DNA from: Felis catus
Taxonomy: Eukaryota
Length of the DNA: 64,000 bases
Reading direction: 5' to 3'
NCBI RefSeq assembly: GCF_018350175.1
Contig: NC_058368.1
Location: forward strand, 59,584,001-59,648,000
Shown piece after piece: positions 1 to 64,000 of this stretch; the first letter of the stretch is position 1, and each line of letters starts with the position of its first letter. The notes beneath the pieces were generated by a model. That model saw only the letters and a list, made by a program, of their open reading frames with translations. It was not told the DNA's origin and searched no databases. The translations under genes and the position numbers were made by a program.

Positions 1-206
1 GCAGATGCAAATAAATGGAAAAAGTCCCACGTTCATGTATTGGGAAATTAATATTGTTACAATGTCCACACCATGCAAAGTGATCTACAGATTCACTACA
101 GTCTCTACTATCCCAGTGGTACTTTTGTTTTTTTACAGAAATAGGAAAAAAAATCCTAAAATTCATACAGAAATGCAAGAAACCCAGAATAGCCAAAGCA
201 ACTTTT

Positions 207-423
207 TAATTTTTATTTTTTAAATGTTTATTTATTTATTTTGAGAGAGAGAGGGAGAGCATACATGTATGTGAGTGGGAGAGAGGCAGAAAGAGAATCC
301 CAAACAGGCTCTGCACTGTCAGCACAGAGCCCGACATGGGACCCAGTTTCACAAACCCTAAGATCATGACCTGAGCTCAAATCAAGGGTCAGATACTTAA
401 CCGACTGAGCCACCTGGGCTCCC
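207..423 (-). mobile_element. Can-SINE (felid SINEC)
   Basis: Reverse-complement tRNA-derived head (ctgagccacctgggctccc), (GA)n segment, T-rich tail. Confidence 0.95.
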
Positions 424-1804
424 GGTCAAAGAAATTTTAAGCAAGAAAAGCAAAGCTGGAATCCTCATAGCTCTTGATTTTAAAATATATTACAAAGCTA
501 GAGAAACCAGAAGAGTATGGGATTGTCATAAAAAACAGATATATTGACCAGTGGAACAAAATAAAGATCCCAGAAATAAGCCCATAATAAATTGATTTTT
601 GAAAGGGGTGTCAATAATACACAATGGAATTGTCTCTTTAATAAATAGAAGCTGGGAAAACTGAACTTTTATAGGCAGAAGAATGGAATTAGGCTTTATC
701 TTACACCATTCATAAGAAAACCAAGACATGCGTGCATAAAAATCCTAGACAAAAATCTAGGGAAAAATTTCTTGACATTGTCTTGGACTATGTTTTCATT
801 GATATGACATCAAAATCACAAGTAACATAGGTAAAAATAGACAAGTAGAATTACATCAAACCAAAAAGCTTTTGCACAGCCAAAGAAACAATCAAGAAAT
901 TAGAAAGGCAACCTATGGAATAGTAGAAAATACTTGAAATCTGTATATCTGGTAAGGGTTTAATATTAAAAATATAAAAAGAATTCCTACAACTCAATAA
1001 AAAGTTGAAAATGGGCATAGGAACTAAATAAACATTGCTCCATAGAAGACATAAAAATGGTCAACAAGTTTATGTAAAGGTGCTTAAAATAACTAATTAT
1101 TAGGGAAAAGTAAAAACCACAATGAGATATCACCTCGCACATATTAGGATGGCTATCAAAAAATAACACAATGATGGTGAGGATGTAGAAAAGTATCTTT
1201 GTGCATACCTTGTTGGTGCAAATGTAAATTAGTACAGCCATTATAGAAAACAGTATGGAGGATTCTCAAAAAATTAGAACTTCCATGTTATCCAGCAATC
1301 CAACTTCTGAGTGTATCTGAAGGAACATAATCACTATCTGGAACAGACATCTGCACCCCATGTTCATCGCAGCATTATAAACAATAGCCAAGAAATGGAA
1401 GCAACATAAATGTCCATTGACAGATGATAGAGTGTGGTATATACATACAATGGAATATTGCAATCTTTAAAAAGAAGAAAATCCTGCCATTTATAATGAC
1501 ATGGATAAACTTGAAAGACATTATGCTAACTGAAACAGACCAGACATAGAAGGACAAACACTACATGGTACCACTCATAGGCAGAATCTAAATAATCAGA
1601 AGCAAACAGTGGGATTGTGTTTGCTAGGGACTGGAGAAAGAGAGAAACAAGGGAGGTATTAGCAAAGGGTCTAAAGTTCTGGTTACAAAATGAATAAATC
1701 TTAAAAATCTACTGTCCAACATAGTGCCTATAATTAAAAATACTATATGCTATCCTGAAATATTTGCTAAGAAGGTGGATTTTGTATTAAATGTTCTCAT
1801 CACA

Positions 1805-2002
1805 GAGGTGCCTGGTGGCTCAGTCTTACTTAAGTGTCTCACTCTTGATTTCTGCTCAGGTCATGATTTCATAGTTCGTGAGTTTGAGCCCTGCATTGGG
1901 CTCCGTGCTGACAGTGCAGAGCCTGCTTGGGATTCTCTCTCTCCCTCTGTCTGCCCTTCCTCCACTTGTGCTCTCTGTTTCTCAAAATAAATAAACTTTA
2001 AA
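1805..2002 (+). mobile_element. Can-SINE inserted in the L1 3' UTR
   Basis: SINE head ggtgcctggtggctcagt; TSD aaatgttctcatcaca (1789-1804) / aaatgttcttgtcaca (2003-2018). Confidence 0.95.
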
Positions 2003-2293
2003 AAATGTTCTTGTCACAAAAGTAATAATGAAGAGCGATGGAGGAAACTTTTGGAAATGATGGATATTTTTATGACATGGATTGTAGTGATGGTTTCACA
2101 GGTGCACACTTAATCTTCCAATCCATCAACTTGTACACATTAAATATGAACAGCTTTTTATATGCCAATAATAGCTGAATAAAGTGTTTTCAAAATTATG
2201 CCTTATATATTGATGAAAGTCATTTAAGAATACAGCACTCTAGATGAAAACAATCCTTTACTGAGCCTAACTTATAATTTAAATATTATTCCA

Positions 2294-2490
2294 GGGGCCA
2301 CTGCATGGCCCAGTTGGTTAAGCATCTGACTCTTGATTTCGGCTCAGGTCATGGTCTCGTGGTTTGTGAGATCAAGCCCTGTGTTGGGCTCTATGCTGAC
2401 AGCATGCAGTCTGCTTGGGTTTCTCTCTTCCTCTCTCTATGCGTCTCCCCTGCTTGTGCTCTCTCTCTCTCTCAAAATAAACTTTAAAAA
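2294..2490 (+). mobile_element. Can-SINE
   Basis: Diverged head, ggctcaggtcatg motif, CT tract, caaaataaa tail. Confidence 0.92.
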
Positions 2491-2569
2491 TTCCAATTTT
2501 AATATTTGGGGATTTTGCTTTTTGTTTTTAAATTTCAAAACTGAAGGTATGATTCCAGTGGTAATGAAT

Positions 2570-2930
2570 TGGACAACAATATCAAATTCTGGCAAGGATG
2601 TGAAGAAATTGGAACCTTCGTTTATTGCTGGTAGAAGTGCAAAATGGTACTATCCACATTGAAAGACAGTTTGGTAGTTTCTTAGAAAGTTAGTCTTAAG
2701 ATTCATCTATCATATACAAAGTGTATACCCCAATTGAATTGAAACCTTATGTTTATAGAAAACACACACATAAATGTTCATAGGCACTTTAATTGCAAAA
2801 TACATGGGAGGAGCTAAAATGCTATTCTTACAAGTACATGTATAAACAGTTTATAATTTTACAATAAAAATGTATTCAGTAATAAGAGAGATATTAAGTA
2901 ATGAAAATACATATTAAAGAAATCTCTGTT
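2570..2930 (+). mobile_element. Ancient L1 fragment (ORF2 end / 3' UTR)
   Basis: ggcaaggatgtgaagaaattggaacc...gctggtagaagtgcaaaatggtac resembles the L1 ORF2 C-terminal region. Confidence 0.7.
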
Positions 2931-2954
2931 GCAGAAATCTTTAAGCCACTTAAA

Positions 2955-3090
2955 TAAATCCACTTCTTGTCTCATTACATTAGCAAGGACTTTGCAGTAC
3001 AATGTGGAAAATGATTGGTGAGAGGGACATCCTTCCTTTGTACCAGATATTAAAGGCAAAGCTTTGAATGTTTCAACACGTATATTTAGT
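2955..3090 (-). mobile_element. Ancient L1 ORF2 reverse-transcriptase fragment
   Basis: ORF 2859-3104(-) contains FKALPLISGTKEGCP...KVLANVMRQE, matching the L1 RT motif AFPL.TGTRQGCP...EVLA.AIRQE. Confidence 0.8.
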
Positions 3091-4001
3091 TTTAAATAAA
3101 GCATAAGAGAACTTACTAATGAAAATATTGACTAAGATTTTTTAGATATTATATTATTTAGATATATTTTTCCAATATAATAAAGTGGCTTTTTTTTTAA
3201 TTTTCAGGTGTACAAGAGTGATTCAACAATTCTATGCATTACTCAGTGCTCATGATCATAGGTGTACTTTCAATCCCTTTTCCTATTTCATCTATTCCCG
3301 AACTCACTTGCCTTCTGGTAGCCATCAGTTTGTTCTCTATAGTTAAACCTGTATTCTTTTTTTGTATGTCTCTTTTTTCTTTCTTTGTTTTATTTCTAAC
3401 TTCCACAGATGAATGGTATTTGTCTTTCTCTGACCTGACTTATTTCACTTTAGATCCATCCTTGTTGTTGCAAACGGCAAAACTTTATTCTAAATAATGG
3501 TTGAGTAATATTCCACACACACACATATTTATCACATCTTCCTTATCCATTCAGTCTGCTGATGGACACTTCAGCTTCTTCCATAATTTGCCTGTTGTAA
3601 CTAATGCTACAGTAAACATAGAGGTGAATATATTTTTTTTGGATTAGTATTTGCATATTCTTTGGGAAAATACTCAGTAGTGAAAATACTAGATCATATG
3701 GTAATTCTGCTTTTAATTTTTTGAGGAATCTGCATTCTATTTTCCACAGTGGCTACACCAGTTTGCATTCCCAGCAACAGTGCCGGGGAGTTCCTTTTTC
3801 TCCACATCCTTAACAACACTTACTATTTCTTGTTTTTATTTTAGCCATTCTGACAGGTGTGAGGTATCTCAGTGTGGTTTTGATTCACATTTCTTTGATG
3901 ATGATGAATGATGTTGAGCATCTTTTCATGTGTCTATTGGTCATCAGTATGTCTTCTTTGGAGAAATGTTCATGTCTTCTTCCCATTTTTTAATTGGGCT
4001 A

Positions 4002-4003
<2 letters not shown>

Positions 4004-4052
<49 letters not shown>

Positions 4053-4056
4053 GTGT
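4004..4056. repeat. (GT)n microsatellite
   Basis: Direct reading. Confidence 0.98.
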
Positions 4057-4361
4057 AGTTGTATCAGCTTTTTTGTATATTTTGGATATTGACTCTATAT
4101 TGAATATGCCATTTGCAAATGTCTTCTCCCATTCAGGAAGTTGTCTTTTAGTTTTGTTGATTGTTTCCTTTGTCTATGCAGAAGATTGCTATTTTTATGT
4201 AGTCCCAATAGTTTGTTTTTGTTTTTGTTTTTGTTTTTGTTTCCCTTGCCTCAGGAGAAATATCTAGAAGAATGTTGTTATGGCCAATTTCAGAGAAATT
4301 TCTGCTTGTGCTGTCTTTTTGGATTTTATGATTTCAGGTCTCATATTTAGGTTTTTAATCC

Positions 4362-4363
<2 letters not shown>

Positions 4364-4407
<44 letters not shown>

Positions 4408-4426
4408 TGCGTGTGTGTGTGTGTGT
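4364..4426. repeat. (GT)n microsatellite, interrupted
   Basis: Direct reading. Confidence 0.98.
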
Positions 4427-5548
4427 ATGGTATGGGAAAGTAGTCCAGTGTGATTCTTTTGCATGTAGTTGTCTAGGTTTTTCCAAAATCATTTGTTGAA
4501 GAGACTGTATTTTTTCCATTGCATATTTTTTCCTCCTTTGTCATAGATTTACTGACTGTATAATCATGGGTTTATTTCTGGGTTCTCTTTTTCTGTTCCA
4601 TTGATCTGTGTCTGTTTTTTTGCCAGTACCATACTGTTTTGAATACCACAAATTTGTAGTATATCTTGAAATATGGGATTGTGATATCTCCAGTTTTATG
4701 TTTCTCTTTCAGTATTGCTTTATTTTGGGTATTGTGTTGTACCATACAAATTTTAGGATTATTTATTCTAAGTCTTAAACTGTTGGTATTTTAAGAGGGA
4801 TTGCATTAAATCTGTAGAATGTTTTGCATAGTATGGTCATTTTGTGAAAGTTTGTTCTCCCACTCTGTGGTCATGGACTATCTTGCTATTTTTTTATGTC
4901 ATCTTCAATTTCTTTCGTCAGTGTATAATAGTGTTCAGAGTACAGGTTTTTTATGTCTTTGGTTAAGTGTATTCCTAGGTATTTTATTATTTTGGTGAGA
5001 TTGAAATGGACTTGTTAATTTCTCTTTCTGCTATTGCATTATTAGTGCATAGAAATGCAACAAATTTCTGTATATTGATTTTGTATCCTAAAACTTTACT
5101 GAATATATTTATGAACTTTGGTACATTTTTGGTGGAGTCTATAGGGTTTTCTATATATAGTATCATGTCATCTGCAAATAGTGAAAGTTTTACTTATTCC
5201 TTACCAATTTAGATGACTTATTTCTTTTTCTTGTCTGGTTACTGTGGCTAGGACTTCTGGTGCTATAGTAAATGAAAGTGGTAAGAGTGGATATTCTTGT
5301 TTTGGTCCTCATCTTAGGGAAAAAGCTCTCAGTTTTTCACTATGGAGTATGATGCTAGCTATAGGTTTTTTCACATAGGGCCTTTCTTATGTTGAGGTAT
5401 GTTCCCTCTAACCTACCATGTTTAGGTTTTCAACATGAATGGATATTATCCTTTGTGAAATGCTTCTTATGCATCTATTGAAATGATCATGTGTTTTTAT
5501 CCTTTCCTTATTGATGTAATATATCACATTGATTTGTTAATATTAAAC

Positions 5549-5568
5549 AAAATTAACATTTATTCATC

Positions 5569-5621
<53 letters not shown>

Positions 5622-5750
5622 CTGAAGCAGGCTCCAGGCTCTGAGCTGTCAGCACAGAGCCTGATGCGGGACCCGAACCCCCCACTGGCTGCCAGATCAT
5701 GACCTGAGCCTAACTTGGATACTCAACCAACTGAGCCACCCAGTCGCCCC
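5549..5750 (-). mobile_element. Can-SINE inserted in L1 ORF2, with long (GA)n
   Basis: TSD tgatttgttaatatt (5530-5544) / tgatttgtgaatatt (5751-5765). Confidence 0.95.
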
Positions 5751-6272
5751 TGATTTGTGAATATTGAACCACCTTTGCATTCTCGAAATAAATCCCAGTT
5801 GATCATAGTGAATGATTTTTTTAAATGTATTGTTGATTTGGTTTGCTAAATTTTGTTGAGGATTTTGCATCTATGTTCATCAAGGATATTGGCCTCTATC
5901 TCTTTTTGTTGTGTCTTTATCTAGTTTTAGTATCTGAGTACTGCTGGTCTCATAGAATGACTTTTCTATTTTTTGGAATAGTTTGGGAAGAATCAGTATT
6001 AAAGCTTCAGATGTTTGGTAGAATTCACCTGTGAGGCCATGTGGTCCTAGACTTTTGTGAGTCAGGAATTTTTTTATTACTTATTCAGTTTCACCACTGG
6101 TAATCAGTCTATTTTAATTTTATGTTTTTTCTTGGTTCATTTTGGGGAGGATATATGTTTCTAGGAATTGTTCTATTTCTTCTAGGTTGTCCAGTTTCTC
6201 GAAATGTAATTTTTCATAATATTCTCTATAACCCTTTTATTTCTGTGTTGTTGGTTCTTATTTCTTCTCATT

Positions 6273-6476
6273 AAAAAAAACTTGTTTATTTTTATTTATT
6301 TTTAGAGACAGAGAGCAGAGGAGGGGCAGAGCAAGAAGAAGAGAGAGAATCCCTAGAAGGCTCTATGCTGTCAGCATGGATTTCGATGTGGGGTTTGAAC
6401 TTACAAACCATGAGCTTATCACCTAAGCCAAAACCAAGAGTCAGACGCTTATTTGACTGACCCACTCAGGTGCCCC
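6273..6476 (-). mobile_element. Can-SINE inserted in L1 ORF2
   Basis: Antisense head ...actcaggtgcccc; TSD tatttcttctcatt / tatttcttttcttt. Confidence 0.93.
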
Positions 6477-9400
6477 TATTTCTTTTCTTTTATCTCTGAT
6501 TTTATGTATTCAGCTCTCTCCTCTCTCTCTCTCTCCATACCCCTGTTCCTCCCACCCCATTCCTCTTTCTTGATGAGTCTTCCTAAAATTTATCAATTTT
6601 GTTGATCTTTCAGAGGACAAGCTCCTTGTTTCATTGTCCTATTCAATTGATTTTTTAGTTTCTATTTCGTTTATTTCTACTCTAACCTTTGTTATTTCCT
6701 TCCTTCTACTGTTTTTGAGTTTTGTTTGTTGTTATTTTCTAGCTCCTTTAGATGCTGTTAGATTTATTTGTTTGTTTATTTGTTTGTTTGTTTATGCTTC
6801 TGGAGGTAAACCTCTATGCCATCAACTTCCCTCTTCAGAAAACTTTTGTTGCATCCCAAAGATGTTGGACTATCGTGCTTTCATTGCACTTTGTCTCTGT
6901 GTGTTTTCTGATTACTTTGATTTCTTGGATGACCCATTCATTGCTTAATAGCATTTTATTTAACCTCCATGTATTTGTATTCTTTCTAGATTTTTCTCTT
7001 ATGGTTGATTTCTAGTTTCAGAGCATTGTGGTCAGAAAAGTTGCATGGTATGACTTTGATAATTTTTAATTTGTTAAGACTTGTTTGTCTAACATGTGAT
7101 TTATTTTGGAGAATATTCCATGTGCACTTGGAAGGAATGTGTATTCTGCTGTTTTAGGATGGAATGTTCTGAATATACCTGTTAGATCCATCTGGTCCAA
7201 TGTGTCTTTCAAGCCACTGTTTTCTTGTTTATTTTCTGTTTGGATGATTTATCCATTGTGATAAGTGGGTGTTACTGCTATTACTAGTGGGGTGCTCTTA
7301 CTACTATTACAATATTACAATAAATTATTTCCTTTATGTTTTTAGTTGCTTTATGTATTTGGGTACTTATGTGCTGTGTGCATAAATATTTACAATTACT
7401 GTATCTTCTTATTGCATTGTTCCCTTTATGATTATGTAGTGCCTTGTTTTTCTCTTGTTATAATCTCTGTTTTAAAGCGTATTTTATCTGATATATGTAT
7501 TAGTACCTCAGCTTTCTTTTCACTTCCATTTGCATGAATAAGTGCCTTTCATTCCTTTGTATTCAATCTGTGTGTGAAATGAGTCTTTTGTAGGCAGCAT
7601 ATAGATGGGTCTTGTTTTTTATCCATTGCATCACCCTATGAGTTTTGATTATAGCATTTAGTCCAATTACATTCAGTGTAATTATTGATAGATACGTACT
7701 TATTGCCATTTTGTTACTTGTTTTATGGTTGTTTTTGTAGTTCTTCTCTGTTTCTTTTTTCTCATGCTCTCTTCTGTCCTGGTTTGCTGGGCTTTGTTTA
7801 GTGATATACTTGAATTCCTTTTTCTTTGTATTTTTGTGTATCTATCACTGGTTTTGATTTGTGGTTACCATTAAGTTTATATATAACATTCTATGCCTAC
7901 AGCAGTTTGTTTTATGTTGATGGTTGCTTAAGTTAGAACCCATTCAATTTATTCGTCCCTGGCTCCTCCATGTTTTAGGGGTATGGTATTATACATTCTT
8001 TTATTTTGCAAGTCTCTTGACTGATTTTTTATAAATATACCTAATTTTACTCCTTTTTTGTTTTCTACTTTTCTTCCTTGTATGGCCTTTCTAATCAAAG
8101 AACCCCCTTTAACAATTCTTGTAGGGCTTTTTTAGTGGTCGTGAATTCCTTTAACTTTTGTTTATCTGGGAAGCTCTTTAGCTCTCATTCTATTGTGAAT
8201 GATAACCTTTTTGGATAGAGTATTCTTGGTTGCAGAGTTGTGTGTGTGTATGTGTATGTGAATGTGTGTGTGTGTTTTCAGCATTTTGAATATATCATGC
8301 CACTTTCTTATGGCCTGCAAAGTTTTTACTGAAAATCGGTTATGGGTTTTCTTAATTGCCTTACGGGTTTCTCCCTATATGTAATAATTTTCTTTTCTCT
8401 TGCTGCTTTTAAAATTCTCTCTTTATCACTACTTTTTGCCGTTTTACTTACAATGTGTCTTGGTGTAGACCTCCTTGAGTTGATTTTGATGAGGGTTCTC
8501 TGTGCCTCCTGGATCTGGATTTCTGTTTCCTTCCCCAGAATTAGGAAGTTTTCATCTATTATTTCTTCAAATAAATTTTCTGCCCCCCCCCCTTTCTCTT
8601 TCTTCTTCTTTTGGGATCACTATGTGTGAATGTTATTATGCTTGATGGTTTTCCTGAGCTCCATAAATGTATTCTCATTTTTTATTAGTCTTTTTTTCTT
8701 TCTCCTCTTCAGCTTGATACCTTTCCAGTACTCTGTCCTGCCAGTTACCAATCTGTTTTTCTGCTTCTTCTAGTCTACTATTTACTCCCTCTAATGTACT
8801 TTTAATTTTACTTATTGAGTTCTTCATCTCTGATTGGTTCTTTTTTTATGTTTTCTATCTCTTCATCAACGGTCTCACTGAGCTCCTCCACTCTATTCTC
8901 AAGTCCATTTAGTTCTTTATGGTCATTCCTTTAAATTCTCTATCCAACATATTATTTATTTCCATTGCATTTAGGTCTCTGATTTATCCTGTTCTTTCAT
9001 TTTGGAAAATTCCACTGTCTCCTCATTTTGTCTGTCTATTTTTATATGTTAGGAAAGTTAGTTATGTCTCCTGTTCATGAAAGTAGTGACTTTATGTGGA
9101 AGAGTTGCTATAGTGCCCTGCAGTGCAATTTCCCCTGTTTAACACTTCAGAGCTATCTCCTATGTGTATTGCATGGGCCCTATTTTTGTGACTGAGTCAC
9201 GTTTACCTTCAATCCAGTTGTCTACAATGCATCTCTTTTCCTGTTGTGTTCAGAATCTGTTCCTCTGTTGTTAACGGGCCCATCTGTGGCTGCCTTGGGT
9301 TTCAGTTGGGTCAGCTTTTGCTAGAGCTGTAGCTATACTCAACTACAGTTTGCTCTCCCTGTGCTGTTCTCTGGCAAGCTTTTGTGGATGTGCAGGACCT

Positions 9401-10429
9401 ACAGTCAGAACAAATGTCTGCCCCTAGCCCACTGCTTTGACTGCAGTCAAACTGGTGTGTGTGGTTTTCTTCTTTTCTCCCTGGGGCAGGAGTCACTTTG
9501 GAGCCTTGTTGGGGCTGCTTACCCACTGCTAAGCTATGGAGCTGCTTTGGTTGAACTCCTGCTAAAACCCCGTTTCATGGGGAACATCCACAGGAGAACA
9601 TGGGTAGTTGGGCATGCTGTTAGCAAGCAAATGGAGTGTTCAAGCTTTGCTAGTTCCTGTGTATTTAGGCTGTGCATCTGGGGCGGAAAATGGTGCCTGC
9701 CAGCCCTTTTGTTCTTGAATAAGTCTCCTAAAGATCCTTCCCCTTCCAGTACATGTTCTCAGATTAGTAAATAAATCTCCTTTCGATATATCCCAGGCAT
9801 TTTTCAAACTTCTGCTTCTGTGCTGTATCTCAGAGGGACTGTTTGTTATGTTGCTTCTTTAGGCACAGGTGCTCAGTCCTATTATCCTCCAGCTCTCCCA
9901 GAGCTGAGCTCACTGATTTTCAAAGTTCCAAATGTTAACCCTCACTGATGGTAACAACTCATGAAGTTAAGCCTGTCTTGTTTTCAAAGCCAAGGCTTTT
10001 GGGGATCTGTCTTCCCAGTGCAGAGCTCCCATTCCCTAGGTGCCTGGTGTGCTGTGTGTTCCTCTTGCTTTCCTGTGCCAGTGGTGTCCTTTTCCTATAG
10101 ACAGCCTTGTGGATCATTTTGGCTCCTGACTGTATCTCCACCCTTTCTTTCCTTTTCAGTATGTCCTCTTTTCTCCATTTAGTTGTGGAGAGCCTGTTCT
10201 GCCAGTCTTTTGGTAATTTTCTCACTTATTGACACGGATATGGGTGTTATCTAGGTATATCTGTGGGACAGGGTGTGCTCAGGATCCCCCTATTCTGACA
10301 TCTTCCTAGGAAACCTTAATTAAGATTGTCTTTTTTGAAAAGGATTTTTCTGCATATATAAGTAATCCATTTTAGTAAAAATTAAGTCAAAAACACATTC
10401 CTTCATTCAATTAAAAGTTATACAAACTA

Positions 10430-10578
10430 AGGGTACCTGGGTGGCTCAGTCAGTTAAGTGTCCACTTGAGCTCAGGTCATGATTTCATGGTTCGTGGGTT
10501 CAAGCCCCACATTGGACTGTCAGCACAGAGCCTGCTTCCAATCCTCTGTCTCCCTCTATCTCTGCACCTACCCCGCTG

Positions 10579-10623
<45 letters not shown>

Positions 10624-10630
10624 TAAATAA

Positions 10631-10661
<31 letters not shown>

Positions 10662-10673
10662 ATTTTTTTTTAG
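10430..10673 (+). mobile_element. Can-SINE (outer element of a nested trio)
   Basis: Head gggtacctgggtggctcagt, (CT)n, (TAAA)n tail; TSD aaaagttatacaaa at 10413-10426 and 11132-11145. Confidence 0.95.
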
Positions 10674-10694
10674 AAATAGAAAGAAAAAACATTT

Positions 10695-10875
10695 GGGACC
10701 CCTGGGGTGGCTCAGTCAGTTAAACGTCTGACTTTGGATCAAGTCATGATCTCGTGGTCCATGAGTTCAAGCCCTGCAATGGGCTCTGTGCTGATAGCTC
10801 AGAGCCTGGAGCCTAATTCATATTCTGTGTCTCCCTCTGTCTCTGCCCCTACCCTCTCTCAAAAATGAATAAACA
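10695..10875 (+). mobile_element. Can-SINE (middle element; its tail resumes at ~11109-11120)
   Basis: Head gggacccctggggtggctcagt; TSD aaatagaaagaaaaa at 10674-10688 and 11121-11135. Confidence 0.93.
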
Positions 10876-11093
10876 GGGGCGCCTGGGTGGTGCAGTCGGT
10901 TAAGCGTCCGACTTCAGCCAGGTCACGATCTCGCAGTCCGTGAGTTCGAGCCCCGCGTCAGGCTCTGGGCTGATGGCTCAGAGCCTGGAGCCTGTTTCCG
11001 ATTGTGTGTCTCCCTCTCTCTCTGCCCCTCCCCTGTTCATGCTCTGTCTCTCTCTGTCCCAAAAATAAATAAACGTTGAAAAAAAAAATTTAA
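10876..11093 (+). mobile_element. Young SINEC_Fc (inner element)
   Basis: CpG-rich near-consensus body; perfect TSD aaaaatgaataaaca at 10861-10875 and 11094-11108. Confidence 0.97.
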
Positions 11094-13793
11094 AAAAATG
11101 AATAAACATTAAAAAATTAAAAATAGAAAGAAAAAGTTATACAAAATGTTAATAATCCACAGTCAGTAAACATTAGAAATGGCTGAATGGAACTGAAATA
11201 ATGAAGGTAATGCTATTTTGAAATATCTGACATAACATATGGCATAAGAAAGTTTTAAATACTGTTAAAAAATCTAATTAAAAATATAAGTAAGGAAGCA
11301 GTGTTGTCCTCAGTGTCCATGCAGAAATATAAATTTTAGAAATGATAAATATAATGCTTGAAACAAAATCCATTGGACATTTTACTGATATATTTCATAA
11401 TTACAATTACTTAGTAATGTAAATAAAGTTCTTGGGAAATTATAATAGTATAGGAGAGACTGAGAGAAGAGTAAGAGGGAGTAAGGGAGACAGAGAGAGA
11501 ATGATAGTGTTTTTGGACAGCTGCCATGGTTCCAGGCACCAGACAGGTCAATGAAATAGGCATCTTGCATATCAGACTGAATTGGACCTTCAAGTGACTT
11601 TATCCTGCAGTGTGTGTGAGAGATCCCAAGAGAGTACTGTCCATCTGTGATAGTAAATCATTTAAGCTACTATGTTCTGTAGCATTTGCTATGACATTAG
11701 ACATCCAGAATAATCTGTGAAGGGATGACTGAGATTAGGAAACTATAATTAATAGTGAGATCTGTCAGCAAGTATTTGTTACTTTCTTTAGTAATGATGA
11801 GTAACCAAGGACAAAGAAAGCAGGAAGTATGACATACACTCCATGTGAGATACAAAAAGAAAAAAAATCCTAAGAAAAATGCTTCAAAAATAAATTTTAA
11901 AATGGCTAATATACTAAAATATTTCAATGAGATTTATTAATTTTGCTCCTATAACAAGCAACCAGAAATCATATAAAGTATTTGAAGTATATAATTATGA
12001 ATTGAAAATAAAGCTAGATATTTTTAACACTATTCAATTGAAATATCCTAGTATTTTTAATATTACTTAAAAACTTTAAATGTTTGCTTATGTATTCAAG
12101 TTATATTCACATTTATTGCTAATATCACAAAGACTGCAGGGCTTATATATTTTAATACTCAATTTAAAATAATTGGGAATCACAAAATATTTTATTTATA
12201 ACTAAATAATTTAACTTCACATTAAATATATGGACATTAGAAATAACCTTTTGAGATACATTTTTACATATTCTTGAATTTTAAAAATTGGATTCAAAAT
12301 AATAAACTTTGAATATTTTATACTAATTTTACCATAATATTTAAACAATGTAATATAATATGTTTGAAATCAAAGTGAAAAGCTAGATGGAAATAAAATT
12401 GTCAACATTATGAAATATTTTAAGTGGATTTTTAATATTGTAAAATGTCTTTTTATTGACAACTTTCAGGATATTTTAAGTCTTTGAAATCTTGGAAATA
12501 TATTTGGCATTTCAACATGCATATTCATATCTCTTTTAATAATCTACTAATTTGGGTATTAGTGACTCATTTTTATGCCTCAGTTAGCCTTATTAGGTTG
12601 GATCATGTGACTTGCAATATGTCAAATTTTATTCTCACAGTTTCTTCAAATAAAAGAAGTAGCAGCTGCTAAGGATGCATTAATAATCCCTTGGGTAGGA
12701 GTTTAACAGCTGCATATGCAAAATCTGTTTCAATATGTGTGTGCGTATTGACTTGAAAAACTACTTGACACTTGAATTTTTCTATTTACATTGTTACATG
12801 CATATAAAATGATTACATATAACAGTAGCAATTTTGATTTAAAAAAAAGTACATCCAACCAATAGAAGAAAGCCTGATGTATCATTTTATATTTCCTAAG
12901 TATCTCATTCTAAAGCTTTATATATCAAGTACATTTAATAATGGCAAAGGTATTAAAATATTGTGAATTAATGCATGAGTGGCTGAATTAGAATAGTCTT
13001 GGTTGTCTTTTCCATCACATTTCTGCATTATTGTGAAAACAAATGATTTGATCTGTATAACATTGTTAAATAAATGTTAAGGAAATTCTCTGTTAATTAG
13101 TAATTAATTCTTATTTTTCCTACCTTTTATTAGCAAAAAAGCACATTTTACTTTCTTTGCATGCAGAGTTGTTTCTCTTATTATTTCCAGTAGCTTGAAT
13201 TATGTATATTAATTAGAATTCTTAAACCCTAGAAATCTTAATTTTTAATGAAAACTAAGTAAGCAATTGTGAACTGTTATACTAGCATTCTTTAGATTGG
13301 CAAATTTATGAATACATTTTATAACTTCTTAATTCTTAAGATAAATTTATATGTTACTGATATCAAGATAATCCTAACAAACCGTTCTCTTACTCAATTT
13401 TGCTCGTAGTTTTCCAAAAGAAGATGTGCAAACATTGAACTTTCTTTTGTAACTAATAATTCTGATTAGTCACATTACTTTCATAATGCTTTTCGAGTCA
13501 GATAATCTGCTGGTCCAAATTAGACCGAAAAATAAAAACTTTTATGAAAAATCTTGAGATATTTTCCTGTACAAGATCTTCTAATTCTACAAAGCTCCCA
13601 TTAACATTAAATGCACATAAGCAAAAAGCAAGAAAAAGTTGATTCATATAATTATTGGTAGGTATTCTAAGTACTGTCAAATTATTTTGAATGTTAAATA
13701 TACTTGTAATTCGTATTTGTTATCTGTAGGCTCAAGATGCTGAAATATAAATATTATTTCTCAGTTCTAGGAATCATTTGAAAACGAGAAATC

Positions 13794-13820
13794 TTTTCTT
13801 TTTTTTTTTTTTTTGAGAGC

Positions 13821-13861
<41 letters not shown>

Positions 13862-14029
13862 TGCATGAGTGGAGGAGAGGGGTAGGGAGCGTGGTAAAGA
13901 CAGAGTGTTGGGTAGGCTGCATGCTCAGCACAAGGCCCGATGCGGGACTCCATCCCATGACCCTGGGACCATGACCTTAGCAGAACTCCAGAGTTGGACA
14001 CTCAACTGACTGAGCTACCCAGGTGTCCC
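13794..14029 (-). mobile_element. Can-SINE
   Basis: T tail, (GA)n, antisense head ...gagctacccaggtgtccc. Confidence 0.95.
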
Positions 14030-14550
14030 TGTTTTTAGTTTCTAAACTTCACTGTGTTCCCAGCATTGCAATTAAAAAAACTAAACCAAAAAACATATAG
14101 CCATGTTGTTGGCTGACATTACATTAAATATATATATATGCTTTGGGTACAAAGACTAAACAATGCGCAAATTGACCAGCCAAAAAATAAAATATAAGAG
14201 AAAAAGCCAGCTAGTTTATGATGTAACAAATATCAAATAATAGCTATACAAGGGATGTTTATGTAGGTAGAAAAGTATATTTTATAAAACATTGCATATT
14301 ACAAAATGTAATTGAAGTCGTTGTCATAGTTATTCATTTGAGGTAGGAAACATATGGATTGAAAAAAAGTGTAACTTTTGATACATGACCCACTTCTAAT
14401 AAGTGACAAAGTAGGAAATCCTAAGTGAATTTTGTGACATAGACATTCACATGTTTCTTTTGACTAAACTTAGAAATAATTAGTAAATAATACTGATGAT
14501 GCCTATTACACATTGTTAATCATTTTAATTTTGTTAAGTTATAGAGCATA

Positions 14551-14990
14551 CAGTAGTCCCTCATTTATTCACGGGTTTGCTTTCCACAGTTCCACCTACC
14601 TGCGGTCAACCACTGACCAGAAGCAGATGGTCCTACTTCTGATTTATCATCAAAAGGTTAGTAATAGCCTGAGGTTTCATCACAACGCCCTGTTTATTCA
14701 CTTCACTTCATCTCATCAGGTAAGCATTTTTCATCTCACGTCATCACGAGAAGAAGGGTGAGTACAGTATAATAAAATATTTTGAGAGAGAAACCACATT
14801 CACATAACTTTAATTATACTATATTGTTATAATTGTTCTATTTTATTTATTGTTGCTAATATATTACTGTGCCTAATTTGTAAATTAAATTTTTTCATGT
14901 ATAGAAAGAAACATAGTATACATAGGGTTTGGTACTATCCATGATTTGAGGATTTGGAGGATAATGCCCATGGGTAAGTGTGGAGTATTG
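14551..14990 (+). mobile_element. MER44-type (Tigger7-derived, TcMar) non-autonomous DNA transposon
   Basis: Termini cagtagtccctcatttat... and ...taagtgtggagtattg, both flanked by TA; internal gtgagtacagtataataaaatattttgagagagaaaccacattcacataac matches recalled MER44 consensus. Confidence 0.88.
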
Positions 14991-15151
14991 TATATGGCAC
15001 AAGAAGTATCTGGAATACATATTGATTCTAAAGGTGGCTGTAAAAATAATTTATTCAGTTAATAACACATTGAGCTGCTTTTGTGAATGATCTACTTTTG
15101 TGAATTTATTGTTAATGAGGACTTGAATTGGTTTTAAAATGTGAAATTCCA

Positions 15152-15382
15152 GGGGTGCCTGGGTGGTTCAGTTGGTTAAGCATGGGACTTCTGTTCAGGT
15201 CATAATGTTGGAGTTCGTGGGTTTGAGCCCTGCATCAGGCTCTGTGCTGACAATGGAGAGCCTGAAGCCTACTTTGGATTCTGTGTCTCCTTCTCTTTCT
15301 TCCCCCCTCCTCTGCTCATGCTTTGTCTCTCTCAGTCTCAATCTCTCTCTCTCAAAAATATAAATAGACATTAAAAAAATTA
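15152..15382 (+). mobile_element. Can-SINE
   Basis: TSD taaaatgtgaaattcca (15135-15151) / taaaatgttaaactcca (15383-15399). Confidence 0.95.
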
Positions 15383-16118
15383 TAAAATGTTAAACTCCAG
15401 AGACAGAAGTAATCTAGGTTATTGAGAGTGTTATGTGCAAATAACAATGGGCAAGAACAATTCTCATTTGAATAAGTGTAATTATGATATTGGAAAGTAC
15501 AGAAAAGAGAAATCATAGTTTTTTATTGGGGAAATTAAGAGATGGTTTAGTAAACTGTGCTTTCTTTGAACTTTGGTGGAATAGGCAGCTTTGCTTTATT
15601 TTTTTTTTCTTAATTTGTGCAAGAAGGGTTTCCTATAACTGCCTTGATTATATTATTTCACTTGAATACTCAACATAATTTAATTATTTTAATAACTACT
15701 ATATGTATAAGTCCACAGATATGTATTAAGATATTACCTTGGACCTACCATAAGTTATTCACTGGGCATGCATTGAAAATCAAAGCTTCAAATGTTAAGA
15801 ACTGGCTTGCAAATATCTATATATTCAAATAGTAAGTGAATCATTAAATTTTCCTGTATGAACCCATGACAATTCATCCTTTCATTTTGCAAGTCAAATC
15901 AAAGTCAGAATGAATGACCTGAGTGCATGAATCTGTCTCTCAAAATACATATGCATACATACACATCCACACACAGAGCATATATATTAGTGTCATCTTC
16001 CCAGTTTCCTCAGTATTGCACTTGTCAGAGTAAAATTAATCACTGCTTAACAAAATATGCAGTATGTTTTCCCCCAAATCACTATTCTATGTTTATTTTC
16101 AGACCTCATAATGATGGC

Positions 16119-16345
16119 TGTATTTGTTTCCTAGGGCTGCCAAAAAAAAATACAACAAACATGGTGGCTAAAAATAACAGAAACTTATTGTCTCACATTT
16201 CTGGAGGCTAGATTTCAGAAATCAAGTTGTTAGCAGGGTCATGCTCCCCCTAAAGACTTTAAGGAAGGATCCTTCCTTGCTTCTTCTAGGCTTCTGATGC
16301 CTGCTGGCAATCCTTGGTGCTCTTTGGTTTGTAACTATATCCTAA
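16119..16345 (-). mobile_element. MaLR MLT1-type LTR fragment
   Basis: tgtatttgtttcctagggctgc...aacagaaacttattgtctcacatttctggaggctag is the typical antisense MLT1 3' end. Confidence 0.8.
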
Positions 16346-16583
16346 TTCAGCCGCAGAAGTTGTCAAAAATGATATGAACACACATGATTCAAAGTTATCA
16401 TAAATTATTTGAAGTCATATAAAAAAGCCAAAAGTCTCACTACAAATTTACATATCAGATTCTTACAACATATATGTATTTATATTGATCTAATTAGTAT
16501 CTTTTATTGACAGTTATTTTCCTTAAGTACCAAATTTCACAGCAAATAAAAAGGTGTATTCAATTGTATTTCCTTTATTCTGT

Positions 16584-16633
16584 TTTATTTATTTATTTAT
16601 CTATCTATCTATCTATCTATCTATTTATTTATT

Positions 16634-16665
<32 letters not shown>
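16584..16665. repeat. Compound tetranucleotide microsatellite (TTTA)(TCTA)(TTTA)(TCTG)
   Basis: Direct reading. Confidence 0.95.
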
Positions 16666-16668
<3 letters not shown>

Positions 16669-17696
16669 GGGGGCACTTGTTTGGATGCTGTATTTTTGTT
16701 GTGTATATTGGGTACTTCAGTGTTATTTATTACAACATTCATATGGAAAATGTAATTAACTTTTTAAATAAGCTGTTTAGAAATTAAATGTTATGCAATT
16801 CTTTTAACAATATTCTATGTGTGAGTTGAGTACTTGACTTTGTAAAAGCTACAATGCATTGGCACTCAGTGATTATAAAAAGAGCATAACTTTCTGATTA
16901 TCTAAAAAATAAAAACCAAAACCAAACAAACAAGCAAAAAACAGAGCAACACTATGGTATCCTGGTTTATCCCACATGAAAGCTGTTACCGGAACTGACA
17001 GGGAATGTTAAGAAACAATGAGTGCATAAAGTCATGGTTTTTTAAATATAAAGATTTTAGTGAAATGAAGTAGATCATCTCTTGACTGAGCATTTTGCTA
17101 CAAACTTAGGAGTTTACAGAATTAAATGAATCAGAACCATAATTTAACTGGTTTACTGAACCATACTTATGGTTGCATCATATACACAATTCTCTCCTTT
17201 CCCCCTTGAAATCCTAGAAGTTATTATAAAGTAAAATCATAGATAAGTGAGTGGGGTAGTTTCATCATCAAGTCTCAATTCTCAGAAGAAAATGGCATAA
17301 CCTTTTTCAGACATCAGCAGGACCTACAAATGTATCAGAGGAAGGTTTTAAACAAAATACTTCCACTCTGAGTATATTATGACACTGGTAAAAAGCAGAG
17401 GGAAAACATGCTTCTGTAAAGCAGTTTTTTAAATTTTCAGTCTATTTTTTGATATGACAATTAGTTTTCCTAGTGGATTTGTGAATTGCACACACATACT
17501 GCACCAGATCATTGCATCCATCTTTACTCTGTCCACTCTTCTCACAATAAATATAAAATTATATATGCTGTGAAGACACCTATTAGATAATAATTGAAAC
17601 AGTGCCTTTAAATGTCTACATGTGCAAACCACCAGTTTGCTTGGAATTATATTGTGTTGAGAGAGTAATTTCTCTATATTTAAGACATTTTATTTT

Positions 17697-17817
17697 GGGG
17701 AGCGCCTGGGTGGCTCAGTCGGTTGAGCGTCCGACCTTGACTTAGGTCAGGATCTCACAGTCTGTGAGTTTGAGCCCTGCGTCGGGCTCTCTGCTTAGTG
17801 TGGAGCCTGCTTGCTTG

Positions 17818-17863
<46 letters not shown>

Positions 17864-17954
17864 CCTCTCCCCCTCTGCCCCTTCCCCCAGTTCATGCTCT
17901 CTCTCTCTCAAAAACAAAAACAAAACAAAACAAAAAAACAAAACAAAAACAAAA
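17697..17954 (+). mobile_element. Can-SINE with (AAAAC)n tail
   Basis: Head ggggagcgcctgggtggctcagtcggttgagcgtccgac; no TSD evident. Confidence 0.95.
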
Positions 17955-18759
17955 GTACTCATGGCTATGTTCAAACCAGACAGAAATAGCTTGTCTAAAA
18001 GAAGTAAAGCAAACACTGAAAGAAAAGTGGAATTGAAAGAAAGATTATTGTCGACCTTCAACTGCTGGTTCCTAATTGTTTCAGAAGTCCAGATACATAT
18101 GTCCTAATAGTAAGTGAACCTTATATTTTACTCTTTTCCCAAGCTTTCAGCATGAATTTTTTGTATTTCCGTCATTTTCTTACTACATTACTTCTATTTT
18201 TCTTACAAGAAAAGCAGAGGAATTTATCAGGAAAGTAACGAAAGGTAAACTTTGCCCTATTAGAGCAAAGGTTTAAGGCATTCTTAAAATATTGTTTACA
18301 AGAGAATGCATCAGGTGACAAGCATAATAAGGATTTGTGAGTAATTTTATTGGGAGTAGTATCCTGACTGTTATTATCTTTTTCCACAAGGAAATCAATG
18401 ATAAACTAGTGCTTCTCACTTCATGGTGCATTTGACATATTTTGATACATTGTAACATTAATATGAAAATAAATTATGAATCATACATAGATGATTGGCT
18501 ATTTATAAACAGTGCTTTTTTAAAGAACATACTCTTTATTTTTTAACCAAAAGATTTGTAGATAAGAACTCTTGATGTAAGAACATTTTATAATTTGCCT
18601 ACATTTTATTTGCTTCATTAATCAATACATAAAGTAATTATTTAACACTTATTATGGAAGGAAGCAAGGAAAATCAATGCACTGATCTCTCTCTCTCTTT
18701 CCTCTCTTTTCTAATGCTTCCCTATGTTTATTCGTTAACACCAAAGTGAAGTCAAAAAG

Positions 18760-19990
18760 CATGGGACACATCAATATGTTTCAAACAAATCAGTTTTCCA
18801 CAGAAGAGAGCAGGAATGAGGACAGAAAAGAGTGGGTATAGAAAAATCAAGTGGAAAATATCTGACAAAATCACTCTCTTTTTCCTTTATCACTCTCTCT
18901 GTTTTTAGTTCAGGTAAACATAATATGCTTCCAGTGATAAAAATTCACAAAAATCCATCATCATCATTCTTCTTATTGACAGGTGGATAGCTGTCAAGTC
19001 TTATTCCAACTAAAGCCTAACATATTAGCCATCACTGTGTTCTTCAAATAGGGTTACAAAAATAAACAAATAAATAAGGGGATAAGGATAATTAGTAATG
19101 GTGTAAACATAAATATTATGTACATCTTAAAGCTTGTCACAAGTCTATGTTGGTAATCATAATAGACTTCTTCTACCACCCATTAGATATTCTCCTGTCC
19201 TTGGTTTGCAAATTAGTTACAAGGGCAGAAATCCAACCATTTATTGCTGCAGTATCTGAAGGCATAGCAATGTCGTTTTTATCATATTACCCTACTCCTC
19301 ATTGCTGTGAATTATTGTAGTACTTAAGAGAAAAACTAAAGGAAATTTCAGTTTTAAATGTAGTCCTCCCTGCTCTAATTGTATTTCAGCAAAACAACAT
19401 TGGTAAAGAGAATTAATTATTCCATCTACTCCAGTCACCCCCTTTACTGCTCAACATCTCAGTTGCATCAGAAACCCAAGAGCTTCATGGAGTAGTCTTG
19501 GCTTCTGGTTCATCAGAGCTATAATTATGTTTTCTTTTTTTTTTTTTTTTTTTTTAGTGGATGCATTTGTGTTAAAATATCCAAATTTATTGACCCCAAA
19601 ATATTTGGTATACATACAAGATAAAAATGCTTTGTTTGGGTTATTACTTTGACAGTCAAAAAGGAAGTGGTCAGCCAAGAAACAGTAGTGTTATTAGAAA
19701 CATTAAACAGAGAAGGCAAATCTAAGAGTGTAAACCTGCCACTAACAAGGTAACTTATCACCTGGGAGATGGTGTTATATCAACAGCACAGGTTTGTCTT
19801 CTGTTGTTGGTAGGTTAAACATACAGCTATGACAAAAGCTCAATTTTCTTTGTTGAAGGAAAGAGAAGGTTTATGAACTTATGCCTTACACTATGGCCAT
19901 TTTTGGTCTGGGTGCAATAATCAAGAATGGAGTGGCCAGGGAACAAGTCTCATATTTATCCACAAGGTGGTAAATAATGAGTTATAGTTT
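18760..19990 (-). mobile_element. Highly decayed ERVL/MaLR internal-region relic
   Basis: Segments such as gtcctccctgctctaattgtatttcagcaa, cagtcaccccctttactgc...gtagtcttggcttctggttca and cactatggccatttttggtctgggtgc resemble antisense MLT1-int/ERVL-int from recall. Confidence 0.5.
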
Positions 19991-20110
19991 TTCTAGGTGT
20001 AGTAATTCCATATTTCCATTATATTTCCTTTTAAAAATATGGATATTTACATTAATCTACCCATATTACTCCATATTGTTTTTCAATGTGAATTGAAATA
20101 GTTTTCTTTT

Positions 20111-20306
20111 TTTAATGTTTATTTTATTTTTGAGAGAGAGAGAGAGAGACAGCAGAGGAGGGGCAGAGAGAGAGGGATGCACAGGGTCCAAAGTGGGCTC
20201 TGTGCTGATAGCAGAAAGCTCAATGCAGGACTCAAACTCACGAGCTGTAAGATCGTGATCTGAGCCTCAGTCAGATGCTTAACCAACTGAGCCACCCATG
20301 CACCCC
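20111..20306 (-). mobile_element. Can-SINE
   Basis: Antisense head ...ctgagccacccatgcacccc, (GA)n, T tail. Confidence 0.95.
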
Positions 20307-21846
20307 TTAAATAAGTTTCTAAAGTAATTTTTTCATGTGTATTTGTTTTCAATATACTTACTTACTGGTATACTGATTAAAGGTTTAATAGATACTGTGA
20401 CACTAAACTTTGTATTCAGAAACTTACCCTTCTGTTTTATAGAATACCATGATTTTAAAGCATTGCTACATTTGTTTTGTGTATAGCCAATGCTAGAATA
20501 AAATATTATTGTACTACTTTTTCTAGACTATCAATACTAGGCAGTTCATTTCTTAAAATATGTAGTGTGAAGTTTTTGTCTTCTGGTTTGTGTGATTATC
20601 TGTAACTTGATTGTTTTGGAATTACAGAATCATCTGTATTGGCCTTTATTTCTGACGATTTTATAAACTTATTATTTTCCTTTATTTATTTATTTATTCT
20701 TACACTCACTTGTCTACATATTACTGGACTATATTGGTATTTTCCCAGTAAATTATTACCTTATAATTTTAATTAATAATTTGCCATGTAATTTTCCTTA
20801 ATTCTTTCTTGTAAATGTTAGTAACCCCTTTACTATCCATGCTTACATTCACATTAGAACAACTGAGACTGAGTCTAATGCTCCTAAAATTTGGCAATTC
20901 AGAAAATATATTTTATGAAACTTTTTAGGCCATATATTCATGAAAGTATATTTCAGAGTACATTTATTTCCTACTTGGAAAACAGCCTAAGTAAGGTCGT
21001 TGGATAAATATTAGGGCTGAGTAGGGAAGTGTCTATTCTAGACTACACTTAGCCCATATCCTTAAGATTTATAATTAATCAAATAATTTTGTGGATTATT
21101 GTTAGTGTTATAGTAATAATATTAAACAGAAGCATAATAAAATAAGTATAATTTTGTTTTTAATCCAACTTCAACCTGGACGATTGTAACACCAAATGTT
21201 TGTTCTCTGAGTATGAGAGATACTTTAAGAGACAAATAAAATATAAAATATATTTATACACTATAACTATATTAAATGTATATAAACATATATTAAATAT
21301 ATTTATACACTATATTTCTCTATTAGCCCTACTAGTTAAATCTTTAAAGATAGTTCCTTTTTTGTGTTCATTGACATGCAAAATTCTTAATGAAAATATT
21401 TCCAATATCAATACAATTATATTTTCAACTTTCCTTATAAAACATGCCTAGCAAGTAAATTTATTTTCAATACATGAGAAAGCACAGATTGTGTACTCTG
21501 CATGTAACAAGTCCTCTTTTTGAATGAATATATGTATGAATTTTCCACTGTTCAAGATTGAAATTTTTCTTTCAAATTATTGCTGGAAACTAGCAGACTG
21601 TGTAAGAATTAAGAAATAAATGTGTTTTTTAAATCATTTCCACATAAGCTATGTGTTTACGCTGTCTTCTCAAGCGTGCTCATTTCCTACTTTGTCTCTC
21701 GTTTTTCTTTGCATGTATTTTTGTTTGCTTCTAATGCGAAGGAATAATTATATAGGTAATGAGAAAAAGTGAGAGATCACATAGCAGTTATGAAAAAAAG
21801 TACTATTGAGAAGGATTAACAATGTTTTCACAATAGGTAAGGTTTT

Positions 21847-22064
21847 TTTTTTTTTTCATTTTTTTTAATGTTTGCTTTTGAAAGAGAGAAAGACATAGCA
21901 TGAGTGCCAGAGGGGCAGAGAGAGAGGGAGACACAGAATTCAAAGCAGGCTCCAGGCTCTGAGCTGTCAGCACAGAGCCCTATGTAGGCTTGAACTCATA
22001 AACTGAGAGATTATGACCTGACCTGAAGTCGGAAGCTTAACTGACTGAGCCACCCAGGCGCCCC
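21847..22064 (-). mobile_element. Can-SINE
   Basis: TSD cacaataggtaaggttt (from 21829) / cacagtagataagcttt (from 22065). Confidence 0.95.
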
Positions 22065-22163
22065 CACAGTAGATAAGCTTTAATGTTGTACTAGAAATGA
22101 AAATTAGTATTTTTTTAACTTTAACATTATTAAGCTTTATATTGGAAAACTATTTCTCGATGA

Positions 22164-22378
22164 GGGGCACCTGGGTGGCTCAGTCAGTTAAATGTCTGAC
22201 TCTTGAGTTTGGCTCAGGTCATGATTTCACTTTTCATGAAATGCAGCCCTGAATTGGGCTCCGTGCTGACAGCACAGAACCTACTTGGGATTCTGCCTCT
22301 CCTTCTCTCTCTGCGCCTCCCCCAGTCTCTCTCAAAATAAATAAATAAAATTTAAAACAAACAAAAACAAACCAAAAA
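22164..22378 (+). mobile_element. Can-SINE
   Basis: TSD aaaactatttctcga (22146-22160) / aaaactatttctgga after the tail. Confidence 0.95.
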
Positions 22379-22593
22379 AAACTATTTCTGGAAAAAGATA
22401 TTAGCTATTCCCTTTGCCTAGGTAGGATCTGTAATATTTTATTAATAACCATGTAAATTATGACAGCGTTTTCCAAATTGTCCACGATGGGATTCTAACC
22501 CCCTTAAAAATATCTGTGAACTAATATTTAAATTAAAAAAATAGAAATTTGATCTGTAATCATTGCTTGCTTGAAATTAACTCTAGACATTCT

Positions 22594-22990
22594 GTGTAAT
22601 GACTAACAGCGCCTTAATGTTCCCCTCAGTTTAATTATACTTAAGATAGGTTTCTTCCCAGGTATAGGTCCCTGACATCTCTTTTCTTAGAACCTTTACT
22701 TTAGAAAACTTGTAATTTACCATTGCCACTTCGGGTAGTAAGTGTTTTCTCAGGCTCTTGCCAGTTTTATACCACAGAATGTCATTATCAAGAACCTTAG
22801 AGCCATCTCTTTGATATATATGCATCAAGAAAGAGAAGGACCCTATCTCCCAGTCTCTGTAAGAGAGTAGGAGCCTAAATTGATAAGTACCAAAAAGCAA
22901 AGATAGGAAGTTTAATAACATTGGCCAAGTCATCCCCACCCCCTCCCCACGTAATCTGTGTCCCCTGGTACTTTGATTGATTGACCATAT
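22594..22990 (+). mobile_element. ERV1-class LTR relic (MER34/MER39-like)
   Basis: gagccatctctttga...ccctatctcccagtctctgtaagagagtaggagcctaa matches recalled MER34/39 core. Confidence 0.65.
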
Positions 22991-23264
22991 TCAGTTTGGT
23001 TGTTCCTCATGAAGCAGAGAGAATTTTAAAAAAAATCAGAAAAGCCATAGTAGCTTGCTTATTCTAGTGATGCATAATTAGAATTTATCATCACAGTCAT
23101 CTGTGGAGAACTATAAAATTATACTGATATTTACCCCATTAGTTAAAGATTCTTAGTGAAGAATTTTGGAATTCGGAAAACCACACCAAAATTCTGCAGA
23201 TGTCTTTGTACCTGTCCTCAGTTTAAACAAACTGATACATATGATACAAATCACAGTACCTAAT

Positions 23265-23410
23265 TTTTAAAATGTTTTTATTTATTTTTCTTGAGAGAGA
23301 AAAATGAGAGAGATAATGCATATATGTACACAGGTAAGTAGATGGAGGGGCAGAGAGGCAGAGGGAGAGAGTGAGAGAGAATCCTAAGCAGGCTCCATAC
23401 CTGTCCTAGG
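23265..23410 (-). mobile_element. Can-SINE 3' fragment (head missing)
   Basis: T tail and gagagaatcctaagcaggctccat; no tRNA-derived head. Confidence 0.75.
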
Positions 23411-24003
23411 GATTGAAGTTCTCAAACCAGTATTATGCAACTGTTATTATCCCCAAATAAATAATTCACTCCTGATGCATATGTGTGTGTGTATTCTGTA
23501 ACTTCAGGAAACAGAAAAAGAGAAGTAAAATACACCTTTGAAAATAGAGGAAAGTCTAATATAGTTCAGAACATATACTTTTTAAGAAACACTCTTAACC
23601 CTTATTATCTTTTGCAAAGGTTGTATAAACTTGATTCTAGAAACAAAGACAGTATGTACAAGGAAAAAACTGAAGCAATTGCATTAATAGACATACATGT
23701 AAAAATCCTAAACATGTCTTAAAACAGGTAAATCAGATATTATAGTAAGCTAAAATTCATCATGAAAAATTGATTAAATCATTCACATTTGAATGTGAAT
23801 CTATGTTATCATAATTTGCTTAACAGGTACATATTTAGTATTGATTATATTCTCCATAGTGAAACAAGAAATGAAGATTAATAGGTTAACAGAGTTTAAC
23901 AACCTACAGAAGAAATAAATGATCATCAACTATATATAAGAATGATATTAAAAGACTTTACACCTGTTTATGAAAACTCAGCAAATAAGAATAGAAAAGA
24001 ATA

Positions 24004-24225
24004 AGGGTGTCTGGGTGGCTCAGTGGGTTAAGGGTCTGACTCTTGATTTTAGCTCAGGTCATGATCTTAGGGTTCATGAGACTGATCCCTGCTTCAGGCT
24101 CTGTGCTGACAGTGTGGACCTACTTAGGATTCTCTCTTCCCCCCACCCCGCCCCTCTCACACAGCATTCTCTGTTTCTAAGATGAATAAACTTACAAAAA
24201 AGTAAAAAATAAATAAAATAATAAA
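24004..24225 (+). mobile_element. Can-SINE
   Basis: Head gggtgtctgggtggctcagt, A-rich tail. Confidence 0.93.
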
Positions 24226-25144
24226 AGCCTAAAAAATAGAATCATACAATTCATTAAATGCAGCTGTCAGAATATATATTAATAATCAGAGTAATCAAGC
24301 AGAATATTCCTATTCATGAAATTGTCACTATATTGAGAAGTTTACTAAGAAGTAGTTTCATTAAGTTATTTAAAATCAAATAAAATAAGTAAAGTAAGTG
24401 TGTCCTGCACATAAATGACAGTATCAAGCAATACTTCTATAGGAAAGTAAATGCATATACAAAATGGTGTCATATAATTGAGGCCATGAAAAACCAAATT
24501 ATAATCTTTTTGGCCACTTGTACATTCACCTCTTCTTTAAAACCACCATTTTTAACTGTAACATGTTTTATTATTTGTAAATCTTGAAGTTATCATATTT
24601 GACATATACATTGCTTTTATTGTTATGTTTTATTTTTCTGTTAATATAATCAAAAGTTTGATTTTAAAATAGCATCTTATTAAAAAATTGATAAACTACG
24701 CTGTCCAATAATGCTAAACTGCCAAGGCAATCAGATAAGAAACATAAATCACTACATTAGAGAGCTGATTACATGTTTTTGTTTGTTAAATATGTGACTC
24801 CAGGGATCTAAGCATTACCATTATTTGACATATTAGTCATCTAGAGTTGTCATGAATTAATAAAACAAATATTCCCAGAGTTAATTTTACAAGCCTCAAT
24901 AGTTCATTCAGTAAGTCTTACTTGTCATATTTTGTATGAAATTAACACTTGTCATAGAATACCCATTTAGTCCAAGTAAAATCCAAAGAAATATACAAGA
25001 GTTACAACCTGTACAATTAAGAAAGAAATAGTATTTTGAATACATAGACCTCACAGAGTCTCTAAAAGCTCTTGGCTCTTCTCTAATTTGCCCAGCGTAC
25101 ATCCGAGCCTGATGTGGTCCTTCCTGTTTGAGTGTATTCTAGAA

Positions 25145-25336
25145 GAGTTGTTCTGGTATTTTAGCTGTGTCAGAATTGCCTGGAATACAATATAACACAG
25201 ATTGCTGGGCCCGGTTATTAGTTACAGAACTTCTGATTGAATATGTCTGGGCAGATGTTTAAGAATTTGTGTTTCTACCAAATTACCAGGGAATGCTTCT
25301 ACTGCTGGTCTTAGAACTGAATTTGAAAACCCACAG
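25145..25336. mobile_element. MER5A-like hAT-Charlie MITE
   Basis: aacacagattgctgggccc, aagaatttgtgtttctaccaa and ctgctggtc...tttgaaaacccacag; degenerate 8-bp TSD ttctagaa / tcctagag. Confidence 0.8.
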
Positions 25337-26199
25337 TCCTAGAGAGACCCATCACTTCCATTTCTACTAAATCTCAAACATGTATAATAATTAATGGATG
25401 CTTAACCAGTTCAGTAATTGATCTTGAGAGAGTAATCATTTTGACCAAATTAAGGACCTTCATTTATTCTTCTGCAAGGACCCTAGCCAAAATGTATGGA
25501 CAAAACAAACAAACAAACAAACAAGCACCTCTTGGTTCTTCTATTTCATATGTTCCTCTTAGGAAAATCATTATTTTAATTTCTTTTAATCCTAACATAC
25601 TTTCATAAATAGAAAGAATTTGGAGTCAGTGTCATACTAAGTTTCTAACAGTATCATTTTGCTGTAAATTGATCCTTCAGTATCTTGCATTAAACTCCTG
25701 CTTTTCCAAAATTCATGTAGTGACATCCATTATGGCTTCTCAAAAAAATATCTTGAATTATAAAATATATATGTATGGAATTTTCCCTTTTATGTTATTT
25801 CTCCTCCAGGCTATAGGTCTGTTGTCAGAAAGGTTGACAGATATATTCTAACAGTTATGAATACTGTCAAGGATCTGTTCATATTCTGCCAGAGAAATGT
25901 GTACAATAATATCTTTAAGAGACATATAATAGCTAAATGATGGCCTATAATCTTTTTTGTTATGTGTCAGTGAGTCTCACACTTTAAGGTACACACTATA
26001 TACCAGCTCAATCGCATGTGATATATATAAAGTTTGAATAGTTCTGCTCCAGTCCTGAGGATGTTCTGCCTTGGACGTAATAGTTTGTAACTCTGACCAG
26101 AAACTGCAGTGTCTGATTTGATTGCCAATTCCTTTATGACAAGCTAGAATCCAGAAAATTCTGTCTCAGAAAAGTTGCTTCATTTCTCTTTTTCTATTT

Positions 26200-26594
26200 G
26201 AGGATATGGTAGAGACTGGTAGTTTCCTCTCATATGAATAGAATTTTCTCCGTGTTCATGGCTGTCAGCATGAAGACCAAATTGGTAGAGTCATGTCATT
26301 AAATTTTTGCCAATAAGGTCTTGTCAGATATGATGTATGCAACATCCAGGTCATGCCCTTGGAAGGAATGAAAGTAGCCTTCATGTCTTATTTCCCTGTT
26401 CTATTATGACATAGATGCTGGTCAGTCTTCTTAAACCACATCTGGAAGGGTGACTAACCAGTGGTGTCTGCTCTTTGAAGAACAGAGCCATTTATGTGTT
26501 AAAATTTTTATATAGCAGAGAAACATTTTATTTGTTTAAGCTTCTGTGATTTTGGTTATCTGTTACAGAAGTAAAGCACATATTCTACTGAATA
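26200..26594 (+). mobile_element. Old MLT1 (H/I/J-like) LTR relic
   Basis: 3' end tgtttaagcttctgtgattttggttatctgttacagaag resembles the MLT1 terminus. Confidence 0.55.
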
Positions 26595-26652
26595 TTCAGG
26601 AAAACCCCATGCAAACCTACATATATCAAAAATAGTTTAAAGAAAACTATTG

Positions 26653-26757
26653 AGGGCGCCTGGTTGACTCAGTCCGTTGAACATCTAACTCTTGATTTGT
26701 ACTCAGGTCATGATTCCAGGGTTGTGGGATGGAGCACTGTGTTGGGTGTTGTGCTGA
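26653..26757 (+). mobile_element. Can-SINE 5' half only (3' part missing)
   Basis: Head agggcgcctggttgactcagt present; stops abruptly after gtgctga with no CT tract or tail. Confidence 0.85.
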
Positions 26758-26924
26758 AATTACATGTTGAATTGTGAATTCAAAAAGAATGGGTTAAGAC
26801 TCAATGTCTAAATTATTTTTTTATAAATTACTTTATGTAATAATGTTTTGTATTTTTATAGTAAATTTAGTAGGAAGAATATAATTGCCTATCAAATCTC
26901 TATAAGTACATTATGTAAGATTAT

Positions 26925-27170
26925 GTAGGTAGTGGCAAATATCCGTTTCCAGAGCCATACTGCCTGGATTGAAATCCTAGTCCCAATTACTTAAGAGCCG
27001 TATGACCTAGGAATCATTACGTAGTCTGTCTTGCCTTGGTTTCCTCATCTACATCTATAAAATTAAGATTATAGTGTCTTCTTTCTGTATTCATTTTGAT
27101 AATTAAATAAGGTCAACACATATAATACATACATTAGTGTATGGCAGGTAATGACATATTAGTATCATCA
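26925..27170 (+). mobile_element. MIR SINE relic
   Basis: ctgcctggattgaaatcctagtccc...tgacctagg...ccttggtttcctcatct core. Confidence 0.75.
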
Positions 27171-28046
27171 TTTCCATTAAAAAAGTTCTCTGGTTATGTA
27201 CTGACATTACATTTTTTTTCAGAGTATTAGAAAAATATTGTCTCAAACATCCAATTGTGTACCTATGATTCCCATGTCTTCCCTACAATTTCAGATAATT
27301 CTTAAGCTCAAGTTTCATGTTTTCAGTTCTGAAATATGTGTTTTAATGTTAATGCTAGCCAGTAAACCCATTTGAAAATAAGTATTCTTTTTCCCTAAAA
27401 AAATAAAGCCATACTTGTAGAAGTTAAGTTCAATACACCTTACCAATATTTGAATAGTTTTGAGGAGATATTCTCCCCCTTTCCAAGTATTTCACTACCC
27501 AAAGAATTCTGAACCTTTCATTCTGTTTCTTTACCTAAGTGCATACTTCTGATCCATGACACTTTGAATCATTCATTCCTCACTAGGTTGGTAATCCACG
27601 GCCCACAGTGACTGGTTTTGGTTTTATAGCTGGTATAATTTAAAGAAGATCTCCTGAATTCTCCATCCACATCCTGCATATCCATACATGAAAATTTGAA
27701 ACATCATCATCATATGTTTTGAGGGAGGCATTATTATTATTATAATCAAACAGGTGACCTTTAATCAGATATTTAACTTCATTTCTTCTACTGTGTATTG
27801 GAAATAATAGTTGTAGAGAGAGTCATATAAGTCAAAATCTGTGACACATATAGTAAGAGTTATATAATGTTATTATCATCATTATGATGATCACTATTTT
27901 ACAAAAAGAACATTGAAGCAGAAATGCATTTAATGATAAGTTAATAAGTCTATATTTGAACAAAGTCTGGCCTCAGGAAATACTTTTAAACATTGTGTTG
28001 TCTGATAAAAGCATTTTCTCATTAAATTAATATCCAGCTTTCATTT

Positions 28047-28150
28047 TTTATTTCAAGTTTTTATTTAAATATATTTAGTTAATATATATGGTAAAATGGT
28101 TTCAGGTATAGAATTTAGTTATTCATCACTTACGTGCAACACCCAGTTAT
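28047..28150 (-). mobile_element. Very short 5'-truncated carnivore L1 (3' tip)
   Basis: ggtttcaggtatagaatttagttattcatcacttac; TSD tatccagctttcattt (28031-28046) / tattcagctttcattt (28151-28166). Confidence 0.85.
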
Positions 28151-29854
28151 TATTCAGCTTTCATTTAAAAATAAAAACAAACTGATTGCAATCTTTACGT
28201 TGTAAAGGCCAGTGAGTTCTTGGTTGTTGTTTATCTGGCAATGGTACTATTTAGTTTTACTGATTTCTCTCACACATAGTTTGCTTGCTTCTTGCTTTAC
28301 AAACCATGTTACCAATCCCACATACCTTAATTATTGTATTATCATGCCCTTACTAAAAAATGAATCTAATGAAAAGAATCTAAAATAATATGCTTCCTAT
28401 ATCAACAGATGCATTTTTCCAAAATGTCACAAAAATAGTATTCTATTTAATTTAATGCAAAGATTCTCTATGCATTGCTACAACATTTTTTCTTGCTATA
28501 ATGAACTCTGTGTCAAAGGTGCATGCACTGTGTGTGACTTATGTTCTCTGTATATGTAGAAATAAGACTCAATTTTGAAATGTCAATGATAAAGTCTGTA
28601 GGTCATCACTTATTTTGTAAATTATAGTGTACCAGCTTCTCAGCATTAGTAAGTTAGTATCTTAATAATAACCTGCCAATACTGAATGTTTATATTTGTG
28701 TATAATTAATTTTCAAAAATAAAGACTAAATATCTTTAATTTCAATTTAGAAAGAAATGTTTCATTAACATTTGAAGGTAATTTTAATTAAAAAATATAA
28801 AAGAATAGTTTGCCAGAGTACATAATCATATACACCATAACTAAAGTGAAAACTGGCAAAATAATAACTCATTTACTTGAGACAATATTTCTAATTTTAT
28901 TCAACCTAAGATAATGTATATTATATACTTGAAAACAAGGTCTAGTACTCATTTTCGTATTTTTAACATTGAGATTTGCTTTCTTCGTTTTACTTTAAAT
29001 ATTGCATTGGTATCCATTACTGTTTCCTATTTTTACATATATGAATGTATTGCATTTTTATGTTTCGGGATTTATTTCCTTCCATACCTTTTAAACAAAA
29101 TTCAACTATAAACAAATTACAACTCACAAATAATCAGTACATATCAGGTTTTGTTTTATTATTTTTAACATTTTTTTGGTCATGATTTTAACATGTTTTT
29201 GAAGGTCAAGTTTTTATTTTTACCATTGGTTTCTGATTCATCTTTTTATATTATTTTGTTTTCAGGTACATTAAAATATTCTGCAATAAATCAATATATT
29301 TTCACTTTTCCCTATCAACTGGTACTCTAAGGAGTGATTACAAAATAGTTTCTTAGATTCTTGAGACCTAATCTGTTCTTACATTTAACTCACCATATAA
29401 ACATCTGAATGATGGTCTAGAACAGAAAACTGTTACATGCATTGACTAGGCCCTAAAAAGAGCAGTTTCTTCCTTTTTCTGTTTTTTTTTTTTTGTTTGT
29501 TTGTTTGTTTTCAAAATGCTGGAAAATATTGGTGAGTTAATTATACACTGTTCTATCACATCATACTAAATACTCTTAAGTCCATATAATACAAAGAGCT
29601 AACTACATGCATGCTCATGTATCTCTTTTCTTGGAAGAAAATGTCTTGTATTTACTGAACAGATTCACAAGTCACATGATAGTTTCAACAATAGAAACTT
29701 CCTCAGTAGTGCTAATTAATTAGTGACATGATAGCCCATGACATGGGGTACTCAGTTCAGAAAAGTAATAAGACTTGTACACTGTCTACATTGCATGCAA
29801 TCTCAGTGAATTTTATTCTCTCCTTCTGATTTAAGTGCTTATAAGGAGTTCAAA

Positions 29855-30000
29855 GGCAGTGTAGTGCCATGGTTGGGAGATTGAGCACTAGAGTCTGGTT
29901 TTGTCCAGCTCTACTTTTTACAAGCTATTTCATTGTAGGGAAGTAAATTAATCATAACTGGACCTTATTTTTCTCATCTATGTAACAAAAGAAATTATCA
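29855..30000 (+). mobile_element. MIR relic
   Basis: ggcagtgtagtgccatggttgggag...gggaagtaaattaatc...ccttatttttctcatctat. Confidence 0.65.
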
Positions 30001-30054
30001 ACACCGTGGAGTTTGGTAGTGGGGGGTAAAATAAAAAAAAAAGCGCCTTTCAGG

Positions 30055-30500
30055 ATGTGATCTTGCCTTTGTGACATGGGTGGACCTAGAGGGTATAAGT
30101 GAAATAATTCAGACTAAGAAAGACAAAGCCATATAATTTTACTTATATATGGAATCTATAAAACAAAACAAATGAATAAACCAGAAAATAATAACCAGAA
30201 AAAGACCTATAAATACAGAGGACAAACTGATGGTTGCCAGAGGGGAGGGTGATGTGGCAAGGTGGGGGAAATGGGTGAAGGGGATTGGTAGATACAACCT
30301 TCAAGTTATGGAAAGAGTAAGTCATGGGGATAAAAATACAACATTAGGAATACAGTCAATGATATTGTAATAGTGTATGGTGGCAAAGGGAAGCTGCACT
30401 TGTGGTGAGCATAGCATAGCATGTTGAGTTGTTGAATCACTATGTTGTACGCTTGAAACTAAGGTAACATTGTGTGTCAGGTGCACTCAAACTTAAAAAG
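30055..30500 (+). mobile_element. L1 3' UTR (L1MA9/L1_Carn-like)
   Basis: catgggtggacctagagggtat, acaaactgatggttgccagagggg, gaatcactatgttgtac. Confidence 0.88.
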
Positions 30501-30529
30501 GGAAATAAGAAACCCTGTAAGAAATTCTT

Positions 30530-31940
30530 GGATTTTCTGAACTCCAGTTCCAAAGAGTTCAGAAGTCTTCACATACATTCTCACAAGAAAAAGCTGAATA
30601 AGCTGAAAATCAATGAATTTCTTAGACTTGTGATAGAATTGCGGTAACGAGGAAAACTACTGTCCCCAAATTTGTAGAAACAGCCATTTAGAAAGTCACA
30701 GATTAGAATTGTCTCACTGGAGAAGAATCCTTTGGAAGCACAGACTGGGAAGAAATGTACATGGTGATTTTGACAAAATGCTGTAAGGTAATTGGGGAAT
30801 TAGTGGAGAGTGAAAATTTTGGAGGCTTTAGTCTTACAGGGCCACTCCTAGACTTTTGTGGGTTTTACCTTCTGGTACCTTACCACATTCTCACAGTCAG
30901 TGAAAAGCCAATAAAAATTTCGTCATGGCCCTAGTAGGGAAAGAGAAAGAGGAATCACTAGGAAACACTACCAGAGCATTCTCCATAAAATGACACACTC
31001 TCCAGGGAAAAGGACTTTACCAGGGTATTATATGACTTGAAAGGTGGATATTCTCCCACCCTAGTGCCCTCAGGCTTTTTATGTATTATGTGAGAAGGAA
31101 AAAAATATTAAAAAACACCGAAGGTCACAGAAGCTCAGTAAATATGGAAATTTTATCACAAGGGTATAGAATATTTTCCTTCCTTTCCCCCTTACAAACC
31201 TCACCAATAGAATTCTAGTATCAATGAATTACAGAGGTGAAAGAGCTGCCAAATGCAGATGTAAGAATACTTAAGGAAATCCTAAGTCAATAGAGGAGAC
31301 AAAATCAGAATGGAGAGGAGTTCGAGGCCCCTGGCATCTGTAAGCCAAATAAACATAAAACCTTTGACTAAAAGTCTATTTATCTCAGTTCCTATGATCT
31401 AATAATATCATGTCTAGCTTGCAACAACAACAAAAAAATAAAGGAAATGTAAAAGAGAAGATAAAAATAAGTTGAAGAAACAAAGCAAATGTGAGACATG
31501 TTCTGATATGACATAGATGTTGAAACTGTGACGGAAAATTTTAAATAATTTAAAATGTAAAATGATTACTATGTTAAGAAACATATTGGAAAACATATAC
31601 AGCAAGTGTGTAATGGGAGCAAAAAGAGAAACCTGTGAGAAAGAATCAAAGGGAAATGCAAGAAACCAAAACCCATCATGACAGAAATACATAAAAACTA
31701 CAATAAAATCCTCATGAGAAACCATGCAAACAAGAGGAGAGGGGAGTGAAATATATGAGCTGTATTATATATCCAGTGAAATGATCCTAAAGATTTAAGG
31801 AGAGGTGTGCCTGGGTGACTCAATTGGTTAACCATTACCCTTGATTTCAGCTCAGGTCATGATCTCAGGGTCATGTGATTGAGCCCCACACTGGGCACCA
31901 TGCTGGGCATGGAGCCTGCTTAAGAGTCTGTCTCTCTTCC

Positions 31941-31995
<55 letters not shown>

Positions 31996-32060
31996 AAAAA
32001 AAAAAAAAGTGAAGGAGGAACAAAAGTCCAGTGAAGAATTCATTATCGTCTAACTTGCCA
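30530..32060 (+). mobile_element. Ancient L1MC-like 5' UTR/ORF1 relic (SINE-interrupted)
   Basis: cacaagaaaaagctgaataagctgaaaatcaa and gatatgacatagatgttgaaact resemble L1MC 5' end/ORF1 from recall. Confidence 0.55.
31803..32005 (+). mobile_element. Can-SINE
   Basis: Head ggtgtgcctgggtgactca, long (CT)n, poly-A. Confidence 0.95.
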
Positions 32061-32069
32061 TGGTAGGAA

Positions 32070-33390
32070 CAAAATGGTGGTACAGCCACCTTAGAAGACA
32101 GTTTGGCAGTTTCTTTTACTGATATATATATACTCTATATATTCTCTCAGCATATGATGTATCTACTCTACTCCTGAATATTTAACCAAGTGATTTGAGA
32201 AGTTATGTTTACACAAAAACCTATCCACAAACCTAAGTGGTTTGTAGCCACTTTAGTCATAAATGCCCAAAACTGGAAATAAACAAGATGTGCTTCAATA
32301 GGTAAATGGACTAACAAATTGTACATAAATACTATGGACTATTGTTCAACAATAAAGTTAATAATACATCAAACCACAAAAGACATGGAGAAATCTTAAA
32401 AGCGCATTGTTAACTGAAAGAAGCAAGTCAGAAAAGAATTCAAGACTACATACTGTATGATTTCAATCTTAGGACATTCTGGAAAGGCAAAACTATAAAG
32501 ATGTTAAGATCAAAGGTTGCCAGAGTTACGGGAGGAGTACAGAAGTTTGAACAGGTGAAGCACAGCAGAAGTATTAATCCTGCCAGTAGTACTATTCTGT
32601 TATATATTCTGTAATGGTGGATAAATGACACTATGCATTTGTCAAAACCCATTGGACTTTTCAGCACAGAAAAATCTTAGTTTAAGGAAAATTAAAAAGA
32701 ATAAAGAAGGTTGGGAGATCGCAGGGATGAATGAAACTAGGAGAAAAGAATTTATATTATAAATTCAAGAAATAGCATCACTGCCGGGGTTGGGTAATGG
32801 TGTGGGCATAAGTAACTTTGGCAATGAGTGGAACCAAACTAAAACCAAAAGAATTGTAATCTAGTTGATATAGAGATTTACTATAGGTGTATAAGCTGAC
32901 AATTTTGATACTACTATACATGCATGCTGAAATTGAACAATTTTATAAAAGAATGGCTGGTGATAGGAGCCAGGTTTCTCACTATTGGTGTCAAGATTTA
33001 CAAAAAAAAAGGTGGGGGGGGGAGAAGTAGAGGCTAAGATAATCCACGTAATCGTGGATTCAAGTTTGATATGTCAGAATAAACTTATCTTTATGTTAAT
33101 ATACATGCAGATGTTTAAAAATAGCAATATTGATATATATGTATATGTACAATTTAGATCATACACATAATCCATTGCTCTCTTCTCAAAATCTAGAAGC
33201 AATGGCAATCAAAGAGCAAGGAACACACAATGCACACAGCACACCCACATTTTAGGTTTCAATGGCATTCTCCATTCAGCCAATTGAAAGGGCACATAGA
33301 ACAGAGGCCATTGGTAGAGTAACAAAGTAAAAAGTATTGGATTGTATTTCAAAGTATAAAATAAATGTGTGGTATTATGCATACTGGTAT
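32070..33390 (+). mobile_element. L1MC-like ORF2 end plus long 3' UTR
   Basis: ggtacagccaccttagaagacagtttggcagtttctt, ctggaaaggcaaaactata, tgcatttgtcaaaacccat, ggagccaggtttctcact. Confidence 0.75.
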
Positions 33391-33872
33391 CTCAGGTACA
33401 TGTCCTAAATTCCATTAGAGGTATTTTCTTCTTTTATTTTAAATAAACGTATATTTGTGGAGGAAAATAATACAATTAAGATTAACATTGATTACAAATG
33501 TAAATAGCACTATGCATGGGAAAGTACAAGAATTAGTAAAAATAGCATCATGTATTCTAAGTAATTAGGACCATTTAAAAAATTTTAATTGCTACCAATA
33601 AGCTTTTAAAATGAAACACATTCTCACAATTTTGTTCATGTTAATTTGTAACACATCTGCTGAAACAAAATCCTCAAAGCTGTCACAGACAAGTTATGTT
33701 AATTTTAAAGAAGATATTTTCCAGATATCATAAGACATTAAGTATTTATATGAAAGTAATAATTGTTATGAATAAATATCCTTGATGTTCAGTATAATTG
33801 ATAGATTTTTAGAGTAATTTCTGCAATTTTATTTTTTTTAGAGCTGGACAAGGAAAATAGAAAATAGTGATT

Positions 33873-33875
<3 letters not shown>

Positions 33876-33903
<28 letters not shown>

Positions 33904-34088
33904 TGGGACAGAGAGAGACAGAGCATGAACGGGGGAGGGGCAGAGAGAGAGAGACACACAGAATCGGAAACAGGCTCCAGGCTCTGAGCCATCAGCCCAG
34001 AGCCTGACGCGGGGCTCGAACTCACGGACCGCGAGATCGTGACCTGGCTGAAGTCGGATGCTTAACCGACTGCGCCCCCCGGTGCCCC
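33876..34088 (-). mobile_element. Young SINEC_Fc
   Basis: CpG-rich body; perfect 16-bp TSD gaaaatagtgattttt (33860-33875 / 34089-34104). Confidence 0.97.
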
Positions 34089-35689
34089 GAAAATAGTGAT
34101 TTTTAATTAATAAAGTGTAGTAATTTAGGCATCTAGCTGTGAGTATTTAAAAAGTTTAATTAAAATGCTTATATAAATTTCAACTTTGTTTTTAGAAGCT
34201 GTGGAGTTTTTATTTGATAAGATTAAAATATTGAAGTTACCAAAAAATAATATCCTTGAACAAGAATAAGAAAATGCTGTGTTTTGGAAAGCTTTTCATT
34301 GCTGAATATCTACTTTACAACAGTAGGGCATGGTGAAAACTTAAGAAGTATTGAAAGCTTACAAACACTATGGTTTCAGGCAAGATGATCATAAAGAGAA
34401 TAGAATTGGCACTTGTCTGGGATTTAATACATCAAGTAACATCAAAGAGTTAGTCCTAAGAAAATAGCACAATATGACCAAAAACGATCTCTGTAAATAT
34501 TTTAAAGTATAGAAATTGTGGCATCCAGCAAATTTGAACTCCTGTTTTCACTTTTGTAAAGGTTTTGTTTTTTATGAAGATATGTTGAAGTGTAGACAGT
34601 ATCCGATCTTTCGATTTATCTTGATATTTTTCAAGTGTAAATGAAGTAAAGGAAGAGATTAAGCATGGTGAAATGAGACCAAGAAAAAAAATCATATTAG
34701 ACTTAAACCATGGGCTCTCACAATAATGTAGATTCTAGTATATGAATAAAGTTGGTGCAGATTTAGACCATGAAACAAAATAAATATTTGAGTACTGTGT
34801 GAGTTATAGTTTGTTTTTTACTTGCGGGTTTGAAATACCTGATCAGTACAGTTTCATTTCATTAACTAAAAGATATATGCATTGTACTATTAAAGATAAC
34901 TGTTCAATAAAAGATCGAAAGTGGTGCAGCAGGCTCGAACGCACTAAAAGAGACAGTGTGAAGTGTATAAAAATTATTACAATAACCTCTTGCAAGGTTA
35001 TTTTCCTTTCCCCCTCTTGCTGAATTTAATATATCAAATACTTTAAAATGTCCACATCAAATTATGCTATTAAATAAATAAGCAAGCTCCATTTCTATAA
35101 TCTATTTCAGGTCAGACAAATATGGTATTTCTTTGATAATAGGTTAATATAGCAAATAATTTTCAGTGAATTCTCAGAAATAATAGCTATTTTTGTTTTA
35201 CCTTCTTTCTTTCCACTACCTACACTATAGCAATACTGAAAGTGAAAATGAAAAGGACAGAGGAGAAAGATTCATAGCGAGTATTTAGAAATACAAGTTA
35301 TAATTTTAGCTCATTTTAATGTGTAAATGAAAAATAACAAAGATTGAGAAGTGCTCAGAATACTAGATGAAAATGGTAAAAGAGTAAATACCTCTACCAG
35401 CTGTCTAAATGAAAATTTATTATAATCTCAAGCATCAAGTAAGTTAACTGGTCCTTCATTCTAGGAATATAACCATTTAAACAAGAGTGCTGGAGAGGCT
35501 AAAATGTTAGGAATTCACTAAAGGTATTTTAAAATCAGCCCAAATTTACATAAAATAAAACAAGAAGGATTTGAGAGAATAATAATGTTTCAAGAGAGTT
35601 ATAAGTAAGAGTGCAGATTAAGTCACTTAAAGATCTATATACAAAGGTGTATTTGGGTAGGAGCATCTGTTAGGACATACAACACATGT

Positions 35690-36430
35690 TGTGCTTTATG
35701 GTATGGTATAGACAGTAGTTTAGATTTTTCCAAGCAAGCAGATGATTTTTTAAAGTGTGATCTCATTGTCAATGGAAAGCTGTAGAACAGTGAATGTGGA
35801 CAAACAACTTGAAACAAACAAAAAGATGCATTTCCATACACTCTACTGAAAAAAGAAGCCATCCAGAAAAGATTACTTACCATACAATTTCATCTATAAG
35901 AAACAGAAATGTTTGCATTTTTGCAAGAAAAATATATGCAGAATTTTCATAGGAGCAATAGTGCTAGTAAATCTAAACTGTACAGATGCCAATGTCAATC
36001 AAACCAATTCCTCAGGAGAAATTTCTGTGGAAAATGGCAAGGCTAATCTAATATTTCTATGAAATGTAAAGGAACACCAATAGCCAGAAATATTGTTGAG
36101 GTGAAGAATGATTTAGAGTGTTTTACATCAACATAATTTTGGGGGGGAAACCCTTAATTATGGCAATAAAGAAATTAAGACATTATGGTTTTATGCAGTA
36201 ATTGGCAAATTAACCAGTGGAAATGATACATGCATAAAAGAACTGACCCAGTTGGCACTGGAAAACAGTAAGGAAATGAAAAGCTATCAAATAAATTGTG
36301 TTGGATTTGTTGGGTTATTAATATTAAGGAAGAAGAGAACATAATCATATCATTGTCCATAAACAAAATCAATTCCAGGTAAATTGTAGATTAAAATGTG
36401 AAAGGTTAAATCATATAGACTTGGAAATTA
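35690..36430 (+). mobile_element. Very old L1 (L1ME-like) fragments
   Basis: aaatgtaaaggaacaccaatagccagaaa and taaccagtggaa resemble L1 ORF2; 3' UTR-like piece at ~35840-35900. Confidence 0.5.
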
Positions 36431-37346
36431 ATGTAGGAAGATATCCTCTATTTTACCATTTTGTGATATTGCTTAATGGTCCTATAAAATAATAGATGTA
36501 AAAAAAAAAAGAATGTTCTTTAGGGAAAAAAAGAGAATAACATACAACAATTTATAACATAGAATTATATCCCAAAAATATCAAGCCCTTGAAGTAGAAA
36601 AATAAGTACATATTCATACATTAAAAAACACATTGACTTCAAATATGTTATTTTTGGGAAAGATCTCATTTTAAGACACCCTCTAGCAAAATGAAAATAG
36701 AACCTAAATAAGAAGTAGTCGTAGTTTCAAGGAGAGTGTAATTACACAAAGAGGACAGTGACAGCCATCCCAGAATAAGTGTCCTTTCTGCTAAAAATAC
36801 AAATCAGAATAGACTATATATTTTCACATATAGTAGTAGTAACGGATTGGAATTTATAAACTATACGTTCATGCAGATTGAAAGATGGTGATGTAAACTT
36901 GGTTAAAGGAACTATATAAGAAATTGATGGCTCAGAGGTGAAGCAAACTAACTTACAGAATATTTCTCAGAATTCTTTTGACTTGTAAGAGAAGAGAAAG
37001 CTTTTGATTTGTATGCTTCAATTTTCTCCTCTGAGAGTCATTTTTCATGATAATCACTTTATTTATGGATCCAGTAAAACCATGTACTGGTTGATAATTT
37101 CATAAACTGAAGCATGTAATCACTGTTATCAATTTTTGTAATTTACATAACAGTAAAGCACAGAAGAATTAATCAATTTTAGAAGAATAAATCTAATAAA
37201 AATGGATAAGAAAAATTAATATCATAATTAATAATTTGGAAATATGGGAGATACAAAAAGTAAGGGGAGGGTAAAGAGCAAAACTTTTCTCATATATATC
37301 AGGATACTTAAATATGGTTCTCAAATGCAATTTTAAAAGGTATTAT

Positions 37347-37538
37347 GTGGGCGCCTGGATGGCTCAGTCAGTTAGGCATTAGACTTTTGATTTTGGCTCA
37401 GGTCATGATCTCACAGGTTTGTGAGATTGAGCCCCATGGCGGCTCCACACTTCAGCATGGGGCCTGCTTGGGATTCTTTCCCTCTCCCTCTCTTTCTGCC
37501 TCTCTCTCTCTCTTAGAAAAATAATAGTTAAAAAAAAA
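37347..37538 (+). mobile_element. Can-SINE
   Basis: Head gtgggcgcctggatggctcagt; short TSD aaaaggta. Confidence 0.95.
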
Positions 37539-37584
37539 AGGTAAATAGAAATTGAGATATGAGTCTCTGTTCCCAAAGTAACAA

Positions 37585-37628
<44 letters not shown>

Positions 37629-37750
37629 GTATATACGTATATATATACACACATGTATACACACATACGTATATACGTGTATATATATACACACACGTAT
37701 ATATACGTATGTATATATTTTATATTTTAACAAATATATATATATATATA
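37585..37750. repeat. Compound (TA)n/(CA)n/TACG microsatellite
   Basis: Direct reading. Confidence 0.95.
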
Positions 37751-40210
37751 TGATAGCATGTAACTATTTCTTCACAAGTAACCTATAGTTTGTGCTATGA
37801 TCTATTATTTCAGTTCTCATTTCCAAGTCCAAGGTTTTTAAAATATCAGTGTATTTTCTACAAGAAAATATCTGAATATTTTCTCTTGTACCATTTTGCC
37901 TTAACAGTCTAGGTCCATAGCAATCCATCCAAATGAAAAGTTAGCCAGAATGCTTCATAGAGTAAGGGGGAGTTTGGGGTTATATTTCATTATACTTCTG
38001 AGATTTTGTAACAATATTTACCTGAGATTACTACATTTAATATGATGCTTTTCTCTAACTTAATTTTTACTTTCAAACTTTTGCTGTGTTTACATGCATT
38101 GCTCTTTTTAATCCCCACTTTAGTTTCCACTCTTCTCCCCATGTTTCAGATGAGAAAAATGCTTTTTAGTGGTATTAGTCCCTGAAATGTATTGTCATAA
38201 TCCTTCATCTCATTGTTCATTACCATTATTATATTCCTCATCCATCATTACCTATAGAAATATATTCTATGTTTGCATTAAACAAAAGCACGAGATATAA
38301 TCTCTGAACTGTTTCAAAAATAGAATGTCTGCTTAATGAAAATGAGGTTATATTTTCCAGGGTGAGCAATTTACAAGCAAAAAAAAAAAAAAAGTCAAAT
38401 TTCTTAACTTGAAGCCCTGGCTGTATTTATTCCAGACATTGGTGGTAATTCATTACAACTTAAGGCTGTCAAATTGTTTTTGAGATGGAAGCAGACATTA
38501 TACTTTTAATTTACAAGGAAGGTTCTGAGAATCCAAACTCAGAAATCAAGTTTATTCATTGGAAGGTGCCTTTTCAGCAGGTGGCAAGGGGTTCTCTCAG
38601 AGTCATTTGCTTTACTGGTAAAGCACATGCTGTTATATTAACAGCATCAACACATGAAAAATATTTTTTTAAAGAATCTCTATTAACATAAAGTAAATGG
38701 TTTCAGTTTTATTTAAAACAAACAAAATTGTGATAAAAACCAAATGTTGCCACTACACTGTATGATTTTGTTTCATCATGTTTGTTTTTCACTTTGATGG
38801 TTGGATTGAACAGTTTCCCAACACAACTAGTTGGCTCATATTTATCTATAAAGGGGAGAAAAGAACTCCCTCTGAATGGGACCACACAGGAAAATTCCCC
38901 TAGAAAGCTCTGAATCTTGAAACCCAGAATTGACTAAAGCCCAGAGTGATCCCTGTGCAGAAGTGGAAGAAATTGAAACCCACACTGGATGGAGTTTTCT
39001 CATCTACAATTTGTACATGCCACTTTTGAATATGGTATGTTCCTACCTCCAAACAACGTGTGTAGTCATGCTGCTGTAACTATCTACTGATTCTCTCTGC
39101 CTAAGGGATTAAACTCAATTACAGTCCAAAAGCTGTGTAATTTGGGAAGAATTTATCATATGAAACTAGAAGTTTCTTTTTTGTAAATATCTCATTAGTT
39201 TGTTATAGGAATCATATAATATTATGTGTAAAGTGCCTTTATACATAGTAGGTAATTAATATAATTTTATTACAGGATATTGAAAGTTGTAAAATGCAGA
39301 ACATGGTCTCTAATCAGAAATGGTATATTTCTGTATGTTCATAGGAAGAATAAAGTGTTAATTAATAAATAACATTTTAAATATCTAATAGGCAATTATA
39401 ATGGGTAATTTAAAATTACTCGTTACTTTGTTTCAGTCTTCTAGTATAAAAAAACAATTTCTACTCACTCAAAGACTTCTCCCATCAATATTATTCTTCA
39501 TCCTCCCCAGATGACAGCAATAAGCTCATAACAATTCCTTCTATGGATTCCTCCCTGGAGTACCAGTCTCATGTTTTATTTTATTCTCCTGGTAAATTCT
39601 CTTTTCTTGGGGTCATTGCTTTATCCTTTAATCATGACTACATATTATAAAACCATTTGCAAGCACTTATAATATGGAAAGTCTAGTTGTTACTCTACTT
39701 ACATAGTGGAATAGTAGGATCAAACTCCGTCTACATGCCTAATTATGTATATTTGAATTTAAAGGAAAAGATGGATAGACAGAGGAGAGGGGGTATGTGT
39801 TTGTGTGCCATGTATGGGTTCTAGGTGGTCCCTATAGTTTTCTTGTACAATTAAAAAGCAATATGTTAGAGACTCTACAGCTCAGTAATAATGTATAATT
39901 TACAGATTTGTATTCTAATAGAAGGGATAAAATATTATATATGTAATTTAACATCAATTGTGAAAAATTCTTTGTCTTACTGTATATTTTTTCTTCTAAT
40001 AACATTAAGTTTTTTATATACCCCAAATAACAATACTGAAAAATCATAACATATTCAAGGAATTTCTTCTCATATCTTGAGAAATATATAAGATGATTTG
40101 GTGACATTTAGAATTATGTTTGATTCAGTTGATTGAACATAAGGCTGGCATTCCTAAACATTTTAGATAGAAAATCCATTTAGATGTAAAGTATATGTAC
40201 TCTTAGTTTT

Positions 40211-40284
40211 TTTTAATTTTTTAAATTTTTATTTATTTATTTTGAAACAGAGCACACAAGCAGAGGAGAGGTGGGGGGGGGTGG

Positions 40285-40330
<46 letters not shown>

Positions 40331-40459
40331 CCTAAACAGGTTCTGTGCTAATATAAGCACAGAGCCTGATGGAGGGCTTGATCTCACGAGCCATGAGATC
40401 ATGACCTGGGCTGAAATCAAGAGTTGTACACTTAACCACCTGAGTTACCCAGGTGTCCC
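40211..40459 (-). mobile_element. Older Can-SINE
   Basis: TSD tactcttagtttt at 40198-40210 and 40460-40472. Confidence 0.96.
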
Positions 40460-40474
40460 TACTCTTAGTTTTTT

Positions 40475-40706
40475 TTTTTTTTTTTTTTAATTTTTTTTTT
40501 CAACATTTATTTATTTTTTTTGGGACAGAGAGAGACAGAGCATGAACGGGGGAGGGGCAGAGAGAGAGGGAGACACAGAATCGGAAACAGGATCCAGGCT
40601 CTGAGCCATCAGCCCAGAGCCCGACGCGGGGCTCGAACTCACGGACCGCGAGATCGTGACCTGGCTGAAGTCGGACGCTTAACCGACTGCGCCACCCAGG
40701 CGCCCC
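40475..40706 (-). mobile_element. Young SINEC_Fc (left arm of inverted pair)
   Basis: Near-consensus body with CpGs intact; body is the exact reverse complement of 40811-40996. Confidence 0.98.
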
Positions 40707-40810
40707 TCATGAAACATTTTTTAAACTCAATGCATATTAAAATATACGTAAGTGATGATAAATGTGAATGAGCGTACTTTTCATGTTTTGCTTTTAAAAA
40801 ACTAAGAGTA

Positions 40811-41032
40811 GGGGCGCCTGGGTGGCGCAGTCGGTTAAGCGTCCGACTTCAGCCAGGTCACGATCTCGCGGTCCGTGAGTTCGAGCCCCGCGTCGGGCTC
40901 TGGGCTGATGGCTCAGAGCCTGGATCCTGTTTCCGATTCTGTGTCTCCCTCTCTCTCTGCCCCTCCCCCGTTCATGCTCTGTCTCTCTCTGTCCCAAAAA
41001 TAAAAATAAAAACGTTGAAAAAAAAAGTTTAA
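40811..41032 (+). mobile_element. Young SINEC_Fc (right arm of inverted pair)
   Basis: ggggcgcctgggtggcgcagtcggttaagcgtccgac... near-consensus, A-rich tail. Confidence 0.98.
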
Positions 41033-41257
41033 AAAAAATGTTTCATGAGTATTAATATATAGACATAAGTCAAAAATATCAGAACTACCAAGAGTACAGT
41101 TTTCTAAAGTTTAAAATTATACAGTTTAGAAGACTACTTCAACACTTATTCTCCATCAAGTTTAGTGACAAATTAAATGAAGAAAGTAGACTATGGCCAT
41201 CTTATTCTTCTGTAATTATGGATGTCTGTGCATAAATTTACTCTGTATTCAGGTAAG

Positions 41258-41790
41258 CATTCAGTCACTAACTCAACAAATTCTGTTTGAAAATTTTTCT
41301 GGTAATCACTGCATATAAAGTGGTATAAGAAAAGTTCAGGGAGCATAGCAGCAAACAAGAAAAAAAGAGGAATATTAATAAAAAAATTTTTAGAGGATTT
41401 TAGTATCTTATTAGGCTGATTTGTTTTGTTTTCAAATTACCTGAAAATGAACTTGATTGAAAGTTGCTACTATTTTTTTTCTTTTCCACATTTACTGCTA
41501 CAGTCTTTTACTCAGTTATTTCTTAAGTATCTACATTTTACCATTCTGTACAACAGACAATGCAGTGTGGAAGAGGAATAAAAGGACACACCTTATGAAT
41601 TCATCACCTATTAAGGAGATAAAATCAATAATTTGGTTGAGAATTAACTGTGTGCAAGGATAGAGTTGTGAGAAAAAGGAGCATGAAGGTTGATTACTAC
41701 AACTTTTTGGTTTTTTTGTTTGTTAAAATGGACAGGGATGCCAATTATCATCGGAGGACATTGGTGATGAGTGGGCCTGCATAGGAAGAA
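41258..41790 (-). mobile_element. LINE-2 relic fragments
   Basis: cattcagtcactaactcaacaaa (antisense L2 3' tip-like) and a purine-rich L2-like stretch at 41620-41790. Confidence 0.4.
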
Positions 41791-43304
41791 CAGAACTCAT
41801 AGGAATGGCATAGATTAAAGGAAATAACTGGTGTCGGAAACTGCAGCACTGTACCCAAAAGTCTTTTCGAGCGCATTTCAGGCATCAAAATCAGCTTGTG
41901 TTTTCCAATTACTGTTTGAGCTCCCACAGAGATAAACTGTGAACTTCTCTTACCAGGGATTCAAATACAAGGGAAGTGGGTGCACTTTTAAAAGTGGAGC
42001 AGGTGTTTGTCAACCAAAGTAACTTGCTGGACCCCAGTGGAAGAGAGATGAGTTCAGCGCTTCAGAAAATGGGAGTGCTGATGGCTGGAGGGCCATAGTT
42101 ACCCACAAAATAGAGTATTCTAAGGGTTTTGTGAGAATCAAAGAACACACAAAATGAAACCAATGAGTAAGTGTTGTTTCTTTCACAGTTCTTATTTTGC
42201 AGTGTTTTCATTTCTTTCTCATTTAACATACCTGAATTTTATTCCGTTGTTCTTTTCAACCATTGTCTACACCATCCTAGATTAATGAATTTTTATTTCT
42301 CTATTTCCCAAATTTTATCGTATTTGTTGAAGGACCACTGCCTTTCGCATTGTTTTCCTCCTAGTTGAACAGATATAGTTAAATTGGCATTTCTATATGT
42401 AAATTCTAATATTGTACAGGAAGTATGCCTCCCAAAACAAAACATTTCAAAATATCATTTCAAAATATCATTTCAATATTATAATCTACACCCTGCTCAT
42501 AATTAAGATGATGTATGTTTTCTCCTGATGAACCCAATTCCCATCTACTTGCTTATCCCAGGGACAGGTAGAAACAATTTAAAATACTATTATGATTTCC
42601 CTTATGAGAACTGTTTTACTTGAGAAGTTTTTTGTTATAGCAGTTATATTACAGTGCACACTCTTATTGTCTTAATTTTTGTTTGTTTTTAGATTTAGGC
42701 CATAGTATTAGAAATACTAATCTTCTTTATGTATTTTGTCTTCAATTAACTTCTTTTTCTGATTTGATCTTCATTTGATTATAGTATATCAAATAATTAT
42801 GTAGCTATCTCATATTTGCATGTATGGAAGTTTCTTTCTTACCTCTGTTCTGGCAGGTGAAAAATACTTTGGCTGGGTATATTTCTTGATAATATATCAG
42901 TTTTTACGTTTCATCCTTACCGCTCTCCCTTTGTCTCTCCCTCCTTCCCTCCATCCCTTCCATTCATGCTGACTTCCTTGCTTCTCTTTTTCAATAAAGA
43001 TTAGTAAGACAGTTACCAAAACTGGAATGGGGTGTGTAGATAAGAATATATACATGGATCAAATCCAATTTCATAATTTTTATTTATTCTGATTATGTAA
43101 AATTCTCTTTATTTGTTGAAAATGCCTACTAAAGAGTTATGAAATGGTAGGGCTTAATGTCAGTGGCTTATTTTTATATTGCTCAAGCAAAAAAGGTTCT
43201 CTGTACAAGTATTGCAACAATTTTACACATTGGTAATTATTTTGAAATAAAACGAAATGTTGTGACATTAAGTTCTAGTTTTTATTTTTAAAGATGTAAT
43301 TCTA

Positions 43305-43514
43305 GGGGTACCTGGGTGGCTCAGTTGGTTAAGCATCCTACTTGGGCTCAGGTCTTGATTTCACAGTTCATGGGTTCGAGCCCTATATCTAGTTCTTTGC
43401 TGTCAGCCCCGAGCCCACTTCAGATCCTGTGTCTCCTTCTCTCTCTGCTATCAGAGAGATAGCTCATGCTATCATTCTTCCTCTCTCAAAAATAAACAAG
43501 CATTTAAAAAAATT
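43305..43514 (+). mobile_element. Can-SINE
   Basis: Perfect TSD aagatgtaattcta (43291-43304 / 43515-43528). Confidence 0.96.
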
Positions 43515-44604
43515 AAGATGTAATTCTATAGAGGTTTGATTGTTTTGTAAGTACTACTGTCTATGGATATATACTATAAGAATTCCTTTTTATACATGGA
43601 ATTCAGAAATGCCATCCACATAGCTCTAGAACTTTGTCATTTTTAAGTAATTTTGCCTCGGTGTCTGTGCAGCATTGTTGAAAAGGAAAAGGAAAGCCTT
43701 TATTAAGTTTTTTGGTATTTTCTATTTTCTTATCTCCCATGGATATCACAATATGTGCCTATTAGAATCTGGTTGTCTGTTTTCTCCATCTCTACTAATA
43801 CTAACGTTGATGATTTTTCTTCAGTCTGTCACTCTACACATACTACTCCTCTATAATTTAAGCACTAAAACAATTCATTATATACAGCATCAAATGCGCA
43901 GTAAAGCAGTATTTTTAAAAGAATGATGCATTCTGTTTGAGAGGATACTATTTTGCAGACATTTAGCTCTTTCTTGCTGTCATGTGTATGTATGTATTAT
44001 AAAGGCCTCTGGTTAGGACATGAAACATGAATAAAATGAAAACTATAATTTTTCAGCACAAAAGATTTAGGAAATATAACTGAAATTTTATTTTAATTAT
44101 TACTCTCTTTTTTACATTTACAGAGCTTTGAAATATTCTCTCTTATTAACCTTCAATGATGACAGGAACCATGTACTGATTTATCTTTCAGAGGTTTGCA
44201 CAGATTGTCAACAACACAATAATTCAAAATGCTATTATAATGAAGTATGTATCATGAAAAGATTATGTAAACTATCAAAATATAATAACTATCTTATCTT
44301 CCACATAATCAGTTTAGTAATTTGACCTTTTATTGAATATACGTGGCTTTTATTCAGTGTAAAAATTTGATACAAATGCTTAAAAAATAAATTATTTAAT
44401 CAGAGTTTTTAATGCAGTTGCTATTTTTCTTTAGTTTTTTCCCCTTTTTATGATTTTCTTTCTAAAACCTACTCCAAACAATTCTTGGTTTGCTGTTATA
44501 TATTAAAGGCAGTTGTAGAAATAAAACTGTTATTAAATGAGGAACAGATAACAGTGTTAATGCTAATAGTAAAGGTCCAGGAAACAACATAATGATTTTA
44601 TATG

Positions 44605-44710
44605 CTTTCATTCATTTAACTGTCTAATAGTTATTTGTTACAGGCACTGTTGTAAATTATGATGATGTTGCAGACACATAACAAAACACACCTCTACTTT
44701 TCTTACCTTA
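44605..44710 (-). mobile_element. LINE-2 3' tip relic
   Basis: ttcattcatttaac...caggcactgttgta. Confidence 0.5.
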
Positions 44711-45009
44711 CATAATAATAATGAACAAAGCGTAACGTTAAAAATAAAGGCAGCTTTAACTTGATGCTGTTCATTCAGTAATATTAAGAAAAATATTGAA
44801 ATAAAGTATGGAAGTTTTACATATAATTTAAATGCCAAACAAGACAATAATAAATTTCTTACATTTTCTGAATTAACTTAAAATATTATTTATAAAATTT
44901 CATGCATTAAATATTTAATTTTATATAAATAGTATTTCATATAACATAGTTATAATATTCCTTTTTTTTAATATAACATCAAGGACTTATTTAGGTCAAT
45001 ACATGGCCA

Positions 45010-45310
45010 AAAACACACTCACACTTTCCTTCATCCCAATTCTTTTCCTTTTTCCCTTTCCTTCAATCTCTTGCTTCTGAGAAGGCCCATAGACCTTCAT
45101 GAAGTCAGGGAAGACCTTTGAAAATGTTTTTGTTGCATTATAAAAGACATGGGCTAGAGAAGAAAATGTGTTCTTGCCGTAATCACCTTCTTCTTCCTGT
45201 CTTTAATACGAATGAGATATTTAGAATATGGGAAGGTATCTTAAGACCAAAAGTTTTGTGAAAAAATGCAGTCAATATTCAAAGGATGAGAAAAAGGAAA
45301 AGGTCCCCAA
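45010..45310 (+). mobile_element. Old ERVL/MaLR LTR relic (LTR33/MLT1-like)
   Basis: ttcttcctgtctttaatacgaatgagatatttagaatatggga...tcttaagacca weakly matches recalled consensus. Confidence 0.35.
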
Positions 45311-45601
45311 TGTTTTTTAATAAACAATAAATGTTCTTTAAAAAAATCACTATAGAAACTCACTATCAGATTTTTCTAATATGTATTAGAAAATTGTATA
45401 TAATTAAGATATAAATAATATATCATATAATTAATTATATATAATTGATATATAATAGTTATATGACTAAATAATCATATATATATGATACATTTATATC
45501 ATATATATATAAAACTCATTTGCACCAAAGTTTAAATATACATGATCAAATGTATTCCCTGGAAAGAACAAATAAGAAATTAGGTCAGATTTGTTATTTA
45601 A

Positions 45602-45793
45602 GGGGCACCTGGGTGCCTCAGTGGGTTAAGTACTGACTCTTAATTTCAATACAGGTCATGATCTCTTGGTTCATGGGTGGAGCCCCACATTCGGCTCTGC
45701 ACTGTCAGTGTGGAACCTGCTTGGGATTCTTTCTCTCTCTGACCCTCCCCTGCTTGTTTTTTCTCTCTTTCAAAATAAATACACATTAAAAAA
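45602..45793 (+). mobile_element. Can-SINE
   Basis: Head ggggcacctgggtgcctcagt, caaaataaat tail. Confidence 0.95.
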
Positions 45794-48651
45794 TTGTTTT
45801 GTGAGGTGAATTATGTTTATTTTAGAAACATTACGATTACTTACATATTGATGTGTTTGCAGTAGTAAAACAAATCCCCAAAATATTTGAAATAAATATT
45901 GGAATATATCTAATTTATGTCTTTCTTCAGAGTCGTGTGTCAACATATCTTCATTTCTCTGTTCAGTTATTTGATCACTAAATTTATTTTATCTCATAAA
46001 AATAGCATTATTTTAATTTTCAACTAATCAAAATGAAGAAACATGCAACAATAACATAAAATGGAAGTTACTAAATACTTGAGTAAAGTGATAAAATTTG
46101 GCTACAAATCCTCTTATGAGAGTCCAGAAAAATATCAAAAAGGAGATATTTCTTCCACCAAAATTTGTAATATATAATCATGCTTTTTTTCTAGTTTCCA
46201 TTATATAAATATAATTGTGGTTATTTTCCACTATGCAAATTAACACACACTATTTAAGGACTGGAAATAATTCTGTTGTATCATATTTAATTAACTGTAT
46301 TTTATTTTTAGATACAGAATTTGTGTTAAATTTTGATCTTACAAAAATTAAAACAATCATTGAATGATAGTTTCCCCAAAACTTCTACAATTATTATTAA
46401 TTGAATATGATAATTCCTATGCATCTATGATAGCATAGAAATTTCTTCTATCTTTATTTAAATAATGTGTTTTCTCATCATTGCTTCCTTGTAGTTGAAT
46501 TTTATGATTTTCGTTTGGTTTTGCAATGTGGAGACTTTTAGAGCATACTAAGCAGATATCTCATGGCATGACATTTATGAATATTAATCTTTATGTGGGA
46601 CAGTGAATATTAGCAGAAGAAAGTGTGTGTGTATTTGTGTAGGGGTGTGTTTATGAATACTTAACACAGTAGAATATGAATGATGTTATATATCTTCTAA
46701 TTACACATTAGGCTTGAGAGTTCTAATGTCTCTTATGGAGGTGAGATAAAATGGGGTCTGTATGTAATAAAAATCAAGCAACTGATAGAAGAGAACAGAG
46801 GAACACAAAGACAAAAGAAACTTGCTGATGATGTTCATTAATTGGGGAAACTCTGTGACCTGGAAAATGAATCAATAGAAATGTTCAAGAAATGTTTTGC
46901 AACATATAGACTCTCTATCCGACCCTGATGGCCAGTGTCTCCCATCCACTTTCCATCATGTAGAAAGACCATCTGGGAAGGATATGGCTAGCTTTTTACT
47001 TGGCTGTAACCACGAAGGTTGTTAATACGAAATTCTTAACATGTAACTACTAGTCAGTTATCAATGAAATTGTATCACCTATCTCAGGAACAATATTCAG
47101 AGTTGCATTAGTAGTAGATAAGATATCCAAGATATGAGTAAAAGTAACAAATCAAAAATCACAGCAATAGTAGCACAACAGGCATTTCTGTTATACATGT
47201 GAGCTTTCTCCAAAGGTATATTAGTTTTTTCAAGAATGGCATAAAAAATCACAAATTAATGGGGTAACATATATGGTCTCATAGCGTTTAATAAATTGAT
47301 GTAATAGTTTTCCTCAGAAACATCTTTTCCAGGTTTTGAAAGTAGTTATAGGACATTCCAGGGCCAACTAAGTTCTTATAGGGATCCAAGATATCTGTGG
47401 ATACTCAGGAAGAAAAAGTGACACAAACTCATTGCTCATTGCTCATTGATCTATTTCAAAATGATTCAGTATAGCAAAACCTGGAATTAGTATACTTAAT
47501 ATGTTTTCAAAAGAAAGCAGAATGGACAAAATTCTACTAATACAAGTTATTTCATTTATTTCACCCAGGTAAGAGCCAGCTGATCAGAGAGTATCAAATA
47601 TAGCATGGCTCATCAGAAAAGCTCATTTGTCATGTCTCTCATGCTAAGTTCCATTATAAAGAATAGAAAGATTTTGAAGGTCTTTTTTAAAGCAAAAATG
47701 TTTTAAGTTTCAGGAAGCAGAGTGTCTACAGATAACCCCTTCATTCCCAAAGGGATTTCCACCCTGAGAGAGATAAAAGAACTCCATTAAACATGCTGGT
47801 AACCTTCTGCTTGGAACAGAAAGACTGTGACACTCTGTGTGACTTCCTGGCCCATGCATACAGATAAGTTTATTGAATGAACTGAATGAACTACATAGGG
47901 TGCCAGCATAAAGCGACTCTATTCTTTTTTTTACATCTTCTTGCCATTTACTCTCCCAAGTTGTTTTTCTCACCCAGAATGGAATATCTGTTTTGTCCAT
48001 CAATAGAAGACAATAAATAGTCTATGGGTCAAATAATAAAATACAGTCCAGAAAACTTTGAAAACTACAAACTTGTTTAACTTAAGTGTAGTTCAAGGCT
48101 GTCCTCAGCCAGTAAAATCACAGTGCAAGGGGGGACACGTTTGGTCTTTTTTCTTCACCTACTTTCATTCTCTGTTCTAGCTGTTGTTGTGGGATTCATC
48201 ACATTTGGAACAAGAAGCAGACAGAGGTAGGGGATATAATTGGCAGGGTTACTTGACTCTTCACTGGTGGTTTCTACTTATGGCATGTTTCAAATAATGA
48301 TTTGTGTGTGTACGTGTGTGTGTCGTATTTTCCATATGTTGTTCAGAGAACGCTCACCAGTAAGACCTCTCTTTTATGGTCTCCTTGATGTTTGCAATGA
48401 CTCTCACAAATGGGATGACTCTTATTTAAGAGGCATGTACTCCATCTTTCTACCTCAGTTCCTCAAATGGTTCACAGGAAATATATCTTCAATCTGTTGC
48501 AATCTAGAAGCCAACCGCCTTTCTCAAGACAGTCCCCTGTCCTCTCTAGGCTGAGTAAGAGGGCAATGATCAACTTTTATTTTAATATCCTGCATTTCTC
48601 CTCCATAAATATGTTACACAAAACAAAACAAAACAAAAAAATTAAAGAACA

Positions 48652-48845
48652 GGGGTGCCTGGATGGCTCAATCGGTTAAGTGTCCGACTCTTCATTTCAG
48701 CTCAGGTCATGATCTCTCAGTTCGTGAGTTCGAGCCCTGCATCAGGCTCCATGCTGATAGTGTGGAGTCTGCTTAAGATTCTCTCTTTATTTCTTTGCCT
48801 CTCCTATGATCTCTATCTCTTTCTCAAAAATAAATATTAAAAAAA
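48652..48845 (+). mobile_element. Can-SINE
   Basis: Head ggggtgcctggatggctcaatcggttaag. Confidence 0.95.
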
Positions 48846-49079
48846 TAACAGATGCTTTGATGTGCTTTTGCTAGTAATATCTATTCAACAAATGTATCAT
48901 AGATAAAGTTAGAAAAAATGTGTTGAGGGATGATCATTGAAACATATAAACACAAAGCATAAGTATCCAGAATCGCTCTCTCTCTTATTCCGTCTTTCTC
49001 TCCATCTCGATCTCTGTATCTATCTTTATCTTAATTTCTACCTCTCTATCAATAAAGCGGGGTAACTCATTATAAAGAA

Positions 49080-49830
49080 TGAAAGAATGAATGGAAGTTG
49101 TAAATTGACAATGTGTAGAAGATAAATAGCAATGAATGTAATGTACCTCACTTCATTTCAGATAAATGAAAATTCTACTAATACATAATTTCAAACACAA
49201 AACATTAAGGTAAATGGTAAAATTAAATGATGACACATATTGGATAAATTAGAATTGTCCTACTTGCTGGTAAAGGTGTAAATAATAAAAAAATTGGAAA
49301 AACAATATGCCAAGATCTCATAAATTGTGAAGACATGCATATCACTCAGTACTCAGTTCTACTCCTTTATTTATACATATGTGCCAAAAGGGGAAAAACC
49401 AAGTGTGTGAATGTTCACTGAAGCATTGTTTACAATAGCCAAATGTATTGAGACAATAGAAATGTTTTATCAGTATAAGATGGTACAGCCATATTATTAA
49501 CCATGGATTGACATAAATGGAAGCATATCTACTAATGTGTATGTTATCAGATGATATAGTGACAGGTAAAGAGAGAAGATCTTGCTACATATGTAGTTAA
49601 ATGTTAAAATATGCATGAGGATAGTAAATACCATATTTAAAATGTATTGCAAGGAATTATAGGAGTGAAATTAGTTTCAAGACTTCAAATATATCTGGAA
49701 AACCTTCCTACATAAATTATAGTATAGGAAATATTACCATATTTAAGATATATCAAAGCAAGGTGGTGGATATAAAACCATTCTTACTTTATTTGCTAAT
49801 GTACAATATGCTTAAAAATATGTCAGGATA
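49080..49830 (+). mobile_element. Very old L1 (L1ME-like) ORF2 end/3' UTR
   Basis: ttgctggtaaaggtgtaaat and gaatgttcactgaagcattgtttacaatagccaaa. Confidence 0.6.
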
Positions 49831-50219
49831 AAGTGAAAAAATGCCTACAAAATGCCTAATAAAAATTTTCATTTATATATCTTAAGTGCTTTTCTTATCT
49901 GACTTGTCTTTCTCCTTGAGAGCCTGTATTTTTTTAAAAATGAAATATTTTATTCAATATATCATTTAATATTAATAGTATTAGTATTAATATTTATATA
50001 GTTTATTAAATATATCAAAGATGTATTAAATATATCAAAGAATATTATTAGCATGTTTTCTTATTAAGCACCTTGTACAAATTACCATGTTTTATTTGGT
50101 CATGGGTATATGCATTAGTTGTTTATGGTTACCATAAATAATTACCTGAAAGAGTACCAGCATATTTTTTTATTAAACATCTTGTACAACTTACCACATT
50201 TGATTTTCTCTGTGGATAT

Positions 50220-50300
50220 ATGCATTAGTTTTCAATGCCCACCATGAAACATTACCCTAAACTTAGTGGTTGAATCAGCACAAATTTATTATCTCACCAT
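50220..50300 (-). mobile_element. MLT1 LTR end fragment
   Basis: tgcattagttttc...ccctaaacttagtggttgaatcagcacaaatttattatctcac. Confidence 0.65.
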
Positions 50301-50644
50301 TATCCAGGTTTTTCTGGGTATTCTGATACACTTTTAAAAAGAAAATTAATAATCTACAGTGTTGCATGGAACTTAGAAGTTCCACTTACCCCTAGATACC
50401 ACAGAACATATCTATACTTTGAATGAATTAGTATGAAAATATTCATGGTCTCTTATTTTTTCCTATAAAGTATAAAAGCATATTTTGATATGAAGGAATA
50501 CTATAAATGAATTATTTCCATAATATTATTAATATAATTATAAATGTTAAATTTCATATTATATTTTTTTCATAAATTATAAATGCATGGAAGCTTAGGT
50601 TTTGGAGACCAGGATGTGATGTTTTGGATTTAAACACAAAAACA

Positions 50645-50863
50645 GGGGTGCCTGGCTAGCTCAGTTGGTTGAGCGGCCAACTCTTGATTTCAGCTCAGGT
50701 CATGATCTCACTGTTCATGGATTGGAGTCCTGCATTGGGCTCTGTGATGATACAGAGCCTGTTTGGGATTCTCTCCCTCTCTCTCTGCCCCTCCTCCACT
50801 CTTACACGCACGCTCTCACTCTCTCTCTCTCAAAATAAGTAAACTTCAAAAAAAAAATTTAAA
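50645..50863 (+). mobile_element. Can-SINE
   Basis: TSD taaacacaaaaa (50631-50642 / 50864-50875). Confidence 0.95.
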
Positions 50864-51220
50864 TAAACACAAAAAGAAAACACAGAAGCAAAAATCAAAG
50901 AAGTACACCTAGATATGAAGGTGAATTGTTTTTACAATTATACTATATAATGATATTTTTAGATATTCAATTAAAAATGAATTAAAATTAATTCTTCCAA
51001 ATATAATGACAAAGATTTGTAAAATTTGGTTTTGAGTAATCTTTATTGTTCAGTTTTGAGACCTTTATTTTTTATAGTTTGTAAACTAATTTGGGCAGTT
51101 TTTATATGTCCTCACCAACCCAAATAAAAATTTATATTTGGGGCAATGTAAAGAGAGATTTCTTTTTTTATATGTCAATGAAGGAGACCCCTAACTGACT
51201 TTTTGACCTAATCTCGCAAA

Positions 51221-51448
51221 CAGAGGTAGGTAAACCATATGGCTGTGGCCAAATCCAAAATTCCACTTGTTTTGTGAGCAAAGAATATTTTGTTTTTATG
51301 TAACATTTTAAAGTGGCTCATTCTAAATGCCTATATAAGAACTTATATAATATTCTCAATTTTGTTCCTTGGTCTATAACCCTGATTTTTTTAAAGTGTG
51401 ATCTATTTAGTATCTGGCTCATTTTAGAAAATGTTTTTTAAACCCTTG
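51221..51448 (+). mobile_element. MER58-like hAT-Charlie MITE
   Basis: Start cagaggtaggtaaacc...ggccaaatcc; end tatttagtatctggctc...agaaaatgtttt...aacccttg. Confidence 0.72.
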
Positions 51449-52329
51449 GAACACTGAGCATAAAGTGATGCAATGTATAGAGATTGAAGACCCTATGTTA
51501 ACATGTTGACAATACAACTTTCCTATATTTTAGTTCTTATAAAACAATTGCAAACAAGCATTTGCATCTCTTTTGTTGTTTTTGTTACTTTTTTCTATTA
51601 TCATGATCAGACAGTGATATTTATTATATCTGAAAGTGATATATATTACCTATTAGTTATAAAACTGCTAAAAGAGTAACAATAAAAATATAATTCATAA
51701 AAGTGATTAAATAATACAAATATATATAATGATTAGATTCATATATTTCTTTTTAAGGCATAATAGCTTTTTAGTGAAATCTAGAGATTGAAAGATACTT
51801 AAGCCGTGGCAATTATAATTATCAAATAATCCAATGCAATGAAAAAAATACATAGTAAAATGATGTAATGATAAAATCAGTGATGATGTATCATACACAA
51901 GAAATTCAAGAAAGAGTAGGCTACATTATTTCAATACATAACTGAAGTCCTTGGGAAAACTTATGCACTGTATAAAGTTGGGTTAATTCATAAATGTATC
52001 AAAATTTGCCATGAAAACATGAAAATATAACACATTATTCTAATCTGTCCTATGTCTTAGATATAATGTTTGTGACAAAAAGCTATTATTCTTATTCTTG
52101 AAGCTAATTTCAAATCTTGATATTCTATATGCTGTATAGAATCATGACAATACAAATAAGGCCAATTTCATTTTACTTTTAAGGATTATTGTAAAATAAT
52201 GCAAATTAAGTATTTTGCTGTTTTAAGCTTTAGTCCATAATTTACTTCTTTTTATTCTAGAAGATGTACTAACCCCCTTTTCTGTGCCACTGTACCACTT
52301 TGTACATTGATATGCTTGTATGCAGTTTT

Positions 52330-52500
52330 AGTTATTGGGCTTAGAAAGGAATAGAGATGATCTTTTGAGATTGTAATATTGGATTCAAATCCAGGATCTA
52401 AAATTTCTTACCTATATAAGCTTGGAAAAGCTATTTAGCCTCTCAGTGCCTTAGTTTTCTCATATGTAAAGTAGGATTGTTTACTAATATACACCTGAAA
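52330..52500 (+). mobile_element. MIR relic
   Basis: tggattcaaatccagg...cttggaaaagctatttagcctctcagtgccttagttttctcatatgtaaagt. Confidence 0.8.
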
Positions 52501-53427
52501 CAGTTGGTATATATGTTGAAGAATTGATACACACTAATCACAACATGACCCTGCTCAGATCATTAGCCAAAAATCACAACTTTTATGTCAACAGGTATGC
52601 ATCTTTAATTATTGTAAAACGATTGTAATCTTGATGAATTCCTCTTCTTTTCATGTGGAATTCCTATCAAATAGTAACAACCATGCTACTAATAATATAG
52701 CCGTTTCATTTATGAATATCTTGAGGGAAAGAAAACTCTTGAAAATCAATGATAATCATTAATTAAATTAAATGTGATAAACAAATGTTGATTCCTTTGG
52801 CAAACAAATGTTTAGCAATGTGAGAGCTTTTTAAAAATGAATTCAAAGTTGAATTTCACTTTCAATTTCTTGGTTTCATAGGCAACTTGAGCCTTTAGCA
52901 AAATAATTGCATCCAGGAATAGAACATACCTGTAAATGTTAATTTTTTCTCCACTAATGCTATATCTTTAGGTCAAAAACATCAGTAAGAAATGTTAAAT
53001 ATAAAAGTGTCACACACTTTTTCTGAAATTATCTGATATATTTTATTCCTGGAAAAAATAATTTTATGTCCATAAAATTAGCATTTTTCCACAGTACATT
53101 TCAGTTACCCCAATGAAGTCAAAATGATAACTTTCTTTGTAAATATGAGTTCAGTGGTAAAAGTCTAAAATTATTGGATATATCCAGACATCTGCTTCAT
53201 TAAAGACAATATACTTTTAATAGTTGGAAGAACATGTGTAATTAGAGTATTTAGAGTTAGTAAATTAGAATCTTAGTTATACTTTCTTTCTCATATTTCA
53301 TATTGATGCTTCTGTGCCTACACAAGTTGGAATGCAATATTTGTTAAAGTGAAGACTGAATGAGTAAAATAATGACTTAATTATACTGTTTGGAATTCAG
53401 TTTCCTGTATTTTTAAAGTAAAATACA

Positions 53428-53652
53428 GGGGTGCCTGGGTGGCACAGTTGGTTAAACATCCGACTCTTGATTGGCTCAGGTTAAGATCTCACTGTTCATG
53501 GGATTGAGCCCCTCATCAGGCTCTGGGCTGACAGTGTGGAGCCTGCTTGGGATTCTCTCTCGCCCTCTTCCTCTGCCGCTTTTCTATTTGCTTGCTCGGG
53601 CGTGTACACACACACTCTCTCCCTCTTTCAAAATAAATAAACATTAAAAAAA
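53428..53652 (+). mobile_element. Can-SINE
   Basis: Perfect TSD taaagtaaaataca (53414-53427 / 53653-53666). Confidence 0.96.
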
Positions 53653-53692
53653 TAAAGTAAAATACAAAATAGAAACCAATTTGAAAATTCCC

Positions 53693-54117
53693 TGAGCAGA
53701 TAAAACCTTTTAAAATGCGTAAGCAAGGCTTAATCTGGCTTATGTTGCAAAACAAGTGAAATTTAGACTGCTTCTTATAAATGCCTCTGAAAATCATAAT
53801 TGAAACTTAATCTGTTTCCCAAAATTAGCATGAGGTAACCACTTTTAACCAATCATCAATGACTATAAAAATTGTAATGCTATAACCAATCATTGCAAAG
53901 AAAGACTGAGCTCTGCATTCTCACTGTATAAACTGTGTTGTAACAATATACCTTTGAGCCTCATTCTGTTGTCAGTTTCAGAGCTGTTTGCCAACTTCTT
54001 ACATGCACAACAAACCCTCTCTCAATACTGCTTTACATACCTGTCGGTTTTAATGTTGCTATTTCTGCACAGTGTTATTTTAGTCATAGTTTCTGTTTTA
54101 AATTTTCTTACATTTCA
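53693..54117 (+). mobile_element. Possible solo ERV1-class LTR
   Basis: ~425 bp TG...CA segment with two aaccaatca boxes followed by a tataaa; family not recognised, no TSD seen. Confidence 0.35.
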
Positions 54118-54576
54118 CTCAGGTCAAATCAAAGATAAGAAATTAAAGCTATCATACTTGTTATAACCACAATCACTTCTTAATTAGAAGAGGTTTTTAG
54201 TCAACTGGTGGTTATTTAGGCCAGCACAATTTCAGTGCACCACCACAAAATCATACACTTGATCTACACATAAGAAACACAAAATAAAATATTTTTAATT
54301 TTAATATAATAATATATGCTACTCATGTATTTGTATTTCCCATGAATGTGGCTAGTGTGTCTTCAGATTATTTTTCTATTTCTATGGTAAACTTATTTTT
54401 GAATATGTGAGTATTAATGTTTATGTTAATATTACATATTATTGGTCAAGAAAATATATTTTCTTCTTTGTGTTCATAATCAAACCCCTAATGATTGCAT
54501 TTGTGTTCAGTCCACATCCTTCTATCCTTTAAGTCATGCATTTTCAATTCTATTGTCCCTGCTTCCACCTGCTTTT

Positions 54577-54803
54577 TTTAAATTCAAGTAAAATTAATAT
54601 ACAGTGTTATGGTAGTTTCAGATGTACAATATAATGATTCAAGAATTATATACATTTTACAGTGCTCATGGAGATAAGTGTACTCTTATTCCCCTTTATT
54701 TCACCCTTCTCCCCACCCACGTCCCTTCTGGCAACCACCAGTTTGTTCTCTATATTTAAGTCTTTTTTTGTCTTTTGTTTTCTTTGTTTGATTTATTTTT
54801 AAA
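54577..54803 (-). mobile_element. 5'-truncated carnivore L1 3' end
   Basis: tagtttcagatgtacaatataatgattca...ctggcaaccaccagtttgttctc; TSD ttccacctgctttt / ttctacctgctttt. Confidence 0.9.
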
Positions 54804-57239
54804 TTCTACCTGCTTTTAAACCTGCTATTTTCAATTCCCTAGTGGCCAGTATCCCCAGATCTGTTCTCAAATGTTACCATTCAGGAGTCTCTCTGTTTGT
54901 ATCTAAACCTTTGCTCTTTGCTCTTTTTATGCACAGTCTTCACCTGATCGCAAATCAGGCTTGTTCTCAGTAGTTTGGTCTTTTGGTTTCAGATATTTAC
55001 TTTCCTAGTTATATCCAAAATAGTGTTTGTTGTATTACTTTCTCTATAAAGAAGGAAGGTAATACAACAAATACTGAATGATGACTTTTTTCTTCCTGTC
55101 TTATAAATATGTATGTTTAAAGTATTTGTGAAACGGTTCAAATTAGGCAGCCACTGCTATCCTGTGGAGTTGGCAGGTTAGCTAATAATGATAGTTCCAC
55201 CAAGACTGTCCAAGGTGTGGAGTAGCTAATTCAACAAATGGAAGTCAATTTTTGTTGTCAAAAAACAGGAAAGAATAGGTATTTTTTTCTGAAAATACAT
55301 AATTAACCCCTACCTGTACTACTTTACCACCAGTGGTTTTTGACTAAAATATTTTTTAAGTAGATGACTTAAACTAGGGACTCTGCCATTTGACTGCCAT
55401 TATTACTTACTGTCTGACACACTTCACTGACTTCTTTGGAATGCAAGGTTCAATTTCATGAATACTCTCCACTGTTAGTAGGATACGGATTAAGAATAAT
55501 GAATCACTGGCTAAACCAATGACCATCCTTATGATGTTGAAGCTGCTTTACTAGTCATTTGCTTTTTTGTCAGGTGATTTTGATTCTTCCCTCGGGCCTC
55601 TATGAAAGTGGTTTCAGTATATCACATGGAGAAGCCATTAAAAATCATTCTTTTAGTGTCAAAAGTGTCTATTCTTTTAGATAATCATAATCATGAATCA
55701 CTTATTACTTATACTATATAATACAAATAAATCTGGAAGTTGGAGTGAACTAATTCCCTAACTGCCACTCAGACTTTTAAAGGTGAGTGCTAATTCTCAT
55801 TCATCTATTTTACTGACAATCCGCAAAATTCACTTTAAGGGTATTTGTTAAATTTAGAGTCAAGTTAAGTGTGAAATGGCTTTTCTGCTCTTTATGCAGT
55901 ATGAAACAGAAAGGAGCACCATTAAATTCTGTGTGCCTTGATTGAAGCATTTCAAGAGAGAAGATGATATAAACCAGTTCTTTCACTTTGGCATTTATTT
56001 TTGTTTAAACTCTCCTATTTTACCTATATCGAACATGATAATTATTTTTTTGGAACCTCTGATCCAAGTGGACAATATGTCTCAACAATTAATAGGATAA
56101 TTTTCTGCAACTTGCTGTTTTTCTTTTCTAAGGATTTCATGCTACTATCCACTTTATTCATGAAAATGAAAAGTATAAATTCAAAGAAGACTTACAGAAT
56201 TAGCCTTTGAGAGAATGTAGGGAAGGGGAGATCCTGGAAAGGAGAAAAACCACAGGGTAAAAATAGTGAATATCAAAAGGATAGGCCATAAAAAAGAAAG
56301 GCATGTAGAAGACATCTCTGTGTCTGCTTTGAGAATAACACTAAGGAGAAGAACAACAGGCGCAGATCAGAGTTGACCAACCGTTGGGGGGATTTTATGT
56401 GTGTCAGAAGATAATTGAATAAAGGAAGAATACACAGGATCTATTAATTTTGAATACATATATGCTTCCTCAGTACCAGATTTTAGAAACAGTATAGGGT
56501 ATCTCGATGGCTTTAAGGCATTTGTTTTTTTATTTGTAGATAACAATGAATCAATGGATGGCAAATTGAAAGTAAGAGTTACAAGATTTAAAACTGTATG
56601 CACCAAAAATTAAAGCTTCTCTCTGTCTTTGTCTCTGTCCCTGACTGTCTGTATATTTTTTTCTGGTTTTAATTTGATTTTGATTTTATTTCCATCTATG
56701 AATCTGTTGTTTTCTCTTCTGGATGAAAGAAGGATGTACTTGAATTGCTGGTACAGGTTTTAAAATCATTCAAATCCTTAGAACATCAGTGATCCTCAAA
56801 GATGGAAAGATTAGAGTTAGGGAGGAAGGTAAAATTGTTGGTTTTGAAACTTTTAAAAGCTAAATCTGAAGCTGCAAAGTGTAGAATTATAAAGAAGCAT
56901 CATAATAATCATAAAACAAAATGCAGTCTCAATTATTTGTGTTACAGCACTAATGAACTTGGGTAATTTATTTTATATTAATTTATCTTAGATGATTAAC
57001 AACTAGGAAAATTCTTATTCACTAACTTTTCAACACACAGATTTTTTTTTCCACATAGACCCTGCTCTCCCTAAATTCACAGCACAAAAAATAGTAACAT
57101 CCAATCAACTTAATTTATGGGAATATTGTGAATTTTTAATGACATAATATATAGAAAAATGGTTTAAAACCAACAAAGGGTACAATACAATCTTAAAGAT
57201 TCTTATATTTTAAGAATTATCTTTTCTTCACAATAACTG

Positions 57240-57976
57240 TGCTAGCTGCTATATAGTGTGTACGACTCAGTGCAAAATGAAAGTATGGGCGACATTATAT
57301 TTTTCTTTATTCTTCAGTCTCTCTTTTCACTTGTCATTCTGATTTTTTAACTTAGTATTTAATGTCATGCAGCCTTGCATACGAGGACACTCAGGGTGAA
57401 TGTACACCCTTCACCACTGCACTTTGGCCCCAGCCTATAATTCCACAGGTGCCACACTAGGTGTGTTAGTCACTCTCCCTAACTCTTCCTGGATAGGTGA
57501 CCCTACAGAGCTTGCAACCTCCCTGCTGGGCTGCATTCTACCTGAATCAGAGGAGGATGAGGGGCTTACCTCACCGAATTGTCTCCTGAAAGCCTTTGGC
57601 ACTTCCAGTTGGGGTTAGAACAGCCTCTGGAATGCCCCACTGATGGCATCCCTGGCCCTTCCCAACACTTCCTGGGCCTACCGGCATGCCCAACAGATGG
57701 CAGAACATGAGCTAACTCACTACCCTCTTCCTTCTTCAACCTCTTCCTTCTGTTCCTCTTCCTTCTCAACTCAGGGATCACTCAAGTGCAGGGCCGCAGA
57801 GGTGATGGAACAGGAGGGAGGGTGGGATGAGGGTGGGGGAAGCTGGGAGGGTCCACTGGCACCAAGATACTGGGAACAGTCCCCAACCTTTTCAGGGAAA
57901 CAGGGAGGTGTAGGAAGTAGGACTGTGCAGGACAAAGCCACCTGTGCATGCAGTATCTTCCCATCAGACTTCACTT
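57240..57976 (-). mobile_element. MER45 (C-like) hAT-Tip100 element
   Basis: ctcagtgcaaaatgaaagtatggg at the left end and cccatcagacttcactta at the right end match recalled antisense MER45; explains the local GC-rich patch. Confidence 0.65.
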
Positions 57977-58018
57977 AATTCATTTATTTTACTTTATTAT
58001 GGTACATTGTTATTTCTT

Positions 58019-58235
58019 TTTAAAAGTTTTTAAATTGTTTTATTTATTTTTGAGAGAGAGAAACAGAGCATGAGTGGGGGTGGAGCAGAGAAAGAAGAAG
58101 ACACAGAATCTGAAGCAGGCTCCAGGCTCTGAGCTGTCAGCACAGAGCTGGCTGCAGGGCAGGAACCCATACACTAGGAGATCATGATCTGAGCCAAAGT
58201 CCTACACTCAACTGACTGAGCCACCCAGGAGCCTT
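58019..58235 (-). mobile_element. Can-SINE
   Basis: TSD attgttatttctt (58006-58018 / 58236-58248). Confidence 0.95.
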
Positions 58236-58319
58236 ATTGTTATTTCTTATACGTTTTCAAAAATGGATAGCCAGTAAATGGCATAAAATAATTACAATAA
58301 CTAGGATATATCAGATAAT

Positions 58320-58545
58320 CGGAGCGCACTGGTGGTTCAGTCAGCTAAGCTTCCAACTTCAGCTCAGGTCATGATCTCCCAGTTTGAGTTCCATCCACCT
58401 GGGGCTCTGTGCTGACAGCTCAGAGCCTGGAGACTGCTTCTGATTCTGCTGTGTCTCCCTCTTTCTCTGCCCCTCTCCCACTCGTGGTCTCTCTCACTCT
58501 TTCTCCCTCTCTCTCTCTCAAAAAATTAATAAACATTAAAAATAT
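58320..58545 (+). mobile_element. Can-SINE
   Basis: TSD actaggatatatcagataa (58300-58318) / actagaatatatcagataa (58546-58564). Confidence 0.95.
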
Positions 58546-58876
58546 ACTAGAATATATCAGATAAGTATTATTTGATATGTGCCTAATTTGAGGTGAATTT
58601 TGAAATACATTTAACAAATGAACTTAATATGAAGAAATTATCAAAACCTAGTATGTGTCACAGTGACTAGAATGTAAAAGGCATTCCAGAAATATTTGAT
58701 GAATAAAATAAACAGGAAAATGTTAATCTGCAGAGAAATTAAGTCCAAGCAAATAACAAATGTATACATGTAGGTCACTATGCATTAAAAAAAGTGCATT
58801 TTCTTTGCAAAATATTTAGAAAAAAATTCAGAATAACATCAAGAATATTTTCTATTAAGAAATTTCAAATCTATCC

Positions 58877-59060
58877 GGGGGTGCCTGGCTGGCTCAGTTG
58901 GTTGATTGAGTGTCCGACTTCGGCTCAGATCATGATCTCGCAGTCTGTGAGTTCAAGCCCCTTGTAGGGCTCTGTGCTGACAGCTCAGAGCCTGGAGCCT
59001 GCTTCGGATTCTGTGTCTCCCTTTCTCTCTGCCCTTCCTCTGCTCATGTTCTGTCTCTTT

Positions 59061-59096
<36 letters not shown>

Positions 59097-59122
59097 GTCA
59101 AAAAAACATTAAAAAAAATTTA
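58877..59122 (+). mobile_element. Can-SINE
   Basis: Perfect 20-bp TSD aagaaatttcaaatctatcc (58857-58876 / 59123-59142). Confidence 0.97.
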
Positions 59123-59328
59123 AAGAAATTTCAAATCTATCCAAATCCCAAAAGAGAGCTTGGAAGTAATTAATATTGTTGTTACTGTTTCTATTAACAT
59201 TATTTTAATTATGAAACCTAAACGAGTAATGGAAAGAACATGAGATTCCGAACCTGAGAATTAGTTCTGAATCCTTATCCTGTCATGGACCTTTTTTTAT
59301 GATATTGAACAAGCTACATACTTCATCA

Positions 59329-59550
59329 GAGGTGCCTAGGTGGCTCAGTTGGTTAAGTGTCCAACTCTTGATTTTTGGCTCAGGTCATGATCTCAGGTTC
59401 ATGGGTTTGAGCCCTGCATGGGGGCTGTGCTGACAGTGCAGAGGCTGCTTGGGATTCTCTCTCTCCCTCTCCATCTGCACCTCCCCTGCTCGTGTTCTGT
59501 CTCTCTCTCTCTCTCAAAATAAATAAAACTAAACATGAAAAAAATTTAAA
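59329..59550 (+). mobile_element. Can-SINE, probably inserted in a MIR relic
   Basis: Head gaggtgcctaggtggctcagttggttaag; upstream 59220-59325 is MIR-like. Confidence 0.93.
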
Positions 59551-60399
59551 GAAATACTTTAAATACATCATCAGTCAAAAAATATTAAATGACAATAACT
59601 TTCAAGTTTGTTATGAATATGCAATGATATGTTTTCAGGTTTTCCTACCTACATTATTTAATTATCATGCAGTTTTCCCCAGTTAGAAGGAGTACCCATA
59701 AACATGGTACCCATAGGAATAAAAATCAGTAGTTTGATAAGCTTATATGAAAATAAAACCTTACTCTTTCACCTAAACTTTTTTTTCTCCCACAAAGCTA
59801 TTTGACAGATATCTCAAAGATGAACATTTTATTATAAGTACACATTTTAATGGGACAGAAAAAGGATAGTCAACAAATGATTTAGTATATTTTCTTCACC
59901 TAGTATCATGGCCTATGCTACAAGGGAGACTTGGATAGAAACTATTAAATCACACCTTGACTTTGTCCTTGTCCATGCCTCATAACAAAAAGCATTCCAT
60001 TTACTGTTTGACATGAATTCTCAAAATGGACATTCTAGAAGTTTTCAGAATTTCAGTGGTCAACCCCAGTAAACAAAGAAATTAATAGTTGATAAATTAA
60101 GAGTCAGCATGACCCTTACTATTTTCAGTTCATTGCTATAAGCAGGCTCTAAAATTTCTTAATTTATAAATGGAATAAACTAAGTAGTGATTTGGTCTAT
60201 GTCAGTTAAGATATGTCTAAACTATTAAATACTTTTATATATGTTTAAATATTTCTTTCTAACTCAGTATTTACTACAGGGATGTTTTCCAAAATTGTCG
60301 ATTTCCCTTACCTTTTTGATTCCTAGATCATTCTTCTACATGTTCAAAATAAAGCATTTCTTTTTCTCCAAATTTGTTTTAGTTTTGTTGTTCCAGAGC

Positions 60400-60440
<41 letters not shown>
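60400..60440. repeat. (AAT)n microsatellite
   Basis: Direct reading. Confidence 0.98.
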
Positions 60441-60924
60441 GAAAATCTCTATACTCTCTGTTAATTATGCCGTGATATCAGAAGTCATTCCTGTTTTGTC
60501 CCTTACTTTCAAATGCCCCAAAATTAAGAATATAAATTGTGATTCAGAACATATTGCTTGAATTAGCCAACCCCCTCCCATCTAAGAAACTAGCAGGTCT
60601 TCTAAAGTACTGCAAAATAAACTTACTTTGCCATCCTACTTCCAGTTTTGCCTTGAAGCCAGTATAATATACTTTCCACAAGCAGTCGGTGTAACTTTGT
60701 AAAATGACCAATGTAAGTATGTAACCTTTCAGCTTAAAAGCCATCTGTGAATTTCCATTGTCCTTAGAATACTTTGCAAACATCTTGATCCTTAAAGTGA
60801 ATAGCATCTGCACCCTGGCTGCTGCCCTTGCAACTTCCCTCTTTCTTAGTTCTCACTTGATTGATAGCCTCCAGCATTGCTAGCATTCTTTTATTTCATT
60901 CAGTAACCACTTTCCCTGTGTTTG

Positions 60925-61062
60925 CTTCTGCTTCTGCCTCCTCCTTCTCCCCCTCCTCCTCCTCTCCTCCTACTTCCTCCTTCTTCTTCTTCCTCCTCCT
61001 CCTCCTTCTTCTCCTCCTCCCTCTCCCTCCCCTTCTCCTTCTCTCACTCTCTCTCCTCCTTC
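60925..61062. repeat. Polypyrimidine (CCT/CTT)n low-complexity tract
   Basis: Direct reading. Confidence 0.9.
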
Positions 61063-61064
61063 AC

Positions 61065-61630
61065 AGGCCAACTACAGTGACTTTACCTAACAGTGTTCCC
61101 AGGAAAGCTGCCTGCCTCACACCAGATTTGGCACACAGCCAGTACACTACATACAGTCTCTGAAGGGAACTAAAGTTGAGTGTTCAGACCTCCCTGGCAG
61201 GTCATGTATTTGTATTTCTAGCCCATTCCTAGGTCTCTTTATCTGAGGCCTGAGGCATAGGTCTTCTTCAGGCACCTCAACTGAAGTTTCCTAATGGAGG
61301 GATGGGGGAAACCTTGATGACATGTTGCCCTGCTCTGACTTAGCAGACAGTATTTTTTCCACTCCTGCCACATTCTCTCTAATGTTCCTGCAACTCCAAG
61401 GTCCACAAAACTGCTGTGCCCTTAAGTCCTAGGTTCCCCTGAAAGTGAAAAAGCTCCCAGGTTTTCACTGACCAACTGACCCTCAACCTGTGCACCACTC
61501 CATGAACAAAAATGGAACAAGGTGAATCAATGAGTCCTCTGGTTTTAGCTTCTTGCTTATACCATCAGAAAGATCACTTTCACTTTGGTCTTTACTTTAA
61601 TCGACTCCTCTGACACCCAGCATCTCAGTG
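61065..61630 (+). mobile_element. ERVL LTR relic (MER74-like)
   Basis: 3' part gtcctctggttttagcttcttgc...ttaatcgactcctctgacaccc matches recalled MER74-family end. Confidence 0.55.
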
Positions 61631-61673
61631 CTGTCTCTTTTGGAGAAATGTCTGCTCCTGACTTCCTAATTTT

Positions 61674-61677
61674 TTTT

Positions 61678-61745
<68 letters not shown>

Positions 61746-62000
61746 TTCTTTTCTTTTCTTTTCTTTTCTTTTCTTTTCTTTTCTTTCCTTCTTTCAATTT
61801 ACATCCAGATTAGTTAGCATATAGTGCAACAATGATTTCAGGAGTAGATTCCTTAATTCCCCTTACCCATTCAGCCCATCCCCCTCCCACAACCCCTCCA
61901 GTAACCCTCTGTTTGTTCTCCATTTTATGGGTCTCTTCTGTTTTGTCCCCTTCCCTGTTTTTATATTATTTTTGCTTCCCTTCCCTTATGTTCTTCTGTT
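61674..62000 (-). mobile_element. 5'-truncated felid L1 (L1_Fc-like) with tail converted to (TTTC)n(TTTTC)n
   Basis: caatttacatccagattagttagcatatagtgcaacaatgatttcaggagtagattcctta is the felid L1 3' end; approximate TSD ctgacttcctaattt / ctgactttccaaattt. Confidence 0.85.
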
Positions 62001-62440
62001 CTGACTTTCCAAATTTCTAATTGAATTGTTTTTTTTTTTTCTTTACTGATGAGCGTGGAGAACTTTTTATATATTTATTGAAGTCTTTTTCAGATACATC
62101 GTTTGTAAGTATTTTTTCGCAGTCAGTAGCTTTCCTTTTTATCCTCATAAAAGGTTTCTTCACAGAACATTTTTTTAAAAATAAGGGCTAACTTCTCAAA
62201 ATTTTCTTAAATGTACTTTTGGTATCAATTTGTAGAATTATTTGCCTAGACTTAGATCCAGTTTTTTCTCTTAATTACAGAAACATTGTTTTAAGTTTTC
62301 ATTATTGTGGGTAATGCATTTTAAACTATTTTATGTAACACGTGGGACTTAGATTGAGGTTCTTTTTTTCCCCCTGTGAATGTCCTATTGCTTCAGAACC
62401 ATTTGTTGGAAAATTTATCTTCCGTCTATTGAATTGCTTG
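62001..62440 (-). mobile_element. Older L1 ORF2 fragment (begins ~61632, split by the felid L1)
   Basis: tttggagaaatgtctg before the insert; cagaaccatttgttggaaaat...ctattgaattgc after it. Confidence 0.7.
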
Positions 62441-63094
62441 AAAAAAATAGATCTAAAGTTAGAAAGAGATAAATCTTTCTCTCCTAAATTTGGGGGAGAG
62501 TAGAAAGAAAGTGTCTCGGTGCCTCACCTCTGGTCCATGCAGAATTGAACCTTCATTTGAACACTTGAGTGTCCATGAGACTATTCTGTGCAGTAAGGTG
62601 AAGGGCAGCCCCTCATACTAGTCTGTAGACAGACTGCTTGTTGGGGTGATTATACACCTGGTAGTGAATAAGTGCATGGAGAGAAGCTCACTCTTGGTGT
62701 CAGACTAGAAAATAGACAGCAAAAACTGCATAAAAAACAAGCACTCCAATCCCTCCCTCACCCAGAGTACTTAATTGTGCTACAACATAGATTATAATTT
62801 TAAGAATTATATTTTCAAAGCAAAGTTATAGCAGAAATGTGTACATGTGTAAGTGTGCATGAGTGTGTGTTTCTTCTTTAGGGCAAATAAGTATACCCAA
62901 GAACTATAACAGCATACTTAAACACCCCTGTCCCTAAACTATATACATTATAAGGATAGGGACAGAGACTGGTTTTCATTGGGTCCCTAATACCTAGTTC
63001 AGTGGCATATATTCAATATTTAATAAAGATATCTCATCAAAAGAATGAACGTAAATTATACATTTAGGAAGAAAAGTAGTTCTTCTGCCCTTCT

Positions 63095-63352
63095 CTTTTT
63101 TTTTAAATTTTTTTGAGTGTGGTTAACACTGATATTACATTAGTTTCAGGTGTACGACACAGTGTTTCAACTTCTCTATGCTATGCTCACCATAAGTGTA
63201 ACTACCATCTATCACCACAGAACACTATTACAATGTCATTGCCTATATCCTCTATGATGTGCCTTTTATTCCCATGATTTATTTATTACATGACTGGAAG
63301 CCTGTATCTCCCACTTCCCTTCACCCATTTTGCCCACCCCCACCCCCTTCCT
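63095..63352 (-). mobile_element. L1 3' end (L1MA9/L1_Carn-like)
   Basis: acattagtttcaggtgtac...actggaagcctgtatctcccacttcccttcacccattttgccc. Confidence 0.88.
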
Positions 63353-64000
63353 ATAACATGCTTTGTAGCAATGTAAATAAAGCATTCTGTTTGACAGATG
63401 TTTGACACATAGATGCATTTTCTTAAAGATATTCCAGAGTCCTACTTTGAATTTTTCTGTTTCCTTATATTTTGGCATAGTCTATTTGCATAAAGTCTCA
63501 AGAAGACTTATATAGTGCTTTTTTTTTAATTTCAAGATTGAATGCATAGACTGTATCATCATAAAACTCTATTTTACATGACCATAATTAACCATAAGCA
63601 ATATAAGAAAAGTGTATTTTTTCCTTAGATTTCAAAGCATCCTCAATTATGTTACCTAAAGCAGCACTTTCAAAATTATAATTTATTGAAAACTTGTAGC
63701 CTAGGTGTGGAGGAAATTTTGTCAGTTAATTTTTCCTTCTTTTTTCTTCTTTTTCTTTCTTGTTTTGGTTATAGAACAAGTGCAATACCTAACTCAGCAC
63801 CCTCAATTACATTCCATTATTTTGGGACACATAATGTGTGCTTGTACTTTTCTTCATGATAGTCCAATAAATGATATCTGTTAATCTTTGCTGAATGTAC
63901 ATTTTTAATACGACAAGGTGAATATATTCCCCAATAGCAATGAGTGTAACTCCCAAGTATTTATGAGTGTGTATATATGCATGCTCACATGCATGTACAT

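Follow-up and report, generated by a model that had tools for sequence, protein, structure and literature searches.

Two young CanSINEs stand head to head within the window (the whole 64-kb stretch analysed here) with their target-site duplications exchanged: the word flanking each element on its outer side recurs, reverse-complemented, against the head of its partner. The explanation we prefer, and regard as probable though well short of certain, is that two separate insertions were followed by an inverted-repeat crossover or template switch that flipped the spacer between them and made the two arms identical. The minus-strand element, SINE B, occupies 40475-40706 and the plus-strand element, SINE C, 40811-41032, their heads facing each other over a spacer of 104 bp (40707-40810); sequence reading together with a script returned the same coordinates that the initial annotation had given. 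SINE B consists of an A-rich tail (40475-40521, T-rich on the plus strand and unlike that of SINE C) and a body of 185 nt (40522-40706), and SINE C of a body of the same length (40811-40995) followed by its own A-rich tail (40996-41032); the boundary between tail and duplication falls within an A-run and is arbitrary by a few bases.

The left outer flank at 40460-40474 (TACTCTTAGTTTTTT, the L word) is the reverse complement of 40796-40810 at 15/15 positions, and the right outer flank at 41033-41048 on the plus strand (AAAAAATGTTTCATGA, the R word), which opens with the A-run of a TT/AAAA site, is the reverse complement of 40707-40722 at 16/16. The spacer is thus bounded by a minus-strand copy of the R word adjoining the head of SINE B and a minus-strand copy of the L word adjoining the head of SINE C, and between them lies a single-copy middle of 73 bp (40723-40795), unique in the genome and presumably inverted, i.e. 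read here as minus strand. Neither SINE B nor SINE C has a direct duplication of its own. When the spacer is flipped, as the initial annotation had proposed, the primed strand at each restored site reads TTTTTT/AAA, the sequence preferred by the L1 endonuclease. The A-rich tails of both elements adjoin outer duplication copies at TT/AAAA-type sites, and the 3' end of the L word at 40460-40474 is the T-run that would have primed on poly(A). The L-word match runs 3 bases further than the word itself and the R-word match 1 base further, but these extra bases, lying as they do in the G-run of a SINE head, are ambiguous.

Across the full 64 kb of the window, each orientation of the R word is present once, and the L word occurs twice forward (at 40198 and 40460) and once reversed (at 40796). 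Given the base composition of the window, the chance of finding the word at one fixed place is 1.2e-8 for the L word and 2.5e-9 for the R word. These probabilities, together with the exact matches at the element boundaries, rule out a chance origin of the crosswise matches, and the swapped-duplication observation of the initial annotation is confirmed as correct.

The first forward copy of the L word (40198-40212, plus strand, an exact match) is the left target-site duplication of a third element, SINE A, which was absent from that annotation. SINE A is an older, diverged CanSINE on the minus strand (~40213-40459; the alignment matches 40459-40308 at 69.9%), thus ~70% identical to the young body. 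The second copy of the L word, at 40460-40474, serves both as the right duplication of SINE A and as the outer flank of SINE B, and with the copy in the spacer this makes three, two forward and one reverse-complemented, shared between SINE A and SINE B. The left nick site has therefore been used twice, by A and then by B: the right duplication of SINE A regenerated a TTTTTT/AAAA site, so that SINE B could enter at the same nick. Regeneration of L1 endonuclease sites by target-site duplications has been described for L1-dependent clusters (PMC3215922), and existing CanSINE loci are reported as frequent targets of felid CanSINEs (PMC4084570). SINE A also carries a (GA)n microsatellite of ~22 units (40286-40330), expanded from the polypyrimidine region of the element.

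No stop-free stretch of at least 110 aa occurs within ~9 kb of the pair, and GC content around it is 0.30-0.36; the pair lies in non-coding AT-rich DNA. ARAGORN found no tRNA in 40150-41100 and Rfam gave no match in 38000-43500; SINE heads are usually too degenerate for such scanning tools. The felid CanSINE diagnostic motif TCCGACTTCAGCCAGGTC is exact in SINE B, in SINE C and in two other young copies of the window, i.e. 4 matches against 0 expected. It corresponds to primer 3, described for the tRNA-related region of the felid CanSINE (PMC4084570).

Ordinary duplications are the rule among comparable elements. Direct duplications flank both of the window's other young copies (10876-11060 and 33905-34088). 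For a wider sample we took the first 20 listed of the 101 other genomic copies that contain a word specific to SINEs B and C (the lineage relatives), and 16 of these 20 have an exact direct duplication of at least 9 nt. Three more (L006, L013 and L017) have duplications that are imperfect or of low complexity and were judged by eye, bringing direct duplications of some kind to 19/20, while the remaining relative, L003, has no recognisable target-site duplication. Among the chromosome C1 matches listed are two close inverted pairs of young SINEs, one head to head with a spacer of ~315 bp (L022) and one tail to tail (L023), and all four of these SINEs have direct duplications. The window itself contains two older head-to-head pairs, 21885-22064 with 22164-22323 (spacer ~99 bp) and 58052-58233 with ~58321-58503 (spacer ~87 bp), whose SINEs likewise have direct, slightly decayed duplications in 4/4 cases. 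Since these controls keep their direct duplications, close head-to-head geometry alone does not make the swap.

Some peculiarities of these control elements are worth recording. (i) L003 (G000:C1:138574707-138574891, plus strand) is one of two other exact copies of the B/C body; its missing duplication could reflect a deletion at the target site, insertion independent of the endonuclease, or some other rearrangement of the site. (ii) The young SINE at 10876-11060 sits inside the A-rich tail of an older, like-oriented SINE (10695-10854), so that 10695-11060 forms a tandem array, a pattern reported for felid CanSINEs. (iii) With the pair under study, the window holds three head-to-head SINE pairs with spacers of ~87-104 bp (21885-22323, 40475-41032 and 58052-58503) among 29 SINE matches in 64 kb, for which a naive Poisson calculation by hand gives an expectation of ~0.35 per window; the excess may come from clustered AT-rich target sites on both strands, or from chance.

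The bodies of SINE B and SINE C are identical at 185/185 positions with all 15 CpGs intact in each, and several A-run indels and one CG/TG change distinguish their tails. Both bodies read GGATCC where the two other young copies of the window read GGAGCC. In the same genome (2.43 Gb in 71 contigs) a 28-mer with this rare GGATCC variant occurs 103 times, against 54,841 times for its GGAGCC form. The exact 185-nt body has only four copies in the 2.43 Gb, namely B, C, L002 and L003, all on one chromosome, and the perfect first 100 nt of the young body occurs 5,691 times genome-wide. The sampled word-bearers show 0-13 differences from B/C and are heterogeneous at positions 66 and 85, and the GGATCC lineage is small and of mixed age. 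By our own arithmetic it makes up ~0.3-0.5% of very young copies, a figure obtained by noting that the first 100 nt are perfect in 3-5 of the 20 word-bearers sampled, scaling this to 103 and dividing by 5,691. Two of four exact copies would fall within 600 bp of each other at random with a probability of ~3e-6 (hand calculation).

Body identity combined with the rarity of the lineage indicates that B and C are not independent draws. The two elements are linked: their bodies were homogenised once inserted, or both elements stem from a single event. Tail structure was considered as a discriminator between conversion and a shared source and was set aside, as by our own reading 9 of the 20 relatives likewise deviate from the common proximal tail. 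Compared with their two sister copies, B and C show 0 changes at 370 body positions, 30 CpG sites included. At mammalian substitution rates, zero changes at 370 positions correspond to an age of the order of a million years or less, which implies that the pair is probably of very recent origin. With its SINEs unmutated, the pair locus may be polymorphic in cats or species-specific.

Inversion of the spacer between two inverted SINEs, the central proposal of the initial annotation, is supported by the perfect crosswise duplications at the element boundaries, by the canonical endonuclease sites, and by the direct duplications of the controls. As its cause the annotation had offered either recombination or a coupled double insertion; both fit the final sequence, which does not separate them. 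The identical bodies and the rare lineage lead us to favour an inverted-repeat process that also homogenises the arms, though both observations are compatible with a single coupled event too.

According to the reading we prefer, two insertions followed by a flip, SINE A would have inserted first, at the left TTTTTT/AAAA nick of one AT-rich target of 104 bp, and its right-hand duplication would have regenerated the left nick site. Much later a young SINE B' would have entered at this left nick in minus orientation, and a young SINE C' at the opposite-strand nick 73 bp rightward in plus orientation, each gaining a direct duplication (15-18 bp and 16-17 bp, respectively). The result would be two near-identical arms of 185 bp, head to head over 104 bp. 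A crossover between the arms, or a template switch during replication, would then have inverted everything between the exchange points and carried each inner duplication copy to the partner SINE. The same exchange, by gene conversion or arm homogenisation, would have made both bodies identical, while tails outside the exchanged part would have kept their own sequences. We infer the event order, the ancestral orientation and the homogenisation from the arrangement of the sequence, the orientation from the duplications alone. That the arms were earlier non-identical is suggested solely by the rarity of the shared variant.

A single arm exchange explains both the swap and the identical bodies and leaves the tails untouched. 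For the B-spacer-C unit a near-perfect hairpin is predicted, at -313 kcal/mol (z = -54 relative to shuffled sequences). Zero changes at 370 positions would require the two insertions, the flip and the conversion all to be recent, which is a tight schedule for the preferred sequence of events. A spacer of 104 bp is stiff for a classical crossover, so template switching may be the real route.

Among known systems the closest are retrotransposon recombination-mediated inversions (RRMI; Alu-RMI and L1-RMI), of which 49 loci ranging from 166 bp to 81 kb were reported between human and chimpanzee (Lee et al. 2008, PMC2603318). The diagnostic given in that study is that the duplications are mismatched for each element and match crosswise, with young, highly identical elements favoured. 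The resemblance to our pair lies in the inverted retrotransposons of the same family at both breakpoints and their crosswise duplications, and extends to the youth and high identity of the elements and the short distances that were favoured there (PMC2603318). The differences are that the pair here is a carnivore tRNA-derived CanSINE and not an Alu or L1, and that its spacer of 104 bp is below the minimum of 166 bp in that primate set (PMC2603318). Further, chimerism of the elements is a hallmark in the primate study, whereas the bodies of B and C are identical and only their tails differ, so that the exchange point is not visible and no chimeric junction is demonstrable. The pair is a very small, very young carnivore example of this rearrangement kind, known from primates. 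In a literature search confined to sources outside subscription journals, no such inversion between carnivore SINEs was described.

Template switching at inverted repeats is reported to cause both arm homogenisation and spacer inversion, reversibly (Abraham and Hazkani-Covo 2021, PMC8604942). This Ripley-type switching shares with our pair the perfect arms with an inverted spacer, and it needs no classical crossover over a short stiff spacer. The cases described there differ in scale and setting: they come from yeast genes, with arms measuring 7-16 bp and spacers just a few bp long (PMC8604942), as against arms of 185 bp and a spacer of 104 bp in a mammalian germ line.

The foremost rival is one coupled event, which we judge unlikely but deserving of real weight. 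It supposes two staggered double-strand breaks made by L1 ORF2p ~90 bp apart, on opposite strands and in the same cell. A SINE cDNA would be primed at each primary end, and the 104-bp piece released between the breaks, carrying a 3' overhang on either side, would be rejoined flipped; each cDNA would be ligated to the reciprocal end of the other break, and fill-in of the overhangs would produce the crosswise duplications. The strand geometry of this scheme, worked by hand, gives exactly the present sequence, including the A-tails that adjoin the outer flanks, the TTTTTT/AAA sites on both sides, and the 15- and 16-bp duplications shared between primary and reciprocal ends. Two unmutated SINEs from a lineage comprising <1% of recent copies would also fit one time and one cell, if the source were highly expressed. 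On the other hand, two RNAs from the same rare source would be needed, unless that source dominated the RNA pool of the cell, and the tails, differing by several indels and the one CG/TG change, show that the cDNAs are not faithful copies of one RNA molecule. The final sequence is, moreover, equally explained by the sequential route, and our search, subscription journals being outside its scope, found no germline case of two full SINEs bridging an inversion.

Exchanges between ORF2p breaks are known experimentally, and the locus would be a short-range, one-chromosome version of them. In L1 expression experiments two ORF2p-induced breaks exchange ends, giving reciprocal translocations with polyadenylated insertions and a duplication of 14-16 bp at each site (bioRxiv 10.1101/2024.12.14.628481). 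As described there, these products resemble our pair in the polyadenylated TPRT insertion at primary ends, in the endonuclease target at both sites, and in the small duplication common to primary and reciprocal breakpoints, 14-16 bp there and 15 and 16 bp here. They differ in joining different chromosomes in cultured or cancer cells, as against sites ~90 bp apart in the germ line, and in carrying L1 or mRNA cDNAs where our locus has SINEs; for the pair, simultaneity of the two breaks is hypothetical.

A second rival accepts the two insertions but has both drawn, by chance and independently, from the rare GGATCC lineage; a simple crossover, with no conversion, would then have followed. The lineage has been active: elsewhere it has left two more exact copies (L002, L003) and others that are nearly exact (L012, L020, L021), and three local insertions mark the site as a hot target. 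Yet at ~0.3-0.5% of very young copies, the joint chance of drawing the lineage twice is of the order of 1e-5, and random placement of two of the four exact copies within 600 bp has the similarly small probability (~3e-6) given above; we consider this explanation highly improbable.

Least probable of those weighed, and very unlikely, is an assembly artefact, in which the true spacer orientation is the one that restores the duplications, assembly or polishing having turned it round. Such an error could have escaped short-read or k-mer steps, which are blind to orientation here as 0 31-mers differ between the two orientations. Against it, the contiguity of the assembly (71 contigs for 2.43 Gb) makes it almost certain that long reads covering the full 0.6-kb unit went into it, and the spacer occurs once in the genome; that single match also leaves no paralogous spacer copies to serve as orientation evidence. 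Both SINE junctions, furthermore, are real, to judge from word shares that are themselves orientation-blind. In contigs from Logan (k=31), 20 of 24 sequencing runs, from at least 9 studies, hold at least 0.97 of 241 sampled words, where 14 of the 24 runs are flagged as possible sources of this very DNA. An allele without B and C would miss 194 of 2,201 words (8.8%), and set against this expected loss the shares of at least 0.97 indicate that both junctions are real and widespread. Shares in the remaining four runs (X21-X24), which come from the same organism, are lower, at 0.71-0.86 compared with 0.97-0.99 for the 20 above; two of the four have larger contig sets, and these runs might represent another allele or a diverged haplotype.

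Three further routes were rejected outright. Inverted duplication of one SINE at the DNA level is excluded by the tails, each distinct and each adjoining its own duplication at an endonuclease site. Recombination between SINE A and SINE C is excluded by the state of SINE A, which shows ~70% identity and no chimerism and still has a direct duplication of its own. L1 twin priming, to which ~85% of human inversions <2 kb are ascribed in a preprint abstract, likewise yields a product of the L1 machinery with inverted retroelement sequence in one locus; it inverts part of one element, however, so that only one poly(A) tail and one direct duplication result, and it is ruled out here by the two full-length SINEs, the two distinct tails and the fact that the inverted DNA is host sequence.

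The pair illustrates that counting rarity across the genome (4 exact copies; 103 versus 54,841) can prove two neighbouring repeats non-independent, and this non-independence points in turn to arm homogenisation or a single event. With its SINEs unmutated, the locus may still vary within cats or between closely related felids, and would then be a natural test case. If the coupled event were true, the locus would be a germline fossil, matching at short range and in heritable form the exchanges between L1 breaks that are known until now only from translocations in cultured and cancer cells, and some 'recombination-mediated' inversions between young retroelements would never have been two-step. 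However it arose, a perfect inverted repeat of 185 bp (~230 bp with tails) around a loop of 104 nt is a potential fragile site, and the B-spacer-C unit, if transcribed, would form a long double-stranded RNA. As for the family at large, ~54,800 copies with the intact 28-mer and 5,691 with a perfect CpG-rich first 100 nt indicate that this genome has very recently gone through a very large burst of SINE insertion.
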